From assembly GCA_031268985.1 (NCBI GenBank), contig JAIRWN010000031.1, positions 1 to 59,028 on the forward strand: a stretch of 59,028 nucleotides of DNA, in the 5' to 3' direction. Every line of letters starts with the position of its first letter. Positions within the stretch are counted from its first letter, which is position 1. Made by a program: the position numbers and the translations under genes. The notes below the pieces were generated by a model. That model was given only the letters and a program-made list of their open reading frames with translations, had not been told where the DNA came from and searched no databases. This document shows positions 1 to 59,028 of this stretch, in pieces. The stretch is from Holosporales bacterium (lineage in GTDB: Bacteria; Pseudomonadota; Alphaproteobacteria; UBA3830; JAIRWN01).

Positions 1-1382
1 GCCCAGTGTGTAATAGAGCCGGCTCCGAGAAATATTAAAAAGTCTTCAGGAACCAATTTGTCGGCTATTTTCTCGGCCAGTTCGTCAATATCTTTAACTA
101 AATCGCCTACGCCGGCCGATCTCACAAGGTTATCACTATCTATGCCATTGATCGCGTTTTCCCCGGCAGAATAAACAGAAGTAACAAAAGTATGGTCGGC
201 AAGGAAAAGCGCTTCTTTGAACTCGTTCCAAAGGTTGTGAAGTCTTGTATAACGGTGCGGTTGAATTACCGCATATATCTTGCCTCGGCAAATTTCTTTG
301 GCAGCCGTTAACACGGCTTTAATCTCGTTTGGATGGTGTCCGTAATCATCAATGATTTTCGCGCCATTAAAGCTGCCCACCTGCGTAAATCGCCGCTTCA
401 CTCCGGCAAAATTTGATAGCGCCTCTGTTGCCGTTTTGATTAAAACTCCAAGCTCGAGAGCGACTGCTAACGCTACTAAAGAATTTTGCACATTGTGCCG
501 ACCAATCAAAGAAATATGTATTTCTCTCCCGTCTAAATCTGCCGAATTTGGAAAAGTTTTCTTCATAAAGTCAGATAATCTTACCTTGAAGAAGGATCCC
601 TTTGTGTCAACAAAAACATTAATTGCGCGGATATCTGCCTGATCTGAAAAACCATATGTAACGACCCTTTTATCGTAAGTGCTTTTTGCTATGTTCATAG
701 TTTCTTGATCGTCTGCGCAGAATATTGCAATTCCATAGAAAGGAATATTGGAGGCGAACTCGACAAACGCTTGCCTCACATTTTCTATGCAGCGAAAATG
801 ATCCAGATGTTCATAGTCTATGTTTGTGATGGCGACTATGGTCACGGGCAATTTTAAGAATGTGCCGTCGGATTCGTCCGCTTCGGCCACTATCCATTTA
901 CCCCGGCCCAATTTCGCGTTTGTTCCGTAAGAATTGATTATGCCGCCGTTTATTATAGTTGGATCAAAATGAGCCTTTTCAAGTACGGCGCCAATCAATG
1001 ACGTTGTAGTCGTTTTCCCATGAGACCCTGCGACAGCAATCGAATATTTGAATTTCATCAGCTCAGCAAGCATTTCTGCTCGTTTCACGACCGGTATTTT
1101 TAAACGTCTCGCTTCTTTTACTTCGACATTTTCGTGAGACACCGCCGAAGACGCCACAACCACCCCGCAGTGATGAACATTATGCGCGTCATGGGTATGA
1201 CTGATGGAAATTCCAAGCCCCGACAGCCTTTCAGTATTGTTGTTTCTGGACAGGTCGCTTCCTTTAACCGTGTACCCAAGATTGTGCATAACTTCCGCTA
1301 TGCCGCTCATTCCGATTCCGCCAATACCAACAAAATGAATCGGCTTCATAGCGGAGCCGGCAAAGTTTTTTGTTCGGTTCAT
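1..1382 (-). CDS. murC: UDP-N-acetylmuramate--L-alanine ligase MurC (3' end runs off the window)
   Basis: Absent from the ORF track because it is open at the window edge. Reverse translation from ATG at 1380-1382 gives MNRTKNFAGSAMKPIHFVGIGGIGMSGIAEVMHNLGYTVKGSD (Mur ligase N-terminal motif). The same frame at the edge reads ...ADKLVPEDFLIFLGAGSITHW (MurC C-terminal motif). It lies directly downstream of murG. Confidence 0.85.
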   Translation of the reverse strand, partial: MNRTKNFAGSAMKPIHFVGIGGIGMSGIAEVMHNLGYTVKGSDLSRNNNTERLSGLGISISHTHDAHNVHHCGVVVASSAVSHENVEVKEARRLKIPVVKRAEMLAELMKFKYSIAVAGSHGKTTTTSLIGAVLEKAHFDPTIINGGIINSYGTNAKLGRGKWIVAEADESDGTFLKLPVTIVAITNIDYEHLDHFRCIENVRQAFVEFASNIPFYGIAIFCADDQETMNIAKSTYDKRVVTYGFSDQADIRAINVFVDTKGSFFKVRLSDFMKKTFPNSADLDGREIHISLIGRHNVQNSLVALAVALELGVLIKTATEALSNFAGVKRRFTQVGSFNGAKIIDDYGHHPNEIKAVLTAAKEICRGKIYAVIQPHRYTRLHNLWNEFKEALFLADHTFVTSVYSAGENAINGIDSDNLVRSAGVGDLVKDIDELAEKIADKLVPEDFLIFLGAGSITHW

Positions 1383-1393
1383 TTTACCTGTTA

Positions 1394-2473
1394 TTAGAGG
1401 AAATCTTGACAGATTTTGTCGGCGATCAAACCTGCCACATTAAGTTTTCGAGCTTTTTTCATATTTTCCGATGATTTCAACAGCTCCTGAGAATTTTCCA
1501 TAAGGTATTTTATCAATTGAGTGATTTCTCCTTTCCTGAGCTGTTCTTCCGTAAGAAACCATCCGCAACCATTTTGAGTGTAGGCTTTCGCATTCGCTAC
1601 TTGGTGGTTATCTCTTGCTTTAGCAAACGGAACAATTATTGCCGGCCTTCCCAAAGCGACAACCTCAGCGATCGTTGACGCGCCCGCTCTGCAAATGACT
1701 AAATCAGCCTTTGACAACACGTAGGCAGAATCTGTGATGAATGGCCTTACCTCCGCCTTTATTTTTGCTTTTTTAAGATTGGCCTCCAGATCTTTTACGT
1801 CTTCAACTCTGGCCTGCTGGATTAAGTTAATTCTTTCTTTAAGATTTTGCGGTAGAGCATCAAGAGATTTTGGGATTTCCTGAGAAAAAATTAGCGCGCC
1901 TTGACTTCCGCCAATTACGCATATTTCAAATTTATCTTTCGACGCGCCATAGAGCTTTTGACTTTCGACAAGGTCTACAAATTTTTTCCTTATAGGAAGC
2001 CCTATTGCCAAAGCGTTCTTTGGCGCATATTTGGTATCCCGAAAAGACAAAAATATTTGATTGGCAAATTTGCTGAGAAATCGATTGCTTATCCCCATCA
2101 CCATATTTTGCTCATGTACTACGAAAGGGATCTTTTTTATACAACTGTACATAAGCGGAACCAAACTGAAAAGGCCGCCAAAACCAACAAACACAACGAC
2201 GTCTTCTTGGTTGAGCAATTTCTTTATATGCTTAATATTTTTAAATAATTTGGACAAATTTTTCGCAATATGCTCTATATGCTTAGGAATTTTTATAGTA
2301 TTCATAACGATAAGATCGTTTTGAGGTACATCCGTGCAAAACTGTTCTGCTCGTTGGTCTGTGATAAATAAAACTTCTTGTCCTCCGGTCTTTAATTCCT
2401 GAAACAAAGAAACTGCCGGAAAAACATGCCCTCCGGTTCCTCCGGCGACAATGGCGATAGTTTTTTTGCTCAT
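1394..2473 (-). CDS. murG: Undecaprenyldiphospho-muramoylpentapeptide beta-N-acetylglucosaminyltransferase MurG
   Basis: 359-aa ORF with N-terminal AGGTGGHVFPA glycosyltransferase-28 motif and C-terminal RAGASTIAE motif; followed by murC. Confidence 0.9.
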   Translation of the reverse strand: MSKKTIAIVAGGTGGHVFPAVSLFQELKTGGQEVLFITDQRAEQFCTDVPQNDLIVMNTIKIPKHIEHIAKNLSKLFKNIKHIKKLLNQEDVVVFVGFGGLFSLVPLMYSCIKKIPFVVHEQNMVMGISNRFLSKFANQIFLSFRDTKYAPKNALAIGLPIRKKFVDLVESQKLYGASKDKFEICVIGGSQGALIFSQEIPKSLDALPQNLKERINLIQQARVEDVKDLEANLKKAKIKAEVRPFITDSAYVLSKADLVICRAGASTIAEVVALGRPAIIVPFAKARDNHQVANAKAYTQNGCGWFLTEEQLRKGEITQLIKYLMENSQELLKSSENMKKARKLNVAGLIADKICQDFL

Positions 2474-2486
2474 TTTTGCCTCTTAT

Positions 2487-4616
2487 TTAGATTACTTGAA
2501 GAAATTCTGGAATTATCTTTTTTACTCCAAAGTCATCAAAGTCCACCTCTACAGAAGATGTTGTCGCGTCAACAACAACCCCACGTCCATATCGTTCATG
2601 CGAAACATGCGCGCCTATACGGGAAAGCAGAAACTTTGTCGGCTGAGAATTTTCACCGTCTAATGTAAGCGCGTTCTTTGGAAAAAAACAAGATACATTA
2701 TTGCTCGACTTAAAGGCTTGATTTGTAATTAAGTTTTCTTTCGGAATTTCACCTATAAATCTTGAAGGGACAGCAGACTGCCACTGATTAAATATCAGTC
2801 TCCGTGACGAATAAGTTATGAATACTCGTTTTTTGGCGCGAGTAACCCCCACATAGGCAAGCCTACGTTCTTCTTCCAGATTGTTTTCTTGAAGCGATAT
2901 CGGGTTAGGGAAAACCCCTTCCTCCCAACCGCTCAGGTAAACAGTGTCGAACTCTTGTCCTTTTGCGCTGTGAAGCGTCATTAGAGTGGCCATATCTCCC
3001 TGATCAAATTGCTTGTTGTTTTCTGACACCAGGCTAACATGCTCAAGAAACTCCTGTATTGTTTGAAAATATTCCATTGACTGTATCAACTCTCTTACAT
3101 TTTCAAGCCGTCCCTTTGAATCCAACGACTTAGATTGCTGTAATGCGGCTCTATATCCGGATTCTGATACTACTTTTTCAGTCAGTTTGAATGGAGGGTC
3201 GCTATTCATTGCTGCCCGCCAGCGATTTATGTCGCTGACAAAATCTTCCAGGGCCTTACGCACTGAAGGGCGGATACTCTGGGACTTGGACAAATGATCG
3301 AGCGCTCGGAAGTACGATATGTTTAGTTCAAGCGATATTGTATGCAGTTGATTAATTGCAGATTGGCCTATACCGCGCCTAGGCGTGTTTATAATTCTTT
3401 CTAGCGCCATACTGTCGTCCGGTTGATAAATAACTCTCAGATACGCAATGACGTCGCGTATTTCTTGACGCTCATAAAATCTTGGCCCGCCAATGACGCG
3501 GTAAGGAATGCCCCAAGCAGTGAATTTCTCTTCCAATTCACGGGCTTGAAATCCTGCGCGAATTAAAATCGCAATATCGCTCAACGGCACCTGAAGCTGT
3601 TTATTTGTATGTAAAATGCTTTGGGTTACCCATAAAGATTCGTCTTTACTGCTGTATAGGCCTTGTACAACGATCTTTTCTCCTTGGTTATTATCATTAC
3701 ACCAAAGTTTTTTGCCGAGTCTTTGATTATTATGGGCAATCAAGCCGCTGGCAGCATCCAAAATATGCTTTGTAGATCTGTAATTCTGCTCAAGTCTTAT
3801 AACCAAGGCGTCGGGGAAATCATTTGAAAAACGCAATATGTTACCGACTTCAGCGCCTCGCCAGCTGTATATAGACTGGTCGTCATCCCCTACGCAACAA
3901 AGGCCTTTCCCATCAGGGACAAGCGCCCGAAGCCACAGATATTGCGCAACGTTGGTGTCTTGATATTCATCGACAAAGATATACTTGAATCTTTCTCTGT
4001 ACGATTGCAGCAGGCTTTGATTTTCCCTGAAAAGTTTTAGGTTATAAAGAATAAGATCGCCAAAATCCACCGCGCCATAAGCGCGAAGGCGCTCTTGATA
4101 GGTTGTATATATTTTAAGCGCTTTACGTTCGTTGTCTTTATTCGAGGCGATGACGCTACCGCTCTCGAGCCCCGCGTCCTTCCATTTGCTTATAAGTCCC
4201 AGAACCGCGGTCGACATATCTTTTTTGTCCGACATGTTCTCGTCCTGCAGGATCTGCTTTATCAGTTTAAGCTGATCGTCCTGGTTTAGAATGACAAAAT
4301 CATTTTTTATTCCTAAGTCCTCACAGTGATAACGCAGTATTTTTGCGCAATTTGCATGAAATGTTCCGATCCAGTATAACCGGAAAGGAATACGTTGTTT
4401 CATTTCACCGGCTGCGCGATTGCTGAAAGTAGCGGCAAGAATTTCATGAGGTTCGGCGCGTTTTTCAGCAATTACATAGGAAATTTTACTTGTTAACACT
4501 CTGGTTTTTCCGGTTCCAGCCCCAGCCAAGATGAGCAGAGGTCTGTCCAGCTGAACAACGGCTTCGCGTTGTTGCTGATTGAGCGGATCGATTATTTCTC
4601 TACTTGTTTGCTGCAT
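2487..4616 (-). CDS. uvrD: UvrD/Rep/PcrA-family SF1 DNA helicase
   Basis: 709-aa ORF with Walker A AGAGTGKT, plus FVDEYQDTN, VGDDDQSIYSWRGA, LHSAKGQEF and YVGVTRAKK helicase motifs. Confidence 0.85.
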   Translation of the reverse strand: MQQTSREIIDPLNQQQREAVVQLDRPLLILAGAGTGKTRVLTSKISYVIAEKRAEPHEILAATFSNRAAGEMKQRIPFRLYWIGTFHANCAKILRYHCEDLGIKNDFVILNQDDQLKLIKQILQDENMSDKKDMSTAVLGLISKWKDAGLESGSVIASNKDNERKALKIYTTYQERLRAYGAVDFGDLILYNLKLFRENQSLLQSYRERFKYIFVDEYQDTNVAQYLWLRALVPDGKGLCCVGDDDQSIYSWRGAEVGNILRFSNDFPDALVIRLEQNYRSTKHILDAASGLIAHNNQRLGKKLWCNDNNQGEKIVVQGLYSSKDESLWVTQSILHTNKQLQVPLSDIAILIRAGFQARELEEKFTAWGIPYRVIGGPRFYERQEIRDVIAYLRVIYQPDDSMALERIINTPRRGIGQSAINQLHTISLELNISYFRALDHLSKSQSIRPSVRKALEDFVSDINRWRAAMNSDPPFKLTEKVVSESGYRAALQQSKSLDSKGRLENVRELIQSMEYFQTIQEFLEHVSLVSENNKQFDQGDMATLMTLHSAKGQEFDTVYLSGWEEGVFPNPISLQENNLEEERRLAYVGVTRAKKRVFITYSSRRLIFNQWQSAVPSRFIGEIPKENLITNQAFKSSNNVSCFFPKNALTLDGENSQPTKFLLSRIGAHVSHERYGRGVVVDATTSSVEVDFDDFGVKKIIPEFLQVI

Positions 4617-5478
4617 TTATGTAGAACCCGGAAAATATAATTTCGGCTTCTGCCGTTTGGTAAATATCGCCGGAATTTTTATCTAAATCCACAACAATGC
4701 TTCCTCCCGGCTGGAAAACTGTAACCGGCCCACGAATTACAAACCTTTTATTTGCAGCCGCGACCACTGCACATGCGGCGCTGCCACAGGATTTTGTCCT
4801 GCCTGCTCCTCGCTCCCACACTTTTATGTAAATTTCATCAAATTTGTTTTTATTGACCCTTGCAAAGCTCACATTAATTCTCTCAGGGAAGTAAGGGTGA
4901 TTTTCTATCATCGGAGCAGTTTTGGCTAGATCTATTGCGTCAAGGTTGTCTGCAAAAAACACAACATGGGGATTGCCAACATTTACCGCAATTCCGCGCA
5001 AATCAATCCCCTCAATTGCGACGTCCAAAGGGTTAATTTTTTTCTGTATGGGTATTTCCCCACAAACGAAAGATGGGGCGCCCATGTTTACGGTTACTCT
5101 ATTGTTTTCATGGACTAGAACGCTGTATTTCCTAATGCTTTTTCCCTCAACTTTTGTTGCAATAGAAAAAATCTTTTCTCCGGTTTTCTGACTGAGTAAA
5201 AGAGCGAGACATCTGAGGCCGTTCCCGCATGTCTCAGCGCCTGACCCGTCTTTGTTGTAAAACCAGACTTCTGCGGGCTGTAAACAAAGGTCGTTGCGGC
5301 GAAAGACAACCATTTGGTCACAACCAATGCCTTTGCGTCGATCTGCGATTTTTGCAATTTCTTCCGCTTTTATTAATCGACGGTATTTTTCCGGCCCTAT
5401 TTCATCCAGATCAATTATTACAAAATCGTTCCCCAGTCCATGAGCCTTATAAAACTTCACATTTTGGCCGAAACTCAT
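4600..5478 (-). CDS. dapF: Diaminopimelate epimerase
   Basis: 292-aa ORF with HGLGNDFVIID and the two catalytic-Cys motifs CGNGLRC and SCGSAACA. Overlaps the uvrD start by 17 nt. Confidence 0.88.
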   Translation of the reverse strand: MSFGQNVKFYKAHGLGNDFVIIDLDEIGPEKYRRLIKAEEIAKIADRRKGIGCDQMVVFRRNDLCLQPAEVWFYNKDGSGAETCGNGLRCLALLLSQKTGEKIFSIATKVEGKSIRKYSVLVHENNRVTVNMGAPSFVCGEIPIQKKINPLDVAIEGIDLRGIAVNVGNPHVVFFADNLDAIDLAKTAPMIENHPYFPERINVSFARVNKNKFDEIYIKVWERGAGRTKSCGSAACAVVAAANKRFVIRGPVTVFQPGGSIVVDLDKNSGDIYQTAEAEIIFSGFYINAANK

Positions 5479-5483
5479 AGCAC

Positions 5484-6170
5484 TTAGGTTGCGTTTCCAA
5501 ACGGTTCCAACCTTCCGGCAGTTGGCTGTATGGATTCAATAGGCGATAGTACGGTTTTTTGTGCTTCCAACGCAATGACGTTTTTAAAAATTTTGTCCAA
5601 AAAAAGCGTTTTTCCCCTCATTTTTACAACGCAATCAACGATCTTTTTCGATTTAATCTTCTCGAACCCCGCCCCCATAACTTTTCTGGTAAGCGTAGAG
5701 GCCAACCACAGCTTATTCCAAGGAAACAGATCGCTCGCTGCGAATGGCAAAAATCCAAACTTATGAGCCGCTATAACGCAAGCATAGCTGTTTGGTTTAA
5801 GGACGCGAAACGCTTCTCGCAAAAGACCTTCCGGGGACAAAGCTAGCTCCATCCCATGTACTATTAGAATCAAATCAACTGAATCGTCTTTAAACGGAAG
5901 CAAATGTTCATCTGTTACAAGAGATTTTGAATAGCGACATTCCTCAGGCCAAGGCGAAGAGCGTAAAAACCTGCCGGTTGCCCAAAAGACATTTTTAAAC
6001 GCGCTTTCAGTCTTAACTGCATAAGGCGGCAAAAGACCAATCCCTATGCAACTAACTGGCGAGTGTTTCTTAATCAAACCATCTAGATGGTTTGATATCT
6101 CATCAATCATCAGCTTGCCGCAATCGGTTTTAAAGAACTTCTCTTGACTGTTGTTTGTCGTTTTTTCCAC
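5484..6170 (-). CDS. Class I SAM-dependent methyltransferase (family-level call only)
   Basis: 228-aa ORF. The central block DLILIVHGMELALSPEGLLREAFRVLKPNS resembles the Methyltransf_11 post-II region; no specific orthologue recognised. Confidence 0.5.
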   Translation of the reverse strand: MEKTTNNSQEKFFKTDCGKLMIDEISNHLDGLIKKHSPVSCIGIGLLPPYAVKTESAFKNVFWATGRFLRSSPWPEECRYSKSLVTDEHLLPFKDDSVDLILIVHGMELALSPEGLLREAFRVLKPNSYACVIAAHKFGFLPFAASDLFPWNKLWLASTLTRKVMGAGFEKIKSKKIVDCVVKMRGKTLFLDKIFKNVIALEAQKTVLSPIESIQPTAGRLEPFGNAT

Positions 6171-6180
6171 CTTTTAAGGC

Positions 6181-6210
6181 TTGACATAACCTCATGGCTT
6201 TGGCTACTTT
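6181..6210 (+). promoter_or_regulatory. Putative sigma70-type promoter of ihfB (TTGACA-18 nt-TACTTT)
   Basis: TTGACA at 6181-6186 and TACTTT at 6205-6210. AGGAGG Shine-Dalgarno at 6256-6261 ahead of the ATG at 6268. Confidence 0.3.
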
Positions 6211-6267
6211 AGCAAAAATACGCCGGACACAGAAACTTTAATTTCAGTCTCAATTAGGAGGAGCAAC

Positions 6268-6549
6268 ATGGTAATGCTGGAATTGGTACAGAAGTTTAAT
6301 GACGCTCACAGATACATGAATCATGCCGATGCCCATAAAGCCGCTTCGATTATCATGAACAGTATAAAAGAAGCGTTGGTCAGTTGCCGGAAAGTTGAGC
6401 TGCGAGGCTTTGGGACTTTTTCTATACGTGAACGGAAAGCCCGAATAGGGCGTAATCCAAAAACCGGCAAGGCGGTAAAAATTCCTTCAATGAAAACCCC
6501 GTTTTTTAAAGCAGGAAAACTGCTTACAAAATTTGTCAATTCTGATTGA
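6268..6549 (+). CDS. ihfB: Integration host factor beta subunit (HU/IHF family)
   Basis: 93-aa ORF. ELRGFGTFSIRERKARIGRNPKTGKAVKIPSMKTPFFKAGKLL matches the IHF-beta arm pattern; strong SD upstream. Confidence 0.75.
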   Translation: MVMLELVQKFNDAHRYMNHADAHKAASIIMNSIKEALVSCRKVELRGFGTFSIRERKARIGRNPKTGKAVKIPSMKTPFFKAGKLLTKFVNSD

Positions 6550-6581
6550 CAATAGTCAAGGCTTCTGAAAGAGGCGGTAAA

Positions 6582-7427
6582 TTGAACTGGCTAACCAATT
6601 TCGTAAGACCGAAAATTCGCACGCTGGTTGGACGTTTGGAAGTCCCGGATAACATGTGGGATAAATGCAAGTCTTGCGAGCAGATGTTATTTCATAAAGA
6701 GCTCGTAAAGAATCTTTACGTTTGCCCGCACTGCGGGTTTCACATGAGCGTTGACGTAAAATATTGGACGAATCTGTTGCTGGACGAAGGATACAAGATT
6801 CTGCCGTCAGTTCCGGTTAAAGAAGATCCGATCAAGTTTCGCGACAGTAAAAAGTATACGGACAGGCTTAAAGAAGCCAGAGCAAAAACTTCAATGTCAG
6901 ACGCTTTACTGTCTGCTTCTGGCAAAATAGATAACGTTCCGGCCTGTGTTTGTGCTTTTAATTTCCAATTTATCGGCGGTTCTATGGGAAGCGGCGTAGG
7001 GACAGATTTTGTAAACGCTGCCAGCGTTGCGGCAGATGAAAACAGAGCATTTATAGTCATAACTTCTTCCGGTGGCGCGAGGATGCAAGAAGGTATAATT
7101 TCCCTCATGCAAATGCCTCGCACAGTTTCAGCCATAAACACGGTAAAAAAAAGAAAATTGCCTTATATCGTTATTATGACTAACCCCACAACCGGAGGCG
7201 TGTCAGCCTCTTTAGCAATGCTTGGAGATATACATATCGCCGAGCCAGGAGCGACTATATGCTTTACCGGCCCACGAGTAATAGAAGAGACGATTAAACA
7301 AAAACTCCCGGACGGCTTTCAAACAGCCGAGTATCTTCTGAGTCACGGCATGATAGACATGGTTGTAGAACGCAAACATCTTAAAAACGCTCTGTCTAAA
7401 ATTCTTAACGTAATTTTTTGCCCTTAG
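6582..7427 (+). CDS. accD: Acetyl-CoA carboxylase carboxyltransferase beta subunit
   Basis: Zn-ribbon CKSCEQ...CPHCGFH followed by the carboxyltransferase domain (FIGGSMGS). The ORF track begins at 6546. TTG at 6582, with AGAGG 7 nt upstream, gives the typical MNWLTNF... N-terminus and removes the overlap with ihfB. Confidence 0.88.
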   Translation: MNWLTNFVRPKIRTLVGRLEVPDNMWDKCKSCEQMLFHKELVKNLYVCPHCGFHMSVDVKYWTNLLLDEGYKILPSVPVKEDPIKFRDSKKYTDRLKEARAKTSMSDALLSASGKIDNVPACVCAFNFQFIGGSMGSGVGTDFVNAASVAADENRAFIVITSSGGARMQEGIISLMQMPRTVSAINTVKKRKLPYIVIMTNPTTGGVSASLAMLGDIHIAEPGATICFTGPRVIEETIKQKLPDGFQTAEYLLSHGMIDMVVERKHLKNALSKILNVIFCP

Positions 7428-7898
7428 TTTTCTGTGGCCTGTCGTCAAAGGAAAAGCAATAGGGCGTGTTAGGAGAGACATGGGTAATTAATACCCGAAA
7501 ACTTGTAGCCTTTTCAGGCTAACAAATGCGGCAGATCCCGGTTGAGCGGTAAGTTATAGCGCCTCTATACACATGAGGATGGATAAATCGGTATTGCCTT
7601 CAACAATCAATTCATTCCGCCTTATTGGCTGTATAGACCGAAATTCTCCACGCTCAGTTAGCGCCTCACTTATAGTTTTTTTCTTGTGAATATCGCAAAA
7701 GCTCACTCAATCTTCTTTAGATGGCTTGGACGCCTTTGATATTGTTTTTCCATAGATTGGCTCTTAAACTATAGCATTGTGCTGATGCAACTGTTTAAAT
7801 ACGATGCATTAATTTAAAAGTTAATCATTTTTTGTTCAATTTTTAATCTATTTATGTTTGAATCCATGCAGAGTTTTGCATATCTAATGAAGGCAATA

Positions 7899-8972
7899 AT
7901 GAAAAAAAACTTTTTTCTTAAAACTATTCTTAGCGTTCTCTTGCTTGTTTGTTTTAACTGTCAGGGAGCCCTCAGAGAGAGTTTTGCTTGTCTACCTCAT
8001 CTGTTGTCACCAATAAGCAGATCGTCAAGCCAAGACGGCCCGTTAAGCCCATTTTCGTCGAAATGTCGCCAGCCAGTAAGAAAGATTTTTGATAGTAGGG
8101 GAAGGGGGGCAGAACAAGAAGGCGACAGTCCTGAGACAATAGAGCGCGCTCGTCAACGCCAAGATGCGCTGATGGGATCATTACGCAAGTTCGGACTTGA
8201 TCGTTCGGATCTCGCACATTTGCATCAAGTACTGGAAGCGTCCAACGGCGCAGACCCTTTTATTTTAAGGGTGCTCTGTATACGTCATGCGCCTACCGAA
8301 TTCAACGGTCGCGGGATTGTTCAAGGGCGCGGTACTAGTTCTGGGGTAGATGCAACAAAAACTGCAGAATTCATGGATATTTTTGGGCGAAAAATTCTTC
8401 CATTATTTATTGATGGTCATATGCCAGACAGGGTATTTATTGCGACCAGTCCACAACAAAGGTGTAAAGATACGGCTAGTCTTTTGAAGAATGCTCCCGG
8501 GTTCCGAGAAAGAGAAGTGTCTTTGGTGGTAGCTTTCCCTCTTGACGATATTAGAGGGGAAGGTTTGGTCGGCAGGTCGACAAAAGACCCAGAAGTGGTT
8601 GAAATGCTACAATGTTTCGCTCAAGCCCCGCTGAAATTTATGCGTGAGAGGGAGAGCGGTCTTCTCTATGCTATGTCCTTTTTTAAGGTTATACGCTCTG
8701 TTTGCGACATATATAGCAACACTCCTGGATCGTTCGACGGGCCTAGTGATAGTGGTGTTCGAAAAGAACTTGCTATTATGGTCACCCATCAAACGCTGCT
8801 AAAAATAGCTAATGCTGCAGTATGCTCAGGGGCGATTGACGGTGTGGCTGTTGTTGCAGAATGTGGTAATGATGCATTTATTCTGGAGGTGGATAATAGA
8901 ACATTCCGGCCTTTCTCAGGGAGTTTAGATTGCTTGCTGGAGGCAGTTGAACCGGCAACAACGAGAGAGTAA
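7899..8972 (+). CDS. Secreted histidine-phosphatase-superfamily (PGAM/SixA-like, branch 1) protein, orphan
   Basis: The ORF opens at 7854. ATG 7899 has GAAGG 5 nt upstream and gives the signal-like MKKNFFLKTILSVLLLVCFNCQGA. Catalytic-type motifs are LCIRHAPTEFNGRG (RH at 8283-8288), SPQQRCKDTA and VTHQTLL. About 100 aa of low-complexity Ser/Pro/Arg linker precedes the domain. Confidence 0.6.
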   Translation: MKKNFFLKTILSVLLLVCFNCQGALRESFACLPHLLSPISRSSSQDGPLSPFSSKCRQPVRKIFDSRGRGAEQEGDSPETIERARQRQDALMGSLRKFGLDRSDLAHLHQVLEASNGADPFILRVLCIRHAPTEFNGRGIVQGRGTSSGVDATKTAEFMDIFGRKILPLFIDGHMPDRVFIATSPQQRCKDTASLLKNAPGFREREVSLVVAFPLDDIRGEGLVGRSTKDPEVVEMLQCFAQAPLKFMRERESGLLYAMSFFKVIRSVCDIYSNTPGSFDGPSDSGVRKELAIMVTHQTLLKIANAAVCSGAIDGVAVVAECGNDAFILEVDNRTFRPFSGSLDCLLEAVEPATTRE

Positions 8973-9001
8973 AGCGACCGATACCTGACCAATCTATAAG
9001 G

Positions 9002-9026
9002 AAGCAAAAATCGAAACGTTGCTTTT
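9002..9026 (+). terminator. Weak intrinsic terminator after the phosphatase-like gene
   Basis: AAGCAA (9002-9007) pairs with TTGCTT (9019-9024) and is followed by TT. Confidence 0.3.
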
Positions 9027-9151
9027 AATACAAGGCCAGGTCTGTGCCAATTTTAGCATGGCCTCTGAAAACAACTTCGATCAGTCTCTTGTTGCCGTCG
9101 TTGAAGAAGTCGGACAAAATCGTTTGTCCGGCAGATGCTGTGCTCTGAGAT

Positions 9152-9180
9152 TTGTAAAGTTGATTATTGTGTGGTATATT
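9152..9180 (+). promoter_or_regulatory. Putative ssrA promoter (TTGTAA-17 nt-TATATT)
   Basis: TTGTAA at 9152-9157 and TATATT at 9175-9180. This predicts a start near 9187, about 79 nt before the CCA end of the acceptor piece. Confidence 0.4.
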
Positions 9181-9186
9181 AAAGTG

Positions 9187-9460
9187 TTGTGTAAATAACT
9201 ATAGCGATAAACGTTATAAGCAATAGGTGCTTTGGACCCGGGGGCGGAACCCGGCGTCTCCACCATTTGGGGGGACGAATTAGGCTCGACAGACATTGAA
9301 AGTTATGATTTTCGCTCGGCATGGTACCACCGTTATCGGGCTAATTTAATAAGTGCAAACGATTATGCACTGCATGACATGCGCCTAGCAGCCTAGCGGC
9401 GAGCTATAATGCATTGAATGCGCGGTTAGGGGACGCCGAGCAACAGAAGTCCCCATTCTA
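9187..9460 (+). ncRNA. ssrA: Two-piece (circularly permuted) tmRNA gene; outer boundaries approximate
   Basis: T-arm CCGGG-GGCGGAA-CCCGG (9238-9254), 3' acceptor strand CGTCTCC (9255-9261), then A and CCA (9263-9265). Immediately after comes a 5' acceptor strand GGGGACG (9271-9277), which pairs with it including a G3.U70 wobble. GGGGACGAAUUAGGCUCGAC resembles canonical tmRNA 5' ends. The tag ORF GCA AAC GAT ... GCC TAG (9355-9396) encodes ANDYALHDMRLAA. Confidence 0.8.
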
Positions 9461-9486
9461 GAGAGTAAAATCCTACGTTAAACGCG

Positions 9487-10176
9487 TTATTGAAGATGCC
9501 TACTTTCGGCGATTTTCATAAATGCTTCTATAAAAAAACAGTCTGTTTTTGTAAGACGAGCTTTCTTTTCGTATTTTGTCATAATCGTCGACCAGGGGTT
9601 TTTACCGTAGGCGCACAAACGCAAGTTGGGAACTGTGATGAGAAATAATCCACTTTCTTTAATTAAATCAAAAACGTCTCGGGCATAGCCTTCAACATCA
9701 GAAGCAAAGCGAAGAATTCCGTCAGATTTCAGTATGCGCCAAAGCGCTTCAAGAAAATCTTGCTTAAGTAATCTGCGTTTATAGTGGCGCTTCTTGGGCC
9801 ACGGGTCCGGAAACAGCATATAAATACAAGAAACGCTCCTTGTCGGAACTTCATCCAGAAAATTGCGACAGTCGCCAACAAATATTCTTATGTTTTCTAT
9901 TTTAAATTTGTCGATTGCGCTAAGCAATTTAGCAACCCCGTTAATAAAAGGCTCGCAGCCGATGAAGCATGTTCCCGGTTGATTTATGGCAAGTTGAGCA
10001 AGATGTTCGCCGTTGCCAAACCCCACTTCTATTTGAATGTCTTGATATTCAACGAACGGGCGTTTATCCGCCTTTACTTCCGGAAGCAAATCGTCCAAAA
10101 GTTGCCTTTGTCTGTCGCTCAAGCCCCTATTCTTTGTCCTTGAAAAAGACTGTATCCATTTGTGCTGATTGGTCAT
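9487..10176 (-). CDS. trmB: tRNA (guanine46-N7)-methyltransferase
   Basis: 229-aa ORF with EVGFGNGEHL SAM motif and the FPDPWPKKRHYKRR signature. Confidence 0.88.
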   Translation of the reverse strand: MTNQHKWIQSFSRTKNRGLSDRQRQLLDDLLPEVKADKRPFVEYQDIQIEVGFGNGEHLAQLAINQPGTCFIGCEPFINGVAKLLSAIDKFKIENIRIFVGDCRNFLDEVPTRSVSCIYMLFPDPWPKKRHYKRRLLKQDFLEALWRILKSDGILRFASDVEGYARDVFDLIKESGLFLITVPNLRLCAYGKNPWSTIMTKYEKKARLTKTDCFFIEAFMKIAESRHLQ

Positions 10177-10781
10177 AGATTTGGGAAATGTTTGGTTAAT
10201 ACAGCGTCAAAATCATCCAGATCTATATCAACGCCAAGATTTTTCAACGAGGTAACGCCATGCTCGTATATGCCACAGGGGATGATTTTTTTGAAAAAAG
10301 CAAGCTCTGGATTTATGTTGATGGCGATACCGTGAGTAGTAACGCCGTTTATGATTCTTATTCCTATTGCGGCAATCTTTTGAATTGGGCCGCTTTCAAC
10401 CCAAACTCCAACCTTATCGGGAATTATGAACCCTTGCACGCCGACCTCTTTAAGAGCATCTATACACCAGAGTTCAAGAATCTTTACGTACTCTTTTACG
10501 CATATTCTTCTTTTGCTGATGTTAAGCATCGTGTAAATAATGCGTTGTCCGGGGCCGTGATAAGTATATTTACCGCCGCGATTGGTTTTATATACAGGTA
10601 TATTAGTACTTTCAAGCAGCTCGCTTGGTTTTGCAAGCGCGCCATACGTTAAGATATGGGGATGCTCTAAAAACCACAATAATTCATCATATTGGTCGGA
10701 AGAAATAGCTCTTGCCATTTTATCCATAAAATCGGTTGAATATTTGTAATCTGTTGGGTGCTTAGTGTATAACCAACGCAT
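10173..10781 (-). CDS. lipB: Octanoyltransferase (lipoyl(octanoyl) transferase)
   Basis: 202-aa ORF with LEHPHILTYG, RGGKYTYHGPGQ and GVWV...KIAAIGIR motifs. 4-nt overlap with trmB. Confidence 0.88.
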   Translation of the reverse strand: MRWLYTKHPTDYKYSTDFMDKMARAISSDQYDELLWFLEHPHILTYGALAKPSELLESTNIPVYKTNRGGKYTYHGPGQRIIYTMLNISKRRICVKEYVKILELWCIDALKEVGVQGFIIPDKVGVWVESGPIQKIAAIGIRIINGVTTHGIAININPELAFFKKIIPCGIYEHGVTSLKNLGVDIDLDDFDAVLTKHFPNL

Positions 10782-10840
10782 AATTGCTTAGTAAACGTAA
10801 TTGAATCCCTCTTTTGTAGGACGCTTTAAATAAGTTAGTA

Positions 10841-11338
10841 ATGATTAAATATCGAATTGCTACTGTTATTTCTACATTTTTTTTCTTGGGAAAGCTTCCT
10901 GTCGCGCCTGGCACTGTAGGATCCTTGGGGGGGATTCTGCTGTTTGTCTTGATCAAAGAAACATATGCTTATTTATTACTTGTTTTTGGGCTTTGCGTGG
11001 TGGGTAGCTGGTCAGTTAGACTTTCGCTCGAGAAAGCAGATAGCCCAGACCCGAAATACATTGTTATCGATGAAGTAATCGGGCAAATGGTGGCGCTTGC
11101 CCCTATGATTTTATTTCATAATGGCAGCAGTACACGGATGTATTTTTTGTCCTTTATTCTGTTTCGAGCGTTCGATATTTGGAAACCTTGGCCGATTAAT
11201 TTGGTTGACGAACTTACTTACCGTAAAAATATTTCCGGAACCGGACAAGTCGCCTGCATAATAGGCGACGATATGCTGGCAGGCCTAGCGGCAGGAGCTG
11301 GTTTGTCGATTATTGTTAAGTATTTTAACGTCTCTTAG
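10841..11338 (+). CDS. pgpA: Phosphatidylglycerophosphatase A
   Basis: 165-aa membrane ORF with GKLPVAPGTVGSL, VIDEVIGQ and FRAFDIWKPWP motifs. Confidence 0.85.
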   Translation: MIKYRIATVISTFFFLGKLPVAPGTVGSLGGILLFVLIKETYAYLLLVFGLCVVGSWSVRLSLEKADSPDPKYIVIDEVIGQMVALAPMILFHNGSSTRMYFLSFILFRAFDIWKPWPINLVDELTYRKNISGTGQVACIIGDDMLAGLAAGAGLSIIVKYFNVS

Positions 11339-12448
<1,110 letters not shown>

Positions 12449-12468
12449 AATTGTTGAGAGATTAAGAC

Positions 12469-13269
12469 TTGTTTACCAACAAGATAAAGTGGAAATTATG
12501 GCTTCGATGGGGCGCAATTCTCGCTTTGGCTTGTCTCTTGGCGTTGGCAGACCACTTTAGCGCATTTTCCCATATAAAAAGATGGACGACACATGCGACT
12601 GTTATTGGGGCAAAAAGCGTCTCGCGTTTAGGGGGCGCAATCTCGAGCATCTTTGATAATTTTTCCGGGAAAGCCGCGCAAGAAACAAAAAGACTGAAAC
12701 GGGAACTTATCGCCTGTAAAATTGAATTGGAAGAACTTAAGTATTTTAAGGATGAAAACACCAGACTTAAGGCTGTGTTGGATTTTTCCTCCGACATAAA
12801 TAATAAACCGGTCGTTTTCGCAAATATAATAAGAGTTTGTGAATTTTTGACCAGTAATAATATATACATAGACAAAGGGCGTGAAAATGGTCTTGGCGAG
12901 GAAGATGTTGTTGTTGGGGAATCTGGCGTCGTAGGGATGATTGAATCCGTTGGAAGCCAGTGGAGCAAAGTGAAAAAGGTCACAAATATGGATTTTTATG
13001 TGTCCGTTTGTTTTTCTCCTTCAGGAATATCCGCAATTTTGAAAGGCAATGGTAATGGGCGCCTTCGGATTTATTTAAAAGAAAATGACAACGCAACAAA
13101 AATACCGCCAGGTCAAACAGCGGTAACCAATGGGTACGATAAAGTTTTTCCGTCGGGAATTTTAGTTGGCCAAGTTACTGATAATGAACAAATAACTCCG
13201 TCTTGCGGGAACAACCCTATGGGGATCGTATGCGTCATCAGCCATCGAATAACGGATATTAAAAAATGA
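12469..13269 (+). CDS. mreC: Rod-shape-determining protein MreC
   Basis: 266-aa ORF directly after mreB. It has an N-terminal TM segment, a coiled-coil (LKRELIACKIELEELKYFKDENTRLK) and a beta-rich C-terminus (VVGESGVVGMIESVG, GILVGQV). The start codon is non-ATG (TTG). Confidence 0.75.
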   Translation: MFTNKIKWKLWLRWGAILALACLLALADHFSAFSHIKRWTTHATVIGAKSVSRLGGAISSIFDNFSGKAAQETKRLKRELIACKIELEELKYFKDENTRLKAVLDFSSDINNKPVVFANIIRVCEFLTSNNIYIDKGRENGLGEEDVVVGESGVVGMIESVGSQWSKVKKVTNMDFYVSVCFSPSGISAILKGNGNGRLRIYLKENDNATKIPPGQTAVTNGYDKVFPSGILVGQVTDNEQITPSCGNNPMGIVCVISHRITDIKK

Positions 13270-14447
13270 AGACCTTTGTTGCCATTGTTTTGATATATGC
13301 TGTGTGTCTGGGATCAAGTTTACTCTCAAGAGCAAATGAACAGTCCCAAAATAGATTTAACAGAGATTTTGAAGTCAAGCTTGAAGATCTTGGGCCGTTG
13401 GACAAAGAAAAGAAATTATACATCTATACATGGTTCGATCAGATCTCTCCAAAAATTATTGGCGCTTTTTTCAGGCTGACAGGAATAAGGGTAATAGTTG
13501 ACGTATTCGACTGTAACGAAACATTGGAGGCAAAACTTCTAACCGGAAATTGCTCTTACGATATCGTGTTTCCAACGGCATGGCCTTTTTTCTATCATCA
13601 AATGAAAGCCGGCGTTTTCCAGAAAATGGACACGAAAAGGCTTTCTAAATATAGGTCAAAATTAGACAAATACCTGCTTGATTTGTTAGCTGACGTTGAC
13701 CCGCAAAATGAATATGCGATACCGTTTACTTGGGGGATTAATGGGATTGGCGTAAATATGAAAATTGTTAATCGTATTGCTCCCGACATCCCTTTAAATA
13801 GCTGGGCCATACTGTTTGATCCAAGGTATGCGAAAAAGCTGCAAGCTGGAGGAATTTCCTTGCTGGAAAGCCCTGAAGAATTGTTTGCGGCGGTTTTTGT
13901 ATATCTGAATTTTTCTGAAGACAAAATAGACTTAAAAAAGGCGAATCAAGCGATTGATTGTCTTAGAAAAGTAAGGAGATATATTGGCAGGTTTGATTCC
14001 TATAGTTTTCAAGATCTGGCCAGCGGAAGCGCTTGCGCAGTGATGTGCTCTTCCGGCGATTTGATGTTCGCGCGTACTCAGACTTCCGCTGAAAGCGCCA
14101 AATATATACGTTTTATAATACCTAAAGAGGGCGCTTGTTTGAGTATGGAAGTGATGGCTGTTCCCAAAAAAGCCAAACATGTAAATAATGCACGCGCATT
14201 TATCGCTTTTCTGCTGCACCCAAGGGTATCGGCAGAGATTACAGAATATACCGGCAACGCCAGCGCAATCCCCGAGTCAAGAAAGTATGTTTCCGAAAAG
14301 CTGTCGAGAGATCCGTCAATTTACCCAAATAAAGACAGACTGAGTAAATGTCAAATAAAAGGCTCGCTTCCCCACAGTATCAGCAGACACATGGGTCGGG
14401 CGCTTACTAAAATAAAATCTAAGGTCGAACCGCCCAACCAAAGTTAA
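13266..14447 (+). CDS. potF: Periplasmic putrescine/spermidine-binding protein (PotF/PotD family)
   Basis: 393-aa ORF with a signal peptide. It is collinear with E. coli PotF as recalled from memory (LYIYTW...VDVFDCNETLEAKLLTG..YDIVFPTA, IPFTWG..GIGVN, IPKEGA, DPSIYPNKD). ATGA overlap with the mreC stop. Confidence 0.8.
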   Translation: MKTFVAIVLIYAVCLGSSLLSRANEQSQNRFNRDFEVKLEDLGPLDKEKKLYIYTWFDQISPKIIGAFFRLTGIRVIVDVFDCNETLEAKLLTGNCSYDIVFPTAWPFFYHQMKAGVFQKMDTKRLSKYRSKLDKYLLDLLADVDPQNEYAIPFTWGINGIGVNMKIVNRIAPDIPLNSWAILFDPRYAKKLQAGGISLLESPEELFAAVFVYLNFSEDKIDLKKANQAIDCLRKVRRYIGRFDSYSFQDLASGSACAVMCSSGDLMFARTQTSAESAKYIRFIIPKEGACLSMEVMAVPKKAKHVNNARAFIAFLLHPRVSAEITEYTGNASAIPESRKYVSEKLSRDPSIYPNKDRLSKCQIKGSLPHSISRHMGRALTKIKSKVEPPNQS

Positions 14448-14526
14448 GCTTATCTAAGTTTTGATTTTGAAAACTTTTCTTAACCAAGACTTGATACCAT
14501 TTTTGTATCAAGTTAAGGGAAAGGCC

Positions 14527-16497
14527 ATGAGCGCAGTTAAGCTACTTTGGGTTCCAAGCGAAGATCGTCGCAAAAACAGCGGCATTTCAAGATTTATCGG
14601 TATCGTCAATAAAAAATATAACTTAAAAATAAATGATTTTAGCGACTTATGGGATTGGTCAGTTAACTGCAGAGACGAGTTCTGGAACGAGATCTGGAAT
14701 TTTGGGAACGTCATCGCATCAAATAAGGGCGAACGAATAAACAACGGAGAAAAAAACTTCAAAGCACATCGATATTTCCCGGACGCAAAATTGAACTTTG
14801 CCGAAAACCTACTGCGCGACAGAAGTGATAATCCTGCCATAATATTTTGGGGCGAAGATAAGATAGAAAGAACCATAAAGCATAATGAGCTTTATAACAG
14901 CGTTAGAAATCTGGCTTATGCTCTGAAAAAAAGCGGTCTGAAGATCGGCGACAGAGTTGTGGGATATGTGGCAAACACTCCTGAAACGCTGATAGCGGCG
15001 CTTGCCACAATATCTTTGGGCGGCATTTGGTGTGCATGTGCCACAGATTTTGGCGTAAAGGGCGCTTACGATCGACTTGCGCAAATAGATCCAAAATTCT
15101 TTTTTGCGACCGAAGCCTATTACTATAAGGGTAAAGTGTTTGATAACAGCGAAAAAATATTCGAGATAGCGAAAGATATTTCAACTCTAAAAAAGGTTAT
15201 ACTTATCCCTTACGCAGATGTGCCAAGAAAAAAACTTGAAAATAACAGCGCTTATTTGGACGATTTCGTAAGCGGTTTTGGCGATAGAGCCGGGCCTGAT
15301 CTGGAATTTGTCCAACTGCCATTCAATCACCCTGTATATGTACTGTTTACTTCAGGGACAACCGGAGCACCAAAGTGTATTGTTCACGGCGCCGGAGGAA
15401 CCTTGCTTCAGCACCTGAAAGAGCATCAGCTCCACTGCGACATAAAGCCAGGCGATAAAGTGTTTTATTACAGCACCTGCAGTTGGATGATGTGGAATTG
15501 GCATATGTCAGCGCTGGCATCGAAAGCAACATTAATGATGTTTGACGGCAATCCATTATATCCCGATGCATATACCCTTTTTAACTTTGCGGACAAGTAC
15601 GATATGACCTTCTTTGGAACTTCATCAAAGTTCTTGGATATGCTTCATAAAGGGAACATGAAACCAAAAGATCATAATAATCTTTCATCCGTTCGCGCCA
15701 TTGGAGTTACAGGATCGCCCCTGTCCCTGGAAGCGTTTTCGTATGTATACAAAGACGTTAAGCAAGACGTTCATTTGAATGTTTTTTCAGGAGGAACAGA
15801 CCTTATATCGTGCTTCATAATTGGCAATCCCATTTCTCCGGTATATGCCGGTGAAATGCAGGGGATTGGGCTTGGGATGAAGGTTGAGGTATTCAATGAT
15901 GAAGGCAAACCCTTGACAAAAAATCAGCAGGGAGAACTTGTTTGTACTGCTCCATTTGCATCAAAGCCGCTTAGATTCTGGAAAGATGAGGGCGATCAAA
16001 AATACGATAAGGCCTATTATCAGGAGTTTCCCGGCGTGTGGTCTCATGGAGATTGGATAGAAATCACCGATCGCAATGGAGCGATCATTTCCGGTCGCGC
16101 GGATACAGTGTTGAAACCAAGCGGGGTGCGAATCGGCACAGCTGAAATTTACGCGCAAGTTCAAAAAGTTGAAGAAGTGCTTGAAAGCATAGCGGTTGGG
16201 CAGCAATGGAATAATGATGAAAGAATAATACTGTTCGTGGTTTTGAAGGATGGCCTTACGTTAGACGAAGGTTTAAAGAAAAAGATTTGCACACAAATCC
16301 GTATCAATGCGACGCCAAGACATGTGCCTTCCAAAATAATCCAAGTTGAAGAAATTCCCTATACTAAGAATGATAAAATTTCTGAAATTGCTGTTAAATC
16401 CGTGATTCAGGGGAGCGAAGTGAAAAACAAAGAATCCCTTAAAAACCCAACAGCTTTAGATTTATATCGCGATCTTAAGGATCTTAAAGAAGATTGA
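14527..16497 (+). CDS. Acetoacetyl-CoA synthetase (acetoacetate-CoA ligase)
   Basis: ANL-superfamily motifs (LFTSGTTGAPKCIVH, HGDW, SGRADT, K near the C-terminus) plus the AACS-type N-terminus LLWVPSE...LWDWSV...FW. ATG 14527 has a GGGAAAGG SD; the ORF track begins at 14461. Confidence 0.8.
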   Translation: MSAVKLLWVPSEDRRKNSGISRFIGIVNKKYNLKINDFSDLWDWSVNCRDEFWNEIWNFGNVIASNKGERINNGEKNFKAHRYFPDAKLNFAENLLRDRSDNPAIIFWGEDKIERTIKHNELYNSVRNLAYALKKSGLKIGDRVVGYVANTPETLIAALATISLGGIWCACATDFGVKGAYDRLAQIDPKFFFATEAYYYKGKVFDNSEKIFEIAKDISTLKKVILIPYADVPRKKLENNSAYLDDFVSGFGDRAGPDLEFVQLPFNHPVYVLFTSGTTGAPKCIVHGAGGTLLQHLKEHQLHCDIKPGDKVFYYSTCSWMMWNWHMSALASKATLMMFDGNPLYPDAYTLFNFADKYDMTFFGTSSKFLDMLHKGNMKPKDHNNLSSVRAIGVTGSPLSLEAFSYVYKDVKQDVHLNVFSGGTDLISCFIIGNPISPVYAGEMQGIGLGMKVEVFNDEGKPLTKNQQGELVCTAPFASKPLRFWKDEGDQKYDKAYYQEFPGVWSHGDWIEITDRNGAIISGRADTVLKPSGVRIGTAEIYAQVQKVEEVLESIAVGQQWNNDERIILFVVLKDGLTLDEGLKKKICTQIRINATPRHVPSKIIQVEEIPYTKNDKISEIAVKSVIQGSEVKNKESLKNPTALDLYRDLKDLKED

Positions 16498-16502
16498 TTT
16501 AA

Positions 16503-18977
16503 ATGGATGATTTGATCGATGAATTTTTGGAAGAAACCAATGAAAACCTGAATATCCTTGGGGGGACATTACTTGATTTAGAGAAACAACCCAACAATCC
16601 GGAAATCCTTAACGAAGTATTTCGCAACTTCCATACTATCAAGGGATCAGGCGGAGCCTTGGGGTTTTCCCGGCTTCAACGTCTTGCTCATGCAGCTGAG
16701 AGCGTTCTATCCAAAGTTCGCGAAGGAAAATTGACGGTCGATACATCTTTGGTGTCTTTGATACTCAAGGTGATAGATTCTGTAAAACAAATACTTGAAT
16801 ATATCGCAGCTAACAGGGCCGAGCCTGAGCAGGAATTTGTCGATCTTTTAGCCAAACTTGGTCAATATGCTGAATTGCCTGACCAGATTGCAGTCCAACA
16901 AACTGCTCAAACGCTAGAGCCTTCGACGCCGAAAGAATCCGGGGGTACAGACCGCTCTGCAGCTTCAAGCAACGGAACAAACAGTATAAGGGTAAAGCTC
17001 AGTACGCTTGAGGATATGATGAATATTACAAGCGAGCTTGTTCTAATAAGAAATCAACTTCTTCAGATTTTAAAATCGCAAGAAAACAGCGCCTTTGCTT
17101 GTCCGCTTGGCAGACTTAATAAAATAACGACAAACATTCAAGAAACGATAATGAAAGTCAGAATGCAGCCTGTAAAAACCGCATGGACTAAACTTGCAAG
17201 AATTGTAAGAGACTTAGCCAACAAGCTGGGCAAACAAATAGACCTTAAGATGATTGGCGAGGATACGGAGCTGGACAGGCAAGTTTTGGAGCTGATAGCC
17301 GATCCTTTTGTCCATATCATCAGAAACAGTATAGATCACGGAATTGAATCTCCTGACGTCAGGAAAAGCGTCGGTAAAGACGCCGTTGGAACAATTACTC
17401 TAAATGCCTATCACGAAAGCGGCCATGTCATTGTAGAAATCTCTGACGACGGAGCGGGAATTAACACTGCAAAACTTAAAGAAAAACTTCTTACGAAAGG
17501 AACCCTGACACAAAAGGATCTCGAGAAACTTACAGACGACCAGATCAATCAATATATATTCAAAAGCGGCGTATCGACAGCAGCAGAAGTATCTGACGTT
17601 TCTGGTCGGGGGGTTGGCATGGATGTAGTAATGACCAACATAAATAAAGTCAACGGAGCTATAGACCTTATATCTTCGCCAGGAAAAGGCTCAATAATAA
17701 AAATAAAAATTCCTCTTACTTTGGCAATTGCTCCTGTACTTATTGTAGAATGCAACAACGACATATTTGCAGTGCCGCAAACAAACGTCCTTGAAATTTT
17801 GTTTGGCAACGCCGGGAAAAAACACAAAATCAGTCACATTGACGGCGCTAAAGTCCTTGTCTTGCGCGGTGAAATGTTGCCATTAGTAAGCATTCAAGAT
17901 GTTCTTAATCTCTCGCCTTCAAAAAAGGAAGGGTACATACTGATTTTGCAGATAACCCACAGCGTCTTCGGTCTTATGGTTGACAACTTGCTGGACACAG
18001 AAGAAATCGTCCTAAGGCCTCCTGGATCGGTTTTGAAGGGAATAAAAGTTTTTTCCGGAAGCGCCATACTTGGCGACGGACGCGTTGTTATGGTTATTGA
18101 TCCAAACAGTATAGCAAAACGGGCTTCTATTGGCGATACGAAAGATGTTCAAAGCGTCGAAATTTTTAACGACAAAAAACTTGTTCCTATACTTCTTTTT
18201 AAAAACTTTAACGGAGAAACCAATGCGGTTGACTTAAAAAACATTTCGCGCATGGAAAAAGTCAGAAAGAGCGCAATCGAAAACTCGGTCAATGGCTATG
18301 TCGTTCAACATAACAATGTTATCATTCCGGTTGTTTTTGATGGGGAGACGAATAATAGCTTTTTGTTCCTGATAATCTTGCAAAAAGACAACATTGGCGT
18401 GGCGTTTGCTACACCGGAAGTGATCGATATTATCGATGCGGACTTGGAAATACAACAGATTTCTCGAAAGAATGGCTATCTTGGAAGCGCGGTTATAGAC
18501 GGTATAACCACCGACGTATTGGACAGCGATTATTACCTTAATATTAAGGATTTTAAAGCTATTCCTTCCGGAAACAATGTTGCAACACGTAACACAAAAA
18601 CCAAGCTAAAAAAAATTTTATTAATCAGCTCAAACAACAAAGAAATTTCTGACTTGCAAGAAGTTCTGAGGGAAAACTTCGACATGACATGCGCTACTGA
18701 TATACATGAATACTCGGGAGAGTTGCCCGAAGTTATTATAATTGGCGAGTACATTAATCAATCTAATTGCCTGGAAGTAGCGCAAAAAATAAAAACTGGC
18801 ATACCAAAACTAAACCCCGTCCCTTTGGTAAAGTTGTTTTTAAATGCCAGCAAACAGGATGTAGCTCTTGGAATTAAAGCTGGAATACTGAGATATATAC
18901 CAACAAAAAACAAACAAACAATTTTACAGTCGCTAATTAATCTAATCGCTTCGCGACAAAGCCCGGGAGGAGATTAA
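16503..18977 (+). CDS. cheA: Chemotaxis histidine kinase CheA with extra C-terminal CheW-like and degenerate receiver-like segments
   Basis: 824 aa. It has an HPt box FHTIKGSGG, N box DPFVHIIRNSIDHGIE, G1 DDGAGI, G2 GRGVGMD and a P5 CheW-like domain. About 280 further residues end in a REC-like fold that lacks the acidic pocket and phospho-Asp (ILLISSNN, VIIIGEY). Confidence 0.88.
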   Translation: MDDLIDEFLEETNENLNILGGTLLDLEKQPNNPEILNEVFRNFHTIKGSGGALGFSRLQRLAHAAESVLSKVREGKLTVDTSLVSLILKVIDSVKQILEYIAANRAEPEQEFVDLLAKLGQYAELPDQIAVQQTAQTLEPSTPKESGGTDRSAASSNGTNSIRVKLSTLEDMMNITSELVLIRNQLLQILKSQENSAFACPLGRLNKITTNIQETIMKVRMQPVKTAWTKLARIVRDLANKLGKQIDLKMIGEDTELDRQVLELIADPFVHIIRNSIDHGIESPDVRKSVGKDAVGTITLNAYHESGHVIVEISDDGAGINTAKLKEKLLTKGTLTQKDLEKLTDDQINQYIFKSGVSTAAEVSDVSGRGVGMDVVMTNINKVNGAIDLISSPGKGSIIKIKIPLTLAIAPVLIVECNNDIFAVPQTNVLEILFGNAGKKHKISHIDGAKVLVLRGEMLPLVSIQDVLNLSPSKKEGYILILQITHSVFGLMVDNLLDTEEIVLRPPGSVLKGIKVFSGSAILGDGRVVMVIDPNSIAKRASIGDTKDVQSVEIFNDKKLVPILLFKNFNGETNAVDLKNISRMEKVRKSAIENSVNGYVVQHNNVIIPVVFDGETNNSFLFLIILQKDNIGVAFATPEVIDIIDADLEIQQISRKNGYLGSAVIDGITTDVLDSDYYLNIKDFKAIPSGNNVATRNTKTKLKKILLISSNNKEISDLQEVLRENFDMTCATDIHEYSGELPEVIIIGEYINQSNCLEVAQKIKTGIPKLNPVPLVKLFLNASKQDVALGIKAGILRYIPTKNKQTILQSLINLIASRQSPGGD

Positions 18978-19429
18978 TGCAGTGTAACACTAAGCAAATA
19001 ATGACTTTCCGTATAAGTGAATTACTTATGGCGATCGACGTGGTTTTTATGCGCGATGTATTAGGGAAAAGAGAATACAATGAAGTCCCGTTGGCTGCCT
19101 ATGGAATAAGCGGAATTGTTAACTTGAGGGGAAATATCGTAACTGTTTTGGATATAGAAAACATTATAAATGCAAACAACCAACCGCATAATCGTTTATA
19201 CAATATAGTTTTCGACTTAAATTCAGAGCTGTTCAGCTTAGCGGTCGACGAGATTGGCGAATTTATGGACATTAAAACAAACGAGATTGAACCGGTTCCA
19301 AACAGTATAGATCCGTCAGTTACAGCTGTTTCTTCTGGAGTTATATACGCTAAAGAAAAAATTTTTCTGCTGCTTGATTTTGAAAAAAGCATAAAACTGC
19401 TGCTGCAGAACATTGAAACTGGGGAATAA
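18977..19429 (+). CDS. cheW: Chemotaxis coupling protein CheW
   Basis: 150-aa ORF with the CheW-like motif GIVNLRGNIVTVLDI. The TAATG overlap with the cheA stop implies translational coupling. Confidence 0.85.
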   Translation: MQCNTKQIMTFRISELLMAIDVVFMRDVLGKREYNEVPLAAYGISGIVNLRGNIVTVLDIENIINANNQPHNRLYNIVFDLNSELFSLAVDEIGEFMDIKTNEIEPVPNSIDPSVTAVSSGVIYAKEKIFLLLDFEKSIKLLLQNIETGE

Positions 19430-19452
19430 TTCATTTCTGATTTTGACGCTTG

Positions 19453-19890
19453 TCAGAAGCATTCGATGACTTTGATATTGTACATAGGGTGTTCAAAAAC
19501 GTTTGCTGATGGTAAAGAGGCGTATATCCAGCCGCTGAACACGGGCATTTCCGACCGTTCTTCATATTCAACTGCTTTTGTGCAATTTTGTTTGGGGATT
19601 TTATCGAACACCTCTAAGAAAACTACGGACTCTGGCGGAAATTCGGGAGAATTTTTAAATGCTTTTTTTAAAACGATTTTTAAGCGACCAAATATCTTTG
19701 GAGAACCAACATCGAGATTGACTTTGCGCGCATGGCTGCTGATTCTGTCCAAGATTAGCAACGTGGCATGTTCAACTTGAATATATTTTACTGTTTCAAA
19801 ACAGCGTTCGCTATCGGCTTGAACAATTTGGACAAATTCAACAAGAAGCGCAAACAAACACAGATAACAACTTTTTCTTAGCATACGCAA
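19453..19890 (-). CDS. DUF2155-like periplasmic protein
   Basis: 145 aa with a signal peptide. The pattern LDRIS..ARKV.L.VG....FG.L.I....C.....E.PPES..FLEV.D matches my recollection of alphaproteobacterial DUF2155, which commonly neighbours mlaD. Confidence 0.5.
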   Translation of the reverse strand: MRMLRKSCYLCLFALLVEFVQIVQADSERCFETVKYIQVEHATLLILDRISSHARKVNLDVGSPKIFGRLKIVLKKAFKNSPEFPPESVVFLEVFDKIPKQNCTKAVEYEERSEMPVFSGWIYASLPSANVFEHPMYNIKVIECF

Positions 19891-19899
19891 ACTATTGTG

Positions 19900-20367
19900 T
19901 CAGTTGCTTGCTTTTTTCTCAGATCCGCTTGAAAAAAGCAAGAACTTACCTATGAGCGACTCAAGAGTGATACTTCCTTGCGTTCTGGATATTTCGTCTC
20001 CTGGTTTTAACATACTGTCTTCCGCCCCTGGATCTAAACTTAGGTATTTGCCGCCCAGAAGTCCATCCGTCTCCACTTTAGCAATAGTGTCTTTCGGTAG
20101 GGTAATATCTTTCTTTACAAGGAGCGAAACTTTGACCAAATAACTTTTTTGATCAAGTTCTATTTTTATAACGTTACCAACCTTTATGCCTCCAATTCGC
20201 AATTCGCTTCCTACATTTATTCCATCGATTCGATCAAAATTAGCGAATAAAACGTATCCGTCTTCGTGCTTTAATTTTGAATAATTAAACGCATACAGTG
20301 AGAAAAAGATCGTTATTAGGACTACAGCAAAGCCTACAAAGCTTTCGAATGTTCTGTTATTTCCCAT
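19900..20367 (-). CDS. mlaD: Outer-membrane lipid asymmetry protein MlaD (MCE domain)
   Basis: 155 aa with an N-terminal TM helix and an MCE fold (GINVGSELRIGGIKVGNV, LGGKYLSLDPG). Confidence 0.8.
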   Translation of the reverse strand: MGNNRTFESFVGFAVVLITIFFSLYAFNYSKLKHEDGYVLFANFDRIDGINVGSELRIGGIKVGNVIKIELDQKSYLVKVSLLVKKDITLPKDTIAKVETDGLLGGKYLSLDPGAEDSMLKPGDEISRTQGSITLESLIGKFLLFSSGSEKKASN

Positions 20368-20459
20368 ATTCTTAATTGCTGCAAGCCCTACCTTAATCGA
20401 ACATTTTACACTAGAAAGTTAAATTTTTCCAGAATTAACAAAAAAACTAAGCAAAAATA

Positions 20460-21623
20460 CTAACTTTCATTCCATGTCGGACTCATAGATCTGAGCTTTC
20501 TTACATTTTCTACTATTTTTTCGGCTACATATGCAGCTTCGCTTTCAGTGGTAAACCTTCCAAAACCAAATCTTATTGCCGTATGAACTAAATCGTCTCT
20601 AATCCCAATTGCTTTAAGGACGTGAGATGGCTCCAGAGTATCAGAAGTGCATGCCGATCCGGACGAAATTGCAATCCCTGGCATCGACATCATAAGGCTT
20701 TCACCTTCCACTCCGGCAAAAGAAATGTTCAAATTATGAGGGACTCGTCTGTTTTTATGGCCATTAAGATATATTTGCGTAAGATTTTGCGTAATATGCT
20801 CGAAAAACATGGATTTTATGCTCTCTATTTTCTGATTAACTTCGTGCATTTCTTCGCGAATAAGTTCGCACGCTTTTCCAAGTCCAACACAAAGCGGAAC
20901 GGGTATTGTTCCCGGAGCAAGTTTGCGTTCCTGTCCTCCGCCGAAGATTAAAGGATTGACTCTTATCTTTGGGATCGATCTGATATACATGGCGCCAATT
21001 CCTTTGGGCCCATACATCTTATGTCCGGACAAGGTTAGTATTGCTATATTGTCCTTTACGACGTCTATATCAATCTTTCCCACCGCTTGAGCGGCGTCAG
21101 TATGGAAAATCACACCTCTCGACCGGCAAATTTCACCAATTTCGCGTATTGGCTGAATTGTTCCTATTTCATTATTCACCGCCATTACGGATACTATTAC
21201 GGTCTTATCGTTAATAAGGCGGCTTATTGAATTCGGTGATACAATACCGTCAGAATCCGGGTCTATGTAACTGATTTCAAAGCCATTTTCATGAAGAAAC
21301 TTACATGACTCCAACACGCATTTGTGCTCGATAGAGGAAGTTATGATATGGTTTTTATCCCGTTCATAAAATCTTGCACAGCCAATAATAGCGGTATTTG
21401 CGGCAATAGTCGCTCCCGAGGTAAATACTATATCTTTTCCTTGCGCTCCGATAATTTTGGCAACTTGTTCCCGAGCTTTTTCTACTGCCGTACTGGCTTG
21501 ATATCCAAATTCATGATCTGACGTTGGGTTGCCATAGTCCTCGCAAAAATAGGGGATCATAGCCTCCACAACGCGAGGATCGCACCGAGTTGTAGCTTGA
21601 TTGTCAAGATAAATTTTCTTCAT
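20460..21623 (-). CDS. Cysteine desulfurase (NifS/IscS family, PLP-dependent)
   Basis: 387 aa with the SGHKMYGPKGIGAMY PLP-lysine motif and the SSGSACTS catalytic Cys loop. No iscU/iscA gene is adjacent. Confidence 0.85.
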   Translation of the reverse strand: MKKIYLDNQATTRCDPRVVEAMIPYFCEDYGNPTSDHEFGYQASTAVEKAREQVAKIIGAQGKDIVFTSGATIAANTAIIGCARFYERDKNHIITSSIEHKCVLESCKFLHENGFEISYIDPDSDGIVSPNSISRLINDKTVIVSVMAVNNEIGTIQPIREIGEICRSRGVIFHTDAAQAVGKIDIDVVKDNIAILTLSGHKMYGPKGIGAMYIRSIPKIRVNPLIFGGGQERKLAPGTIPVPLCVGLGKACELIREEMHEVNQKIESIKSMFFEHITQNLTQIYLNGHKNRRVPHNLNISFAGVEGESLMMSMPGIAISSGSACTSDTLEPSHVLKAIGIRDDLVHTAIRFGFGRFTTESEAAYVAEKIVENVRKLRSMSPTWNES

Positions 21624-21717
21624 GCCGATTGTTTTTAACGGATAAATGTAGTATTCTCAAGCGTAGTTAGTAGTTGCGTTTTTTATATCAGCCTAAATTA
21701 ATATAGGGAGATTATAA

Positions 21718-22401
21718 ATGCCAGAGGTAATTTTTGACGGGCCATGCGGCCGGATTGAGGGTGTATATCACCATAATCCTTCGCCGTCCGCTCCCTTGGC
21801 GATAGTTTTGCATCCGCATCCCCAGCATGGCGGCACCATGAATAACAAAGTAGTTTTCACATTATACAGGGCGTTCGCCGATTCCGGATTCTCAGTTGTC
21901 AGATTCAACTTTCGTGGCGTTGGAAGGTCTGAAGGAGAATGCGGGAAGGGTGATGGAGAAATTATTGATGCAACAGCAGCTTTGGATTGGATTCAAATGA
22001 TTAATCCTGGCCAACGCGACCTTTGGGTAAGCGGTTTTTCTTTTGGTGGGTGGATAGCCATGCAAATACTTATGCGTCGCCCGGAAATCAGAAATTTTGT
22101 TACCGCTGCCCCCCCGGCAAATCTCTACGATTTTAATTTCTTGGCTCCTTGTCCGGCATCCGGAATTATCATTCAGGGTGCAGACGACAATATCGTCTCT
22201 GTCGAAGATGTAACGAAATTGGTAAACAAAATACACTCTCAAAAAAGAGTGGTTCTGGACTATGTGGTTATGGAAAACGCAGACCATTTTTTTAGTGGAA
22301 AGTTGGATATACTTGCCGACCGCGTAAAAGAATATCTGTTGCGTGAGCTAGTCGTCGCCAAAGCACAATTAAAACAGGGAAAGACCGCCAATGTCTCGTA
22401 A
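21718..22401 (+). CDS. Alpha/beta-fold hydrolase (COG2945-like)
   Basis: 227 aa with HPHPQHGGTMNNKVV, RFNFRGVGRSEG and the nucleophile elbow GFSFGG. Confidence 0.65.
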   Translation: MPEVIFDGPCGRIEGVYHHNPSPSAPLAIVLHPHPQHGGTMNNKVVFTLYRAFADSGFSVVRFNFRGVGRSEGECGKGDGEIIDATAALDWIQMINPGQRDLWVSGFSFGGWIAMQILMRRPEIRNFVTAAPPANLYDFNFLAPCPASGIIIQGADDNIVSVEDVTKLVNKIHSQKRVVLDYVVMENADHFFSGKLDILADRVKEYLLRELVVAKAQLKQGKTANVS

Positions 22402-23662
22402 TTTTAGCTCTTCGTTTTTACAAGAAGCCTACGAGCGCGGGTTCGTTTATCAGTGCACCGATATTGATGGGTTGGATGAACTTTTATCAAAAGAAAAGGT
22501 GACATTTTACATTGGCTGTGACGCCACAGCTGACAGCTTTCATGTGGGGCATCTTGTTCAGATTTTGATGCTTAGACTGCTCCAAAAACATGGGCACAGG
22601 CCCGTACTTCTTATAGGGGGTGCGACAACGAAGATCGGCGACCCTTCCGGACGCGACAATGCTAGGCCTACGCTTACCGATCAGGAAATCGCATATAATA
22701 CGGATGGTCTTAGAAAATGCCTTGAGCCATATATACAGTTTGGCGACGAGTTGGGCAACGCGCTACTGGTAAACAACGCAGATTGGCTGGATAAGCTGAG
22801 TTATATCCATTTCTTGAAGGGCACCGGTCGATATTTTTCTGTCAACAGAATGCTTACATTTGATACTGTCAAATCTAGATTAGAGCGCGAGCAGCCGCTA
22901 AGTTTGCTTGAGTTTAATTATATGATCATGCAAGCATACGATTTCCTTGAATTGTTTGATCGGCACTCTTGTAAGCTACAAATTGGAGGTTCTGATCAAT
23001 GGGGGAATATTGTGTGCGGGACTGATTTGATCCGCCGCGCAAGATCTACAAATGTTTACGGGTTGACCACTCCGCTGCTTTCTACTAGCGACGGCAAGAA
23101 GATGGGCAAAAGCGCAGATGGGGCGGTTTGGCTGTGTGCAGACAAGCTTTCCCCTTATGATTTTTGGCAATATTGGCGTAACGTCGACGATCGTGATGTG
23201 GGTCGGTTTTTACGTTTGTTTACCGACCTTCCGCTTGATGAGATTTGCCGCTTAGAACAGCTTCAAGGGCAAAGTCTAAATGATGCGAAAATAATTCTGG
23301 CAGACGAAATCACAAGGCTTACTCATGGCCGTGAAACTCTTGAGACTGTAAGAACTACAACGCAAAGCCTTTTTGGTGAAGGGGCTATGATAACAGCCGG
23401 CGAGCTTCTCAGCGGCCCGATATATGAAATGGAGCGAGAGTCCACCATCGGTCGTGAGTCGATAGTCGACCTCTTTGTAAAGACCTGCTTGGTCTCCAGC
23501 AGAAGTGAGGCGCGTCGCCTGATAAAAGGGAAGGGCGCATACCTCAATGATCAGCCTGTCTTGGACGATATCCTTATCATCAAAGACGAGCACTTCGACG
23601 AAAATTCTACTTTACGGCTGTCCGCAGGGAAAAAAAGAATAGCCGTTGTAAAGCTGATATAG
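22391..23662 (+). CDS. tyrS: Tyrosine--tRNA ligase
   Basis: 423 aa with HVGH (HIGH) and KMGKS signatures and a C-terminal S4-like domain. 11-nt overlap with the preceding gene. Confidence 0.92.
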   Translation: MSRNFSSSFLQEAYERGFVYQCTDIDGLDELLSKEKVTFYIGCDATADSFHVGHLVQILMLRLLQKHGHRPVLLIGGATTKIGDPSGRDNARPTLTDQEIAYNTDGLRKCLEPYIQFGDELGNALLVNNADWLDKLSYIHFLKGTGRYFSVNRMLTFDTVKSRLEREQPLSLLEFNYMIMQAYDFLELFDRHSCKLQIGGSDQWGNIVCGTDLIRRARSTNVYGLTTPLLSTSDGKKMGKSADGAVWLCADKLSPYDFWQYWRNVDDRDVGRFLRLFTDLPLDEICRLEQLQGQSLNDAKIILADEITRLTHGRETLETVRTTTQSLFGEGAMITAGELLSGPIYEMERESTIGRESIVDLFVKTCLVSSRSEARRLIKGKGAYLNDQPVLDDILIIKDEHFDENSTLRLSAGKKRIAVVKLI

Positions 23663-23833
23663 CCGGCCCAGCGTCGCATGGCGTCATTTATATGTTTGGC
23701 TTAGTAGTGTGTTTTTATTGCAACATATGGTAAGAGAAAAGCGGCCACTCACTGCAAAGGCAGTCTTTTGTTATTGTTTTGGTAATATTTTCTCGATAGA
23801 GTCTCCTTTAGATCGGCAAAAGGAGTTTTGATT

Positions 23834-24334
23834 ATGAGATATTGTAGTGTAAGTCTTTTGTTGGCAGCGTCTTTGTTGATCGGATGCCAATCTGACAAAA
23901 GAGATGAGGGTGTTGCAGATGGTGGCTCTGCTGTGTTTGCAAAAGGGGCGAGTACCAATGACGCCAGTTTCGTTGCGACCGCAGGTGACCGAGTGTTCTT
24001 TGAGTTCGACAGTTCGTCTTTGACTCATGAGTCGCAGGCTACTTTGGTTCGTCAAGTTGAGTGGCTAATGCAGAACAAAAAGTCTAAAAATGTTCGCGTT
24101 GCTGTTGAGGGTCGTTGCGATGAGCGCGGCACGAGAGAGTATAACTTGGCCCTTGGAGAGCGTAGAGCAAGCTCTGTTAGGAATTTTCTCGTTGCTCATG
24201 GAGTTCCGGCAAGGTTGATTACTGTTGTTTCTTACGGTAAGGACAAGCCAATCGAGGTTAGAGGCGCTAATTCAGAGGACACTAAAGAAGAGTTCTGGCG
24301 CCAGAATCGCGTATCAATCACTGTTGTAGAATAA
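23834..24334 (+). CDS. pal: Peptidoglycan-associated lipoprotein (OmpA-family)
   Basis: Lipobox LLIGC and an OmpA-like domain (FEFDSSSL, GRCDERGTREYNLALGERRA, VSYGKDKP). AAGGAG SD lies 9 nt before ATG 23834; the ORF track begins at TTG 23828. Confidence 0.88.
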   Translation: MRYCSVSLLLAASLLIGCQSDKRDEGVADGGSAVFAKGASTNDASFVATAGDRVFFEFDSSSLTHESQATLVRQVEWLMQNKKSKNVRVAVEGRCDERGTREYNLALGERRASSVRNFLVAHGVPARLITVVSYGKDKPIEVRGANSEDTKEEFWRQNRVSITVVE

Positions 24335-24353
24335 GTTCATTTTTTTCTCCTGT

Positions 24354-24390
24354 CCCCTTTTGCGAATTTGCGAAAGGGGTTCTTTTTTTT
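24354..24390 (+). terminator. Rho-independent terminator of pal
   Basis: 10-bp stem (24354-24363 pairs with 24370-24379, one G.U), 6-nt loop, then TTC followed by T8. Confidence 0.75.
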
Positions 24391-24595
24391 GCAACGCACA
24401 AAATTGTGCAGTTTGTGCTTGCTAATATCTGCTGTAATTGGTTTTGTTGGCCTGATCATATATTGGCGGTTTCCTTTAGGCCACCTGTTTACTTAAGTTT
24501 AGGCTGTGTAATCAAAGTCATCGCGCGATGTTCTACCTTGCAACGGCGAAGATTTTTTGCACAAAATTTAACCTTATTCTTGATGAGCTTATTAT

Positions 24596-25855
24596 ATGTT
24601 TAACAAGAATATGAAAGTAGTTGTTCGCGGATTTTTTGAGCTGATCTTTGTATTGTTCTTGTTTTCGCCTCAGTATAAAAACGCTTTAACGATTTGGATA
24701 GAGCTGGACTTGACATTGCTACTTTCGATGTTGGTTTTGCCCTGCGGTTGTTATCTCACGGTAAAAGAATATCGGCAAAGACTAAGAAGCGACAATCGTT
24801 CAAAAATTTTAAAATTGTTATTTCTTGCGTTTGCAGGATGGTGCTGCTACCGGGCATTTGGTTTGCCGATAAAAGAGTATCCTTACAGCAAATTCTTATG
24901 TTTTCTGATATACACAATGCCTGCATTTTTTATTTCATATCTTATTATCGGCCGGTCGCAAGAGCGTTTGTACAGATTCATGCGCTTAACGTTGGTTTTT
25001 GCCGCTGCAATAAATTTTGAAGCACTTCGAGTTTTCCTTACGCAAATTGGTACAAGAATGGCGCTTAATAATGTGTTGGACAATAATTACCTGGTCGCCG
25101 GACAAACCATAGGAATAGGCATAATAACGCTAACCGGCATTTTACTTTCTAGATTTGTTGGCAATAAAAATATTGGGGCAAGCTACTGGGCAGAGCTAAT
25201 GCTGCTTACTTGCATGATTTATATGCAACTGAACCTTGGCGGCAGGGGGCCAGTGCTCTCCGGTTTGGTTGCGTTAATTGCTATGATTTGGTTAAAGTCG
25301 CTTACAACCAGTCCAGCAATTACTAAATCTATGCTAAAGCGCGTTTTTGTCTTTATTTTTGCCTTCGGCGTTTTTTATTTGTTGATAGAACTAATGTTTA
25401 AAATGGAAAAACAGTCGGCTTTTGTCGAGAGAATTAGGTATGACTACTTACAGAATGATGAATCGATCCTGCTAAGGTTGAAATACTATAAAAGCGCATG
25501 GACAATGTTTCTTGAACACTGTCTGATTGGCGTAGGCTTTGGCGGTTGGCCTTATCACCATGGTTTGGGCGACATGGAATGCCATCCTCATAACATATTC
25601 TTAGAAATAGCTTCCGAAACCGGCTTAGTCGGGTTAGTGCTGTTTTTTTCAATATTAATTGTGATCTTTTCGAGATTTACTGCAGAAAAGCTGCGATCGC
25701 TCCCACTTATGCAAACGTTTTTATGTGTATTTTTATTCTGTTTTGCTAACGCGCTTAAATCTGGCGACTTAAACGATAATATTGCTTTCTTTTGCTATAT
25801 GGGCGTTTTAGCCGGAATGTTTGAACGTTTCGATAAAAAAGTGACTCAAAATTAG
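24596..25855 (+). CDS. O-antigen ligase / O-antigen polymerase family (Wzy_C) membrane protein
   Basis: 419 aa and polytopic. It has the periplasmic-loop motif GVGFGGWPYHHG....HPHNIFLEIASETGLVGL typical of the WaaL/Wzy_C family. Confidence 0.75.
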   Translation: MFNKNMKVVVRGFFELIFVLFLFSPQYKNALTIWIELDLTLLLSMLVLPCGCYLTVKEYRQRLRSDNRSKILKLLFLAFAGWCCYRAFGLPIKEYPYSKFLCFLIYTMPAFFISYLIIGRSQERLYRFMRLTLVFAAAINFEALRVFLTQIGTRMALNNVLDNNYLVAGQTIGIGIITLTGILLSRFVGNKNIGASYWAELMLLTCMIYMQLNLGGRGPVLSGLVALIAMIWLKSLTTSPAITKSMLKRVFVFIFAFGVFYLLIELMFKMEKQSAFVERIRYDYLQNDESILLRLKYYKSAWTMFLEHCLIGVGFGGWPYHHGLGDMECHPHNIFLEIASETGLVGLVLFFSILIVIFSRFTAEKLRSLPLMQTFLCVFLFCFANALKSGDLNDNIAFFCYMGVLAGMFERFDKKVTQN

Positions 25856-26041
25856 ATTTATTATCTCTCTACTGTGATTTCACGTAAGAAACATGCATAT
25901 CATGGGTTACGGTTGTCTCAGCAAATGTGATTTGCAGGCAACATAACTATTGCTAATGGCTTATAAGTGGGGAAGTGTTGTGTAACTTTATTACCGTATA
26001 AATTGTATTATACGGGCAATATGGTTGTGGAGTTTTTGTAA

Positions 26042-26260
26042 GTGTCAAAAGATGACTTAATTGAGTTTGTCGGCGAAATTGTGGAAGTTCTTCCAAACAC
26101 GATGTTTCGCGTGAAGTTAGAAAACGGACATACGATTCTGGCTCATGCTTCTGGACGCATGAGGAAAAATAGAATAAAAGTGCTTGCTGGCGACAAAGTG
26201 CAAGTGGAAATGACTCCTTACGATCTTACTAAAGGCAGAATCACCTTTCGCGAAAAATAG
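26042..26260 (+). CDS. infA: Translation initiation factor IF-1
   Basis: 72 aa with a GTG start. [60 protein letters not shown] is canonical IF-1. Confidence 0.95.
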
Positions 26261-26486
26261 CGCTTCTCGGCTCTTTGGCGCATTTAAATATTTTGCTTTG
26301 TCCTTAAAAGGATCGCGAATGGGATTTGTAATACTTCTTCTGAAATTTTTAGTCAAGCAAACAAAATCCAGGTTAAAGCACGGTATGTTGTCTGTAGAAA
26401 TAGGAAACATTGTATTTATCGCGCTTGAAATATCTGTCGAATTGCAGTAAATTTAAGACTTATTGGTGTTTGTTTATGGGGTTGTT

Positions 26487-27809
26487 ATGTCCGCGCCCGT
26501 TATTGGCTATCCGTCCAAGATTGACTATAGTCAGTTTGATTCTACGAATCCAGATCCTGCGACAAAATATGGACTGCCCAAGGACGTAAAGTTTTGTAAA
26601 AAATGTACTCTTTCTAATCAGAGACCAATCGGTGTTTCGGAATTTAAAAATTTAGCCACATCTAAAAAGCAGGGAGTGGATTTCAGTGAAAAAGGGGTTT
26701 GTAGCCCATGTCTCATTGCGGAACAAAAGGCAAATGAAATATCCTGGAATGATCGTGAGCTGGAACTAAAAGAGCTTTGCGATCGTTTTCGAAGCAAAGA
26801 TGGCTCATATGACTGTATAGTTCCAGGATCGGGCGGAAAGGATAGCTTTTATGCGGCGCATATACTCAAATACAAGTATCATATGCATCCGTTGACCGTA
26901 ACATGGGCTCCGCATATTTATACCGAGTGGGGATGGCATAATTTCCGGTCTTGGCTCAATGCAGGATTTAGTAATGTTTTATATACTCCAAATCCGCGTG
27001 TTCACCGTTTATTAACTAGGTTAGCGTTAGACAAGTTACTGCATCCATTTCAACCTTTCGCGTTAGGGCAAAGATGTTTTCCGTCTAAGGTTGCTGCTGA
27101 GCTTGGTATTCCTCTTGTTTTTTATGGTGAACACGAGTCCGAATACAATAGTCCTATTTCTGAGGTGACAACAGCACAACGTGACTTTAGGTATTTTGTA
27201 GCCGACGATTTTAGTCAAATATATTTGAGCGGCGTATCAGTCGATCAGCTATTGAACGATTTCGGATTAACGCAAGGAGATCTTTCTATTTATTTTCCAA
27301 TAAAACTTGAAGAAATGAATACTAAAAAAATTGAGGTACATCATTTGGGTTATTATTTACGTTGGCATCCGCAGGGATGTTTTTACTATGCTGTTGAAAA
27401 TGGCGGCTTCAAGCCTTCACCGGAACGAACACCTGGCACGTACAGCAAATATAGCAGTATTGATGACAGAATAGACGATTATCATTTTTATACGACTTAT
27501 ATAAAATTTGGTATCGGACGAGCGACTTACGATGCGGCTCAGGAAATAAGAAATGGTGACATTAACCGGGAAGAAGGCGTCGCATTGGTCAAAAAATTTG
27601 ATGGAGAATGGCCTGAACGCTTTATGGATGAGATTTTCCGTTATTTAAGCATTACTCTTGAGGAATACCCAATCGCGTCTACTATGTTTGAGCAGCCCAT
27701 AATGGATAAGGAATATTTTATGAGGCTTTGTGATAATTTTCGTTCCCCGCACCTTTGGAAAAGGGAGGATGGAGAATGGCGTTTGCGCCATTCCGTTTTC
27801 AACGGTTAG
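26487..27809 (+). CDS. N-acetyl sugar amidotransferase (PP-loop ATP pyrophosphatase; WbpG/WbuX/PseA-like LPS protein)
   Basis: N-terminal Cys-rich segment (CKKCT...CSPC) and PP-loop PGSGGKDS. It is followed by the HisF/HisH paralogues characteristic of this module. ATG 26487 is preferred over TTG 26463. Confidence 0.75.
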   Translation: MSAPVIGYPSKIDYSQFDSTNPDPATKYGLPKDVKFCKKCTLSNQRPIGVSEFKNLATSKKQGVDFSEKGVCSPCLIAEQKANEISWNDRELELKELCDRFRSKDGSYDCIVPGSGGKDSFYAAHILKYKYHMHPLTVTWAPHIYTEWGWHNFRSWLNAGFSNVLYTPNPRVHRLLTRLALDKLLHPFQPFALGQRCFPSKVAAELGIPLVFYGEHESEYNSPISEVTTAQRDFRYFVADDFSQIYLSGVSVDQLLNDFGLTQGDLSIYFPIKLEEMNTKKIEVHHLGYYLRWHPQGCFYYAVENGGFKPSPERTPGTYSKYSSIDDRIDDYHFYTTYIKFGIGRATYDAAQEIRNGDINREEGVALVKKFDGEWPERFMDEIFRYLSITLEEYPIASTMFEQPIMDKEYFMRLCDNFRSPHLWKREDGEWRLRHSVFNG

Positions 27810-27816
27810 ACTCGTA

Positions 27817-28581
27817 ATGAGACCTTTCCGTCTTATTGCTAGACTGGACGTAAAAGGGCCGAATGTTGTCAAAGGCGTCCAGCTTGAAGGACTGAGGAAA
27901 ATAGGTAATCCGAATATTCTGGCTCAGCGTTATTATGTTGACGGAATTGACGAGATTCTTTATATGGATATTGTCGCAAGTCTTTATGAACGCAACAATC
28001 TGCTTGATATTGTCAAAGAAACAACAAAGGATGTGTTTATTCCTGTTACAGTTGGCGGTGGAGTCAGAACCCTCAGCGACGCGGCAGCGCTTTTAAGAGC
28101 TGGAGCCGATAAAATCGCCGTAAACACTGCCGCCTTGAAAAGACCTGAAATTTTGCACGAAATCAGCGACGCTTTTGGCGCGCAGTGCGTCGTTCTGTCA
28201 ATAGAAGCAAAGCGTGAATCAAATAGCAATTGGACGGCATATTATGACAATGGGCGAGAGAAAAGCGGTAAAAATGTTTTGGAATGGGCGCAACAGGCTT
28301 GCTCGTTAGGGGTTGGCGAAATATTATTGACGTCAGTCGATCAAGAAGGAACAGCGAAAGGGTTTGATTTGAAACTTGTTCAAGCAGTTACTGCGGCTGT
28401 ATCTGTTCCTGTAATAGCGTGTGGAGGTATGGGAAATATGGTTCATTTGACTGATCTTATAGAGAAAACCCATCCAGATGCTGTAGCAATGGCGCACGTA
28501 CTTCATTATGAAAAACTAACCATCTCCAGTATTCGTAAACACCTCAGCGGTCAAAAAGTTCCGGTTCGAGAAATATTTTAG
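27817..28581 (+). CDS. hisF: Imidazole glycerol phosphate synthase cyclase subunit paralogue (HisF-like, LPS-cluster type)
   Basis: RLIARLDVKGPNVVKGVQLEGLRKIGNP...DEILYMDIVAS...GGGVR...TSVDQEGT is collinear with HisF. ATG 27817 is preferred; the track ORF from 27730 overlaps the upstream gene by 80 nt. Confidence 0.85.
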   Translation: MRPFRLIARLDVKGPNVVKGVQLEGLRKIGNPNILAQRYYVDGIDEILYMDIVASLYERNNLLDIVKETTKDVFIPVTVGGGVRTLSDAAALLRAGADKIAVNTAALKRPEILHEISDAFGAQCVVLSIEAKRESNSNWTAYYDNGREKSGKNVLEWAQQACSLGVGEILLTSVDQEGTAKGFDLKLVQAVTAAVSVPVIACGGMGNMVHLTDLIEKTHPDAVAMAHVLHYEKLTISSIRKHLSGQKVPVREIF

Positions 28582-28582
28582 C

Positions 28583-29230
28583 ATGTCAACACAAGCGACT
28601 CTTGTCGATTACGGATTGGGAAATATGCTTAGCGTTCATCGGATGCTGGAACATTGCGGCGCTAAAGTAAATATAGCGGCGCTGCCCGATGATATTATTT
28701 CAGCTGAACGATTAGTTTTCCCGGGAGTTGGCGCTTTTGCGTCTGGTATGCAGGAACTTGCAAAACGAGGTATGATCGGCGCATTACGAGAATTCGCCCG
28801 CGGAGGTCGTCCTATCCTGGGTATTTGCTTAGGGATGCAATTATTTATGAGTATTGGCGAAGAATTCGGCGAACATGTGGGAATTAATATCATACCAGGC
28901 AGAGTGAAACAAATTCCTTCCGTAAATAATTTGAGGAATTCGGTTAAAATTCCCCATATTGGCTGGAACGCAATTGTCAATGAGCAAAACAAAGAATCTT
29001 GGGACAATGGTATTTTAAAGGGTATTCAACCGGGAGAGTTTGTTTATTTTGCCCATTCTTTTTACGTCGATCTTCGCGATAAGCAGCTCTGTATAGCGCA
29101 ATGCGTTTATGAAAACACTAGTATTCCTGCTGTTGTCCGGCTGAACAACATCCATGGCTGCCAATTCCATCCGGAAAAAAGCGGACCCGTCGGAATCAAA
29201 ATTATAAAAAACTTTTTGACTCTCGCGTAG
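28583..29230 (+). CDS. hisH: Glutamine amidotransferase subunit paralogue (HisH-like, LPS-cluster type)
   Basis: 215 aa with VDYGLGNMLSV, PGVGAF, the catalytic GICLGMQL, and GCQFHPEKSG. Confidence 0.85.
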   Translation: MSTQATLVDYGLGNMLSVHRMLEHCGAKVNIAALPDDIISAERLVFPGVGAFASGMQELAKRGMIGALREFARGGRPILGICLGMQLFMSIGEEFGEHVGINIIPGRVKQIPSVNNLRNSVKIPHIGWNAIVNEQNKESWDNGILKGIQPGEFVYFAHSFYVDLRDKQLCIAQCVYENTSIPAVVRLNNIHGCQFHPEKSGPVGIKIIKNFLTLA

Positions 29231-29310
29231 TTTTCCAGATTTAAGATCAGCTGAGTTGTTAGATTACTTCTTTTAACCGAAGGACAACTTTCTCAGCACT
29301 TTTAATTTAT

Positions 29311-30645
29311 TTAGAAAGAAAGTCTTGTTCCAAACACAATAAATGAGCCATGTGTTTCCATTTTGGATGATGCATCTTTATTCGTTGTAAAAGCCTCATT
29401 GTACCTTAATGCTGCCTCGCAGGTCTTTGTGTTTATATGATTAAACTCTCCGTAAAAAGCTAGGCCGCTCACATAATTATAATCAACCGTATATGAGAAC
29501 GCATGGCAAGTTGCTTTTTGCGATCTGCCAAACCCAGTGACTGTGTACATATATGCGGTCGCGAATTTCCACTTATCAAAAACATACGACACTCCGATAG
29601 TATACACTTTGCCGGCATCAGAGCCCGACATTGATCCGTCTTGTTCGCTTAGGGTGGTATTAAGCAAAGAATCTCCAAGATTCAAAAAACCTATACCGCA
29701 TGTCCAATCCTTATACCCAAAGGTCGCTCCTGTTTGATAAGCCATAAGCTTCTTTGCCTTATTTGCTTGTGATATTGTGCTGCCATCACTCCAAAGAGAA
29801 TCTTGTCCATTCCAGCCAACCAGAGAAACAGTCGTATGCCAGACGTCGTCGGAATAATCATATTGTACCCCTCCTGCAAACATGTTTTTCACAGTTGGAT
29901 ATAAGTTATTACCGGCAACAGGTATTGCGCTCCCATCATCGTATTGCCAAGCCACTCCGGCGGTATCGGCTTTACCTTTGGAACCGGCCATCTTATTATG
30001 GGGTGTATAAGAAATTCCAACGGTAAATCCTTTAACGCTGGGCGTTGAGTACGATATTGTCGATGCTCCTTGTATCTCATACGGCATATACGGTGAGGTA
30101 TTCGTTCCTATACAAGTTGTACACGCGCCGCCAAGGTATCCAGCAACCCCCTCTTGTCCGCCCAGTATAGCAGAAATCCCGTCAATGGACAGCTCACTCG
30201 CCGCAGAGCTGGACAGGGTTCCAATTTTTGCAGTACCATAGCAGTTGTTGCCTAAGTTAATGTAGGCGGTTGAAACGCTGGTCGCTGATTGGCCGGCATC
30301 TACGCCTAAAGATATTGTTGCGCCATATAGCAAGCCATTACGCGATGCGCCTGTAGCGTTTATATCAATACCTCCAGACGTAATGAAATAAACATTCTGT
30401 TGTTGAGTAGTGTTTTTTTCCAAGCCACCGACGCCAAAAAAGCCCATTCCTTGAAGCTGTCCGCCAATTTTTGTCGTTACAACTTCATCGCGATGGCTGT
30501 CGTCATTGGGATTCTGGTCATTTTCAGACTGTTGGGCTTGATCATCAACTTGCGGCTGCTGAGCAATTGCAAAAATAGGAATCAGAACTATTGTTAATAT
30601 CACTAAAAACTTACTTACAGGCCGTTTGTTATACATTAATACCAT
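29311..30645 (-). CDS. Outer-membrane porin (beta-barrel)
   Basis: 444 aa with a signal peptide and a Gln/Asp-rich linker. It has alternating aromatic/Gly beta-strand patterning and the C-terminal OMP signature ...FGTRLSF. Confidence 0.65.
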   Translation of the reverse strand: MVLMYNKRPVSKFLVILTIVLIPIFAIAQQPQVDDQAQQSENDQNPNDDSHRDEVVTTKIGGQLQGMGFFGVGGLEKNTTQQQNVYFITSGGIDINATGASRNGLLYGATISLGVDAGQSATSVSTAYINLGNNCYGTAKIGTLSSSAASELSIDGISAILGGQEGVAGYLGGACTTCIGTNTSPYMPYEIQGASTISYSTPSVKGFTVGISYTPHNKMAGSKGKADTAGVAWQYDDGSAIPVAGNNLYPTVKNMFAGGVQYDYSDDVWHTTVSLVGWNGQDSLWSDGSTISQANKAKKLMAYQTGATFGYKDWTCGIGFLNLGDSLLNTTLSEQDGSMSGSDAGKVYTIGVSYVFDKWKFATAYMYTVTGFGRSQKATCHAFSYTVDYNYVSGLAFYGEFNHINTKTCEAALRYNEAFTTNKDASSKMETHGSFIVFGTRLSF

Positions 30646-30758
30646 TCCAAAAAATACCTGCCAGCAAAGTAGGTAAAATTCGTTAAAATTTAATTAAATT
30701 TTTATATCTTTAACCGCAAACTACTTGAAGGTATATTTGCTTTACAAAAACTGACGTA

Positions 30759-32102
30759 TTAACCGGCTAAAAGATTTGATACATCCGCCATAATGCGCTT
30801 GACGGAATTTGTGTTCCTGCCTTCGACCATTAATCTTATAAGCGGCTCGGTACCTGAAGGCCTCACCAAGAGTCGACACCCTATTGATTCAGCCTGGTCA
30901 ACCAATTTAGCAAGTTCCAATTTGATGTGCTGCTCGTTCAGTAAAGATCTGTCTGCACATATATTTTGCAACAGTTGAGGATATGGATTAAATAGATGAC
31001 ATGCTTTGCTCGCTACCGAGGCTTTTTTTATAATTTTAAGCATGTGCAAGGCCGACAGGATGCCGTCCCCTGTGGGTGTTTGGCTGCCGACGATTATATG
31101 TCCGGACTGTTCGCCTCCGAGCGCCGATTTTTTGTTTGCCATCATTTGAGCAACAGACCTATCCCCCACATCGCTTCGATACACTTTAATCCCCCGTTCA
31201 GACAGGAAAACCTCTGCGCCAAGGTTGGACATAGTTGTCAGGACTACATTGCGTCCATTCAGAGTGCCATCTTTCAACATGTTTAGGGCGAGCGTTGCGA
31301 CGATAGCGTCGCCATCTATTATACGCCCAGTCTCGTCGCACATTATCAGGCGGTCGCCATCGCCGTCAAAGGAGATTCCTACATCTGCCTTGTTGAGCAA
31401 AACAAGGTCGATCAAAGTCTGAGGACATGTCGCTCCAAAACTTGCATTTATGTTTTTGCCATCCGGACTGCAGCCGGCAACTATTATTTTCGCGCCCAAG
31501 TCTTTGAAAAGCCTGGGCGCAATCTCAAAATTAGCTCCATTCGCGCAGTCTAAGGCTATATACATTCCATTTAAGGAAAAGTCGCCCCCGAGCTCGCTTA
31601 ATAAAGCCTTTTTATAGACTTGGTAGTATATTTCAACTGCCGGTTCAATTTTTTTAGAGCTTTGTTCATAGTCATTGTTTGTTGGCGCATACTCTAAGCA
31701 AGCATTGATTTTAACTATATGCTCATCCGAAAGTTTTTTTCCTTCTCGGGTGAATATTTTGACCCCATTGTCGCGACAGAGATTGTGCGAAGCGGTTATC
31801 GATATACCGCAATCAAACCCCAAATCCCTAGTAAGGAAAGAAACCGCCGGTGTTGGCAGTACGCCGCCACAAATTACTTCGATATTAAAAGAAGAAAAAC
31901 CTTCAATAAGCCCGTTCTCAAGCATACCGCCAGAGGCTCTGGTATCTTTGCCAATAAAAACGCGACTGATTTGCCCTAACGCTTCAGAAAGTACAATTGA
32001 GCGGGCTATCTGTGTACAACCAGCCAATGAGATCGGCCATTCCCCTACTTTTCCTCGGACCCCATCAGTTCCAAAAATGTTTCTTTCACCGCAAGAAAGC
32101 AC
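30759..32102 (-). CDS. glmM: Phosphoglucosamine mutase
   Basis: 447 aa with FGTDGVRG, the active-site ITASHN, FDGDGDR and GGEQSGH. The GTG start abuts the ftsH stop. Confidence 0.92.
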   Translation of the reverse strand: MLSCGERNIFGTDGVRGKVGEWPISLAGCTQIARSIVLSEALGQISRVFIGKDTRASGGMLENGLIEGFSSFNIEVICGGVLPTPAVSFLTRDLGFDCGISITASHNLCRDNGVKIFTREGKKLSDEHIVKINACLEYAPTNNDYEQSSKKIEPAVEIYYQVYKKALLSELGGDFSLNGMYIALDCANGANFEIAPRLFKDLGAKIIVAGCSPDGKNINASFGATCPQTLIDLVLLNKADVGISFDGDGDRLIMCDETGRIIDGDAIVATLALNMLKDGTLNGRNVVLTTMSNLGAEVFLSERGIKVYRSDVGDRSVAQMMANKKSALGGEQSGHIIVGSQTPTGDGILSALHMLKIIKKASVASKACHLFNPYPQLLQNICADRSLLNEQHIKLELAKLVDQAESIGCRLLVRPSGTEPLIRLMVEGRNTNSVKRIMADVSNLLAG

Positions 32103-34058
32103 TTAAGCGAATTCCGGGCTAAAGCTACTTTTGGATTTGCGTTTGCTTGAATCTGCTTTTTTGACCGAACTTTTGGGCGTCTTTTTGGCCTTGGAAGTTG
32201 GAAAATTAAGACGTTCACCTTTACTTGGCTTATCCTTGTCCTCCACAGGCACAGTTCGATTAAGAGATTCGCCACGTAAAATCGCTTTTATTTCATCTCC
32301 GCTTAGCGTTTCATAATCAATAAGTCCTTTTGCAATTATATGCAATTGCTTAACGTTATCTTTCAGTAGGTCATACGATTTTTTATAAAGCCTGTCGACG
32401 ACGCTACGAACCTCAGAGTCAATTTTCTGGGCGGTTGCCTCGGATATCTGGCGAGAGTTTGACATCGAATGTCCGAGGAACACGTCTTGAGACGATTCGG
32501 CATAGGACAAAAATCCAAGATTACCCATCCCCCACTCAATGATCATCCTTTTTGCTATATCTGTGGCTTGTTTTATATCAGAAGAAGCTCCAGTTGTAAT
32601 TTTGCCATAGCCGAACGTTAATTCTTCAGCAATTCTTCCGCCCATAGCAACACATAGGTCAGCCTCCAGCTTGTCTCTTGATACGGATATTCTGTCGCTT
32701 TCTGGCAAGCGCATGACCATTCCCAATGCTCTACCCCGTGGGATAATAGTTGCCTTATGTATGGGGTCAGAATCATCCATATGAAGCGCGACCACGGCGT
32801 GTCCAGCTTCGTGATAAGCCGTTAAACGCTTTTCTTCGGCGGACATTACCATAGACCTGCGTTCTATCCCCATCAAAACTTTATCTTTCGCCGCTTCGAA
32901 TTCCGACATGCTCACTTGCCGTTTTCCCCTTCTGGCCGCAAGTAACGTGGCCTCATTTACCAAATTCGCCAAGTCCGCGCCTGAAAAACCCGGCGTACCT
33001 CGGGCGATTACCATAAGATCCACATCGTCGGATAAAATCACCTTCTTGGAGTGCACTTTCAAAATCTTTTCTCGTCCATTCAGGTCTGGATTGAGAACAA
33101 CAATCTGACGACCAAATCTGCCCGGCCTGAGCAGAGCCGGATCTAACACGTCTGGCCTGTTGGTCGCCGCTATTATTATGACCCCGGTATTGTCCTCAAA
33201 GCCGTCCATTTCAACAAGCAGCTGGTTTAACGTTTGCTCTCTTTCATCGTTGCCTCCGCCCAAACCAAACCCTCTGTGACGGCCAACTGCGTCAATTTCG
33301 TCAATAAAGATTATACACGGCGCATTACGTTTACCTTGCTCAAACATGTCCCGCACACGGCTTGCGCCAACGCCCACAAACATTTCAACAAATTCGGAAC
33401 CGGATATGCTGAAAAACGGAACGCCGGCTTCTCCGGCGATTGCGCGCGCCAGAAGCGTTTTCCCTGTTCCCGGAGGGCCGACAAGAAGTACTCCGCGTGG
33501 TATTTTTCCGCCAAGCCGCTGAAATTTTTTTGGATCTTTCAAAAAATCAACGATTTCGCCAAGCTCGTTTTTTGCTTCATCTATTCCGGCCACGTCATCA
33601 AATTTAATTTTGACGACTTTTTCTCCAAGCATTTTTGCTTTGGACTTCCCGAACCCCAAGGCTTTGTTTCCACCGGTCTGCATTTGCCTCCAGAAAAAGA
33701 ACCATCCTCCCAATAACAAAAGCATCGGGAACCAGCTTAGAATGAGATGTAAAAAAGAAAATTGATCATCGTCCCGCGGAACGACGTTTATCTGTACTCC
33801 TTTTGATGAGAGTTTTTTTATCAAATCCGGGTCGTAAGGAGCGTAGGTTCTCGACAACAGCCTTTCGTTGTTTACTATTATAATATTTTGCCCTTTTATA
33901 TCCACTCGGGCAATCTTACCTTGATCTATATCCTGAAGAAAATCGCTATACGGCACACTTACTAAGCCGTTAGACTTGTCTTGGAATATATTAAATAACG
34001 CAACGACAGATATCGCGATTATAATCCATAAAAACGCGTTTCTTCCAATCTTATTCAC
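32103..34058 (-). CDS. ftsH: ATP-dependent zinc metalloprotease FtsH
   Basis: 651 aa with Walker [14 protein letters not shown], the SRH region, the HEAGHA zinc motif and a Lys-rich C-terminal tail. Confidence 0.95.
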
Positions 34059-34081
34059 AACAGAATTCCATGATTAATACA

Positions 34082-35452
34082 CTACTTACGTCTCAAGAAA
34101 GCAGGAATGTCCAGCTCGTCAACTTCGACTCCCAAAGACAAATCTTTTCCCCGAGCACAGCTTGGCCGAAGCTCTTCATCGGAACTGTGAGGTTTTTCTT
34201 TCTTTTTTCGCCGGAACCCCCATTTTTCAAAAAACGATACAGCCCTTTTCTTTTTGCCTTGCTTGCTCGAATCTTCATCGAGGTTTGCGGTACCAGAATC
34301 GTCTTCCTTCTCTTCCGGAACTTTCGCACTATCCATGCCGTCAACATTGGTAGCGGCAACACTGCTTTCTACGTTACTGCTAGTGCTGAAAAGACTTGCA
34401 GGAATATCCTGAACTGCGCGCTGATTATGTGTTTCAGTTACGTCAATGCCTGTAGCAACTACTGATACACGCATATTACCCTGCATCGATTCATCAAACG
34501 CAGACCCGAAAATTATGTTGGCATCCGGATCAACTTCTTCCCTGATTCTGTTAGCGGCTTCGTCAACCTCATACAACGTCATGTCAAGGCCGCCGGTGAT
34601 ATTAATAAGCACGGCCCTTGCGCCTTTCATTGAAACCTCAAGAAGTAACGGATTTGAAATAGCGGCCTCTGCGGCGTCAAGTGCTCTACGTTCTCCGGTT
34701 CCGTCACCGGTTCCCATCATGGCTTTACCCATCTCGCTCATAATTGTACAAATATCGTTAAAATCAAGGTTAATAAGACCCGGTCTTACCATGAGATCTG
34801 TTATGCCTTGTACTCCAGAGCGAAGAACGTCATCCGCCATCTTAAACGCGTCAACAAACGTCGTTTTTTCGTTTGCTACGCGAAACAAATTCTGATTGGG
34901 AATTATTATTAACGTATCAACAAATCGCTGAAGCTCGTCAATTCCTTTCTCGGCCGTGCGCATACGATGTATACCTTCGAAATGAAAAGGCTTAGTTACG
35001 ACCCCAATTGTCAAAATCCCCTGATCTCTAGCCATTTTTGCGACAACTGGCCCGGCGCCGGTTCCGGTTCCACCTCCCATTCCGGCCGTAATAAACACCA
35101 TGTTGCTGCCCTTAAGGCATTCCATAATGTCGTTCTCGGCCTCTTCTGCTGAGGCTCTGCCGACTTCAGGACGCGAACCCGCCCCAAGCCCTTGAGTAAT
35201 GCTCGGTCCCAGCTGAATTTTCATGCTTGCAAGCGAGCTGGAAAGAGCTTGCGAGTCGGTATTGGCGACAACGAAATCAATCCCCTCAAGCCTGGATCGA
35301 ATCATATTGTTGACCGCGTTACCTCCGGCCCCTCCAACGCCGAATACTGTTATTCTTGGACGCAAACTGGCGACGTCTTGATTGAACAAAGCTCTTTGCT
35401 CCGGCTGTTTGACGGCTTTTTTGGGTTCTTTTGTTTCTGAATCTGCGGACAT
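34082..35452 (-). CDS. ftsZ: Cell division GTPase FtsZ
   Basis: 456 aa with [13 protein letters not shown], the tubulin signature [13 protein letters not shown] and a C-terminal conserved peptide DIPAFLRRK. Confidence 0.95.
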
Positions 35453-35744
35453 GCGACAACTTCCTCTAGCAAATCTTGCGCAAAATCATACCACTCTATA
35501 GTGATGAAGCGCAATATACCAAAAAGAGAAGTGAGCCTTAATTATGCGGCATATTTTTTAAGAGCAATAGGGCTCTAAAATTGGATAATCCGACTCTGAT
35601 TATGGCTTCGGATTCTATGTGAACTGCGACAATAAAAAATATTGTCAATACCGCTTTGTCGAGTATGCGCTTAACAAATTTCTTCAAAAAAAAGCGAATA
35701 TCTTTTAGGATAACCCAAGAAAATCAAAAATTCTATAGTTCGGT

Positions 35745-36674
35745 GTGCAAATGAAATCCAAATTATTGATTATAGGTTCTGGGCCGGCGGGATGCACGGC
35801 TGCCATATACGCTGTGCGCGCCGGAATTGAAACTGTTCAAATGCTTGGCCCACAGCCTGGCGGACAACTGTCGTCCACAACCGAAATCGAAAATTTTCCG
35901 GGATTTCCTGATTTTATAAAAGGACCCGATCTGACAGATGCTATGTTAGCGCAAGCAAAGAAACTTGGAGCAGCCCAGGTGCATGACGAAATCGTTAATG
36001 TCGATTTTTCCTGCTTGCCGTTCAACGTGCAGGGTGAATCCGGAGTTAGCTATTTGGCGGATTCTATTATAATTGCGACAGGAGCTAAGGCCAAGCATCT
36101 TGGCATTCCCGGTGAAGAAGCTCTCCGCGGCGCAGGAGTGTCGTATTGCGCGACATGTGACGGGTTTTTCTTTCGAAAAAAACGGGTAGCCGTAATAGGT
36201 GGAGGTAACACCGCTGTTGAAGAAGCGATTTATCTTAGCGGGCTTGTGGAGCATGTAACTCTGATTCACAGAAGAGATGTGCTACGGGCCGATAAGGTCA
36301 ACCAAAACAAATTATTTTGTTTATCTAACGCGAGTATTGTTTGGGACAGTGTAGTAACAGAAATTTCTGGCATCGAAGGTAAGCGAGTCGCCGGCATTGT
36401 AATCAAAAATTTGAAAACCAATAAAATCAGCGCATTGAATTTGGATGGCGTTTTTGTCGCGGTGGGTTATACGCCGGCAACAGGCATTTTCAACGACAAA
36501 CTTAACCTAGACAATGGCGGGTATATTTTATCTGACAAAGCAGGCAAAACGTCAGTCGAAGGGGTTTTTGCCGCAGGGGACGTAGTTTCGTCCGTTATTA
36601 AGCAAGCTGTAGTCGCCGCCGCTTCTGGTTGCATTACCGCCAATTCAGCCAAACTCTGGCTCGAAAGATTTTAG
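35745..36674 (+). CDS. trxB: Thioredoxin-disulfide reductase
   Basis: 309 aa with GSGPAG, the redox CATCDG and GGGNTAVEEA. ATG at 35751 is an alternative start. Confidence 0.92.
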   Translation: MQMKSKLLIIGSGPAGCTAAIYAVRAGIETVQMLGPQPGGQLSSTTEIENFPGFPDFIKGPDLTDAMLAQAKKLGAAQVHDEIVNVDFSCLPFNVQGESGVSYLADSIIIATGAKAKHLGIPGEEALRGAGVSYCATCDGFFFRKKRVAVIGGGNTAVEEAIYLSGLVEHVTLIHRRDVLRADKVNQNKLFCLSNASIVWDSVVTEISGIEGKRVAGIVIKNLKTNKISALNLDGVFVAVGYTPATGIFNDKLNLDNGGYILSDKAGKTSVEGVFAAGDVVSSVIKQAVVAAASGCITANSAKLWLERF

Positions 36675-36770
36675 ATCGTCAAACATTGCTGACAGACAGA
36701 GTTTTTATGTAAAAACTATCAACTGTTTATTTTTGCCTTTTCTAACGTCTGTATTTGTAAATATTTTTTG

Positions 36771-36798
36771 TTGACAATATAAAAATATACGCTATACA
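36771..36798 (+). promoter_or_regulatory. Putative sigma70 promoter (TTGACA-16 nt-TATACA) of the 36828 orphan
   Basis: Consensus -35 TTGACA at 36771-36776 and TATACA at 36793-36798, within an AT-rich 150-bp intergenic region. Confidence 0.4.
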
Positions 36799-36827
36799 TT
36801 TTATACAGTAATTGTCAGGAAAAACAA

Positions 36828-37697
36828 ATGAAAATTGTTAACAAATTAGTATTCGTTGGGGTGTTGTCGATTGCTATTTTAGCAAACGCCGCAGCGCCGA
36901 GCTCTTTATTAGCTCCATTTGACGCAAAAGAGGATGAAAATGTACATGATATAGCGACACGTATGAAAGCAGCAAACGCTCATGGGCAACTCATCGAAGC
37001 AATAGTGATGATCAATGGCGCAGACGCTAGGGATGTTCTAGAAGATCGCGGGATTAGCAAGGATAAATATGAAGCATTCGCAGTAGAAACATTGACCAAT
37101 TGCCTTGCTGCCATAGATCCAAATCGGGCATTATATGACGAAGGCAATCGTAGAAGGTTGCTTGGAATTCTAAAAGAATTTTGGAACAATGGACATGCGG
37201 CAATGGAAACTGATCCAGAAACAGGCATAGACCCAGCGATGATTATGATGAATACAGTTTGCGTATTGAATAATAATATAGCCGATGAAAAAACTTTCTC
37301 ACTTGTTGTGCATGCCCTTCAAGATGCGGCTAATCCAGAGACAGGCGGCCAATGTCTTCAGGGGTATACAGTAAGATTGACGGTGGCTCTGTTAGAACAT
37401 TTCCGGCAAATGGGGCGCGAAGCGAGTCAAAACGCCGAGGCTCAGAGAGCTAGAGAGCTCGGCATTCCCGAGCGTTTCGCAGGTAGAATCGATGAAATAA
37501 TTGAACGGCTCAGAGGCTTGGGGATGACTATTGAAGATTTTCTAATAACGGATATCGGATTTGGGCAACTTTTGAGTAACGAGTCGCCGAGTCGTAGACC
37601 TACAAGCGTTTCTCTAGCTCCCGTTCGAGGCGAAGAAGAAGATGAAGAACTTGTTATAGACCCTGACCCTGATGATGAGGAAGTTTCTTTCGAATAA
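36828..37697 (+). CDS. Secreted hypothetical protein with acidic C-terminal tail (no recognisable domain)
   Basis: 289 aa. AGGAAA SD, signal peptide MKIVNKLVFVGVLSIAILANA-AAP, a helical body and the tail RGEEEDEELVIDPDPDDEEVSFE. It has its own promoter-like and terminator signals. Confidence 0.6.
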   Translation: MKIVNKLVFVGVLSIAILANAAAPSSLLAPFDAKEDENVHDIATRMKAANAHGQLIEAIVMINGADARDVLEDRGISKDKYEAFAVETLTNCLAAIDPNRALYDEGNRRRLLGILKEFWNNGHAAMETDPETGIDPAMIMMNTVCVLNNNIADEKTFSLVVHALQDAANPETGGQCLQGYTVRLTVALLEHFRQMGREASQNAEAQRARELGIPERFAGRIDEIIERLRGLGMTIEDFLITDIGFGQLLSNESPSRRPTSVSLAPVRGEEEDEELVIDPDPDDEEVSFE

Positions 37698-37722
37698 GTA
37701 AAGTTATATCTTAACAATTAGG

Positions 37723-37760
37723 CTGCTTCATCGATATATATATTGATGAAGCAGGTTTTT
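37723..37760 (+). terminator. Rho-independent terminator of the 36828 orphan
   Basis: Perfect 10-bp stem: CTGCTTCATC (37723-37732) pairs with GATGAAGCAG (37745-37754), followed by GTTTTT. Confidence 0.75.
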
Positions 37761-38025
37761 CTATAGCGCTTTTTCGCGTATGCAATTAAGATTGCGACAA
37801 CCAATACATTATCGCCGTCTTCTGTGTATGAAATTGGCGGCTCAACTAAACCAGCTCGGCAGATATTATAAAAGGATTTATATTTTTCCGATCAAACTAT
37901 CCCGTATACTCGGAGCTTTAATGGTATGTTGATGTCGCATTGAAAAGTTTTTTAACGCAATAGAAGCTGTTCTCAACTGACCTGAATTAACAACCTTCCG
38001 GCATGTAAACTTGAGCTGCGTAATT

Positions 38026-39300
38026 CTAAGCTCTTTTGATTCCTTTTTTGGAAATCTTTTTAAAAACAATATTAGGGCGTTTTTCGCTTAATATGGATTC
38101 TTTCGTAAATATAACACGTTCCACATTGCCCTCAGATGGCAGTTCATACATAGTTTTAAGTAACGCATCTTCCATTATTGAAGATAATCCCCTCGCCCCT
38201 GTCTTTATCTTTAATGCATTGTTCGCAATGGCTTTTAGGGCGTCTTTCGTGAAATTAAGCTCGGCATTTTCCATGTTGAACAATTGTTTATATTGCTTAA
38301 CTAAAGCGTTCTTCGGCGTGGTTAATATCTCGACCAGCGCGTTTTGATCAAGATCGGAAAGCACAGCTATAATCGGTAAACGTCCAATAAATTCAGGAAT
38401 AAGCCCGTATTTAAGCAAATCTTCCGGCTCGACCTTTCCAAGCACTTTAATGCTTGTCATTTCGCTCGTTTTGTCTATTTGCGCGCCAAATCCGATCGAA
38501 GAAGCGCTAGTCCTATGCGATATAACTTTTTCCAGACCAGTAAACGCTCCACCGCATATGAACAGTATGTCTTGAGTATTTACTTGTAAAAGCTCTTGTT
38601 GAGGGTGTTTACGGCCGCCTTGCGGCGGAACCGAGGCGATAGTTCCCTCCATTAGTTTTAAAAGCGCCTGTTGTACGCCTTCCCCGGATACATCACGCGT
38701 AATTGAGGGATTTTCGGATTTCCTGGAAATCTTGTCAATTTCATCTATGTAGACGATGCCTCTTTGAGCTTTCTCAACGTTATAGTCAGACGCTTGAAGC
38801 AGTCTTAATATTATATTCTCGACGTCCTCGCCCACATACCCAGCCTCGGTCAATGTAGTCGCGTCCGCGATTGTAAAAGGTACGTCTAGGATTTTTGCCA
38901 GAGTCTGAGCAAATAGCGTTTTCCCGGTACCCGTCGGGCCAATAATAAGGATGTTAGCCTTCCTAAGTTCCAAATCGTCGACGCCAACAGTATCCTTGTA
39001 TACTAGCCTTTTATAATGGTTATATACCGCAACGGATAAGATTATCTTTGCGTGGTCTTGGCCTACAATATACTTGTCAAGAATCTGTTTTATTTCTTTT
39101 GGTTTTTTAGTCCCTTTTGAGAGGTCGCATGCGCAAGACTTTTTTACCTCGGCCATTATCTCGTTGCATACATTGACGCAGTCGTCACATATGAATACGG
39201 CCGGTCCAGCAATAAGCCTTTTTACTTCCTGTTGGTTCTTGCCACAAAACGAACAGCACAAAAAGCCTTTTTCTCTATCGTTCATAGAGGCCTTAGACAT
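38026..39300 (-). CDS. clpX: ATP-dependent Clp protease ATP-binding subunit ClpX
   Basis: 424 aa with the zinc-binding CSFCGK...CDDC, Walker [16 protein letters not shown] and the IGF-type loop. Confidence 0.95.
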
Positions 39301-39577
39301 ATAGAGTCAATCCTTATTAAAACCAATCTTGCAACAAATTAACTCAGAAATGGTTAACTGTCATAGCCAATCTTGGCTTTACCAGAACACGCGCGCAAAC
39401 AAAACGTAAATTTCCAAGAATAATGGCTGGAGTTTGATCGGCAGCATATTTTAAATACAAGTCAAAATTTTTCAAGCGTTTATCAAACTCATTGATGTTA
39501 AACCCTTTCTCATATTTCTTGAGCAACAAAATTAATATCAAACTCGTAATTAAATAATGGGAATAATTTTCGATACG

Positions 39578-40243
39578 TTAATAGTATTTCTTTAAGTAAT
39601 TTATCGGATCGTCATGCATTCGAGTTTCTATATCGGCGACGATCTTTCCGCTTTTCAACAGAACGATTCTATCTGATATTTCCGTCAAAAAATCCAAATT
39701 GTGTGACGCAATCACCATAGTGACTCCGGCGGTTTCGCATACAGATTTCAGTAATAAAACCACATCCGTTGTTGTAGCGACGTCTAAGCCAGACGTTGGT
39801 TCATCGCATAGCAATGTTTCCGGATCTATCATCAAACTTCTGGCAAGAGCAACGCGTTGTTTTTCTCCCCCGGATAATGATTTCGGATATGCGTGTTTTT
39901 TTGATTCCAACCCTAAATTTCTCATTAGAGCGTTTGCTTGTTGTTCTTTATCATGCTTTTTATGTTTTTTTTTGTTCAAATTCGGAGCATACAGCAGATT
40001 CTGTATAACCGTCATGTGAGGAAAGAGCTGAAAATCTTGGAACATAAAACACATTTTTCCATTGTGTTCTATCGAGCCTCGATCCGGAGTTTCAAGGCCT
40101 TGCATACATCTCAGTAACGTAGATTTTCCACTTCCGGACGGGCCGGCCAGCCCGAATACCTTGGATTTCGATATGTCGACGGCAATCCCCTCAAGCACTT
40201 TTGTATCGTTAAACGACTTATAAACGTCATTAACCTTTAACAT
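39578..40243 (-). CDS. Polar amino-acid ABC transporter ATP-binding protein
   Basis: Walker A GPSGSGKST, signature LSGGEKQRV and Walker B LLCDEPTSGLD. The start MLKVNDVYKSF at 40243 is preferred over the track's 40333; it overlaps the permease stop by 14 nt. Confidence 0.88.
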   Translation of the reverse strand: MLKVNDVYKSFNDTKVLEGIAVDISKSKVFGLAGPSGSGKSTLLRCMQGLETPDRGSIEHNGKMCFMFQDFQLFPHMTVIQNLLYAPNLNKKKHKKHDKEQQANALMRNLGLESKKHAYPKSLSGGEKQRVALARSLMIDPETLLCDEPTSGLDVATTTDVVLLLKSVCETAGVTMVIASHNLDFLTEISDRIVLLKSGKIVADIETRMHDDPINYLKKYY

Positions 40244-40883
40244 GCAATTGCTTGCTCTCGATTTTTTTCCCGACAAACTCAATAAGCGCCACCAGCAAGT
40301 AGTAATAAACTCCGGCGATGCACAGTGGCACAAAATATTCGTATCGCTCGGCAGCCAAAGTTTGTGAGCGTCTCATAATATCAGCCCCTCCTATCGTGGC
40401 GATTAATGCTGTTTCTTTCAGTAAAGTAATGATTTCATTCACAAGAGCAGGAAAGATGTCCGCGATAACTTGCGGCATTATAATATCTTTCCACATGTAA
40501 AACTTTGGTATTCCAAGAGTTTGGGCCGCTTCAAATTGCCCCTTTGCCAGACTTTCTATGCCAGATCTCAGTATTTCGGCAATATATGCCGAACTGTTAA
40601 CGCCGAATGCAATAATACCGGCGGATGTAGCGCTTAATCTTATTCCAAGAACACACGGCACAGAAAAATATATAAGGCTCAGCTGTAAAATCAAAGGGGT
40701 TCCCCTTATAACAGAAACGGCGCGATCAATCAAAAACGTACATATCCTGCTGATATTGCTGTATCTCAGTATCGATAGCAGCGATCCGACGGTCGCGCCT
40801 ATCAAAAAGCTCCCGACCAACAGCTGCAGAGTAATCGCTAATCCTGCGCCTATGCACAAAAAACTCGAAATTAATTTTTCCAC
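40230..40883 (-). CDS. Polar amino-acid ABC transporter permease (HisM/GlnP family)
   Basis: 217 aa with 5 TM segments and an EAA-type loop: YIAEILRSGIESLAKGQFEAAQTLG. Confidence 0.85.
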   Translation of the reverse strand: MEKLISSFLCIGAGLAITLQLLVGSFLIGATVGSLLSILRYSNISRICTFLIDRAVSVIRGTPLILQLSLIYFSVPCVLGIRLSATSAGIIAFGVNSSAYIAEILRSGIESLAKGQFEAAQTLGIPKFYMWKDIIMPQVIADIFPALVNEIITLLKETALIATIGGADIMRRSQTLAAERYEYFVPLCIAGVYYYLLVALIEFVGKKIESKQLHVKG

Positions 40884-40886
40884 TCT

Positions 40887-41612
40887 TTATTCCGTCAGCC
40901 ACTTTCTTTTCAATTTTTCCACCTCACCTTCTGATGTAAGTTTTCTCAAAGAATCGTTAATTTTCTCCTTCAGATGAGCCCCTTTTTTCATAGCTATCGC
41001 ATATCCGTCTCCGGACTCTGCAATGGGCGAGTATGCCAGACCGGGATTTTTTTTACAAAAAGTCGACGCTTGAATTTCGTCCATAAATACGCAATCAACA
41101 TGTCCGGCTTTCAAAGATTCTATTGCCTGATTGTTATTATCAACCGTAGTTAGCGACACATGAGGAACATTTTTCCGAAGCCATATTTCCATAGTGCTGC
41201 CCGATTGACAAACAATCTTCACTTCCGCCAACTGAGACCGTGTTACCGGATTGTCTCGTTTATATACCGTAGCAAAGCTCTCAGAATAGTATTCTTCGGA
41301 AAAATCACAGCTCTCTTCCCTTTTTTTTGTAACCGCCAATGCCGAAATGGCCGCATCAACCATCTCATTTTTGACAGACACTATTATCGCCAGAAACTGC
41401 ATATCTCTAAAAACGGCTCTTTTACCTAACTTTTTAGCTATTAATTCCGCCAACTCTATATCAAAACCGACAATTTTTCCGTTCTCGTAGTATTCAAACG
41501 GAGGATAGTCCGCGCAGACGGCAAATTCTATTACATTTTTTTCATTTTCTTCTTTACAACCCGACAATAAAAAAAGAACGGCCGCCAGCAATATATGTAC
41601 ATGCTTTTTCAT
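40887..41612 (-). CDS. Polar amino-acid ABC transporter substrate-binding lipoprotein
   Basis: 241 aa with lipobox LLSGC and SBP_bac_3-type motifs (YPPFEY, GFDIELA). Confidence 0.82.
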   Translation of the reverse strand: MKKHVHILLAAVLFLLSGCKEENEKNVIEFAVCADYPPFEYYENGKIVGFDIELAELIAKKLGKRAVFRDMQFLAIIVSVKNEMVDAAISALAVTKKREESCDFSEEYYSESFATVYKRDNPVTRSQLAEVKIVCQSGSTMEIWLRKNVPHVSLTTVDNNNQAIESLKAGHVDCVFMDEIQASTFCKKNPGLAYSPIAESGDGYAIAMKKGAHLKEKINDSLRKLTSEGEVEKLKRKWLTE

Positions 41613-41739
41613 TTTAAGTCTCTCATTGCTAAAATAATTCAGCTTTATAAGCTAGTTAAATCAGGCATTCGGCTGTACGAACAGAACTGACTGCTGTCGC
41701 CGATGACATACAATATTTTCCACGATTCCAACGGTTGAA

Positions 41740-41769
41740 ACTATAGTTGGCTTTTTGGCTGAGTGTCAA
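41740..41769 (-). promoter_or_regulatory. Putative promoter of the amino-acid ABC operon (TTGACA-18 nt-TATAGT on the minus strand)
   Basis: The reverse complement of 41764-41769 is TTGACA and of 41740-41745 is TATAGT, about 130 nt upstream of the SBP start. Confidence 0.35.
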
Positions 41770-41892
41770 TCGGATTTTTCGTTTCTGCCGACGCTGTTAA
41801 AAACTGCGCCGCTATTGTCTAGTTTTTTAATAGTAAGCGCCCCAATCTTATATGAAATTTTCTGCGGCCCTCCGATGTTATAGGCGTCAGCC

Positions 41893-43218
41893 TTAATTTT
41901 TATGATCAAACGAATTCTGAGTCCTTAATATTTCATCGAGACTGTGCGTCTTAAGCAGCATTTTATTATTTTTCAATTCTTCATCTGCTTTTTCTATTGC
42001 ATTTTGGATTTCACTGCCAGAAATATAATGGCTGACACCAAAGCTAACAGATAAATTTATGTTGTTATTTTGGCAAAAGTTTTGCGATGAAATGTTGTTT
42101 TTTGTTCTTTGAACTATTTTGTTTGCTTCCTTCAAATCAATATCAGGCATTATTAAAATAAACTCATCTCCGCCATAACGGCAAACGAAGTCCGTATCTC
42201 TGACAGATTTAGTGATTGTCAGACTTAATTGTCTAAGAATTTTATCTCCGACATTATGTCCGTACTTGTCGTTAATACGCTTAAAATTATCAACATCAAG
42301 AAGGCATATAAATGCGCCGTTTTGTGGGTAGAATCGAGATGAATAATTATCAACAAAGCGTCGGTTATAGGCTTCTGTTAAAGGATCTCTTAACGTCAAC
42401 TCAATATTTTTCGATAAGCAATCGCATAATTTTAAACGTATCTTTCTGTACAACGAAAGGCTACTTATGCGTTTTTTTAGTTCTAAATCGCTGTATTGAG
42501 AGCAAAAATATTCGCAGTTTAACTTATTCGACAGCGCTAAAGAGTTGTTAAAATCCTGCCCGACTATTAATACAGAAAGATCTTTGGGGAGCTTATCTAT
42601 AAAATTTGCATATTTTCTAATATTTGCGAATATATGATTATAGCTTAGGACTAAACAAGCTAGATCTTGCTCATATACATTGGATGGTTTATCTTCCGGC
42701 AAATACTCAAAAACGTTGAATCCCAAAGATTCCAGTCGACTTATCATGCAATTATCATATTTTATTGCAGCAATATTGGCTTTGGCCGAAGTCGCCTTTT
42801 GACCTGGATAAAAATTAATTTTTTCTTTCTGAAACGTCCATAACAAACCTCGAATGTTATCAAAACGCTTTAAGCACAAAAATAAATCGTCATTGTTCTG
42901 ACCTATGCGGATAAAGTCATCGACAGAAATATCAGCGTTTGGCAAAAAGTGACGACCTTCACTGAGCGTTGCGACTACAGGAATATTTATATCCTGGTAA
43001 ACTGCTCGAGTTTTTATCTTTTTAATAATTTTATTTAGGGCGTTTGAAGGCGTGTCGAGAAATGCAGCCTCGCTGAGCAGCACTAAATCGAGAGGATTAG
43101 AACGCGCGAAATCACATAAATAATCCAGGGAATCTATAGAGACGGTGAGATAAAGAGAATTTGACAGTAATTCAGCTAATACATGGTCCCGACTGCCTTT
43201 GTTTACTATCGCTATCAA
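41893..43218 (-). CDS. Diguanylate cyclase (GGDEF) with two degenerate receiver-like N-terminal modules (PleD-like architecture)
   Basis: 441 aa with a TTG start. The C-terminal GGDEF domain has an intact active site RYGGDEF and an RxxD I-site (RDTD) 5 residues upstream. The N-terminal about 270 aa has REC-like strand/helix periodicity but no DD pair or phospho-Asp. Confidence 0.8.
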   Translation of the reverse strand: MIAIVNKGSRDHVLAELLSNSLYLTVSIDSLDYLCDFARSNPLDLVLLSEAAFLDTPSNALNKIIKKIKTRAVYQDINIPVVATLSEGRHFLPNADISVDDFIRIGQNNDDLFLCLKRFDNIRGLLWTFQKEKINFYPGQKATSAKANIAAIKYDNCMISRLESLGFNVFEYLPEDKPSNVYEQDLACLVLSYNHIFANIRKYANFIDKLPKDLSVLIVGQDFNNSLALSNKLNCEYFCSQYSDLELKKRISSLSLYRKIRLKLCDCLSKNIELTLRDPLTEAYNRRFVDNYSSRFYPQNGAFICLLDVDNFKRINDKYGHNVGDKILRQLSLTITKSVRDTDFVCRYGGDEFILIMPDIDLKEANKIVQRTKNNISSQNFCQNNNINLSVSFGVSHYISGSEIQNAIEKADEELKNNKMLLKTHSLDEILRTQNSFDHKN

Positions 43219-43597
43219 CTAAATCCTCAATGCTTCGGCCGGAACAACGAACGCTTACTGCGTGCACAAAATCGAACATATCAATGGGCTTGATAAGCAA
43301 GCTACCATAACCGTTTTTCTTTAAAAAGGCTTTTGTCTTGTTACTTGGGTTCGAGGTTAAAATCAAACAATCAATGCGATTTTTACTTGTTCCAAGGCCT
43401 TTAATTAAAAATTCAACGTTGTTTTCTTGATCATATTCGTCAAAAACGATAAGCGATATATCCTTGTTTTTGAGCTTAAACATGGCGTCATCCACCGATT
43501 GAGCTTCGCTTACTCGGTATCCGTGTGCCGTAAGCATGTCAGCGTACATACAACGTTGCGATTGATTGTTCGCGATGATCAAAATATGATTTTTCAT
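43172..43597 (-). CDS. Single-domain response-regulator receiver protein (atypical acidic pocket)
   Basis: 141 aa. The REC fold has D (SLIVFDEY), T (LILTS) and K (LIKP), but the N-terminal DD is replaced by AN (ILIIANNQ). It overlaps the GGDEF gene by 47 nt. Confidence 0.7.
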   Translation of the reverse strand: MKNHILIIANNQSQRCMYADMLTAHGYRVSEAQSVDDAMFKLKNKDISLIVFDEYDQENNVEFLIKGLGTSKNRIDCLILTSNPSNKTKAFLKKNGYGSLLIKPIDMFDFVHAVSVRCSGRSIEDLVDSDSKQRQSGPCIS

Positions 43598-43745
43598 AGA
43601 GTGGAAATCATGCGCGTCAAGTGTAAAAAAATAGTTAACTCAAATAGTTTTTCATAAAAAAATGAAGCATGAGATGAGAATTATTTAGCCAGATCTTGAC
43701 TGCGACAGTTTATTGGGATAAATGCTGATATCGGATTAGACGAAA

Positions 43746-44369
43746 ATGATCGGTAATTGCAACATAATTTTATTCGAGGACGACTTACCTGACGGGCTTG
43801 AGCTGGGGGATGAAGTTGCTGTAGACACCGAGGCTATGGGGCTCAATATACACAATGATAGGCTGTGTCTCGTTCAAATCGCAACCAGTTCAGGCAAATG
43901 TTTTTTGATAAAAATTGGTCGTACAATCGGGCCTGCTCCTAACCTTAAAAAGGTACTGTCGTCTTCCAGAATCGCAAAAATTTTTCATTTTGCTCGTTTT
44001 GATGTTGCTCTTTTAAACAAAGCCTTTGATATCCGAGTCGACAATATTTTTTGTACTAAGATTGCCTCAAGATTAGCGAGGTCTTTCACAAACAAACATG
44101 GTTTGAAAGACTTGTGCTATAATCTTCTTGGCATTGAGCTTGTAAAACAACAGCAAACTTCCGATTGGGGGAAAAATAACCTCACGCAAGAGCAGCTTAA
44201 ATACGCAGCCGACGATGTGTTGTATCTGCACCGTTTAAAAGAAATATTATTGGAAATTTTGGTGCGCGAAGGACGCGATCGACTGGCCTGCGATTGTTTT
44301 AAAGCCATTGGGGTTATAACTAGCCTAGACGCTGTAGGAATAAATTTTGACGATTTATTCTCTCATTAG
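43746..44369 (+). CDS. rnd: Short RNase D-like DEDDy 3'-5' exonuclease
   Basis: 207 aa with the ExoI motif VAVDTEAMGL, ExoII KIFHFARFDV and ExoIII YAADDVLYL. Confidence 0.75.
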   Translation: MIGNCNIILFEDDLPDGLELGDEVAVDTEAMGLNIHNDRLCLVQIATSSGKCFLIKIGRTIGPAPNLKKVLSSSRIAKIFHFARFDVALLNKAFDIRVDNIFCTKIASRLARSFTNKHGLKDLCYNLLGIELVKQQQTSDWGKNNLTQEQLKYAADDVLYLHRLKEILLEILVREGRDRLACDCFKAIGVITSLDAVGINFDDLFSH

Positions 44370-44990
44370 AATTTTGGATTGCTGCTCACGCTTGTAGAGT
44401 ATTTTTTTATTTGAATATGGTTCTCAGCGAAGGTTTATCATATGAAATTTAGAATTTAAGATTTTTTAGCAAAAAGAGCTCTTGATCTGTAGGATGCGCT
44501 TACTCGGCATGTTCAATAAAAAGTAAAATTCTAAACTTGTAATCGAACTTGCGCGCCTTAACTAAGGGAGAAAGACATACTGTCATTTTACTGTATTTGG
44601 TCCCTCCGTATACACAAACCTACCTCTGCGGCCCACTTCTCCAGAGAATCTCCTCTTTAAACAATTCATTCCTCCCAACCGTACATCCGCTATCGGCTTA
44701 GGGATGAAACGATTCTTACATTTCAGCGGGCGTCCCATTACTTAATTTTAAAAATTTAGTCGCGCCAACTTTGGTGTAACTAAGCATCCGAACCAATCGA
44801 AACGTTGTCCATATTTGTCTCCGTTATTATACTTAAAAGACTGCGCTGACGCTACATACGCTTAATAAACTAAAATAGTGGCAGAAATACAATATATGAT
44901 GATGCGCCGTCATATATTTAAAAACGTATTGAACGTATGTTAATTTAGCATATTCCGGGCTTGTGTCTATCGATATAGATTTTTTGCATT

Positions 44991-45473
44991 TTACGGCTTT
45001 AAATATCTAAACCTGGAAAATTTTGGCGAAATTAACATGGTTTCTTTCTTCCAGCCGCTTAGCCGTTTGATATTTAGCTTCCTGTCGCCAAGATACGATC
45101 CGTTCATAACGGTCAAAATAAAAGCGTCTATAAGGCTCTCCGTAAAAAACAGATCTGCAACCTCAGCGCCTCCGATCATGTAGAATTTAGACTCGTTATC
45201 AAACATTTTAATTATGTAGCCAATAAATTCAGATAATGAGCTGAAGAATATGCATTTGTCTCTGATTAATTTTATTGTTTTGGAAAAAATCATAAATCTT
45301 CTGTTATTCAATAGGTTTTCTGGTAAAGAGTCGAAAGTTTTTCGGCCGACTATTAAATTTTCATCGTATGTAGTATCCCTGAAAAATTGAGTGTCTTCCT
45401 CGCATGACCACGGAATTACGCCATTTTTCCCTATCACGCCATTCACGTCACAAGACATAACTCCTACGATCAT
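44991..45473 (-). CDS. folA: Dihydrofolate reductase
   Basis: 160 aa. VIGKNGVIPW...D..FF...T....LIVGRKTFDSLP...L.NR...IFS and the GGAEV motif are collinear with DHFR. Confidence 0.8.
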   Translation of the reverse strand: MIVGVMSCDVNGVIGKNGVIPWSCEEDTQFFRDTTYDENLIVGRKTFDSLPENLLNNRRFMIFSKTIKLIRDKCIFFSSLSEFIGYIIKMFDNESKFYMIGGAEVADLFFTESLIDAFILTVMNGSYLGDRKLNIKRLSGWKKETMLISPKFSRFRYLKP

Positions 45474-45603
45474 TTTTCAAATTTACTGATTAAGTCGAAT
45501 CACCAAAAAAATGTAATTGAAGTTTTAAACTTTTGCACCTATATATTACAAATGTTGTTGTCGTCCAATGTAAATCGGGATGGCGGCAATCAGGTTTAGA
45601 TAT

Positions 45604-45679
45604 GGGTGCTTAGCTCAGTCGGTAGAGCATCTGACTTTTAATCAGAGGGTCACAGGTTCGAATCCTGTAGCGCCTACCA
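45604..45679 (+). tRNA. tRNA-Lys (anticodon UUU), CCA encoded
   Basis: 76-nt cloverleaf folded by hand: acceptor GGGTGCT/AGCGCCT, D-arm GCTC-AGTCGGT-AGAGC, anticodon stem TCTGA/TCAGA with loop CTTTTAA, T-arm ACAGG-TTCGAAT-CCTGT. Confidence 0.92.
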
Positions 45680-45908
45680 AGCCAGATTCGTCAGCGTGAG
45701 GCCAAGCAAACTAAGCCCGGCTTACATACAAAAGATAGCAGATATTTTGTTGATCAAATGATGTTCCGTATTTTTTGGCGACGGTTCATTTCAAGTGTTG
45801 TTGCGATTTGCTTAGATTTTAGTCGACGAAGTGTTTAGCCGCGCTTTAAATTTTTCAATTTTTGAATAAGTCGGAGAGATTTCAAGATCTAGACAAACGA
45901 TCGAGTGG

Positions 45909-45918
45909 AGGGGGGGGG
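45909..45918. repeat. G10 homopolymer tract in intergenic DNA
   Basis: Ten consecutive G read directly (gtggaGGGGGGGGGGct), in a 517-bp non-coding gap. Confidence 0.9.
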
Positions 45919-46196
45919 GCTATTTGCAGGCGTTTGCAAACGCCATGCAATTCCCTTTAAAGGATTGAAAACGCTGGAGCCCTCTGAACCAAGCAGCCAT
46001 ATATAACAGCCTAATGCCCAAAAACAAAACTTATTTACAGCATTACAATGCAGAATCATACAGTAGCCCACCAATATCTAGTTGAACCTTTGCAAAGGGC
46101 CCGCACAGTTTTTATTGATTTTTTGCACAGTTGTTTTATTATAATGCTTTATGGCACTGCTTTTTGGTTGATAAAAATGGAAACAAATACTGCGTC

Positions 46197-46517
46197 ATGA
46201 GGCAAGTAAAAAATCAGAATTTTGAAAAAGAAGTTCTCAATTCAGCCATACCCGTTGTTGTGGATTTTGCCGCTGAGTGGTGCCCGCCATGCAGAACTAT
46301 GGTTCCATTGTTAGATGAGTTGTTTGCTGAGCTGGCCGGGAAAGTTGATATTGTTAAGGTAAACATAGACGAATCACCTGAGCTTGCTGGTAAATATGGA
46401 GTTATGAGTATTCCTACAATGATTCTGTTCAAGGGTGGAAAACAGACCAGCTCTATAGTCGGCGGGCATTCTAAAGCAAAGATTGCCGAATGGATTAACT
46501 CTGAAATTAGCCTATGA
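46197..46517 (+). CDS. trxA: Thioredoxin (active site WCPPC)
   Basis: 106 aa from ATG 46197. FEKEVLNSAIPVVVDFAAEWCPPCRTMVP....VKVNIDE.PELA.KYGVMSIPTMILFKGG is the canonical Trx fold. The upstream extension in the ORF track (46131) is unlikely. Confidence 0.88.
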   Translation: MRQVKNQNFEKEVLNSAIPVVVDFAAEWCPPCRTMVPLLDELFAELAGKVDIVKVNIDESPELAGKYGVMSIPTMILFKGGKQTSSIVGGHSKAKIAEWINSEISL

Positions 46518-46538
46518 ACTTGATTACAAGAGAAACAT

Positions 46539-47804
46539 CTAAGACGTAGCCTTTATTTTAAGCGAGTTTACTTGATTGTTCTGACGCTTGATAACTTCGA
46601 TATTCAGGTTACATACCACAAAAGATTGACCAACTTCAGGAATTCTTCTTGCTTTATGAATAATAAGTCCTGCAATAGTCGAGACGTCTTCTGGCAGATT
46701 CCACCCAAACTCACGATTTAGATCGCGCACAGGAACGCTGCCGTTTACTAATATACTTCCATCTTGCTGAGTTTTTATACTACTGGCGTTGGCGTCATAC
46801 TCATCGGCGATCTCGCCCACGATTTCCTCAATAACGTCCTCTAAGGTAACTAAACCCATCAAGCTGCCGTATTCATCCACAACTAAGGCAAGATGCGATT
46901 TGCGTTCTCTGAAAGCTTGAAGCTGGTCCAAAAGACTGGTTGTTTCTGGAATAAACCAGGCGGGAGTTGACATGGACAGAATATTCAGTGTCTGCGTATC
47001 GCTTTCGTTCTGCTTTATAACCCTGAAAAGGCTTTTCGTATGAAGAACGCCAACAATATTTTCGGGATTATCCTTCCACAAAGGTATGCGCGAGTACGGA
47101 CAGTTCAGCGCTTCATCTATCAGCTGTTTTGTCGGCAAACTGCAGTCCAAAGTTACAAGATTTTTGCGGTGTATCATAACTTTACCGACCGTTACATCGT
47201 CCAGGTCAAGAACACTTTTAAGCATGAGTTTTTCTTTCATGCCGTCTTGACCGGTTTGGGCATGCATTTCAATCGCGCCAAGCAGCTCTTCTTCAGATAT
47301 AGTTCGGTTTGGGTCAGACTCCACTTTTATGCCGACCGCCTTTAAACTGAGTTTTCCGACCATTTCAAGCAATGCAGTCAGAGGTTTTAATATAATAATT
47401 GCGCCGCGAACTATCGGCGCGGCAATTAATGAGAATTTCAAGGAATTATGAATGGCCAGCATTTTTGGCAGAATTTCTGTATATATAATAACGAATATGC
47501 CGACAAAAACAGCGACAATTGGAATTCTGCTTTCACCAAACATATCAATGGCAAGCCAGGTAGAAATAGTAATAATGACATGGTTGGTCATCTGATTTGT
47601 TATCAGAATAGTGCTTATCGAGCTGGCAAACTTAGATTGGAGCGCTTGTACAAGCTTAGCCCGTTCATTGCCGTTTTTGCTCAATTGATGAAGGCTCGCC
47701 TTAGACGTTCCGGTAAGCGCAGTTTCCGAACCAGAGAAAAAACCGGAAAGAATCACAAGCAGCAGAAGCAAGAAAACAAAGAATACATGCAGGGGAGGCA
47801 TCAA
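46539..47804 (-). CDS. CNNM/TlyC-family membrane protein (DUF21-CBS pair-CorC_HlyC)
   Basis: 421 aa with 4 N-terminal TM helices (GSETAL motif), a CBS pair and the C-terminal transporter-associated domain. Confidence 0.8.
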   Translation of the reverse strand: MMPPLHVFFVFLLLLLVILSGFFSGSETALTGTSKASLHQLSKNGNERAKLVQALQSKFASSISTILITNQMTNHVIITISTWLAIDMFGESRIPIVAVFVGIFVIIYTEILPKMLAIHNSLKFSLIAAPIVRGAIIILKPLTALLEMVGKLSLKAVGIKVESDPNRTISEEELLGAIEMHAQTGQDGMKEKLMLKSVLDLDDVTVGKVMIHRKNLVTLDCSLPTKQLIDEALNCPYSRIPLWKDNPENIVGVLHTKSLFRVIKQNESDTQTLNILSMSTPAWFIPETTSLLDQLQAFRERKSHLALVVDEYGSLMGLVTLEDVIEEIVGEIADEYDANASSIKTQQDGSILVNGSVPVRDLNREFGWNLPEDVSTIAGLIIHKARRIPEVGQSFVVCNLNIEVIKRQNNQVNSLKIKATS

Positions 47805-47904
47805 TTGTGTACTAAAATAAGAAATCTTTTAGGATCGATTTCGATAAGCCTGTAAATATTTCTAAATTATTATATCAAAACGTTCTGTATAACGAAGCGC
47901 TTTT

Positions 47905-48906
47905 ATGAAAATACTCGGGATAGAATCAAGCTGCGATGATACTGCGGCTTCAGTAGTAACAAGCGACAAAGATGTTCTTTCGAACGTATTGTATTCTCAA
48001 ACGTTAACGCATGAGCTGTATGGAGGCGTTGTCCCAGAAATTGCGGCGAGAGCTCATACTGAAAAAATTTCTGATGTGGTTAAACACGCTCTATTTGAGG
48101 CGAATTGCTCTTTTGAACAGATTGATGTGATTGCTGCTACAGGCGGTCCCGGGCTGATTGGGGGGCTGATAGTTGGAACCAGTTTCGCTAAAGCAGTGGC
48201 CGTCGCGCTTAACAAGCCGTATGTTCCGATCAATCATCTTGAAGGCCATGCCTTAACGTCAAGGCTGACCGATAATATTGAATATCCGTATGTGTTGTTT
48301 CTTGTTTCAGGCGGTCATTGTCAGTCTATGGTCGTACGTGGATATGGGCGGTATTCCATGATTGGAAGCACGCTTGATGACGCAATCGGCGAGTCATTTG
48401 ATAAGGTAGCTAAAATGCTTGGGCTTCCAACCCCGGGAGGACCGTCAATTGAAAAGGCCGCTCAGTTGGGCGACCCGAACAGATTCAACTTTCCCATTCC
48501 TATGTTCGGCAAAAAAGACTTCTCGTTTTCTGGGCTGAAAACGGCCGTAAGAATCCAAGTCGAAAAAAACTGCGCTTTAACAGAGCAGGATGTTAACGAC
48601 CTGTCAGCTTCATTCCAGAAAACGGTATGCGACATTATGATGGACAAATGCAGGCAGTTGCTTAAAGACTCCAAGTTTATAAATATAAAAACTTTTGTGC
48701 TGAGCGGTGGAGTAGGCGCAAATGTTGCAATAAGGACGCATCTCAAAAAAATATGTGAGGAGTACAGAAGAGACCTTGTCGCTCCGCCTGTAAATTTCTG
48801 CACAGATAATGCCGCAATGATTGCTTGGGCTTGCATAGAAAAAATAGACGCCGGACATGTTGGCGATTTGAATTTCTCGCCTGACCCAAACTGGCGGATT
48901 GCTTGA
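47905..48906 (+). CDS. tsaD: tRNA N6-adenosine threonylcarbamoyltransferase
   Basis: 333 aa with ILGIESSCDDTA, HLEGH and VSGGH motifs and SGGVGAN. Confidence 0.92.
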   Translation: MKILGIESSCDDTAASVVTSDKDVLSNVLYSQTLTHELYGGVVPEIAARAHTEKISDVVKHALFEANCSFEQIDVIAATGGPGLIGGLIVGTSFAKAVAVALNKPYVPINHLEGHALTSRLTDNIEYPYVLFLVSGGHCQSMVVRGYGRYSMIGSTLDDAIGESFDKVAKMLGLPTPGGPSIEKAAQLGDPNRFNFPIPMFGKKDFSFSGLKTAVRIQVEKNCALTEQDVNDLSASFQKTVCDIMMDKCRQLLKDSKFINIKTFVLSGGVGANVAIRTHLKKICEEYRRDLVAPPVNFCTDNAAMIAWACIEKIDAGHVGDLNFSPDPNWRIA

Positions 48907-49007
48907 TCGATAGACATTTTATTCTTGTTAACTCTTTTTTAATAAGCGAGGCATATACTCCATTGTCGAGCCCAAATGGTGGGTAGTTTTTGTAAAGAGG
49001 ATATATA

Positions 49008-49289
49008 ATGAATAAAAAGATAGCTTTAGTTTCCAGTTTAGTTGTAGCCGTGGGCATTATTAGCAGCCAATCTTGTCAAGGCGGTTGGTTTAGTAAGATT
49101 AAGGCTCATGTCTCGTCAATATACAAAACCCATATCAAACCTCAACTTGAGGCTTCTCTTCACGAGGCGGCCAGTAAAGGCGCAGAAGCCTTACACGCAC
49201 ATGCGACCGATGTTGTGAAGCATTTTGAAGACCATGTTGCCGAAACTGCTAACGCAGTAGCAGCGCATCATGGATTCGACAAGCAATAG
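49008..49289 (+). CDS. Small secreted His/Ala-rich helical protein, orphan
   Basis: 93 aa. AGAGGA SD, signal peptide MNKKIALVSSLVVAVGIISSQS, then an amphipathic His/Ala/Lys-rich sequence. No family recognised. Confidence 0.5.
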   Translation: MNKKIALVSSLVVAVGIISSQSCQGGWFSKIKAHVSSIYKTHIKPQLEASLHEAASKGAEALHAHATDVVKHFEDHVAETANAVAAHHGFDKQ

Positions 49290-49429
49290 CCTGTCGCTAC
49301 TTATGCCCTTACTTCATAGTTACGACACGGAAGTAGGGGCGTGAATACAGCGAACAATCTACATACTTCCTCTCGAGATTTTTGCATTCATCGCTTTTAG
49401 CAAGCAAATATTAAAATTATTTGAAACAT

Positions 49430-49504
49430 TGGAGCGGGCGAAGGGATTTGAACCCTCGACCCCAACCTTGGCAAGGTTGTGCTCTACCCCTGAGCTACAC
49501 CCGC
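49430..49504 (-). tRNA. tRNA-Gly (anticodon GCC), CCA encoded
   Basis: The reverse complement folds as acceptor GCGGGTG/CGCCCGC, anticodon stem CAACC/GGTTG with loop TTGCCAA, T-arm with TTCAAAT, and discriminator U. Confidence 0.92.
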
Positions 49505-49608
49505 AAACATGCTATATGCTACATAACAATACAAAATGCGCAAGAGATTTCTGACGTAAATAAACAAATCATTCTTGTTCTCGACGCAGGGTTAGTATAA
49601 TATTTTTA

Positions 49609-50052
49609 ATGCGAAAGCTCTTGAAGGTTTTTATGAACAGTCTTGCTAAGTTTGCTATATTGCTTGCTCTACTTTCCGGTTGTCGACAAACGGTCAGCAC
49701 TTCCGGCAATATTTGCGAATCAGACGACTTAAACCTTCTTAAAGTTGGCGTGCATGGAATAAATGATGTGTACGAAATACTCGGAACCCCCTCATTTAAG
49801 CTTACCGGCAACAGAGTTTTGTATATAGGTAGAAGGCTGGAGGCAGTTGCTTTTCTTGAGCCGAAAATCACAAGCGAAAAAGTTGTGCTTGTTACCTTTA
49901 ACCAAAGAGGAGTTTTATCAGACTGGCAGATAGTCAAGCTTGATCATAAAAGCATAGTCTTTGACAAAGGCATAACCCCTATCAAAGGTACGGGGCGTAC
50001 TTCGGCTGATCATATTTTTGATAATCTTATCAAGGCGCCTAAAAGAAAGTAA
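49609..50052 (+). CDS. bamE: Outer-membrane protein assembly factor BamE (SmpA/OmlA lipoprotein)
   Basis: Lipobox LLSGC and SmpA_OmlA motif LKVGVHGINDVYEILGTPS. An alternative start is ATG 49633, with GAAGG 7 nt upstream. Confidence 0.75.
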   Translation: MRKLLKVFMNSLAKFAILLALLSGCRQTVSTSGNICESDDLNLLKVGVHGINDVYEILGTPSFKLTGNRVLYIGRRLEAVAFLEPKITSEKVVLVTFNQRGVLSDWQIVKLDHKSIVFDKGITPIKGTGRTSADHIFDNLIKAPKRK

Positions 50053-50405
50053 AGTTCGCGCTTGCGGCGGTTTGGTTTACTATTTTTGCTTCAGCGTTTT
50101 GGGCTCTTGCTACCAGCAACTTGGGCGGTTGATTTTTCCGGGATAAGTTGTTTGGGACAAGCATTCTTTTATGATGCTTTAACAAGCTCTTTTAAAGCTG
50201 GGGTGTTGTTGTTTGTCTCAAACAAAGTCGAATCGAGCGAACCTGCATTGCTAACTATGGAATCTATCTTTAGCGAAGGGAAGATTACCCCCAAATCAGC
50301 TTATGGCCTTGCCAAACTGTGGCAAGCTGTGCTTAATGTTAGCTATAGCAGCGGGAAGGCTTGGGTGTTTTTTGTGTTTACGCTTTAACTTTTTTGTAGA
50401 TAAAA

Positions 50406-51374
50406 ATGAATCGCATAGCAATAATATTCCCAGGTCAAGGTGTTCAAAAACCGGAAATAGGAAAATGGCTATATGATAATTTTCCATCGGCAAAATTGCT
50501 GTTTGAGGAAGTTAACGACGCTTTAGATACAAAATTAACCGACATAATGTTTTGCGAGGAAAGATTTGACCAGCTTAAGCTTACGCAAAATGCTCAACCT
50601 GCAATTATGGCTGTAGGCAGCGCAGTTATGCAGGTTCTCTCAACTGATTTTGGTCTTAATGCCGACAAGTTCGCTTGCTGTGTCGCCGGACATTCTTTGG
50701 GCGAGTACACCGCTTTAGTTGCAACGAACATGTTTAGCGTTCGGGATGGAGCGAAATTATTGCATAGACGTGGGATGGCTATGCAAAACGCTGTTCCCTT
50801 AGGAATTGGCGGTATGACGGCGATTTTGGGGATAGACGACGTTTCCGTTATCGAAGAAATCGCCAAAGCGGCGACTGGCAATGCCGGCATATGCGAGATC
50901 GCCAATGATAACTGTCCGGGACAGTGCGTACTTAGCGGGCATAAAAAAGCTGTCGATCTTGCTGGAGCTCTCGCAAAAGAAAAAGGAGCAAAGGCCGCAA
51001 TACCTCTCGACGTTTCTGTGCCTTCGCATTGCAGCCTTATGTCTTCGGTTTGCAGTATTATAAAAGATTATCTCTCTGAGGTTGAGAAAAAAAGCGCCTC
51101 GCTTCCTATTATCCAAAACTATACAGCAAAAGAAGAAACTGATCCCGGCACAATTGCCAACAATCTCGCAGCTCAAATAACCGGCCGCGTTAGGTGGCGT
51201 GAAAGCATGTTGTCGCTTGCAGAAAAAGGTGTGCGTAAGATTATTGAAGTTGGCCCGGGAAGTATCCTGAAAGGCTTGGCAAAAAGGACTATCCCTGAAG
51301 TTGAGGTTTTGTCAATAAACTCGACAAGCGATTTGGAGAGCGCGGCTAATATTGTATCTGAAGGAAGAGGATAA
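50406..51374 (+). CDS. fabD: Malonyl CoA-acyl carrier protein transacylase
   Basis: 322 aa with FPGQG, the active-site GHSLGEY and VSVPSH. Confidence 0.92.
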   Translation: MNRIAIIFPGQGVQKPEIGKWLYDNFPSAKLLFEEVNDALDTKLTDIMFCEERFDQLKLTQNAQPAIMAVGSAVMQVLSTDFGLNADKFACCVAGHSLGEYTALVATNMFSVRDGAKLLHRRGMAMQNAVPLGIGGMTAILGIDDVSVIEEIAKAATGNAGICEIANDNCPGQCVLSGHKKAVDLAGALAKEKGAKAAIPLDVSVPSHCSLMSSVCSIIKDYLSEVEKKSASLPIIQNYTAKEETDPGTIANNLAAQITGRVRWRESMLSLAEKGVRKIIEVGPGSILKGLAKRTIPEVEVLSINSTSDLESAANIVSEGRG

Positions 51375-51378
51375 ATGA

Positions 51379-52116
51379 ATGTTTGATCTGTCTGGGAAAA
51401 CTGCTTTTATAACCGGGGCTACCGGCGCAATAGGCTCCGTTATAGCCAAAACATTCCATAAACAAGGCGCTAAAGTTGTTTTGTCCGGAACTAACGTTTC
51501 AATTTTGGAGAACCTTGTTTCCGAGCTATCGGAGGACGCGTTTTCCTATAACCTGAATCTTTCAAATGTAAATGATATTCCAAAAATTTATAGCGAAATA
51601 GAAAAAAACGTCGGTTTTATAGACATATTGGTCAATAACGCAGGTATTAATCGAGACAAGCTTTTTGTTCGTATGACCGACGATTCTTGGCAGGAAGTCA
51701 TGAATGTTAATCTAACTGCGCCTTTTGTCCTTATGCGAGAAAGTGTTAGAAGTATGGTAAAAGCCCGCAAAGGCAGAATCATTAATATTTCATCAATTGT
51801 CGGTATTGCAGGCAATCCGGGACAAGCCAACTATTCCGCTGCAAAGGCGGGGCTGATTGGAATGACAAAGACTGTTGCTGCGGAAATTGCAAGCCGAGGA
51901 ATAACCGTAAATTGCATTGCGCCGGGGTTTATAAAATCCGCTATGACAGACAGATTAGAAGACAAACAAAAACAGAAACTTGTCGACAATATTCCTATGC
52001 GCAAAATTGGTATTCCGGAGGACGTGGCTTCTGCTGCGGTTTTTTTGGCAAGCGATGAGGCGCAATACATCACCGGTCAGACCATACACATAAATGGTGG
52101 AATGCTTATGGTTTAG
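51379..52116 (+). CDS. fabG: 3-oxoacyl-[ACP] reductase
   Basis: 245 aa SDR with TGATGAIG, NNAG, the S...YSAAK catalytic motif and INGGM. Confidence 0.92.
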   Translation: MFDLSGKTAFITGATGAIGSVIAKTFHKQGAKVVLSGTNVSILENLVSELSEDAFSYNLNLSNVNDIPKIYSEIEKNVGFIDILVNNAGINRDKLFVRMTDDSWQEVMNVNLTAPFVLMRESVRSMVKARKGRIINISSIVGIAGNPGQANYSAAKAGLIGMTKTVAAEIASRGITVNCIAPGFIKSAMTDRLEDKQKQKLVDNIPMRKIGIPEDVASAAVFLASDEAQYITGQTIHINGGMLMV

Positions 52117-52145
52117 TGTTTTACATTTTGATTAGCGTTAGCTTG

Positions 52146-52171
52146 CTTGGCCAAAGGCCATGCTAATTTTG
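52146..52171 (+). terminator. Possible weak terminator after fabG
   Basis: Imperfect hairpin GCTTGGCC-AAA-GGCCATGC (one mismatch) followed by TAATTTT. Confidence 0.3.
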
Positions 52172-52287
52172 GGCTTGAATACTCTGGACATTTTGGATTG
52201 CTTTGACTAAACTATTGTGGGGCTTAAGCAATGGTCGGCGAGTTGTCTATTTCGTTTGAATGAGAATGTTTTCTTTCGCTTAGCTAT

Positions 52288-54846
52288 ATGAACATAGAAA
52301 AATTTACAGACATAACAAAAGAAATCATAGAAGAAGCTCAAAAAACGGCAGCTTCATTCGGTCATCAGCGAGTCTGCGCTGAGCACCTTATGTCGGCTTT
52401 GATTAAAAACAAAAAAAGTCCGGCCTCACAACTTTTGAGCAAGATTGGGGTATCAACGGAAAATATATCGCGAGATATAGTCGACTTGCTTAAAAAACAG
52501 CCTAAGGTTGAAGGCAGCAGCGTAAACCTTTACATAGACCAAACATTATCACGTTTGATTGTTGTCGCTGAAGAATTTGTCAAAAAATCTGGCGATGAGT
52601 TTGTAACTCCGGAACGTCTGCTTGAGGCGTTTTTTCAGTTTTCAGACCTGGAAGCGACAAAGGTATTAATGTCGCATGGAGTAACTGCGCTGAACCTGTC
52701 AGAAGCGATCAACGAATATAGGGGCGGTCGAAAAGCTGATTCAGCAACCGCCGACGAAGGGTTTGAGGCGCTAAAAAAATATACGCGGGACCTTACTGAC
52801 GAGGCCGAGAAAGGTAAGCTCGATCCGGTAATAGGACGAGGAGAAGAGATACGTCGCACCATGCAAGTTTTAAGCCGTCGCACAAAAAACAATCCCGTTC
52901 TTATAGGCGAGCCTGGCGTTGGGAAAACTGCCATTGTTGAAGGTTTGGCGTTAAGAATAACAAATAATGACGTGCCGGAAAGTCTGCGCAACTGTTCTTT
53001 GCTGGCATTGGATCTTGGCGCAATTATAGCGGGAGCAAAATTCCGTGGTGAATTCGAAGAACGCCTTAAGGCCGTGTTATCAGAAATCGCAAACAAAAAC
53101 GGCAATGTTATTCTGTTCATAGATGAGCTTCATACTCTTGTAGGCGCTGGAAAAGCAGATGGAGCTATGGATGCGGCCAATATGCTTAAACCAGCTCTGG
53201 CCAGAGGAGAGTTGCACTGTGTGGGAGCGACTACGCTTGACGAATATCGTCAGCATATAGAAAAAGATGCGGCTTTGGCACGCAGGTTCCAGCCTGTTTA
53301 TGTCCAGGAAGCAACAGTTGAAGATACCGTATCCATATTGCGGGGCATAAAAGAGAAATACGAACTTCATCACGGCATAAAGATTACCGATGGCGCAATA
53401 ATTTCCGCTGCAAACCTTTCAAACAGATATATTGCAGACAGGTTTCTGCCGGATAAAGCAGTTGATTTGATTGACGAGGCGGCAAGTCGTCTGCGTATGG
53501 CGGTTGACTCAAAGCCCGAGCAACTCGACCAACTAGATCGTCAGATAATGCAGCTTAAAATTGAAAAAGAAGCCTTAAATAAGGAAAAAAGCGATGAATC
53601 TAAAGAGAGGCTGAAAAAATTGGAAGCCGAACTGGCTCAGGCAGAGAAAGATTACAGTTCTTTAGAAACGCTTTGGTTGGAAGAAAAGAACAAAATTGCC
53701 AAATCCAATGAGACTAAGGCTCAGCTTGATAGGGCAAGACAGAACCTGGAGCAAGCTCAACGCGCCGGAGATTGGGCTCGTGCCGGAGAGCTCATGTATT
53801 CCGCTATCCCGTCGTTGGAAGCTGAGCTTAAAAATGCCGAAAAATCCGGAGCTCAACCACATTTTGTTCAAGAATCAGTGGACTCTCAGGACATTGCGGC
53901 AATAGTTTCCAGATGGACTGGGATTCCTGTCGATAAGATGCTTGGATCTGAAAAAGAAAAACTTTTGGGGTTAGAGACAGAGCTTAAAGGTCGTGTGGTT
54001 GGGCAAGACCACGCAGTTCAAGCTGTTTCTGATGCAATAAGACGTTCGCGCGCCGGCCTTAAAGACGCGCACAGGCCAATGGGAAGTTGTTTGTTTTTAG
54101 GGCCGACCGGGGTTGGAAAGACAGAGCTTGCAAAGGCTTTGGCTTGGTTTCTGTTTGACAGCGATAATGCCATGATTCGAATTGATATGTCCGAATACAT
54201 GGAGAAACACTCCGTATCGCGATTAATTGGCTCTCCTCCGGGTTATATTGGATACGAGCAAGGAGGCGCGCTTACTGAGGCAGTAAGACGTCGTCCGTAT
54301 CAAGTAATATTATTCGACGAAATAGAAAAAGCTCATGCGGATGTTTTTAATATGCTGTTGCAGGTCATGGATGATGGCCGCCTGACCGACGGCCAAGGCA
54401 AAACGGTAGATTTCAGTAATACTTTGATAATACTGACGTCCAATCTTGGTTCTGAACTTGTAAAGGACGATACAAGCGGCAATGACGATAAGCGGATAAT
54501 GGAAGTCGTCAAGGGCGTTTTCAGACCGGAATTCTTAAACAGGCTGGATGAAATTCTGATTTTTAACCGTCTCCGTCGCGAGAACATGCGTGAGATCGTT
54601 GATATTCAACTTAAAAAACTCGTCGCTAAACTTGAGGCTCAAGGCATTGCGCTAGACGTCGACGGGAAAGCGAAAGATTGGCTGACCAAGGAGGGATTTG
54701 ACAGCGTATACGGCGCTCGTCCTCTACGTCGAATAATTCAAAAGGAACTGGAAAATCCAATCGCATCAAAAATTATCGCCGGCCTAGGCTCGGATAAAAT
54801 TCGAGTGACCATAAACAGCAAGGGAACTTCGCTGCAAGCGCTTTGA
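52288..54846 (+). CDS. clpB: ATP-dependent chaperone ClpB
   Basis: 852 aa with two AAA+ modules (GEPGVGKT and GPTGVGKT), a middle coiled-coil and an N-terminal Clp repeat. Confidence 0.95.
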
Positions 54847-54957
54847 CCGACGTCTGAGTTTTAAAAACGCTGCCTTTTTCAAAAAGCCAATAGGGCTGCT
54901 TATTTACAAAGATTGCCCGCAGGTTGTTATGCCATCAGTCTTGCCGAACAAAAGACG

Positions 54958-56295
54958 TCATAACACTTTACCACTTAGTAATTGTTGGATTTGGTTTTGC
55001 GTAATTCGGTTTCCTTTGAATCGTTTTATAAAACCGAGCATAGTCTCAAAATTTCTAAGCAGTTTGTTAACTTCTTGAACTGACGTTCCGGAGCCGGTGG
55101 CTATACGTCTTTTCCTACTACCCTTGATGATTCTATAGTCTTTTCTTTCTTGCCCGGTCATTGATTGTATAATCGACAACTGCCTTTTTACCATCGTTTC
55201 GCTGTTTGTTTTGGCATTGGCTTTCTCTATTAGCGAACCGATTCCGGGAAGCATTCCAAGGATACTGCTTACGCCGCCCATTTTACTTAGCGTTTGAATT
55301 TGCTTAGCCAAGTCGTTTAAGTCAAACCCTCCACGCATTAAACGAGCGGAGCTGCCTTTTTCTTCATCTTCGCCAGCCGTCTTTCCTATTTGTTCTATCA
55401 AAGAGACTACATCCCCTATCCCAAGGATTTTTTTGGCGATCTTTACGGGGTCAAAACGTTCGATATCACTTAGTTTTTCACCGGTACTTAAAAATACAAT
55501 CGGAGCGCTTGTTGCCTTTCCTATGGAAATTATTGCCCCACCTTTCGTATCGGCGTCTACGCGCGTCATTACAACGCCGGTGATTTTTAAAACGGCCGCG
55601 AATTGCTGCGCCATTTTTACTGCGTCTTGCCCCATCATAGAATCAACAACGAGGAAAACTTCATCCGGATCAAACGCTTTATGAACGTTGTCTAGCTCTT
55701 GCATCATATCTGCATCTGTGTGTAAGCGGCCAGCCGTATCCATGATCAGCGTTTGACAATTACTTGTCTTGAAGGCTTCTAAAGTTTTTTTAACTATATC
55801 AATCGAACCAATATCGAGCGCAGCGCTAAAAAATTCTGCTCCAGCTTTTTCGGAAAGAATTCTAAGCTGCTCTGCTGCGGCAGGACGGTAAATATCGCAT
55901 GTCGCGGTCATCACTTTTTTTTGTTTGAGCATACTGGCTAGTTTCGCGGCAACCGTAGTTTTTCCCACTCCTTGCAGCCCAACTAACATAATGCGTTTCG
56001 GGTGTGATTTTTCAAGAACGTCTCGATTGTTTTCTGACAACATAGAGACCAGTTGATCATTGACCATTTTTATAATCAACTGGTCAGGAGTAATGCTTTT
56101 GACCACTTGTTGACCGACAGCTTGCTCTTTTAGGTTATTGATAAACTCTTTGACTATTGCCAAAGAAATATCTGCTTCCAGAAGCGATATTCTAATTTCA
56201 CGAATTGCATTTTCTATATCTTCAGAGCGAAGAATACCCGTGCGTTGCAGACCACTGAATATCGAGCCGAATCTTTTTGAGATGTTTTCAAACAA
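54958..56295 (-). CDS. ffh: Signal recognition particle protein Ffh
   Basis: GLQGVGKTT, DTAGR and a Met-rich M domain. The conserved N-terminus (M)FENISKRF begins at TTG 56293-56295. The track's 35-codon upstream extension has no Ffh counterpart. Confidence 0.9.
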   Translation of the reverse strand: MFENISKRFGSIFSGLQRTGILRSEDIENAIREIRISLLEADISLAIVKEFINNLKEQAVGQQVVKSITPDQLIIKMVNDQLVSMLSENNRDVLEKSHPKRIMLVGLQGVGKTTVAAKLASMLKQKKVMTATCDIYRPAAAEQLRILSEKAGAEFFSAALDIGSIDIVKKTLEAFKTSNCQTLIMDTAGRLHTDADMMQELDNVHKAFDPDEVFLVVDSMMGQDAVKMAQQFAAVLKITGVVMTRVDADTKGGAIISIGKATSAPIVFLSTGEKLSDIERFDPVKIAKKILGIGDVVSLIEQIGKTAGEDEEKGSSARLMRGGFDLNDLAKQIQTLSKMGGVSSILGMLPGIGSLIEKANAKTNSETMVKRQLSIIQSMTGQERKDYRIIKGSRKRRIATGSGTSVQEVNKLLRNFETMLGFIKRFKGNRITQNQIQQLLSGKVL

Positions 56296-56489
56296 ATTTT
56301 TACTTTTAAATCGCCGAATTTTTACTGAATGATAGCAAACTGTGCAAAATATTACAAAACAGGAGATTGGGCGGAATAATCTTATGTCGGCGTTTTGCAA
56401 AAAAATCCCGCTGACGCATAAAATGTTAGTTACTTTGAATCATATTGGTTGACAACAGCCGATTTCTGAAACAAATTTGTAAGCCATTC

Positions 56490-56579
56490 GGAGGGGTGGC
56501 CGAGCGGTTTAAGGCACCGGTCTTGAAAACCGGCAGGAAGGTAACTTTCTCGTGGGTTCGAATCCTACCCCCTCCACCA
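56490..56579 (+). tRNA. tRNA-Ser (anticodon UGA), long variable arm, CCA encoded
   Basis: Acceptor GGAGGGG/CCCCTCC, anticodon stem CCGGT/ACCGG with loop CTTGAAA, a variable arm of about 19 nt, and T-loop TTCGAAT. Confidence 0.92.
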
Positions 56580-56746
56580 AGATATAGTCCGAACAGATTC
56601 AGAGAAGTATAATTTTATAGTGAGGGATGGCAGATTTGTTAGGTTTTAGTGGTAGTATTTATTCAAACGAGTCTAATAAAATCCGCTTGCATCCTGGTAT
56701 TTTTGGTACCAAAATCGGTACCAGAGATTTTTGTATGGATGGTTCG

Positions 56747-57487
56747 ATGTTGAATGATGCGGTATGCAGGAATGCTAAGGGAAGGGACAAGATTTATACA
56801 ATAACCGATGAGAAGGGGTTATGCCTGGAAATCTATCCGAACGGAAATAAATTCTGGAGGCTTTACTACAGGCACGCAGGAGTGAAGAAGCGGATAGCGT
56901 TAGGGGTGTATCCTGAGGTTTCGTTGAGAGAAGCCAGAGACAAAAGGGAGGAGCTCAGAGCAATCATCAAGGGAGGAGAAGACCCTGCTGAGATCAGGAG
57001 GCGGGATAAGCTTGAGGCTAAGGAAGCCGTACAGAACACGTTCAAGAACATTGCGTTGGAATGGCTTGAGAAGAAGAAAGGGTCAGTAATAGCGCGTCAG
57101 ATGTTTTCTATTACCAGAAGGCTGGAGATGAATGTGCTGCCGTTTCTAGGCAGTATTCCAATAAAGAAGATATCACCTAAAGATTTACTAGCGACCATAC
57201 GCAAAGTGGAGGAGCGAGGAGCGTTAGATATGGCTCATCGTACTCTGCAGTATGTGGGGCAGATTTTTCGTTATGCGATAGCCACAGACAGATGTGAGCA
57301 CGACGTTACCGCAGACCTAAGGGGAGCGTTAATGCCCGTGAAATCAAATCACTATGCGTATTTTTCAGAGAAGGAGTTTTGTAAGTTTCTGAATGGTTTT
57401 CATGAATTCAGAGGGAATGTTCTGACGAAGCTAGCGTTGGAGTTGTTGATACTGACGTTTGTTACGTTGAGGAGACGCCAACGTTGA
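56747..57487 (+). pseudogene. P4-family tyrosine integrase, truncated (arm-binding DUF4102 and part of the SAM-like core-binding domain only)
   Basis: MLNDAVCRNAKGRDKIYTITDEKGLCLEIYPNGNKFWRLYYRHAGVKKRIALGVYPEVSLREARDKREELRAIIKGGEDP is a typical P4-integrase N-terminus. The frame ends ...LELLILTFV-TLRRRQR-stop after 246 aa. The R..HxxR..Y catalytic domain is absent, and the last codons are encoded by the 45-bp repeat. Confidence 0.8.
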
Positions 57488-57513
57488 TTGCGTTTATAAA
57501 CTAAGCCAACCCG
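57469..57513. repeat. 45-bp direct repeat, copy A
   Basis: GAGGAGACGCCAACGTTGATTGCGTTTATAAACTAAGCCAACCCG is 44/45 identical to 58955-58999. It lies 7 nt beyond the LRR stop codon and supplies the premature end of the integrase frame. Confidence 0.9.
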
Positions 57514-57520
57514 TTTGAGC

Positions 57521-58737
57521 TTAATGTCTGGCAATCACAACCCTAGCTGTTTTAGGAATAGCGTTTCCTCTTATACTTCTCAGTCGAGAGTCGGGCTCAA
57601 ATCCTACCCTGCGCAGGCTGTGGCATTCCTCAAAACACAGCCCGCTAATTATCTCTACACTCCGCGGAATACGGATAGATCTCAGTGAAGCACAACCCGA
57701 AAAGGCCCCCGCTTCGATCTCTCTCAATTGTGAACGGTCCTCAAACGTTACTCTTTTCAGAGCTCTACAATCCGAAAAGCAATTGTCGCTTATTCTTCGT
57801 ACACTAGCCGTAATGTCAATAGATGTCAGTAAAGTGCAGAAAGAAAAGGCCTCACTTCCGATCTCTATCAATTGTGAACCGGTCTTAAACGTTATACTGC
57901 TCAGGCTTTCACAATAACAAAAACACTCTTTCCCGAGGGTCCGTACACCTGGCGGAACGCTTATCGATTCCAGTGAAGAACAATTGGAAAAGGCTCGGCC
58001 TTTGATCTCTCTCAATCGAGAGCCAGGCCCAAAGTATGCGGCTTCTAGTCGTCTACAACAAAAAAACATTCCCTTTCGAGAACTACTACACTCCGCGGAA
58101 TATCCATAGATATCAGTGAAATACAACTAGCAAAGGCGCCAGATCCGATACTTGTCAAGCGCGAGTCGGGCCCAAAGTATACGGATTCTAGTCTTTCACA
58201 ATCAGAAAAAACATTTTTTCCGAGAGTCTTTACACCTGAAGGAATGTTAATAGATGTCAGTAAAATGCAGTAAGAAAAAGCCCCACTTTCGATCGATGTC
58301 AATTGCGAGTCGAGCGCAAACGTCACATCGCTCAGTGCGTTACAAGCACCAAAACACTCTTCTCCGAGAGTCTTTACCCCTGAAGGAATGTTAATAGATG
58401 TTAGTGAAGTGCAGTAAGAAAAGACCCGACAGTTGATCCTTGTCAATTGCGAGCCGGGCTCAAAGACTATAATTGACAAACGACCACGACGACCGGAATA
58501 GGGGCCGCCGACAGTGCTCATAGGACTCGCAAACCACTCTCTGTTATTATTCCTAGCAATTATCCCACTTTGGGCCTGACTTGCCACCCCATCTACACAA
58601 AGTATTCTTCTGGAAAATTGGCTAGAGTCTCTGCCTATAACTTTCTTAAGACTACAATTTGCGATTTCAGGGATAAGCAATGCTGCTACTGATGCTATTA
58701 TAACTTTTTTCACGATTATTCCTTTTATAATGAGCAA
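57521..58737 (-). pseudogene. BspA-type (LRR_5-like) leucine-rich-repeat surface protein, split into two ORFs by a 1-nt frameshift in a T7 run
   Basis: ORFs 58045..58737 and 57521..58126 overlap out of frame. Both carry the same ~24-aa repeat (F..C.SL.SI.IP.SV..LG..CF..C..L..V.F). The frame switch maps to A7 at 58060-58066. The likely start is GTG 58713 (AAGGA SD), giving the signal-like MKKVIIASVAALL. Confidence 0.8.
58221..58427 (-). repeat. In-gene tandem duplication, 144-bp period (two LRR units)
   Basis: 58221-58284 and 58365-58427 are near-identical (cgagagtctttac.cctgaaggaatgttaatagatgt.agt.aa.tgcagtaagaaaa). They encode the duplicated SINIPSGVKTLG blocks 48 aa apart. Confidence 0.85.
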
Positions 58738-58909
58738 TGTTAACTGAGCGATAGTATTAAACTGACGTCAGTTTCGCAATATATTTAATATTTTTTTACC
58801 AATCAGCCGATTGGCTGGCTAGTACGGCGTTTCTGTTCTTAAATTAGCTTTAGCTAGATTAGCGAATAGATCGAATTGCTTGCTATGCTAATTTGACCTG
58901 AAATAGAAG

Positions 58910-58938
58910 CCCCCGCTGCAGGGCAAGCAGCGCGGGGG
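58910..58938 (-). terminator. GC-rich hairpin, probable terminator of the gene lying to the right (minus strand)
   Basis: CCCCCGC (58910-58916) pairs with GCGGGGG (58932-58938), with extra inner pairs. On the minus strand it is followed by the T-rich CTTCTATTTC. Confidence 0.45.
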
Positions 58939-58954
58939 ATCTTGTGATTGCGTC

Positions 58955-58999
58955 GAGGAGACGCCAACGTTGATTGCGTTTATAAACCAAGCCAACCCG
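58955..58999. repeat. 45-bp direct repeat, copy B
   Basis: GAGGAGACGCCAACGTTGATTGCGTTTATAAACCAAGCCAACCCG. A minus-strand TAA at 59007-59009 sits at the same 7-nt offset as the LRR stop does from copy A. Confidence 0.9.
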
Positions 59000-59028
59000 G
59001 TCGGGTTTATATTACCTTCCCGGTATGG

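What the first reader, a model, noticed from the sequence alone, without database searches (positions are those of the whole stretch)
57469..58999. 45-bp near-perfect direct repeats bracket the LRR cassette and mark the exact breakpoint of the integrase
57469-57513 and 58955-58999 are 44/45 identical. Copy A begins within a few nt of where the integrase loses similarity to P4-type integrases (...LELLILTFV | TLRRRQR-stop), so the recombination that placed this sequence removed the catalytic half of the integrase. On the minus strand, each copy sits 7 nt downstream of a stop codon: the LRR TAA at 57521-57523, and a TAA at 59007-59009 closing a frame that enters from beyond the window. The coding sequences just upstream of those stops are not similar. 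This is therefore a conserved, position-fixed 3'-flank element shared by consecutive genes rather than a simple gene duplication. Copy B contains a small hairpin (GCGTC-GAGGA-GACGC) and an internal GATTGCGT direct repeat. Possible roles are a cassette-boundary or recombination site, a 3'-UTR RNA element, or the scar of serial cassette insertion. I could not match it to a known element by eye.
Basis: partly seen in the sequence, partly recalled or inferred. Interest (0 to 1): 0.65.

Follow-up and report, generated by a model that had tools for sequence, protein, structure and literature searches.

The report
Short repeat flanking LRR gene
A 62-base sequence occurs twice, on either side of a broken surface-protein (LRR) gene in a decaying gene island of a Holosporales endosymbiont; the left copy marks where a deletion cut an integrase gene in half, and this is most likely an ordinary rearrangement scar rather than a new kind of element.

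Summary
The repeat is real and is longer than reported: 57462-57523 and 58948-59009 match at 55 of 62 positions, with a 44/45 core. No shuffle gave two matches, and the 59-kb window holds no third copy. Nucleotide homology to an intact relative's integrase (84% aa) ends at 57462, the first base of copy A and just before the catalytic Arg codon. The breakpoint claim is therefore confirmed.

The claim of a position-fixed 3' flank of consecutive genes is shown only for copy A. The window is a whole contig that ends 19 nt beyond copy B. The "TAA closing a frame" there is therefore untestable: two of the three minus-strand frames have a TAA in those last bases. A strong terminator-like hairpin 9 nt downstream of copy B favours a minus-strand gene there.

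There is no Rfam match, no fold conserved between the copies, no attC core sites, no tRNA similarity and no terminal inverted repeats. No copy turned up in any public collection or in relatives.

Best reading (about 0.45): two same-strand genes share a homologous 3' flank, and copy A was clipped by the deletion that removed the integrase's catalytic half. Rivals are the start of a plus-strand gene or mobile element running off the contig, or a recombination site.

Interest is low.

The parts
56490..56579 (+). tRNA-Ser(UGA), the anchor of the island remnant
   Evidence: ARAGORN; Rfam tRNA 60 bits
56747..57487 (+). Truncated P4-type tyrosine integrase with the arm-binding and central domains only. 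True integrase sequence ends at 57462; the last 8 codons and the TGA stop are supplied by repeat copy A.
   Evidence: Pfam Arm-DNA-bind_3 and Phage_int_M, no PF00589. 84% aa identity to intact 393-aa P0002. Nucleotide homology 56621-57462 matches L001 9877-10716 at 78.6% and stops there, before the RSGELR motif.
57462..57523 (.). Repeat copy A (62 nt; core 57469-57513). Its left edge is the junction with the integrase; its right edge is the TAA stop of the LRR gene on the minus strand.
   Evidence: the repeat finder D3, 89%; mismatch map; junction alignment
57521..58737 (-). BspA-type LRR gene, split by a frameshift into two overlapping ORFs (58045-58737 with a signal-peptide-like N-terminus, and 57521-58126). 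No close paralogue was found.
   Evidence: ORFs; Pfam LRR_5 at 4e-31 and 1e-44; best non-self relatives 50% identity or less
58738..58909 (-). Upstream (promoter) region of the LRR gene
   Evidence: Position only; promoter-like site 58743-58715
58910..58938 (-). Strong G+C-rich hairpin followed by CTTCTATTTC on the minus strand. It is a terminator-like site 9 nt downstream of copy B.
   Evidence: strand folding: the 117-nt stretch that includes it gives -40.2 kcal/mol, z -2.4, against -19.3 kcal/mol, z +0.6, for the 91-nt stretch that cuts it. The terminator scan lists it on the minus strand only.
58948..59009 (.). Repeat copy B (62 nt; core 58955-58999). It carries the perfect small hairpins GCGTC/GACGC and AACCCG/CGGGTT and the palindromes CAACGTTG and GTTTATAAAC.
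59010..59028 (.). Last 19 nt of the contig. Their nature is unknown: either the end of a minus-strand gene or a continuing plus-strand ORF.
   Evidence: The window is the whole contig; frame analysis

Best explanation
The 62-nt repeat is a homologous stretch of 3'-flanking (3'-UTR) DNA that follows the stop codon of two neighbouring minus-strand genes next to, or inside, a degraded tRNA-Ser island. In the complete arrangement, seen at copy B, the order on the minus strand is gene stop, the 62 nt, 9 nt, then a strong terminator hairpin. At copy A the same flank follows the LRR gene. An illegitimate deletion (1 to 4 nt of microhomology at most) joined the middle of the P4-type integrase gene to a point 62 nt downstream of the LRR stop. 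That deletion removed the integrase's catalytic half, the rest of the island and the LRR gene's own terminator. The left edge of the similarity is therefore a deletion scar, and the right edge is the natural gene end. Shown: the repeat, the junction position, the hairpin and the LRR stop. Inferred: that a minus-strand gene ends at 59007-59009, that one deletion made the junction, and that the near-identity of the 45-nt core (1 mismatch, against 6 in the outer 17 nt) reflects gene conversion or some constraint.
For: Integrase homology ends at exactly the first base of copy A, so a single event explains both the truncation and the left limit of the repeat. The right limit coincides with the LRR stop, and the same TAA is kept in copy B. 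The LRR protein ends about 11 residues after its last GxxAF-like motif, as related proteins do (P0150 and the L011 array), so the stop is the gene's own. Six of 7 mismatches are transitions, which points to homology by descent over all 62 nt. A terminator-like hairpin lies 9 nt beyond copy B and is flagged on the minus strand only; no plus-strand gene lies upstream that it could terminate. Intact islands of relatives carry int, AlpA, primase and DUF927 genes, all on the plus strand and with no LRR gene, so everything after integrase codon ~239 has been lost here. A second relative (L013) has an integrase broken 13 nt away and joined to unrelated DNA, so such truncations happen independently without this repeat. 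Earlier notes describe this genome as gene-decaying, and the LRR gene is frameshifted.
Against: The gene to the right of copy B is not visible, and two of the three minus-strand frames show a TAA in the last 22 nt. The last 19 nt of 'coding' sequence show no similarity (2/19 ungapped), which is odd for paralogues whose flank is 98% identical in its core. No close LRR paralogue turned up, although proteins longer than 402 aa and contig-edge fragments were outside those searches. Mismatches are strongly clustered at the edges (P about 0.001, post hoc), and simple neutral divergence of a duplicated flank does not explain that. Copy B contains GAGGAG, 9 nt, then TTG with an ORF open to the contig end on the plus strand.
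Confidence: 0.45

Rival explanations
1. The repeat is the 5' end of a plus-strand unit: either the ribosome-binding site and first codons of a gene, or the terminus of an insertion sequence or other mobile element that continues beyond the contig end. On this reading copy B belongs to a full-length copy. Copy A is a 62-nt remnant of a copy that had inserted into the integrase gene and was then mostly deleted.
For: Copy B has GAGGAG (58955-58960), a 9-nt spacer, then TTG (58970), with an ORF (MIAFINQANPVGFILPSRY...) open to the last base. In copy A the single core mismatch turns codon 7 into TAA. An insertion would explain a sharp left boundary at the integrase break. The contig ends 74-81 nt into the repeat, as assemblies often do at multi-copy elements. 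The plus strand of copy B folds better than shuffles (-20.1 kcal/mol, z -2.1), while the minus strand does not.
Against: This reading needs at least three events, with one deletion endpoint falling exactly on the LRR stop codon. The two ends of the 62 nt match at only 7 of 25 positions as inverted repeats. The 27- to 46-residue peptides hit no Pfam family, and their only NCBIfam match is a chance-level one (E 0.15). No match to the core or to the back-translated peptide was found in GTDB genomes, JGI metagenomes, IMG/VR or plasmids, and the phage set gave only one chance-level match (E 0.06). A strong hairpin would sit between any promoter and this start. The other end of the contig lies inside murC, so contig ends in this assembly need not mark repeats. 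L013's similarly broken integrase carries no such sequence.
Confidence: 0.2
2. The 45-nt core is an active site-specific recombination site at cassette boundaries, analogous to attC, dif or att sites. The 1486-bp LRR unit entered, or can leave, as a circle by recombination between two such sites, leaving one copy on each side.
For: Direct repeats bracket a single foreign-looking gene that has its own upstream region. The core is far better conserved than its edges. The core contains an imperfect inverted repeat, GTTGATTGCGT-TTATAA-ACCAAGCCAAC, with 11-nt arms (7/11 symmetric) around an A+T-rich 6-mer. That layout is typical of tyrosine-recombinase core sites (the comparison itself is from general knowledge).
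Against: Only two copies are known. No intact recombinase is nearby; the only integrase is truncated by the site itself. There are no RYYYAAC/GTTRRRY core sites on either strand and no similarity to tRNA-Ser. The genes converge on the integrase instead of diverging from it as in integrons. The coincidence of the site's edge with the integrase break still needs an extra deletion. No related site was found next to LRR genes of relatives.
Confidence: 0.12
3. The repeat is a structured RNA element of the 3' UTR, such as a stability element or a 3'-UTR-derived small RNA that uses the downstream terminator.
For: At copy B it lies between a stop codon and a terminator hairpin. The core is conserved.
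Against: No Rfam family matches above noise. Minus-strand folds are no better than shuffles (z -0.6 for both 62-mers) and differ between the copies. The small hairpins of copy B are destroyed in copy A, and copy A has no terminator.
Confidence: 0.08
4. The repeat is a chance match or an assembly artefact.
For: The source is a fragmented metagenome-assembled genome, and copy B lies at a contig end.
Against: Zero matches were expected in 100 shuffles. The copies differ at 7 positions and have different flanks, so they are separate loci. The integrase/repeat junction shares no k-mer that could mislead an assembler.
Confidence: 0.03

Closest known systems
Degraded tRNA-linked genomic islands with truncated P4-type integrases (deletion scars)
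   Same: A tRNA-Ser gene is followed by a P4-family integrase that keeps its arm-binding and central domains and loses the catalytic domain. Relatives carry intact islands with int, AlpA, primase and DUF927 genes. An independent truncation is seen in L013.
   Different: Here the scar abuts a sequence that recurs 1486 nt away, so the junction can be placed to the base.
Conserved flanks in tandem families of BspA-type LRR genes (concerted evolution or gene conversion)
   Same: LRR_5 genes on the same strand occur in arrays with conserved gene ends, for example locus L011 with at least 10 genes and 75-nt conserved 3' ends.
   Different: In L011 the conserved part is the C-terminal coding sequence up to the stop. 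Here it is the non-coding 62 nt after the stop, the visible coding ends differ, and no paralogue could be shown.
Integron attC sites / Vibrio VCRs
   Same: Imperfect palindromic repeats lie directly after the stop codons of successive same-strand genes.
   Different: There are no R''/R' core sites and no IntI, the integrase is P4-type and convergent, and only two copies are known. This is not a member.
Small intergenic repeats and MITEs (REP/BIME, ERIC, Correia, RPE)
   Same: A short, partly palindromic sequence sits in the 3' flank of genes.
   Different: There are no terminal inverted repeats and no recognisable target duplication. No further copy occurs in 59 kb (about 55 genes). The fold is not stable.
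Insertion-sequence termini at contig ends
   Same: There is a sharp boundary at a disrupted gene, and the contig stops about 80 nt into the repeat.
   Different: No transposase is visible, there is no inverted repeat, and the sequence has no relatives in any collection searched.

Membership tests
Integron attC site | Core sites RYYYAAC ... GTTRRRY bracketing an imperfect palindrome | tested here: not met
   A regex search of both copies with about 30 nt of flank on each side (less to the right of copy B, where the contig ends), on both strands, found neither motif.
Integron attC site | Integron integrase (IntI) with attI, divergent from the cassette array | tested here: not met
   The only integrase is P4-type (Arm-DNA-bind_3, Phage_int_M), truncated, and convergent with the LRR gene.
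tRNA-derived att site of a P4-type island | The direct repeat equals the 3' end of the target tRNA gene | tested here: not met
   The best local alignment of copy B to tRNA-Ser and its flank is 6-9 nt. The one tRNA-like 17-mer (57593-57609) lies inside an LRR unit, and the repeat finder groups that stretch with the other LRR units (families D2 and D6).
REP/MITE-type dispersed repeat | Many copies dispersed in intergenic regions of the genome | tested here: inconclusive
   Only the two copies occur in 59 kb.
REP/MITE-type dispersed repeat | Terminal inverted repeats or a stable palindromic fold | tested here: not met
   The ends match at 7/25 as inverted repeats. Fold z-scores are -0.5 to -0.7, except for copy B on the plus strand at -2.1.
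Insertion sequence terminus | Adjacent transposase gene, a matching inverted repeat at the other end, and a target-site duplication | not testable with these tools
   The contig ends 81 nt after the left edge of copy B. The short peptides gave no significant family match.
Intrinsic terminator | G+C-rich stem-loop followed by a U tract | tested here: not met
   The 62-nt repeat itself is not one. Copy B has only a weak 5-bp candidate at 59007-58994, and copy A has none. The neighbouring hairpin 58910-58938 does qualify but lies outside the repeat.
Known RNA family (Rfam 15) | Covariance-model match at or near the gathering score | tested here: not met
   Only noise-level hits overlap the repeat: snoZ7 at 19 bits against a gathering score of 43, and Gl_U6 at 19 bits against 100.
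P4-type tyrosine integrase (for the flanking gene) | Arm-binding, central and catalytic (PF00589, with R..HxxR..Y) domains | tested here: not met
   The first two domains are present and the catalytic domain is absent. The break lies just before the first catalytic Arg (LILTFV|RSGELR in P0002). It is a family member by descent but not a functional one.

The most novel reading that the evidence does not exclude
The 45-nt core (GAGGAGACGCCAACGTTGATTGCGTTTATAAACYAAGCCAACCCG) would be a previously undescribed cassette-boundary recombination site. Its layout resembles a tyrosine-recombinase core site: 11-nt imperfect inverted arms around TTATAA. On this reading single effector-type genes (here a BspA-type LRR gene with its own promoter) are inserted into and excised from an array beside a tRNA-Ser island in a Holosporales endosymbiont. 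The unusually high conservation of the core relative to its edges would reflect that function.
Probability: 0.08. Interest if true: 0.7.

Novelty: new member of a known kind. Interest (0 to 1): 0.2.

Why it matters
As it stands the finding matters little. It documents to the base how an island integrase was cut in an endosymbiont genome that is losing genes, and it shows that an LRR gene shares its 3' flank with whatever lies next to it. It would matter if the complete genome showed the 45-nt core recurring between many effector genes. That would point to a cassette system for host-interaction genes in intracellular bacteria outside the integron paradigm. The data available here (two copies, a contig end, no relatives) cannot establish that.

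Tried and rejected

**Collection scans.**
- Exact 22-mer of the core in GTDB genome contigs and in JGI metagenome contigs: 0 hits.
- 19-mer of the core in IMG/VR: 0 hits.
- blastn of copy B against plasmids gave no match. Against phages it gave one chance-level hit, E 0.06.
- Back-translated peptide IAFINQANP in metagenomes: 0 hits.

**Sequencing runs.** None was listed for three different stretches, so no reads or RNA-seq could be laid.

**Extending the contig.** Look-ups by the window's own proteins found nothing on record.

**LRR paralogues.** Two protein searches and one genome scan found no non-self relative above 50% identity. L002 is a different genome (GC 54% against 42%).

**Relatives' LRR loci.** Neither L011 nor L012 carries the repeat.

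**Rejected readings.**
- attC site, tRNA-derived att site and MITE with terminal inverted repeats.
- Coding sequence: on the minus strand the two copies are open in different frames relative to the repeat.
- Assembler chimera: there is no shared k-mer at the junction.
- Matching repeat at the other contig end: the left end lies in murC and the alignment score is at background.

**Integrase-targeting element.** L013 has an integrase broken 13 nt away but with unrelated DNA after the break, so the repeat is not a recurrent integrase-targeting element.
Full report
**Observation.** The repeat exists. The 33-mer GAGGAGACGCCAACGTTGATTGCGTTTATAAAC occurs at 57469 and 58955 and nowhere else in the window. 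None of 100 dinucleotide-preserving shuffles gave even one match. The 45-mers are 44/45 identical. The repeat finder extends the similarity to 62 nt, 57462-57523 against 58948-59009, at 89%. The 7 mismatches lie at 57464, 57468, 57502, 57514, 57516, 57518 and 57520. Six are transitions, so the outer parts are homologous too and not chance flanks. The repeat therefore includes the TTA (TAA on the minus strand) at its right end in both copies. A sensitive blastn of both copies against the whole 59-kb window found no third copy, only 10-14-nt chance matches.

**The window is a whole contig.** The window's own integrase fragment is listed with 'longest contig 59028'. The DNA therefore stops 19 nt after copy B. 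The left end of the contig lies inside murC, a single-copy gene, so contig ends in this assembly are not necessarily at repeats. The genome is a Holosporales metagenome-assembled genome: the closest integrase is named that way, and earlier notes on another piece of this genome say the same.

**The integrase breakpoint.**
- The ORF 56747-57487 has the arm-binding and central domains of P4-type integrases but no catalytic domain.
- Its closest intact relative is P0002 (393 aa, 84% identity), on locus L001 next to tRNA-Ala.
- At the nucleotide level, window 56621-57462 aligns with L001 9877-10716 at 78.6% and then stops.
- The three-way alignment shows integrase identity through ...CTGACGTTTGT (57462). 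Identity to copy B begins at 57462/57463.
- In protein terms the break is LILTFV|RSGELR, immediately before the first catalytic arginine. The last 8 codons and the stop of the truncated ORF are read from the repeat.
- The junction shares 1 nt ungapped. If a 3-nt gap is allowed it shares 4 nt (TTGT). The intact relative and the left flank of copy B both read TTGTGA here (L001 10713-10718; window 58942-58947). This is a possible but unproven microhomology.

**What lies between and around the copies.**
- On the minus strand, 57521-58737 is a BspA-type LRR gene (Pfam LRR_5). It is split into two overlapping ORFs by a frameshift.
- Its upstream region is 58738-58909.
- A strong G+C-rich hairpin follows at 58910-58938, with CTTCTATTTC after it on the minus strand. 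The terminator scan reports it on the minus strand only. It accounts for most of the folding energy of the region: -40.2 kcal/mol (z -2.4) for the 117-nt stretch that includes it, against -19.3 (z +0.6) for the 91-nt stretch that cuts it.
- Copy B begins 9 nt to its right.
- On the minus strand the order at copy B is therefore TAA, 62-nt repeat, 9 nt, terminator-like hairpin. At copy A it is LRR TAA, 62-nt repeat, integrase remnant.
- No plus-strand gene lies upstream of the hairpin that it could terminate. This is the main indirect evidence that a minus-strand gene ends to the right of copy B.
- The TAA at 59007-59009 is not evidence by itself. Only 6 codons are visible. A second minus-strand frame has a TAA at 59012-59014. 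The third frame is open through the repeat and the hairpin.

**What the repeat is not.**
- Rfam gives only noise over it.
- On the minus strand neither 62-mer folds better than shuffles (z -0.66 and -0.61), and the predicted folds differ.
- Copy B's small hairpins (GCGTC/GACGC and AACCCG/CGGGTT) are broken in copy A by five of the peripheral mismatches; the sixth falls in a loop.
- Only the plus strand of copy B folds notably (-20.1 kcal/mol, z -2.1).
- There are no attC core sites on either strand and no similarity to tRNA-Ser. The two ends match at only 7 of 25 positions as inverted repeats.
- On the minus strand the two copies lie in different open frames, so the repeat is not coding there.

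**Relatives.**
- Intact islands with related integrases (L001, L009, L010) carry int, a hypothetical gene, AlpA, a Toprim primase and DUF927. All are on the plus strand, and none has an LRR gene. In the window everything after integrase codon ~239 is therefore missing.
- A further relative, L013, has an integrase (67% identity) next to tRNA-Ser(GGA). Its homology to both the window and L001 ends 13 nt upstream of the window's break and continues into unrelated A+T-rich DNA with no trace of the repeat. Similar truncations thus arise independently, and the repeat is not an element that targets this integrase motif. The closeness of the two breaks is not significant, because the search could only return N-terminal fragments of about this length.
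- The LRR protein has no non-self relative above 50% identity among 5.8 billion proteins, within the length ranges searched: 110-352 aa and 126-402 aa.
- A Holosporaceae LRR gene (L012) has no similar 3' flank.
- A metagenomic contig (L011) shows that BspA-type LRR genes do form same-strand tandem arrays with conserved gene ends. There the conserved part is the C-terminal coding sequence.

**Best explanation (confidence about 0.45).** The 62 nt are a homologous 3' flank of two neighbouring minus-strand genes. The complete layout is seen at copy B: stop, repeat, terminator. At copy A an illegitimate deletion fused the middle of the integrase to a point 62 nt beyond the LRR stop. This explains with one event why integrase homology and repeat homology meet at the same base, and why the right limit is the stop codon. 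The LRR protein ends about 11 residues after its last GxxAF-like motif, like its relatives, so the stop is its own. Two things remain unexplained. The first is why the 45-nt core has 1 mismatch while the outer 17 nt have 6; the hypergeometric P is 0.0012, but the boundaries were chosen post hoc. The second is why the 19 visible nt of the neighbour's 'coding' end are unrelated. Gene conversion confined to the core, or a functional constraint on it, would account for the first.

**Rivals.**
- *Start of a plus-strand unit (0.2).* Copy B reads GAGGAG, 9 nt, then TTG, with an ORF open to the contig end. The single core mismatch makes a stop in copy A. The repeat could therefore be the start of a plus-strand gene or of a mobile element running off the contig. 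An insertion would give a sharp boundary in the integrase. This reading needs three events and a deletion endpoint exactly on the LRR stop. No transposase-like signal or relative was found.
- *Recombination site at cassette boundaries (0.12).* The bracketing geometry, the conserved core and an 11-6-11 imperfect inverted repeat fit. There are only two copies, no intact recombinase and no known core motifs.
- *Structured 3'-UTR RNA (0.08).* The folds do not support it.
- *Artefact or chance (0.03).* The statistics and the distinct flanks exclude it.

**Limits.** The genome is absent or masked in the searchable collections. No sequencing runs were listed.

**Verdict.** The repeat is a real, precisely mapped, two-copy local repeat. 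It marks the integrase deletion junction and the end of the LRR gene. The breakpoint claim is confirmed, the 'position-fixed 3'-flank element' is half shown, and an active role is unsupported. It is most likely an ordinary rearrangement scar in a decaying island, and its interest is low.

Noticed in passing
window 58045-58126: The LRR gene is split into two overlapping ORFs in different frames (58045-58737 and 57521-58126). It is a frameshifted pseudogene, a slippage-prone gene or a sequencing error.
   Followed up: no
L013 744-1460 (JGI 3300042636 contig, 1559 nt): A second P4-type integrase (67% identity) lies beside tRNA-Ser(GGA). Its homology ends 13 nt upstream of the window's breakpoint and runs into unrelated A+T-rich DNA. 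P0038 (242 aa) also ends at ...LTFVRI. Several N-terminal halves of these integrases thus survive with breaks just before the catalytic Arg. This could be search bias or retention of the DNA-binding half.
   Followed up: partly
window 56678-56723 and L013 423-468: The GGTACC-containing palindrome region between tRNA-Ser and the integrase start is 78% conserved between the two loci, although the integrases are only 67% identical at the nucleotide level. It is a candidate regulatory or arm-type site.
   Followed up: partly
L011 1-12139 (JGI 3300042652 contig): A tandem array of at least 10 same-strand BspA-type LRR genes built from 141-nt units. The genes share conserved 5' regions of about 270-300 nt and 75-nt conserved 3' coding ends (...CPKLTPKPF*).
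   Followed up: partly
window 58942-58947 and L001 10713-10718: TTGTGA occurs both in the intact relative's integrase, across the window's break point, and immediately left of copy B. It is a possible 4-6-nt microhomology used by the deletion.
   Followed up: partly
window 57514-57520: The four mismatches in the tail of the repeat fall on alternate bases (57514, 57516, 57518, 57520). Together they abolish copy B's AACCCG/CGGGTT hairpin in copy A.
   Followed up: no
window 1-1382: The contig starts inside murC, whose ORF runs off the left end. This assembly therefore also breaks within single-copy genes.
   Followed up: yes

Follow-up and report, generated by a model that had tools for sequence, protein, structure and literature searches.

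Organization of the locus

The DNA analysed here, referred to as the window, is an entire contig of 59,028 bases. A tmRNA of the permuted alpha-type shows that it derives from an alphaproteobacterium, and the core genes neighbouring the locus described below (ffh, clpB, fabG, fabD and tsaD) are intact. Among available genomes, a MAG labelled 'Holosporales bacterium' comes closest, its ClpB being 81% identical in sequence; the clpB locus of this MAG is non-syntenic with the window, and a genome scan anchored on Ffh retrieved nothing closer than 45%. Directly after ffh lies a tRNA-Ser(UGA) gene (56490..56579, plus strand), followed by a tyrosine integrase gene of the P4 type that is cut short (56735..57487, plus strand). 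The remainder of the contig carries, on the minus strand, a leucine-rich-repeat gene of the BspA type (Pfam LRR_5; 57521..58713), which extends from a GTG start codon at 58713 to a TAA stop codon at 57523-57521. A -1 frameshift inside this gene splits it into two overlapping reading frames, and restoration of a single T yields a protein of 397 amino acids.

The upstream reading frame (58045..58713, minus strand) gives a 222-aa product ending in ...ECFFVVDD*, which consists of a signal-peptide-like N-terminus and about 5.5 LRR units. When read from the alternative start, the corresponding minus-strand ORF (58045..58737) has the C-terminal end ...IPRSVVVLERECFFVVDD*, that is, it proceeds through ...IPRSVVVLERECFF and then terminates with VVDD-stop at 58045. 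The downstream reading frame (57521..58069, minus strand) comprises 182 stop-free codons of LRR units and is opened by a fortuitous ATG at 58069-58067 that overlaps the T run described next; the longer ORF to which it belongs (57521..58126) includes MFFCCRRLEAAYFGPGSRLREIKGRAF... Both half-ORFs switch frames at a run of seven T residues in the coding sense, corresponding to seven A residues on the plus strand (58060-58066). This T7 run falls in the middle of the ORF, at codon 216 of 397. The missing base maps to it, and the run also forms a perfect X_XXY_YYZ heptamer. Addition of one T, resulting in T8, generates a single 397-aa ORF with the junction unit ...ERECFFCCRRLEAAYF..., in which the CF-xx-C-xxL-xxxx-F spacing equals that of the other six LRR units. 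Deletion of two T residues from T7 restores the frame too, but produces CFCC and leaves the unit one residue short. A preliminary description of this DNA had interpreted the two ORFs as one LRR gene of about 400 codons, split at this A7 run, whose repeat register is retained upon addition of one T and broken upon removal of two. These statements on the sequence are all correct.

The GTG codon at 58713 is preceded by AAGGA at a distance of six nucleotides and leads to the 222-aa product as recorded in NCBI and JGI. It is likely the start codon of the gene, rather than TTG at 58737; of the gene span given previously, the stop end at 57521 stands and the start has to be moved. A promoter-like sequence TTAACA-17-AATAAT (58743-58715) ends 2 nt before the GTG codon and cannot serve this start. 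Further upstream, a terminator-like GC-rich hairpin followed by a T-rich tail (58909..58924, minus strand) parts the LRR gene from any minus-strand gene past the contig end. The 222-aa upstream product is the sole protein record of the gene in NCBI and JGI, whose deposits represent one assembly and are not independent. The downstream half has no gene call in the databases, and exact look-ups found neither this half nor the repaired 397-aa sequence in the protein collection, nor a second contig on record carrying the upstream product.

The repaired gene encodes a predicted BspA-type solenoid

The repaired 397-aa protein matches the LRR_5 profile (PF13306) in three stretches with E=1.1e-65 and 219.8 bits as compared to a cutoff of 27.7, which bears out the family assignment made earlier. 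Comparison with solved structures by phmmer identified PDB entry 4fs7 (394 aa; E=7.5e-39), and the best alignment stretch covers query residues 209-374, thereby crossing the junction at residue ~217. Further sequence matches to solved LRR_5 proteins are 4gt6, TpLRR (6mlx) and PcpA (4cp6). An AlphaFold2 model of the repaired protein, computed with 33 homologues as input, reached a mean pLDDT of 85.6, with values of 97-99 over residues ~100 to ~380 and low confidence for residues 1-48. In this model, beta-strands recur at ~24-residue intervals and continue uninterrupted through the frameshift junction, and the top Foldseek matches are 4fs7, 4cp6, 4gt6, 4h09 and 6mlx. As predicted by the model, the repaired gene encodes one continuous beta-solenoid of the BspA type. 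The N-terminus consists of MKK, a hydrophobic stretch of 11 residues (residues 4-14) and the sequence IANC, a non-canonical lipobox. The protein is probably exported; MKK and the hydrophobic stretch allow the signal peptide proposed before to be termed signal-peptide-like only.

Among 5.8 billion proteins, the closest non-self matches of the repaired protein are 33-45% identical, and a metagenome scan with confirmation by tblastn yielded nothing above 31% identity. Codon usage differs between the LRR gene and the genes of the window. Phe is encoded by TTT and TTC at a ratio of 22:1 in the LRR gene vs 504:206 in window genes, and the ratios of the Cys codons TGT and TGC are 17:5 vs 121:137, respectively. 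This codon usage is consistent with a foreign origin.

The LRR gene resides in the remnant of a tRNA-Ser island

The tRNA-Ser gene represents the integration site of a genomic island. The integrase ORF, which can be read from 56627 or 56735, begins directly past the tRNA gene, and its annotated product has 250 residues. It contains the Arm-DNA-bind_3 and Phage_int_M domains, and a Pfam profile search gave no match to the catalytic domain PF00589. An intact counterpart, a 393-aa integrase from a related MAG, is 84% identical and adjoins tRNA-Ala and AlpA-like cargo; as compared to this relative, ~114 C-terminal residues are absent. Nucleotide homology between the two genes extends from window position 56621 up to 57461/57462. 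Past the shared residues ...LILTFV, the sequence RSGELRGAKWEEFD... leads into the catalytic domain of the relative, but in the window TLRRRQR* follows.

At 57462, exactly where the homology ends, a 52-nt direct repeat begins. Copy 1 (57462..57513, no strand assigned) is located 8 nt past the stop codon of the minus-strand LRR gene, and copy 2 (58948..58999, no strand assigned), 49/52 identical to copy 1, precedes the LRR start by about 235 nt and is followed by the last 29 nt of the contig. Thus, the LRR gene is bracketed by the repeat, and as the integrase lacks its catalytic domain, the gene resides in a dead island remnant. There is no third copy within the window. Genome, metagenome and viral collections contained 0 exact matches to the repeat, and Rfam returned nothing there. 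In a bolder version, the repeats could be the marks of a small mobile cassette that brought the LRR gene into the integrase. The bracketing of the LRR gene by this repeat, together with its coincidence with the integrase breakpoint, is the point most in need of explanation at this locus.

Two further candidate features were rejected. The T-arm of tRNA-Ser matches positions 57593-57609 at 15/17 bases, but these positions are part of the LRR repeat consensus and the match does not exceed chance, which speaks against a tRNA-derived att site; likewise, a search for an attR copy of the tRNA-Ser 3' end after position 56600, within the contig ending at 59028, returned only chance-level matches of <=10 nt. 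An integron cassette requires an IntI-type integrase and an attC that reads 5'-RYYYAAC...GTTRRRY-3' on the coding strand of its ORF. Here, the integrase is of the P4 type and the repeat has the order GTTG...CAAC, with no RYYYAAC/GTTRRRY pair.

The T7/T8 tract is ordinary in length and density

The window contains 46 A/T runs of length 7, nine of length 8 and one of length 9. Within its intact genes (47 kb), 45 runs of at least 7 A or T residues occur in frame on the sense strand, eight of them being 8-9 nt long, which corresponds to a density of about 0.95 per kb. Given this background, one such run is expected in the LRR gene with its length of 1.19 kb. Long runs in intact genes include an A8 run in ffh (55915-55922), an A8 run in cheA and an A9 run in the gene of an ABC ATPase. 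The T8 run of the repaired gene reads TGT TTT TTT TGT, that is, Cys-Phe-Phe-Cys. At the equivalent CF position the other six LRR units have T4, T4, T6, T5, T4 and T4; T8 is found only in the junction unit because Phe-Phe is encoded there and TGT codons flank it on both sides. Hence, both the length and the density of the T7/T8 tract are ordinary.

Nature and age of the lesion

The identity of the gene, its exact lesion, the ordinary tract and the decayed island are direct observations. What they mean for the cell has to be weighed between several readings. We consider it somewhat more probable than all else that the loss of one T from T8 is real and non-programmed, and that it has turned an island cargo gene into a young, possibly leaky pseudogene. 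According to this scenario, a BspA-type (LRR_5) gene would have been acquired horizontally and carried in what is now the remnant of the tRNA-Ser island of an uncultured Holosporales-like alphaproteobacterium. Replication slippage would then have shortened its ordinary coding run of T8 by one residue, creating a lesion that is real and non-programmed and that would not be maintained as a switch. The resulting young pseudogene would make the 222-aa N-terminal product. Full-length LRR protein would amount to a few percent at most, arising from unprogrammed slippage of RNA polymerase or the ribosome at T7. We infer that the lesion is present in cells and that it is unselected, and the same holds for any leakiness. 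The preliminary description had offered a phase-variable switch, a fresh pseudogene and an assembly error, and among these the fresh pseudogene has the strongest support.

The LRR gene itself holds no second lesion that would prove decay, which counts against a young pseudogene. A consensus error in an intact gene would look alike, as would a reversible OFF state. In addition, surface LRR_5 proteins are a class for which phase variation by simple-sequence repeats has been demonstrated in another organism (PMC5476646), and by analogy this also speaks against the preferred reading. Whichever reading holds, both the mechanism and the gene class are already known.

The 179 codons downstream of the tract are free of stops, and all LRR consensus positions are kept. 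However, only 4.4% of the possible substitutions create a stop in the downstream LRR frame, and therefore the open frame is a weaker argument for recency than assumed. Indeed, the frame stays stop-free at even odds through about 15 substitutions (3% divergence), and the chance of remaining so falls to 5% at about 66 substitutions (12%). The preserved register had been taken to argue for a very recent or reversible event; the open downstream frame sets a bound of only ~15 (even odds) to ~66 substitutions (5% chance).

Assembly error

Alternatively, the missing T might be an artefact of assembly or consensus building, or a call from a mixed population, in which case the true gene would have T8 and be intact, with the contig being one T short. 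We regard this as unlikely. The LRR gene is otherwise flawless, and the contig ends in a repeat, as MAGs and draft assemblies typically do, their consensus merging the variants of a population; both observations would fit an artefact. However, the intact genes of the same contig contain the 45 in-frame sense runs mentioned above, and a homopolymer-prone platform should have disrupted several genes over 59 kb. Ten housekeeping genes, each with A/T runs of at least 7, match full-length NCBIfam models, and the T7 run of the LRR gene is the sole homopolymer-associated frame break seen among the large ORFs of the window. Three ORF pairs were considered as candidates for a second frameshift and dismissed: the pair 39578-40333 / 40230-40883 is a normal pair of ABC ATPase and permease genes overlapping at their ends, and the pairs 41893-43218 / 43172-43597 and 26463-27809 / 27730-28581 overlap without runs of at least 7. 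As the LRR lesion is the only break of its kind, a generally homopolymer-noisy assembly is unlikely, and the assembly error proposed earlier is in this general form made less likely. An isolated miscall at T7, or a population polymorphism collapsed there, is possible.

Phase variation

The preliminary description had put a phase-variable switch first. Accordingly, the LRR gene would be a contingency locus in which slipped-strand mispairing at replication interconverts T7 and T8, providing a heritable and reversible ON/OFF switch of a surface protein for host interaction, and the assembled population would be OFF. A change of one base in the homopolymer indeed toggles the LRR frame with perfect register (a cut-off product with T7, 397 aa with T8), and the downstream half is undecayed. 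Moreover, Ca. Mycoplasma girerdii switches this class of genes through simple-sequence repeats; it has eight BspA-like genes with length variants in metagenomic reads and an assembled allele that is often OFF (PMC5476646).

However, the tract at hand is short and does not exceed the background in length or density, so that ffh and cheA would count as switches too. With the codons of this gene, Cys-Phe-Phe-Cys yields T8 by default, and the other LRR units reach only T4-T6. The tract is in the middle of the ORF, and the OFF state would therefore still give the 222-aa fragment, which is probably exported. Finally, the gene resides in a dead island, and neither a paralogue family nor other tract-bearing LRR genes were detected in the collections searched. 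Nor did these collections yield an orthologue, a related strain or a second assembly for comparison of the tract length. For Holosporales, full-text literature searches retrieved no account of phase variation. A contingency locus thus appears improbable, and as a headline the switch lacks specific support, given a tract of background length at codon 216 of 397 in a dead island. More doubtful still is the broader idea that, in a Holosporales-like protist symbiont, T7/T8 gates the production of an LRR protein with a role in host interaction, be it as a heritable switch or with a fixed T7 that, by slippage on U_UUU_UUU, gives the 222- and 397-aa products side by side.

Programmed recoding

The least probable reading, which we hardly credit, is that the T7 allele is functional and that programmed recoding, by -1 ribosomal frameshifting or insertion of a U, delivers the 397-aa protein beside the 222-aa product. 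It draws on the upstream frame TG[T TTT TTT]G, a perfect U_UUU_UUU heptamer with a zero-frame stop four codons behind it. A -1 slip simulated at this site reproduces the T8-repaired protein exactly; the predicted trans-frame product holds ...VVLERECFFCCR... (...ECFFCCR...) as compared to the zero-frame C-terminus ...ECFFVVDD. However, the 90 nt downstream fold no better than shuffled sequences, with an MFE of -21.2 vs a shuffle mean of -22.1 kcal/mol (z=+0.30) and 113/200 shuffles folding as well, and hence give no sign of a stimulatory structure. Upstream SD-like stimulators are spaced roughly 10-14 nt from the slippery site, as in dnaX, but the sole SD-like element here, AAGGG, ends 4 nt before the heptamer. 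Furthermore, the U_UUU_UUU heptamer shifts weakly in E. coli, to a far lower extent than A_AAA_AAG (PMC5009743).

As to transcription, RNA polymerase of E. coli rescues an out-of-frame reporter by insertional slippage to about 5% at T7 and about 10% at T8, with none below T7 (PMC6260861). T7 is thus the lower threshold, which would still permit insertion of a U at this site. By comparison, slippage rescue in endosymbionts is documented at tracts of 9-12 (PMC3017870). While programmed recoding fares poorly, unprogrammed leakiness of a few percent at T7 is plausible and would be compatible with the young pseudogene.

Significance and comparison with known systems

If the young pseudogene is the correct reading, the lesion is one more single-base homopolymer break in an accessory surface-protein gene, of the kind routinely flagged by annotation pipelines. 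The break nevertheless hides the 397-aa LRR_5 architecture from the protein databases, where the public protein is the 222-aa fragment only. Its repair adds a divergent BspA-type LRR protein, with no relative above 45% identity, to a lineage of protist symbionts, in which proteins interacting with eukaryotes are of interest. Should a mixture of T7 and T8 prove true, switching of BspA-like genes by repeats would be extended from mycoplasmas to intracellular alphaproteobacteria, although the mechanism would still be a known one.

In its protein family, the repaired protein joins the surface proteins of the BspA/TpLRR type, such as BspA of Tannerella forsythia, LrrA/TpLRR of Treponema, pneumococcal PcpA and BACOVA_04585 of Bacteroides (4fs7). 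It shares with them the LRR_5 profile, the repeat of about 24 residues and the CF-xx-C-xxL spacing, and its size is in the range of about 390-400 aa like that of 4fs7 and 4gt6. Unlike in the known cases, the gene is frameshifted, its closest relative among the 5.8 billion proteins does not exceed 45% identity (<=45%), and the host is a Holosporales-like alphaproteobacterium rather than an oral or gut bacterium. The surrounding DNA follows the plan of P4-type (DUF4102/Arm-DNA-bind_3) islands, with the gene of an integrase carrying Arm-DNA-bind_3 and Phage_int_M domains placed directly behind a tRNA gene. In contrast to these islands, the integrase is devoid of the catalytic domain and is cut exactly at the 52-nt repeat.

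With -1 frameshifting of the dnaX/IS3 type the locus has in common a zero-frame X_XXY_YYZ heptamer, a nearby zero-frame stop and a long -1 product, but it differs by the absence of a downstream stimulatory structure and of a correctly spaced SD element, and by its weak type of heptamer. The BspA-like genes of Ca. Mycoplasma girerdii (PMC5476646) are similar in that one repeat unit of an LRR_5 gene decides between a cut-off and an intact product and in that the assembled form is OFF. Their tracts are, however, dinucleotide repeats of at least 5 units and G8, they are present in many paralogues, and their variants were counted in reads, whereas here there is a single T7 of background length in the assembly, with no paralogues found.

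A further parallel exists with the endosymbionts Blochmannia and Buchnera. For endosymbiont genomes, indels in A/T tracts have been described as key early steps by which genes erode, and homopolymer frameshifts in these two genera are sometimes tolerated by virtue of transcriptional slippage (PMC3017870). Their tracts measure 9-12 nt in genomes of about 27-30% GC, and some of the frameshifts are conserved between species (PMC3017870), as compared to a 7-nt tract at 43% GC in a non-essential cargo gene of an island in the present case. Common to both are the intracellular lineage, an AT-leaning genome and a single poly(A/T) indel in an otherwise in-frame gene, and in both it is equally difficult to tell a recent lesion from slippage that is tolerated.

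A repeat flanks the LRR gene and marks the end of the integrase

The frameshifted LRR_5 gene on the minus strand (57521-58713) lies between two copies of a 52-nt direct repeat (57462-57513 and 58948-58999), which match at 49 of 52 positions and contain the nested palindromes CAACGTTG and GTTTATAAAC. Read on the minus strand, a TAA precedes each copy by ~8 nt, an arrangement resembling that of an element which follows the 3' ends of two consecutive genes; the second copy ends 29 nt from the contig end. Searches of genome, metagenome and viral collections with the repeat returned no match, and no Rfam family was matched. A cassette end, a recombination site and a dispersed repeat are candidates for its nature.

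The first base of copy 1 is also the exact point at which the P4-type integrase gene adjoining tRNA-Ser (56627-57487, plus strand) is truncated. Comparison with an intact, 84% identical integrase in a related Holosporales MAG (L040, positions 10001-11182), which adjoins tRNA-Ala, revealed that the protein encoded in the window stops after ...LILTFV and lacks ~114 aa, the catalytic domain among them. The intact gene is followed by a gene for a 317-aa coiled-coil-like protein, which has no match in Pfam, and by a small ORF that reads as AlpA-like.

Codon choice and possible expression signals of the LRR gene

T-ending synonymous codons are strongly favoured in the LRR gene (TTT:TTC 22:1, TGT:TGC 17:5), unlike in the other genes of the window (504:206 and 121:137, respectively), which suggests that the LRR gene was acquired horizontally. 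Approximately 50 nt 5' of its start codon, a perfect 16-nt palindrome (AAACTGACGTCAGTTT, core TGACGTCA; 58759-58774) is flanked on both sides by weak promoter-like hexamers and may represent a putative operator.

A downstream-frame ATG on the minus strand (58067-58069) touches the T7 run, the site of the missing T (GGGAATGTTTTTTT), and might in theory serve as a start codon of its own for the C-terminal half, which would then begin MFFCCRR.... However, only 2 nt separate this ATG from the end of an SD-like AAGGG, and the product would be devoid of an export signal.

Other features of the window

An intergenic G10 homopolymer (45910-45919) is the sole G/C run longer than 7 nt in the window and, as judged by its length, more likely than the T7 run to be hypermutable. 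It is located ~230 nt downstream of tRNA-Lys and ~210 nt upstream of the start of a plus-strand ORF (46131-46517), and is followed by the near-palindrome TTTGCAGGCGTTTGCAAACGCC.

An alpha-type tmRNA in two-piece (permuted) form is present at 9148-9487, its predicted tag being ANDYALHDMRLAA; this permuted type helps to place the source organism in the Alphaproteobacteria. On the minus strand, two ORFs of 141 aa and 441 aa (41893-43597) share 47 nt in different frames, and homopolymer runs of at least 7 nt are absent from this overlap. The pair may be separate genes or the parts of a single PleD-like gene that has been split; from their translations alone, the shorter ORF reads as receiver-domain-like and the longer as receiver-like plus GGDEF.
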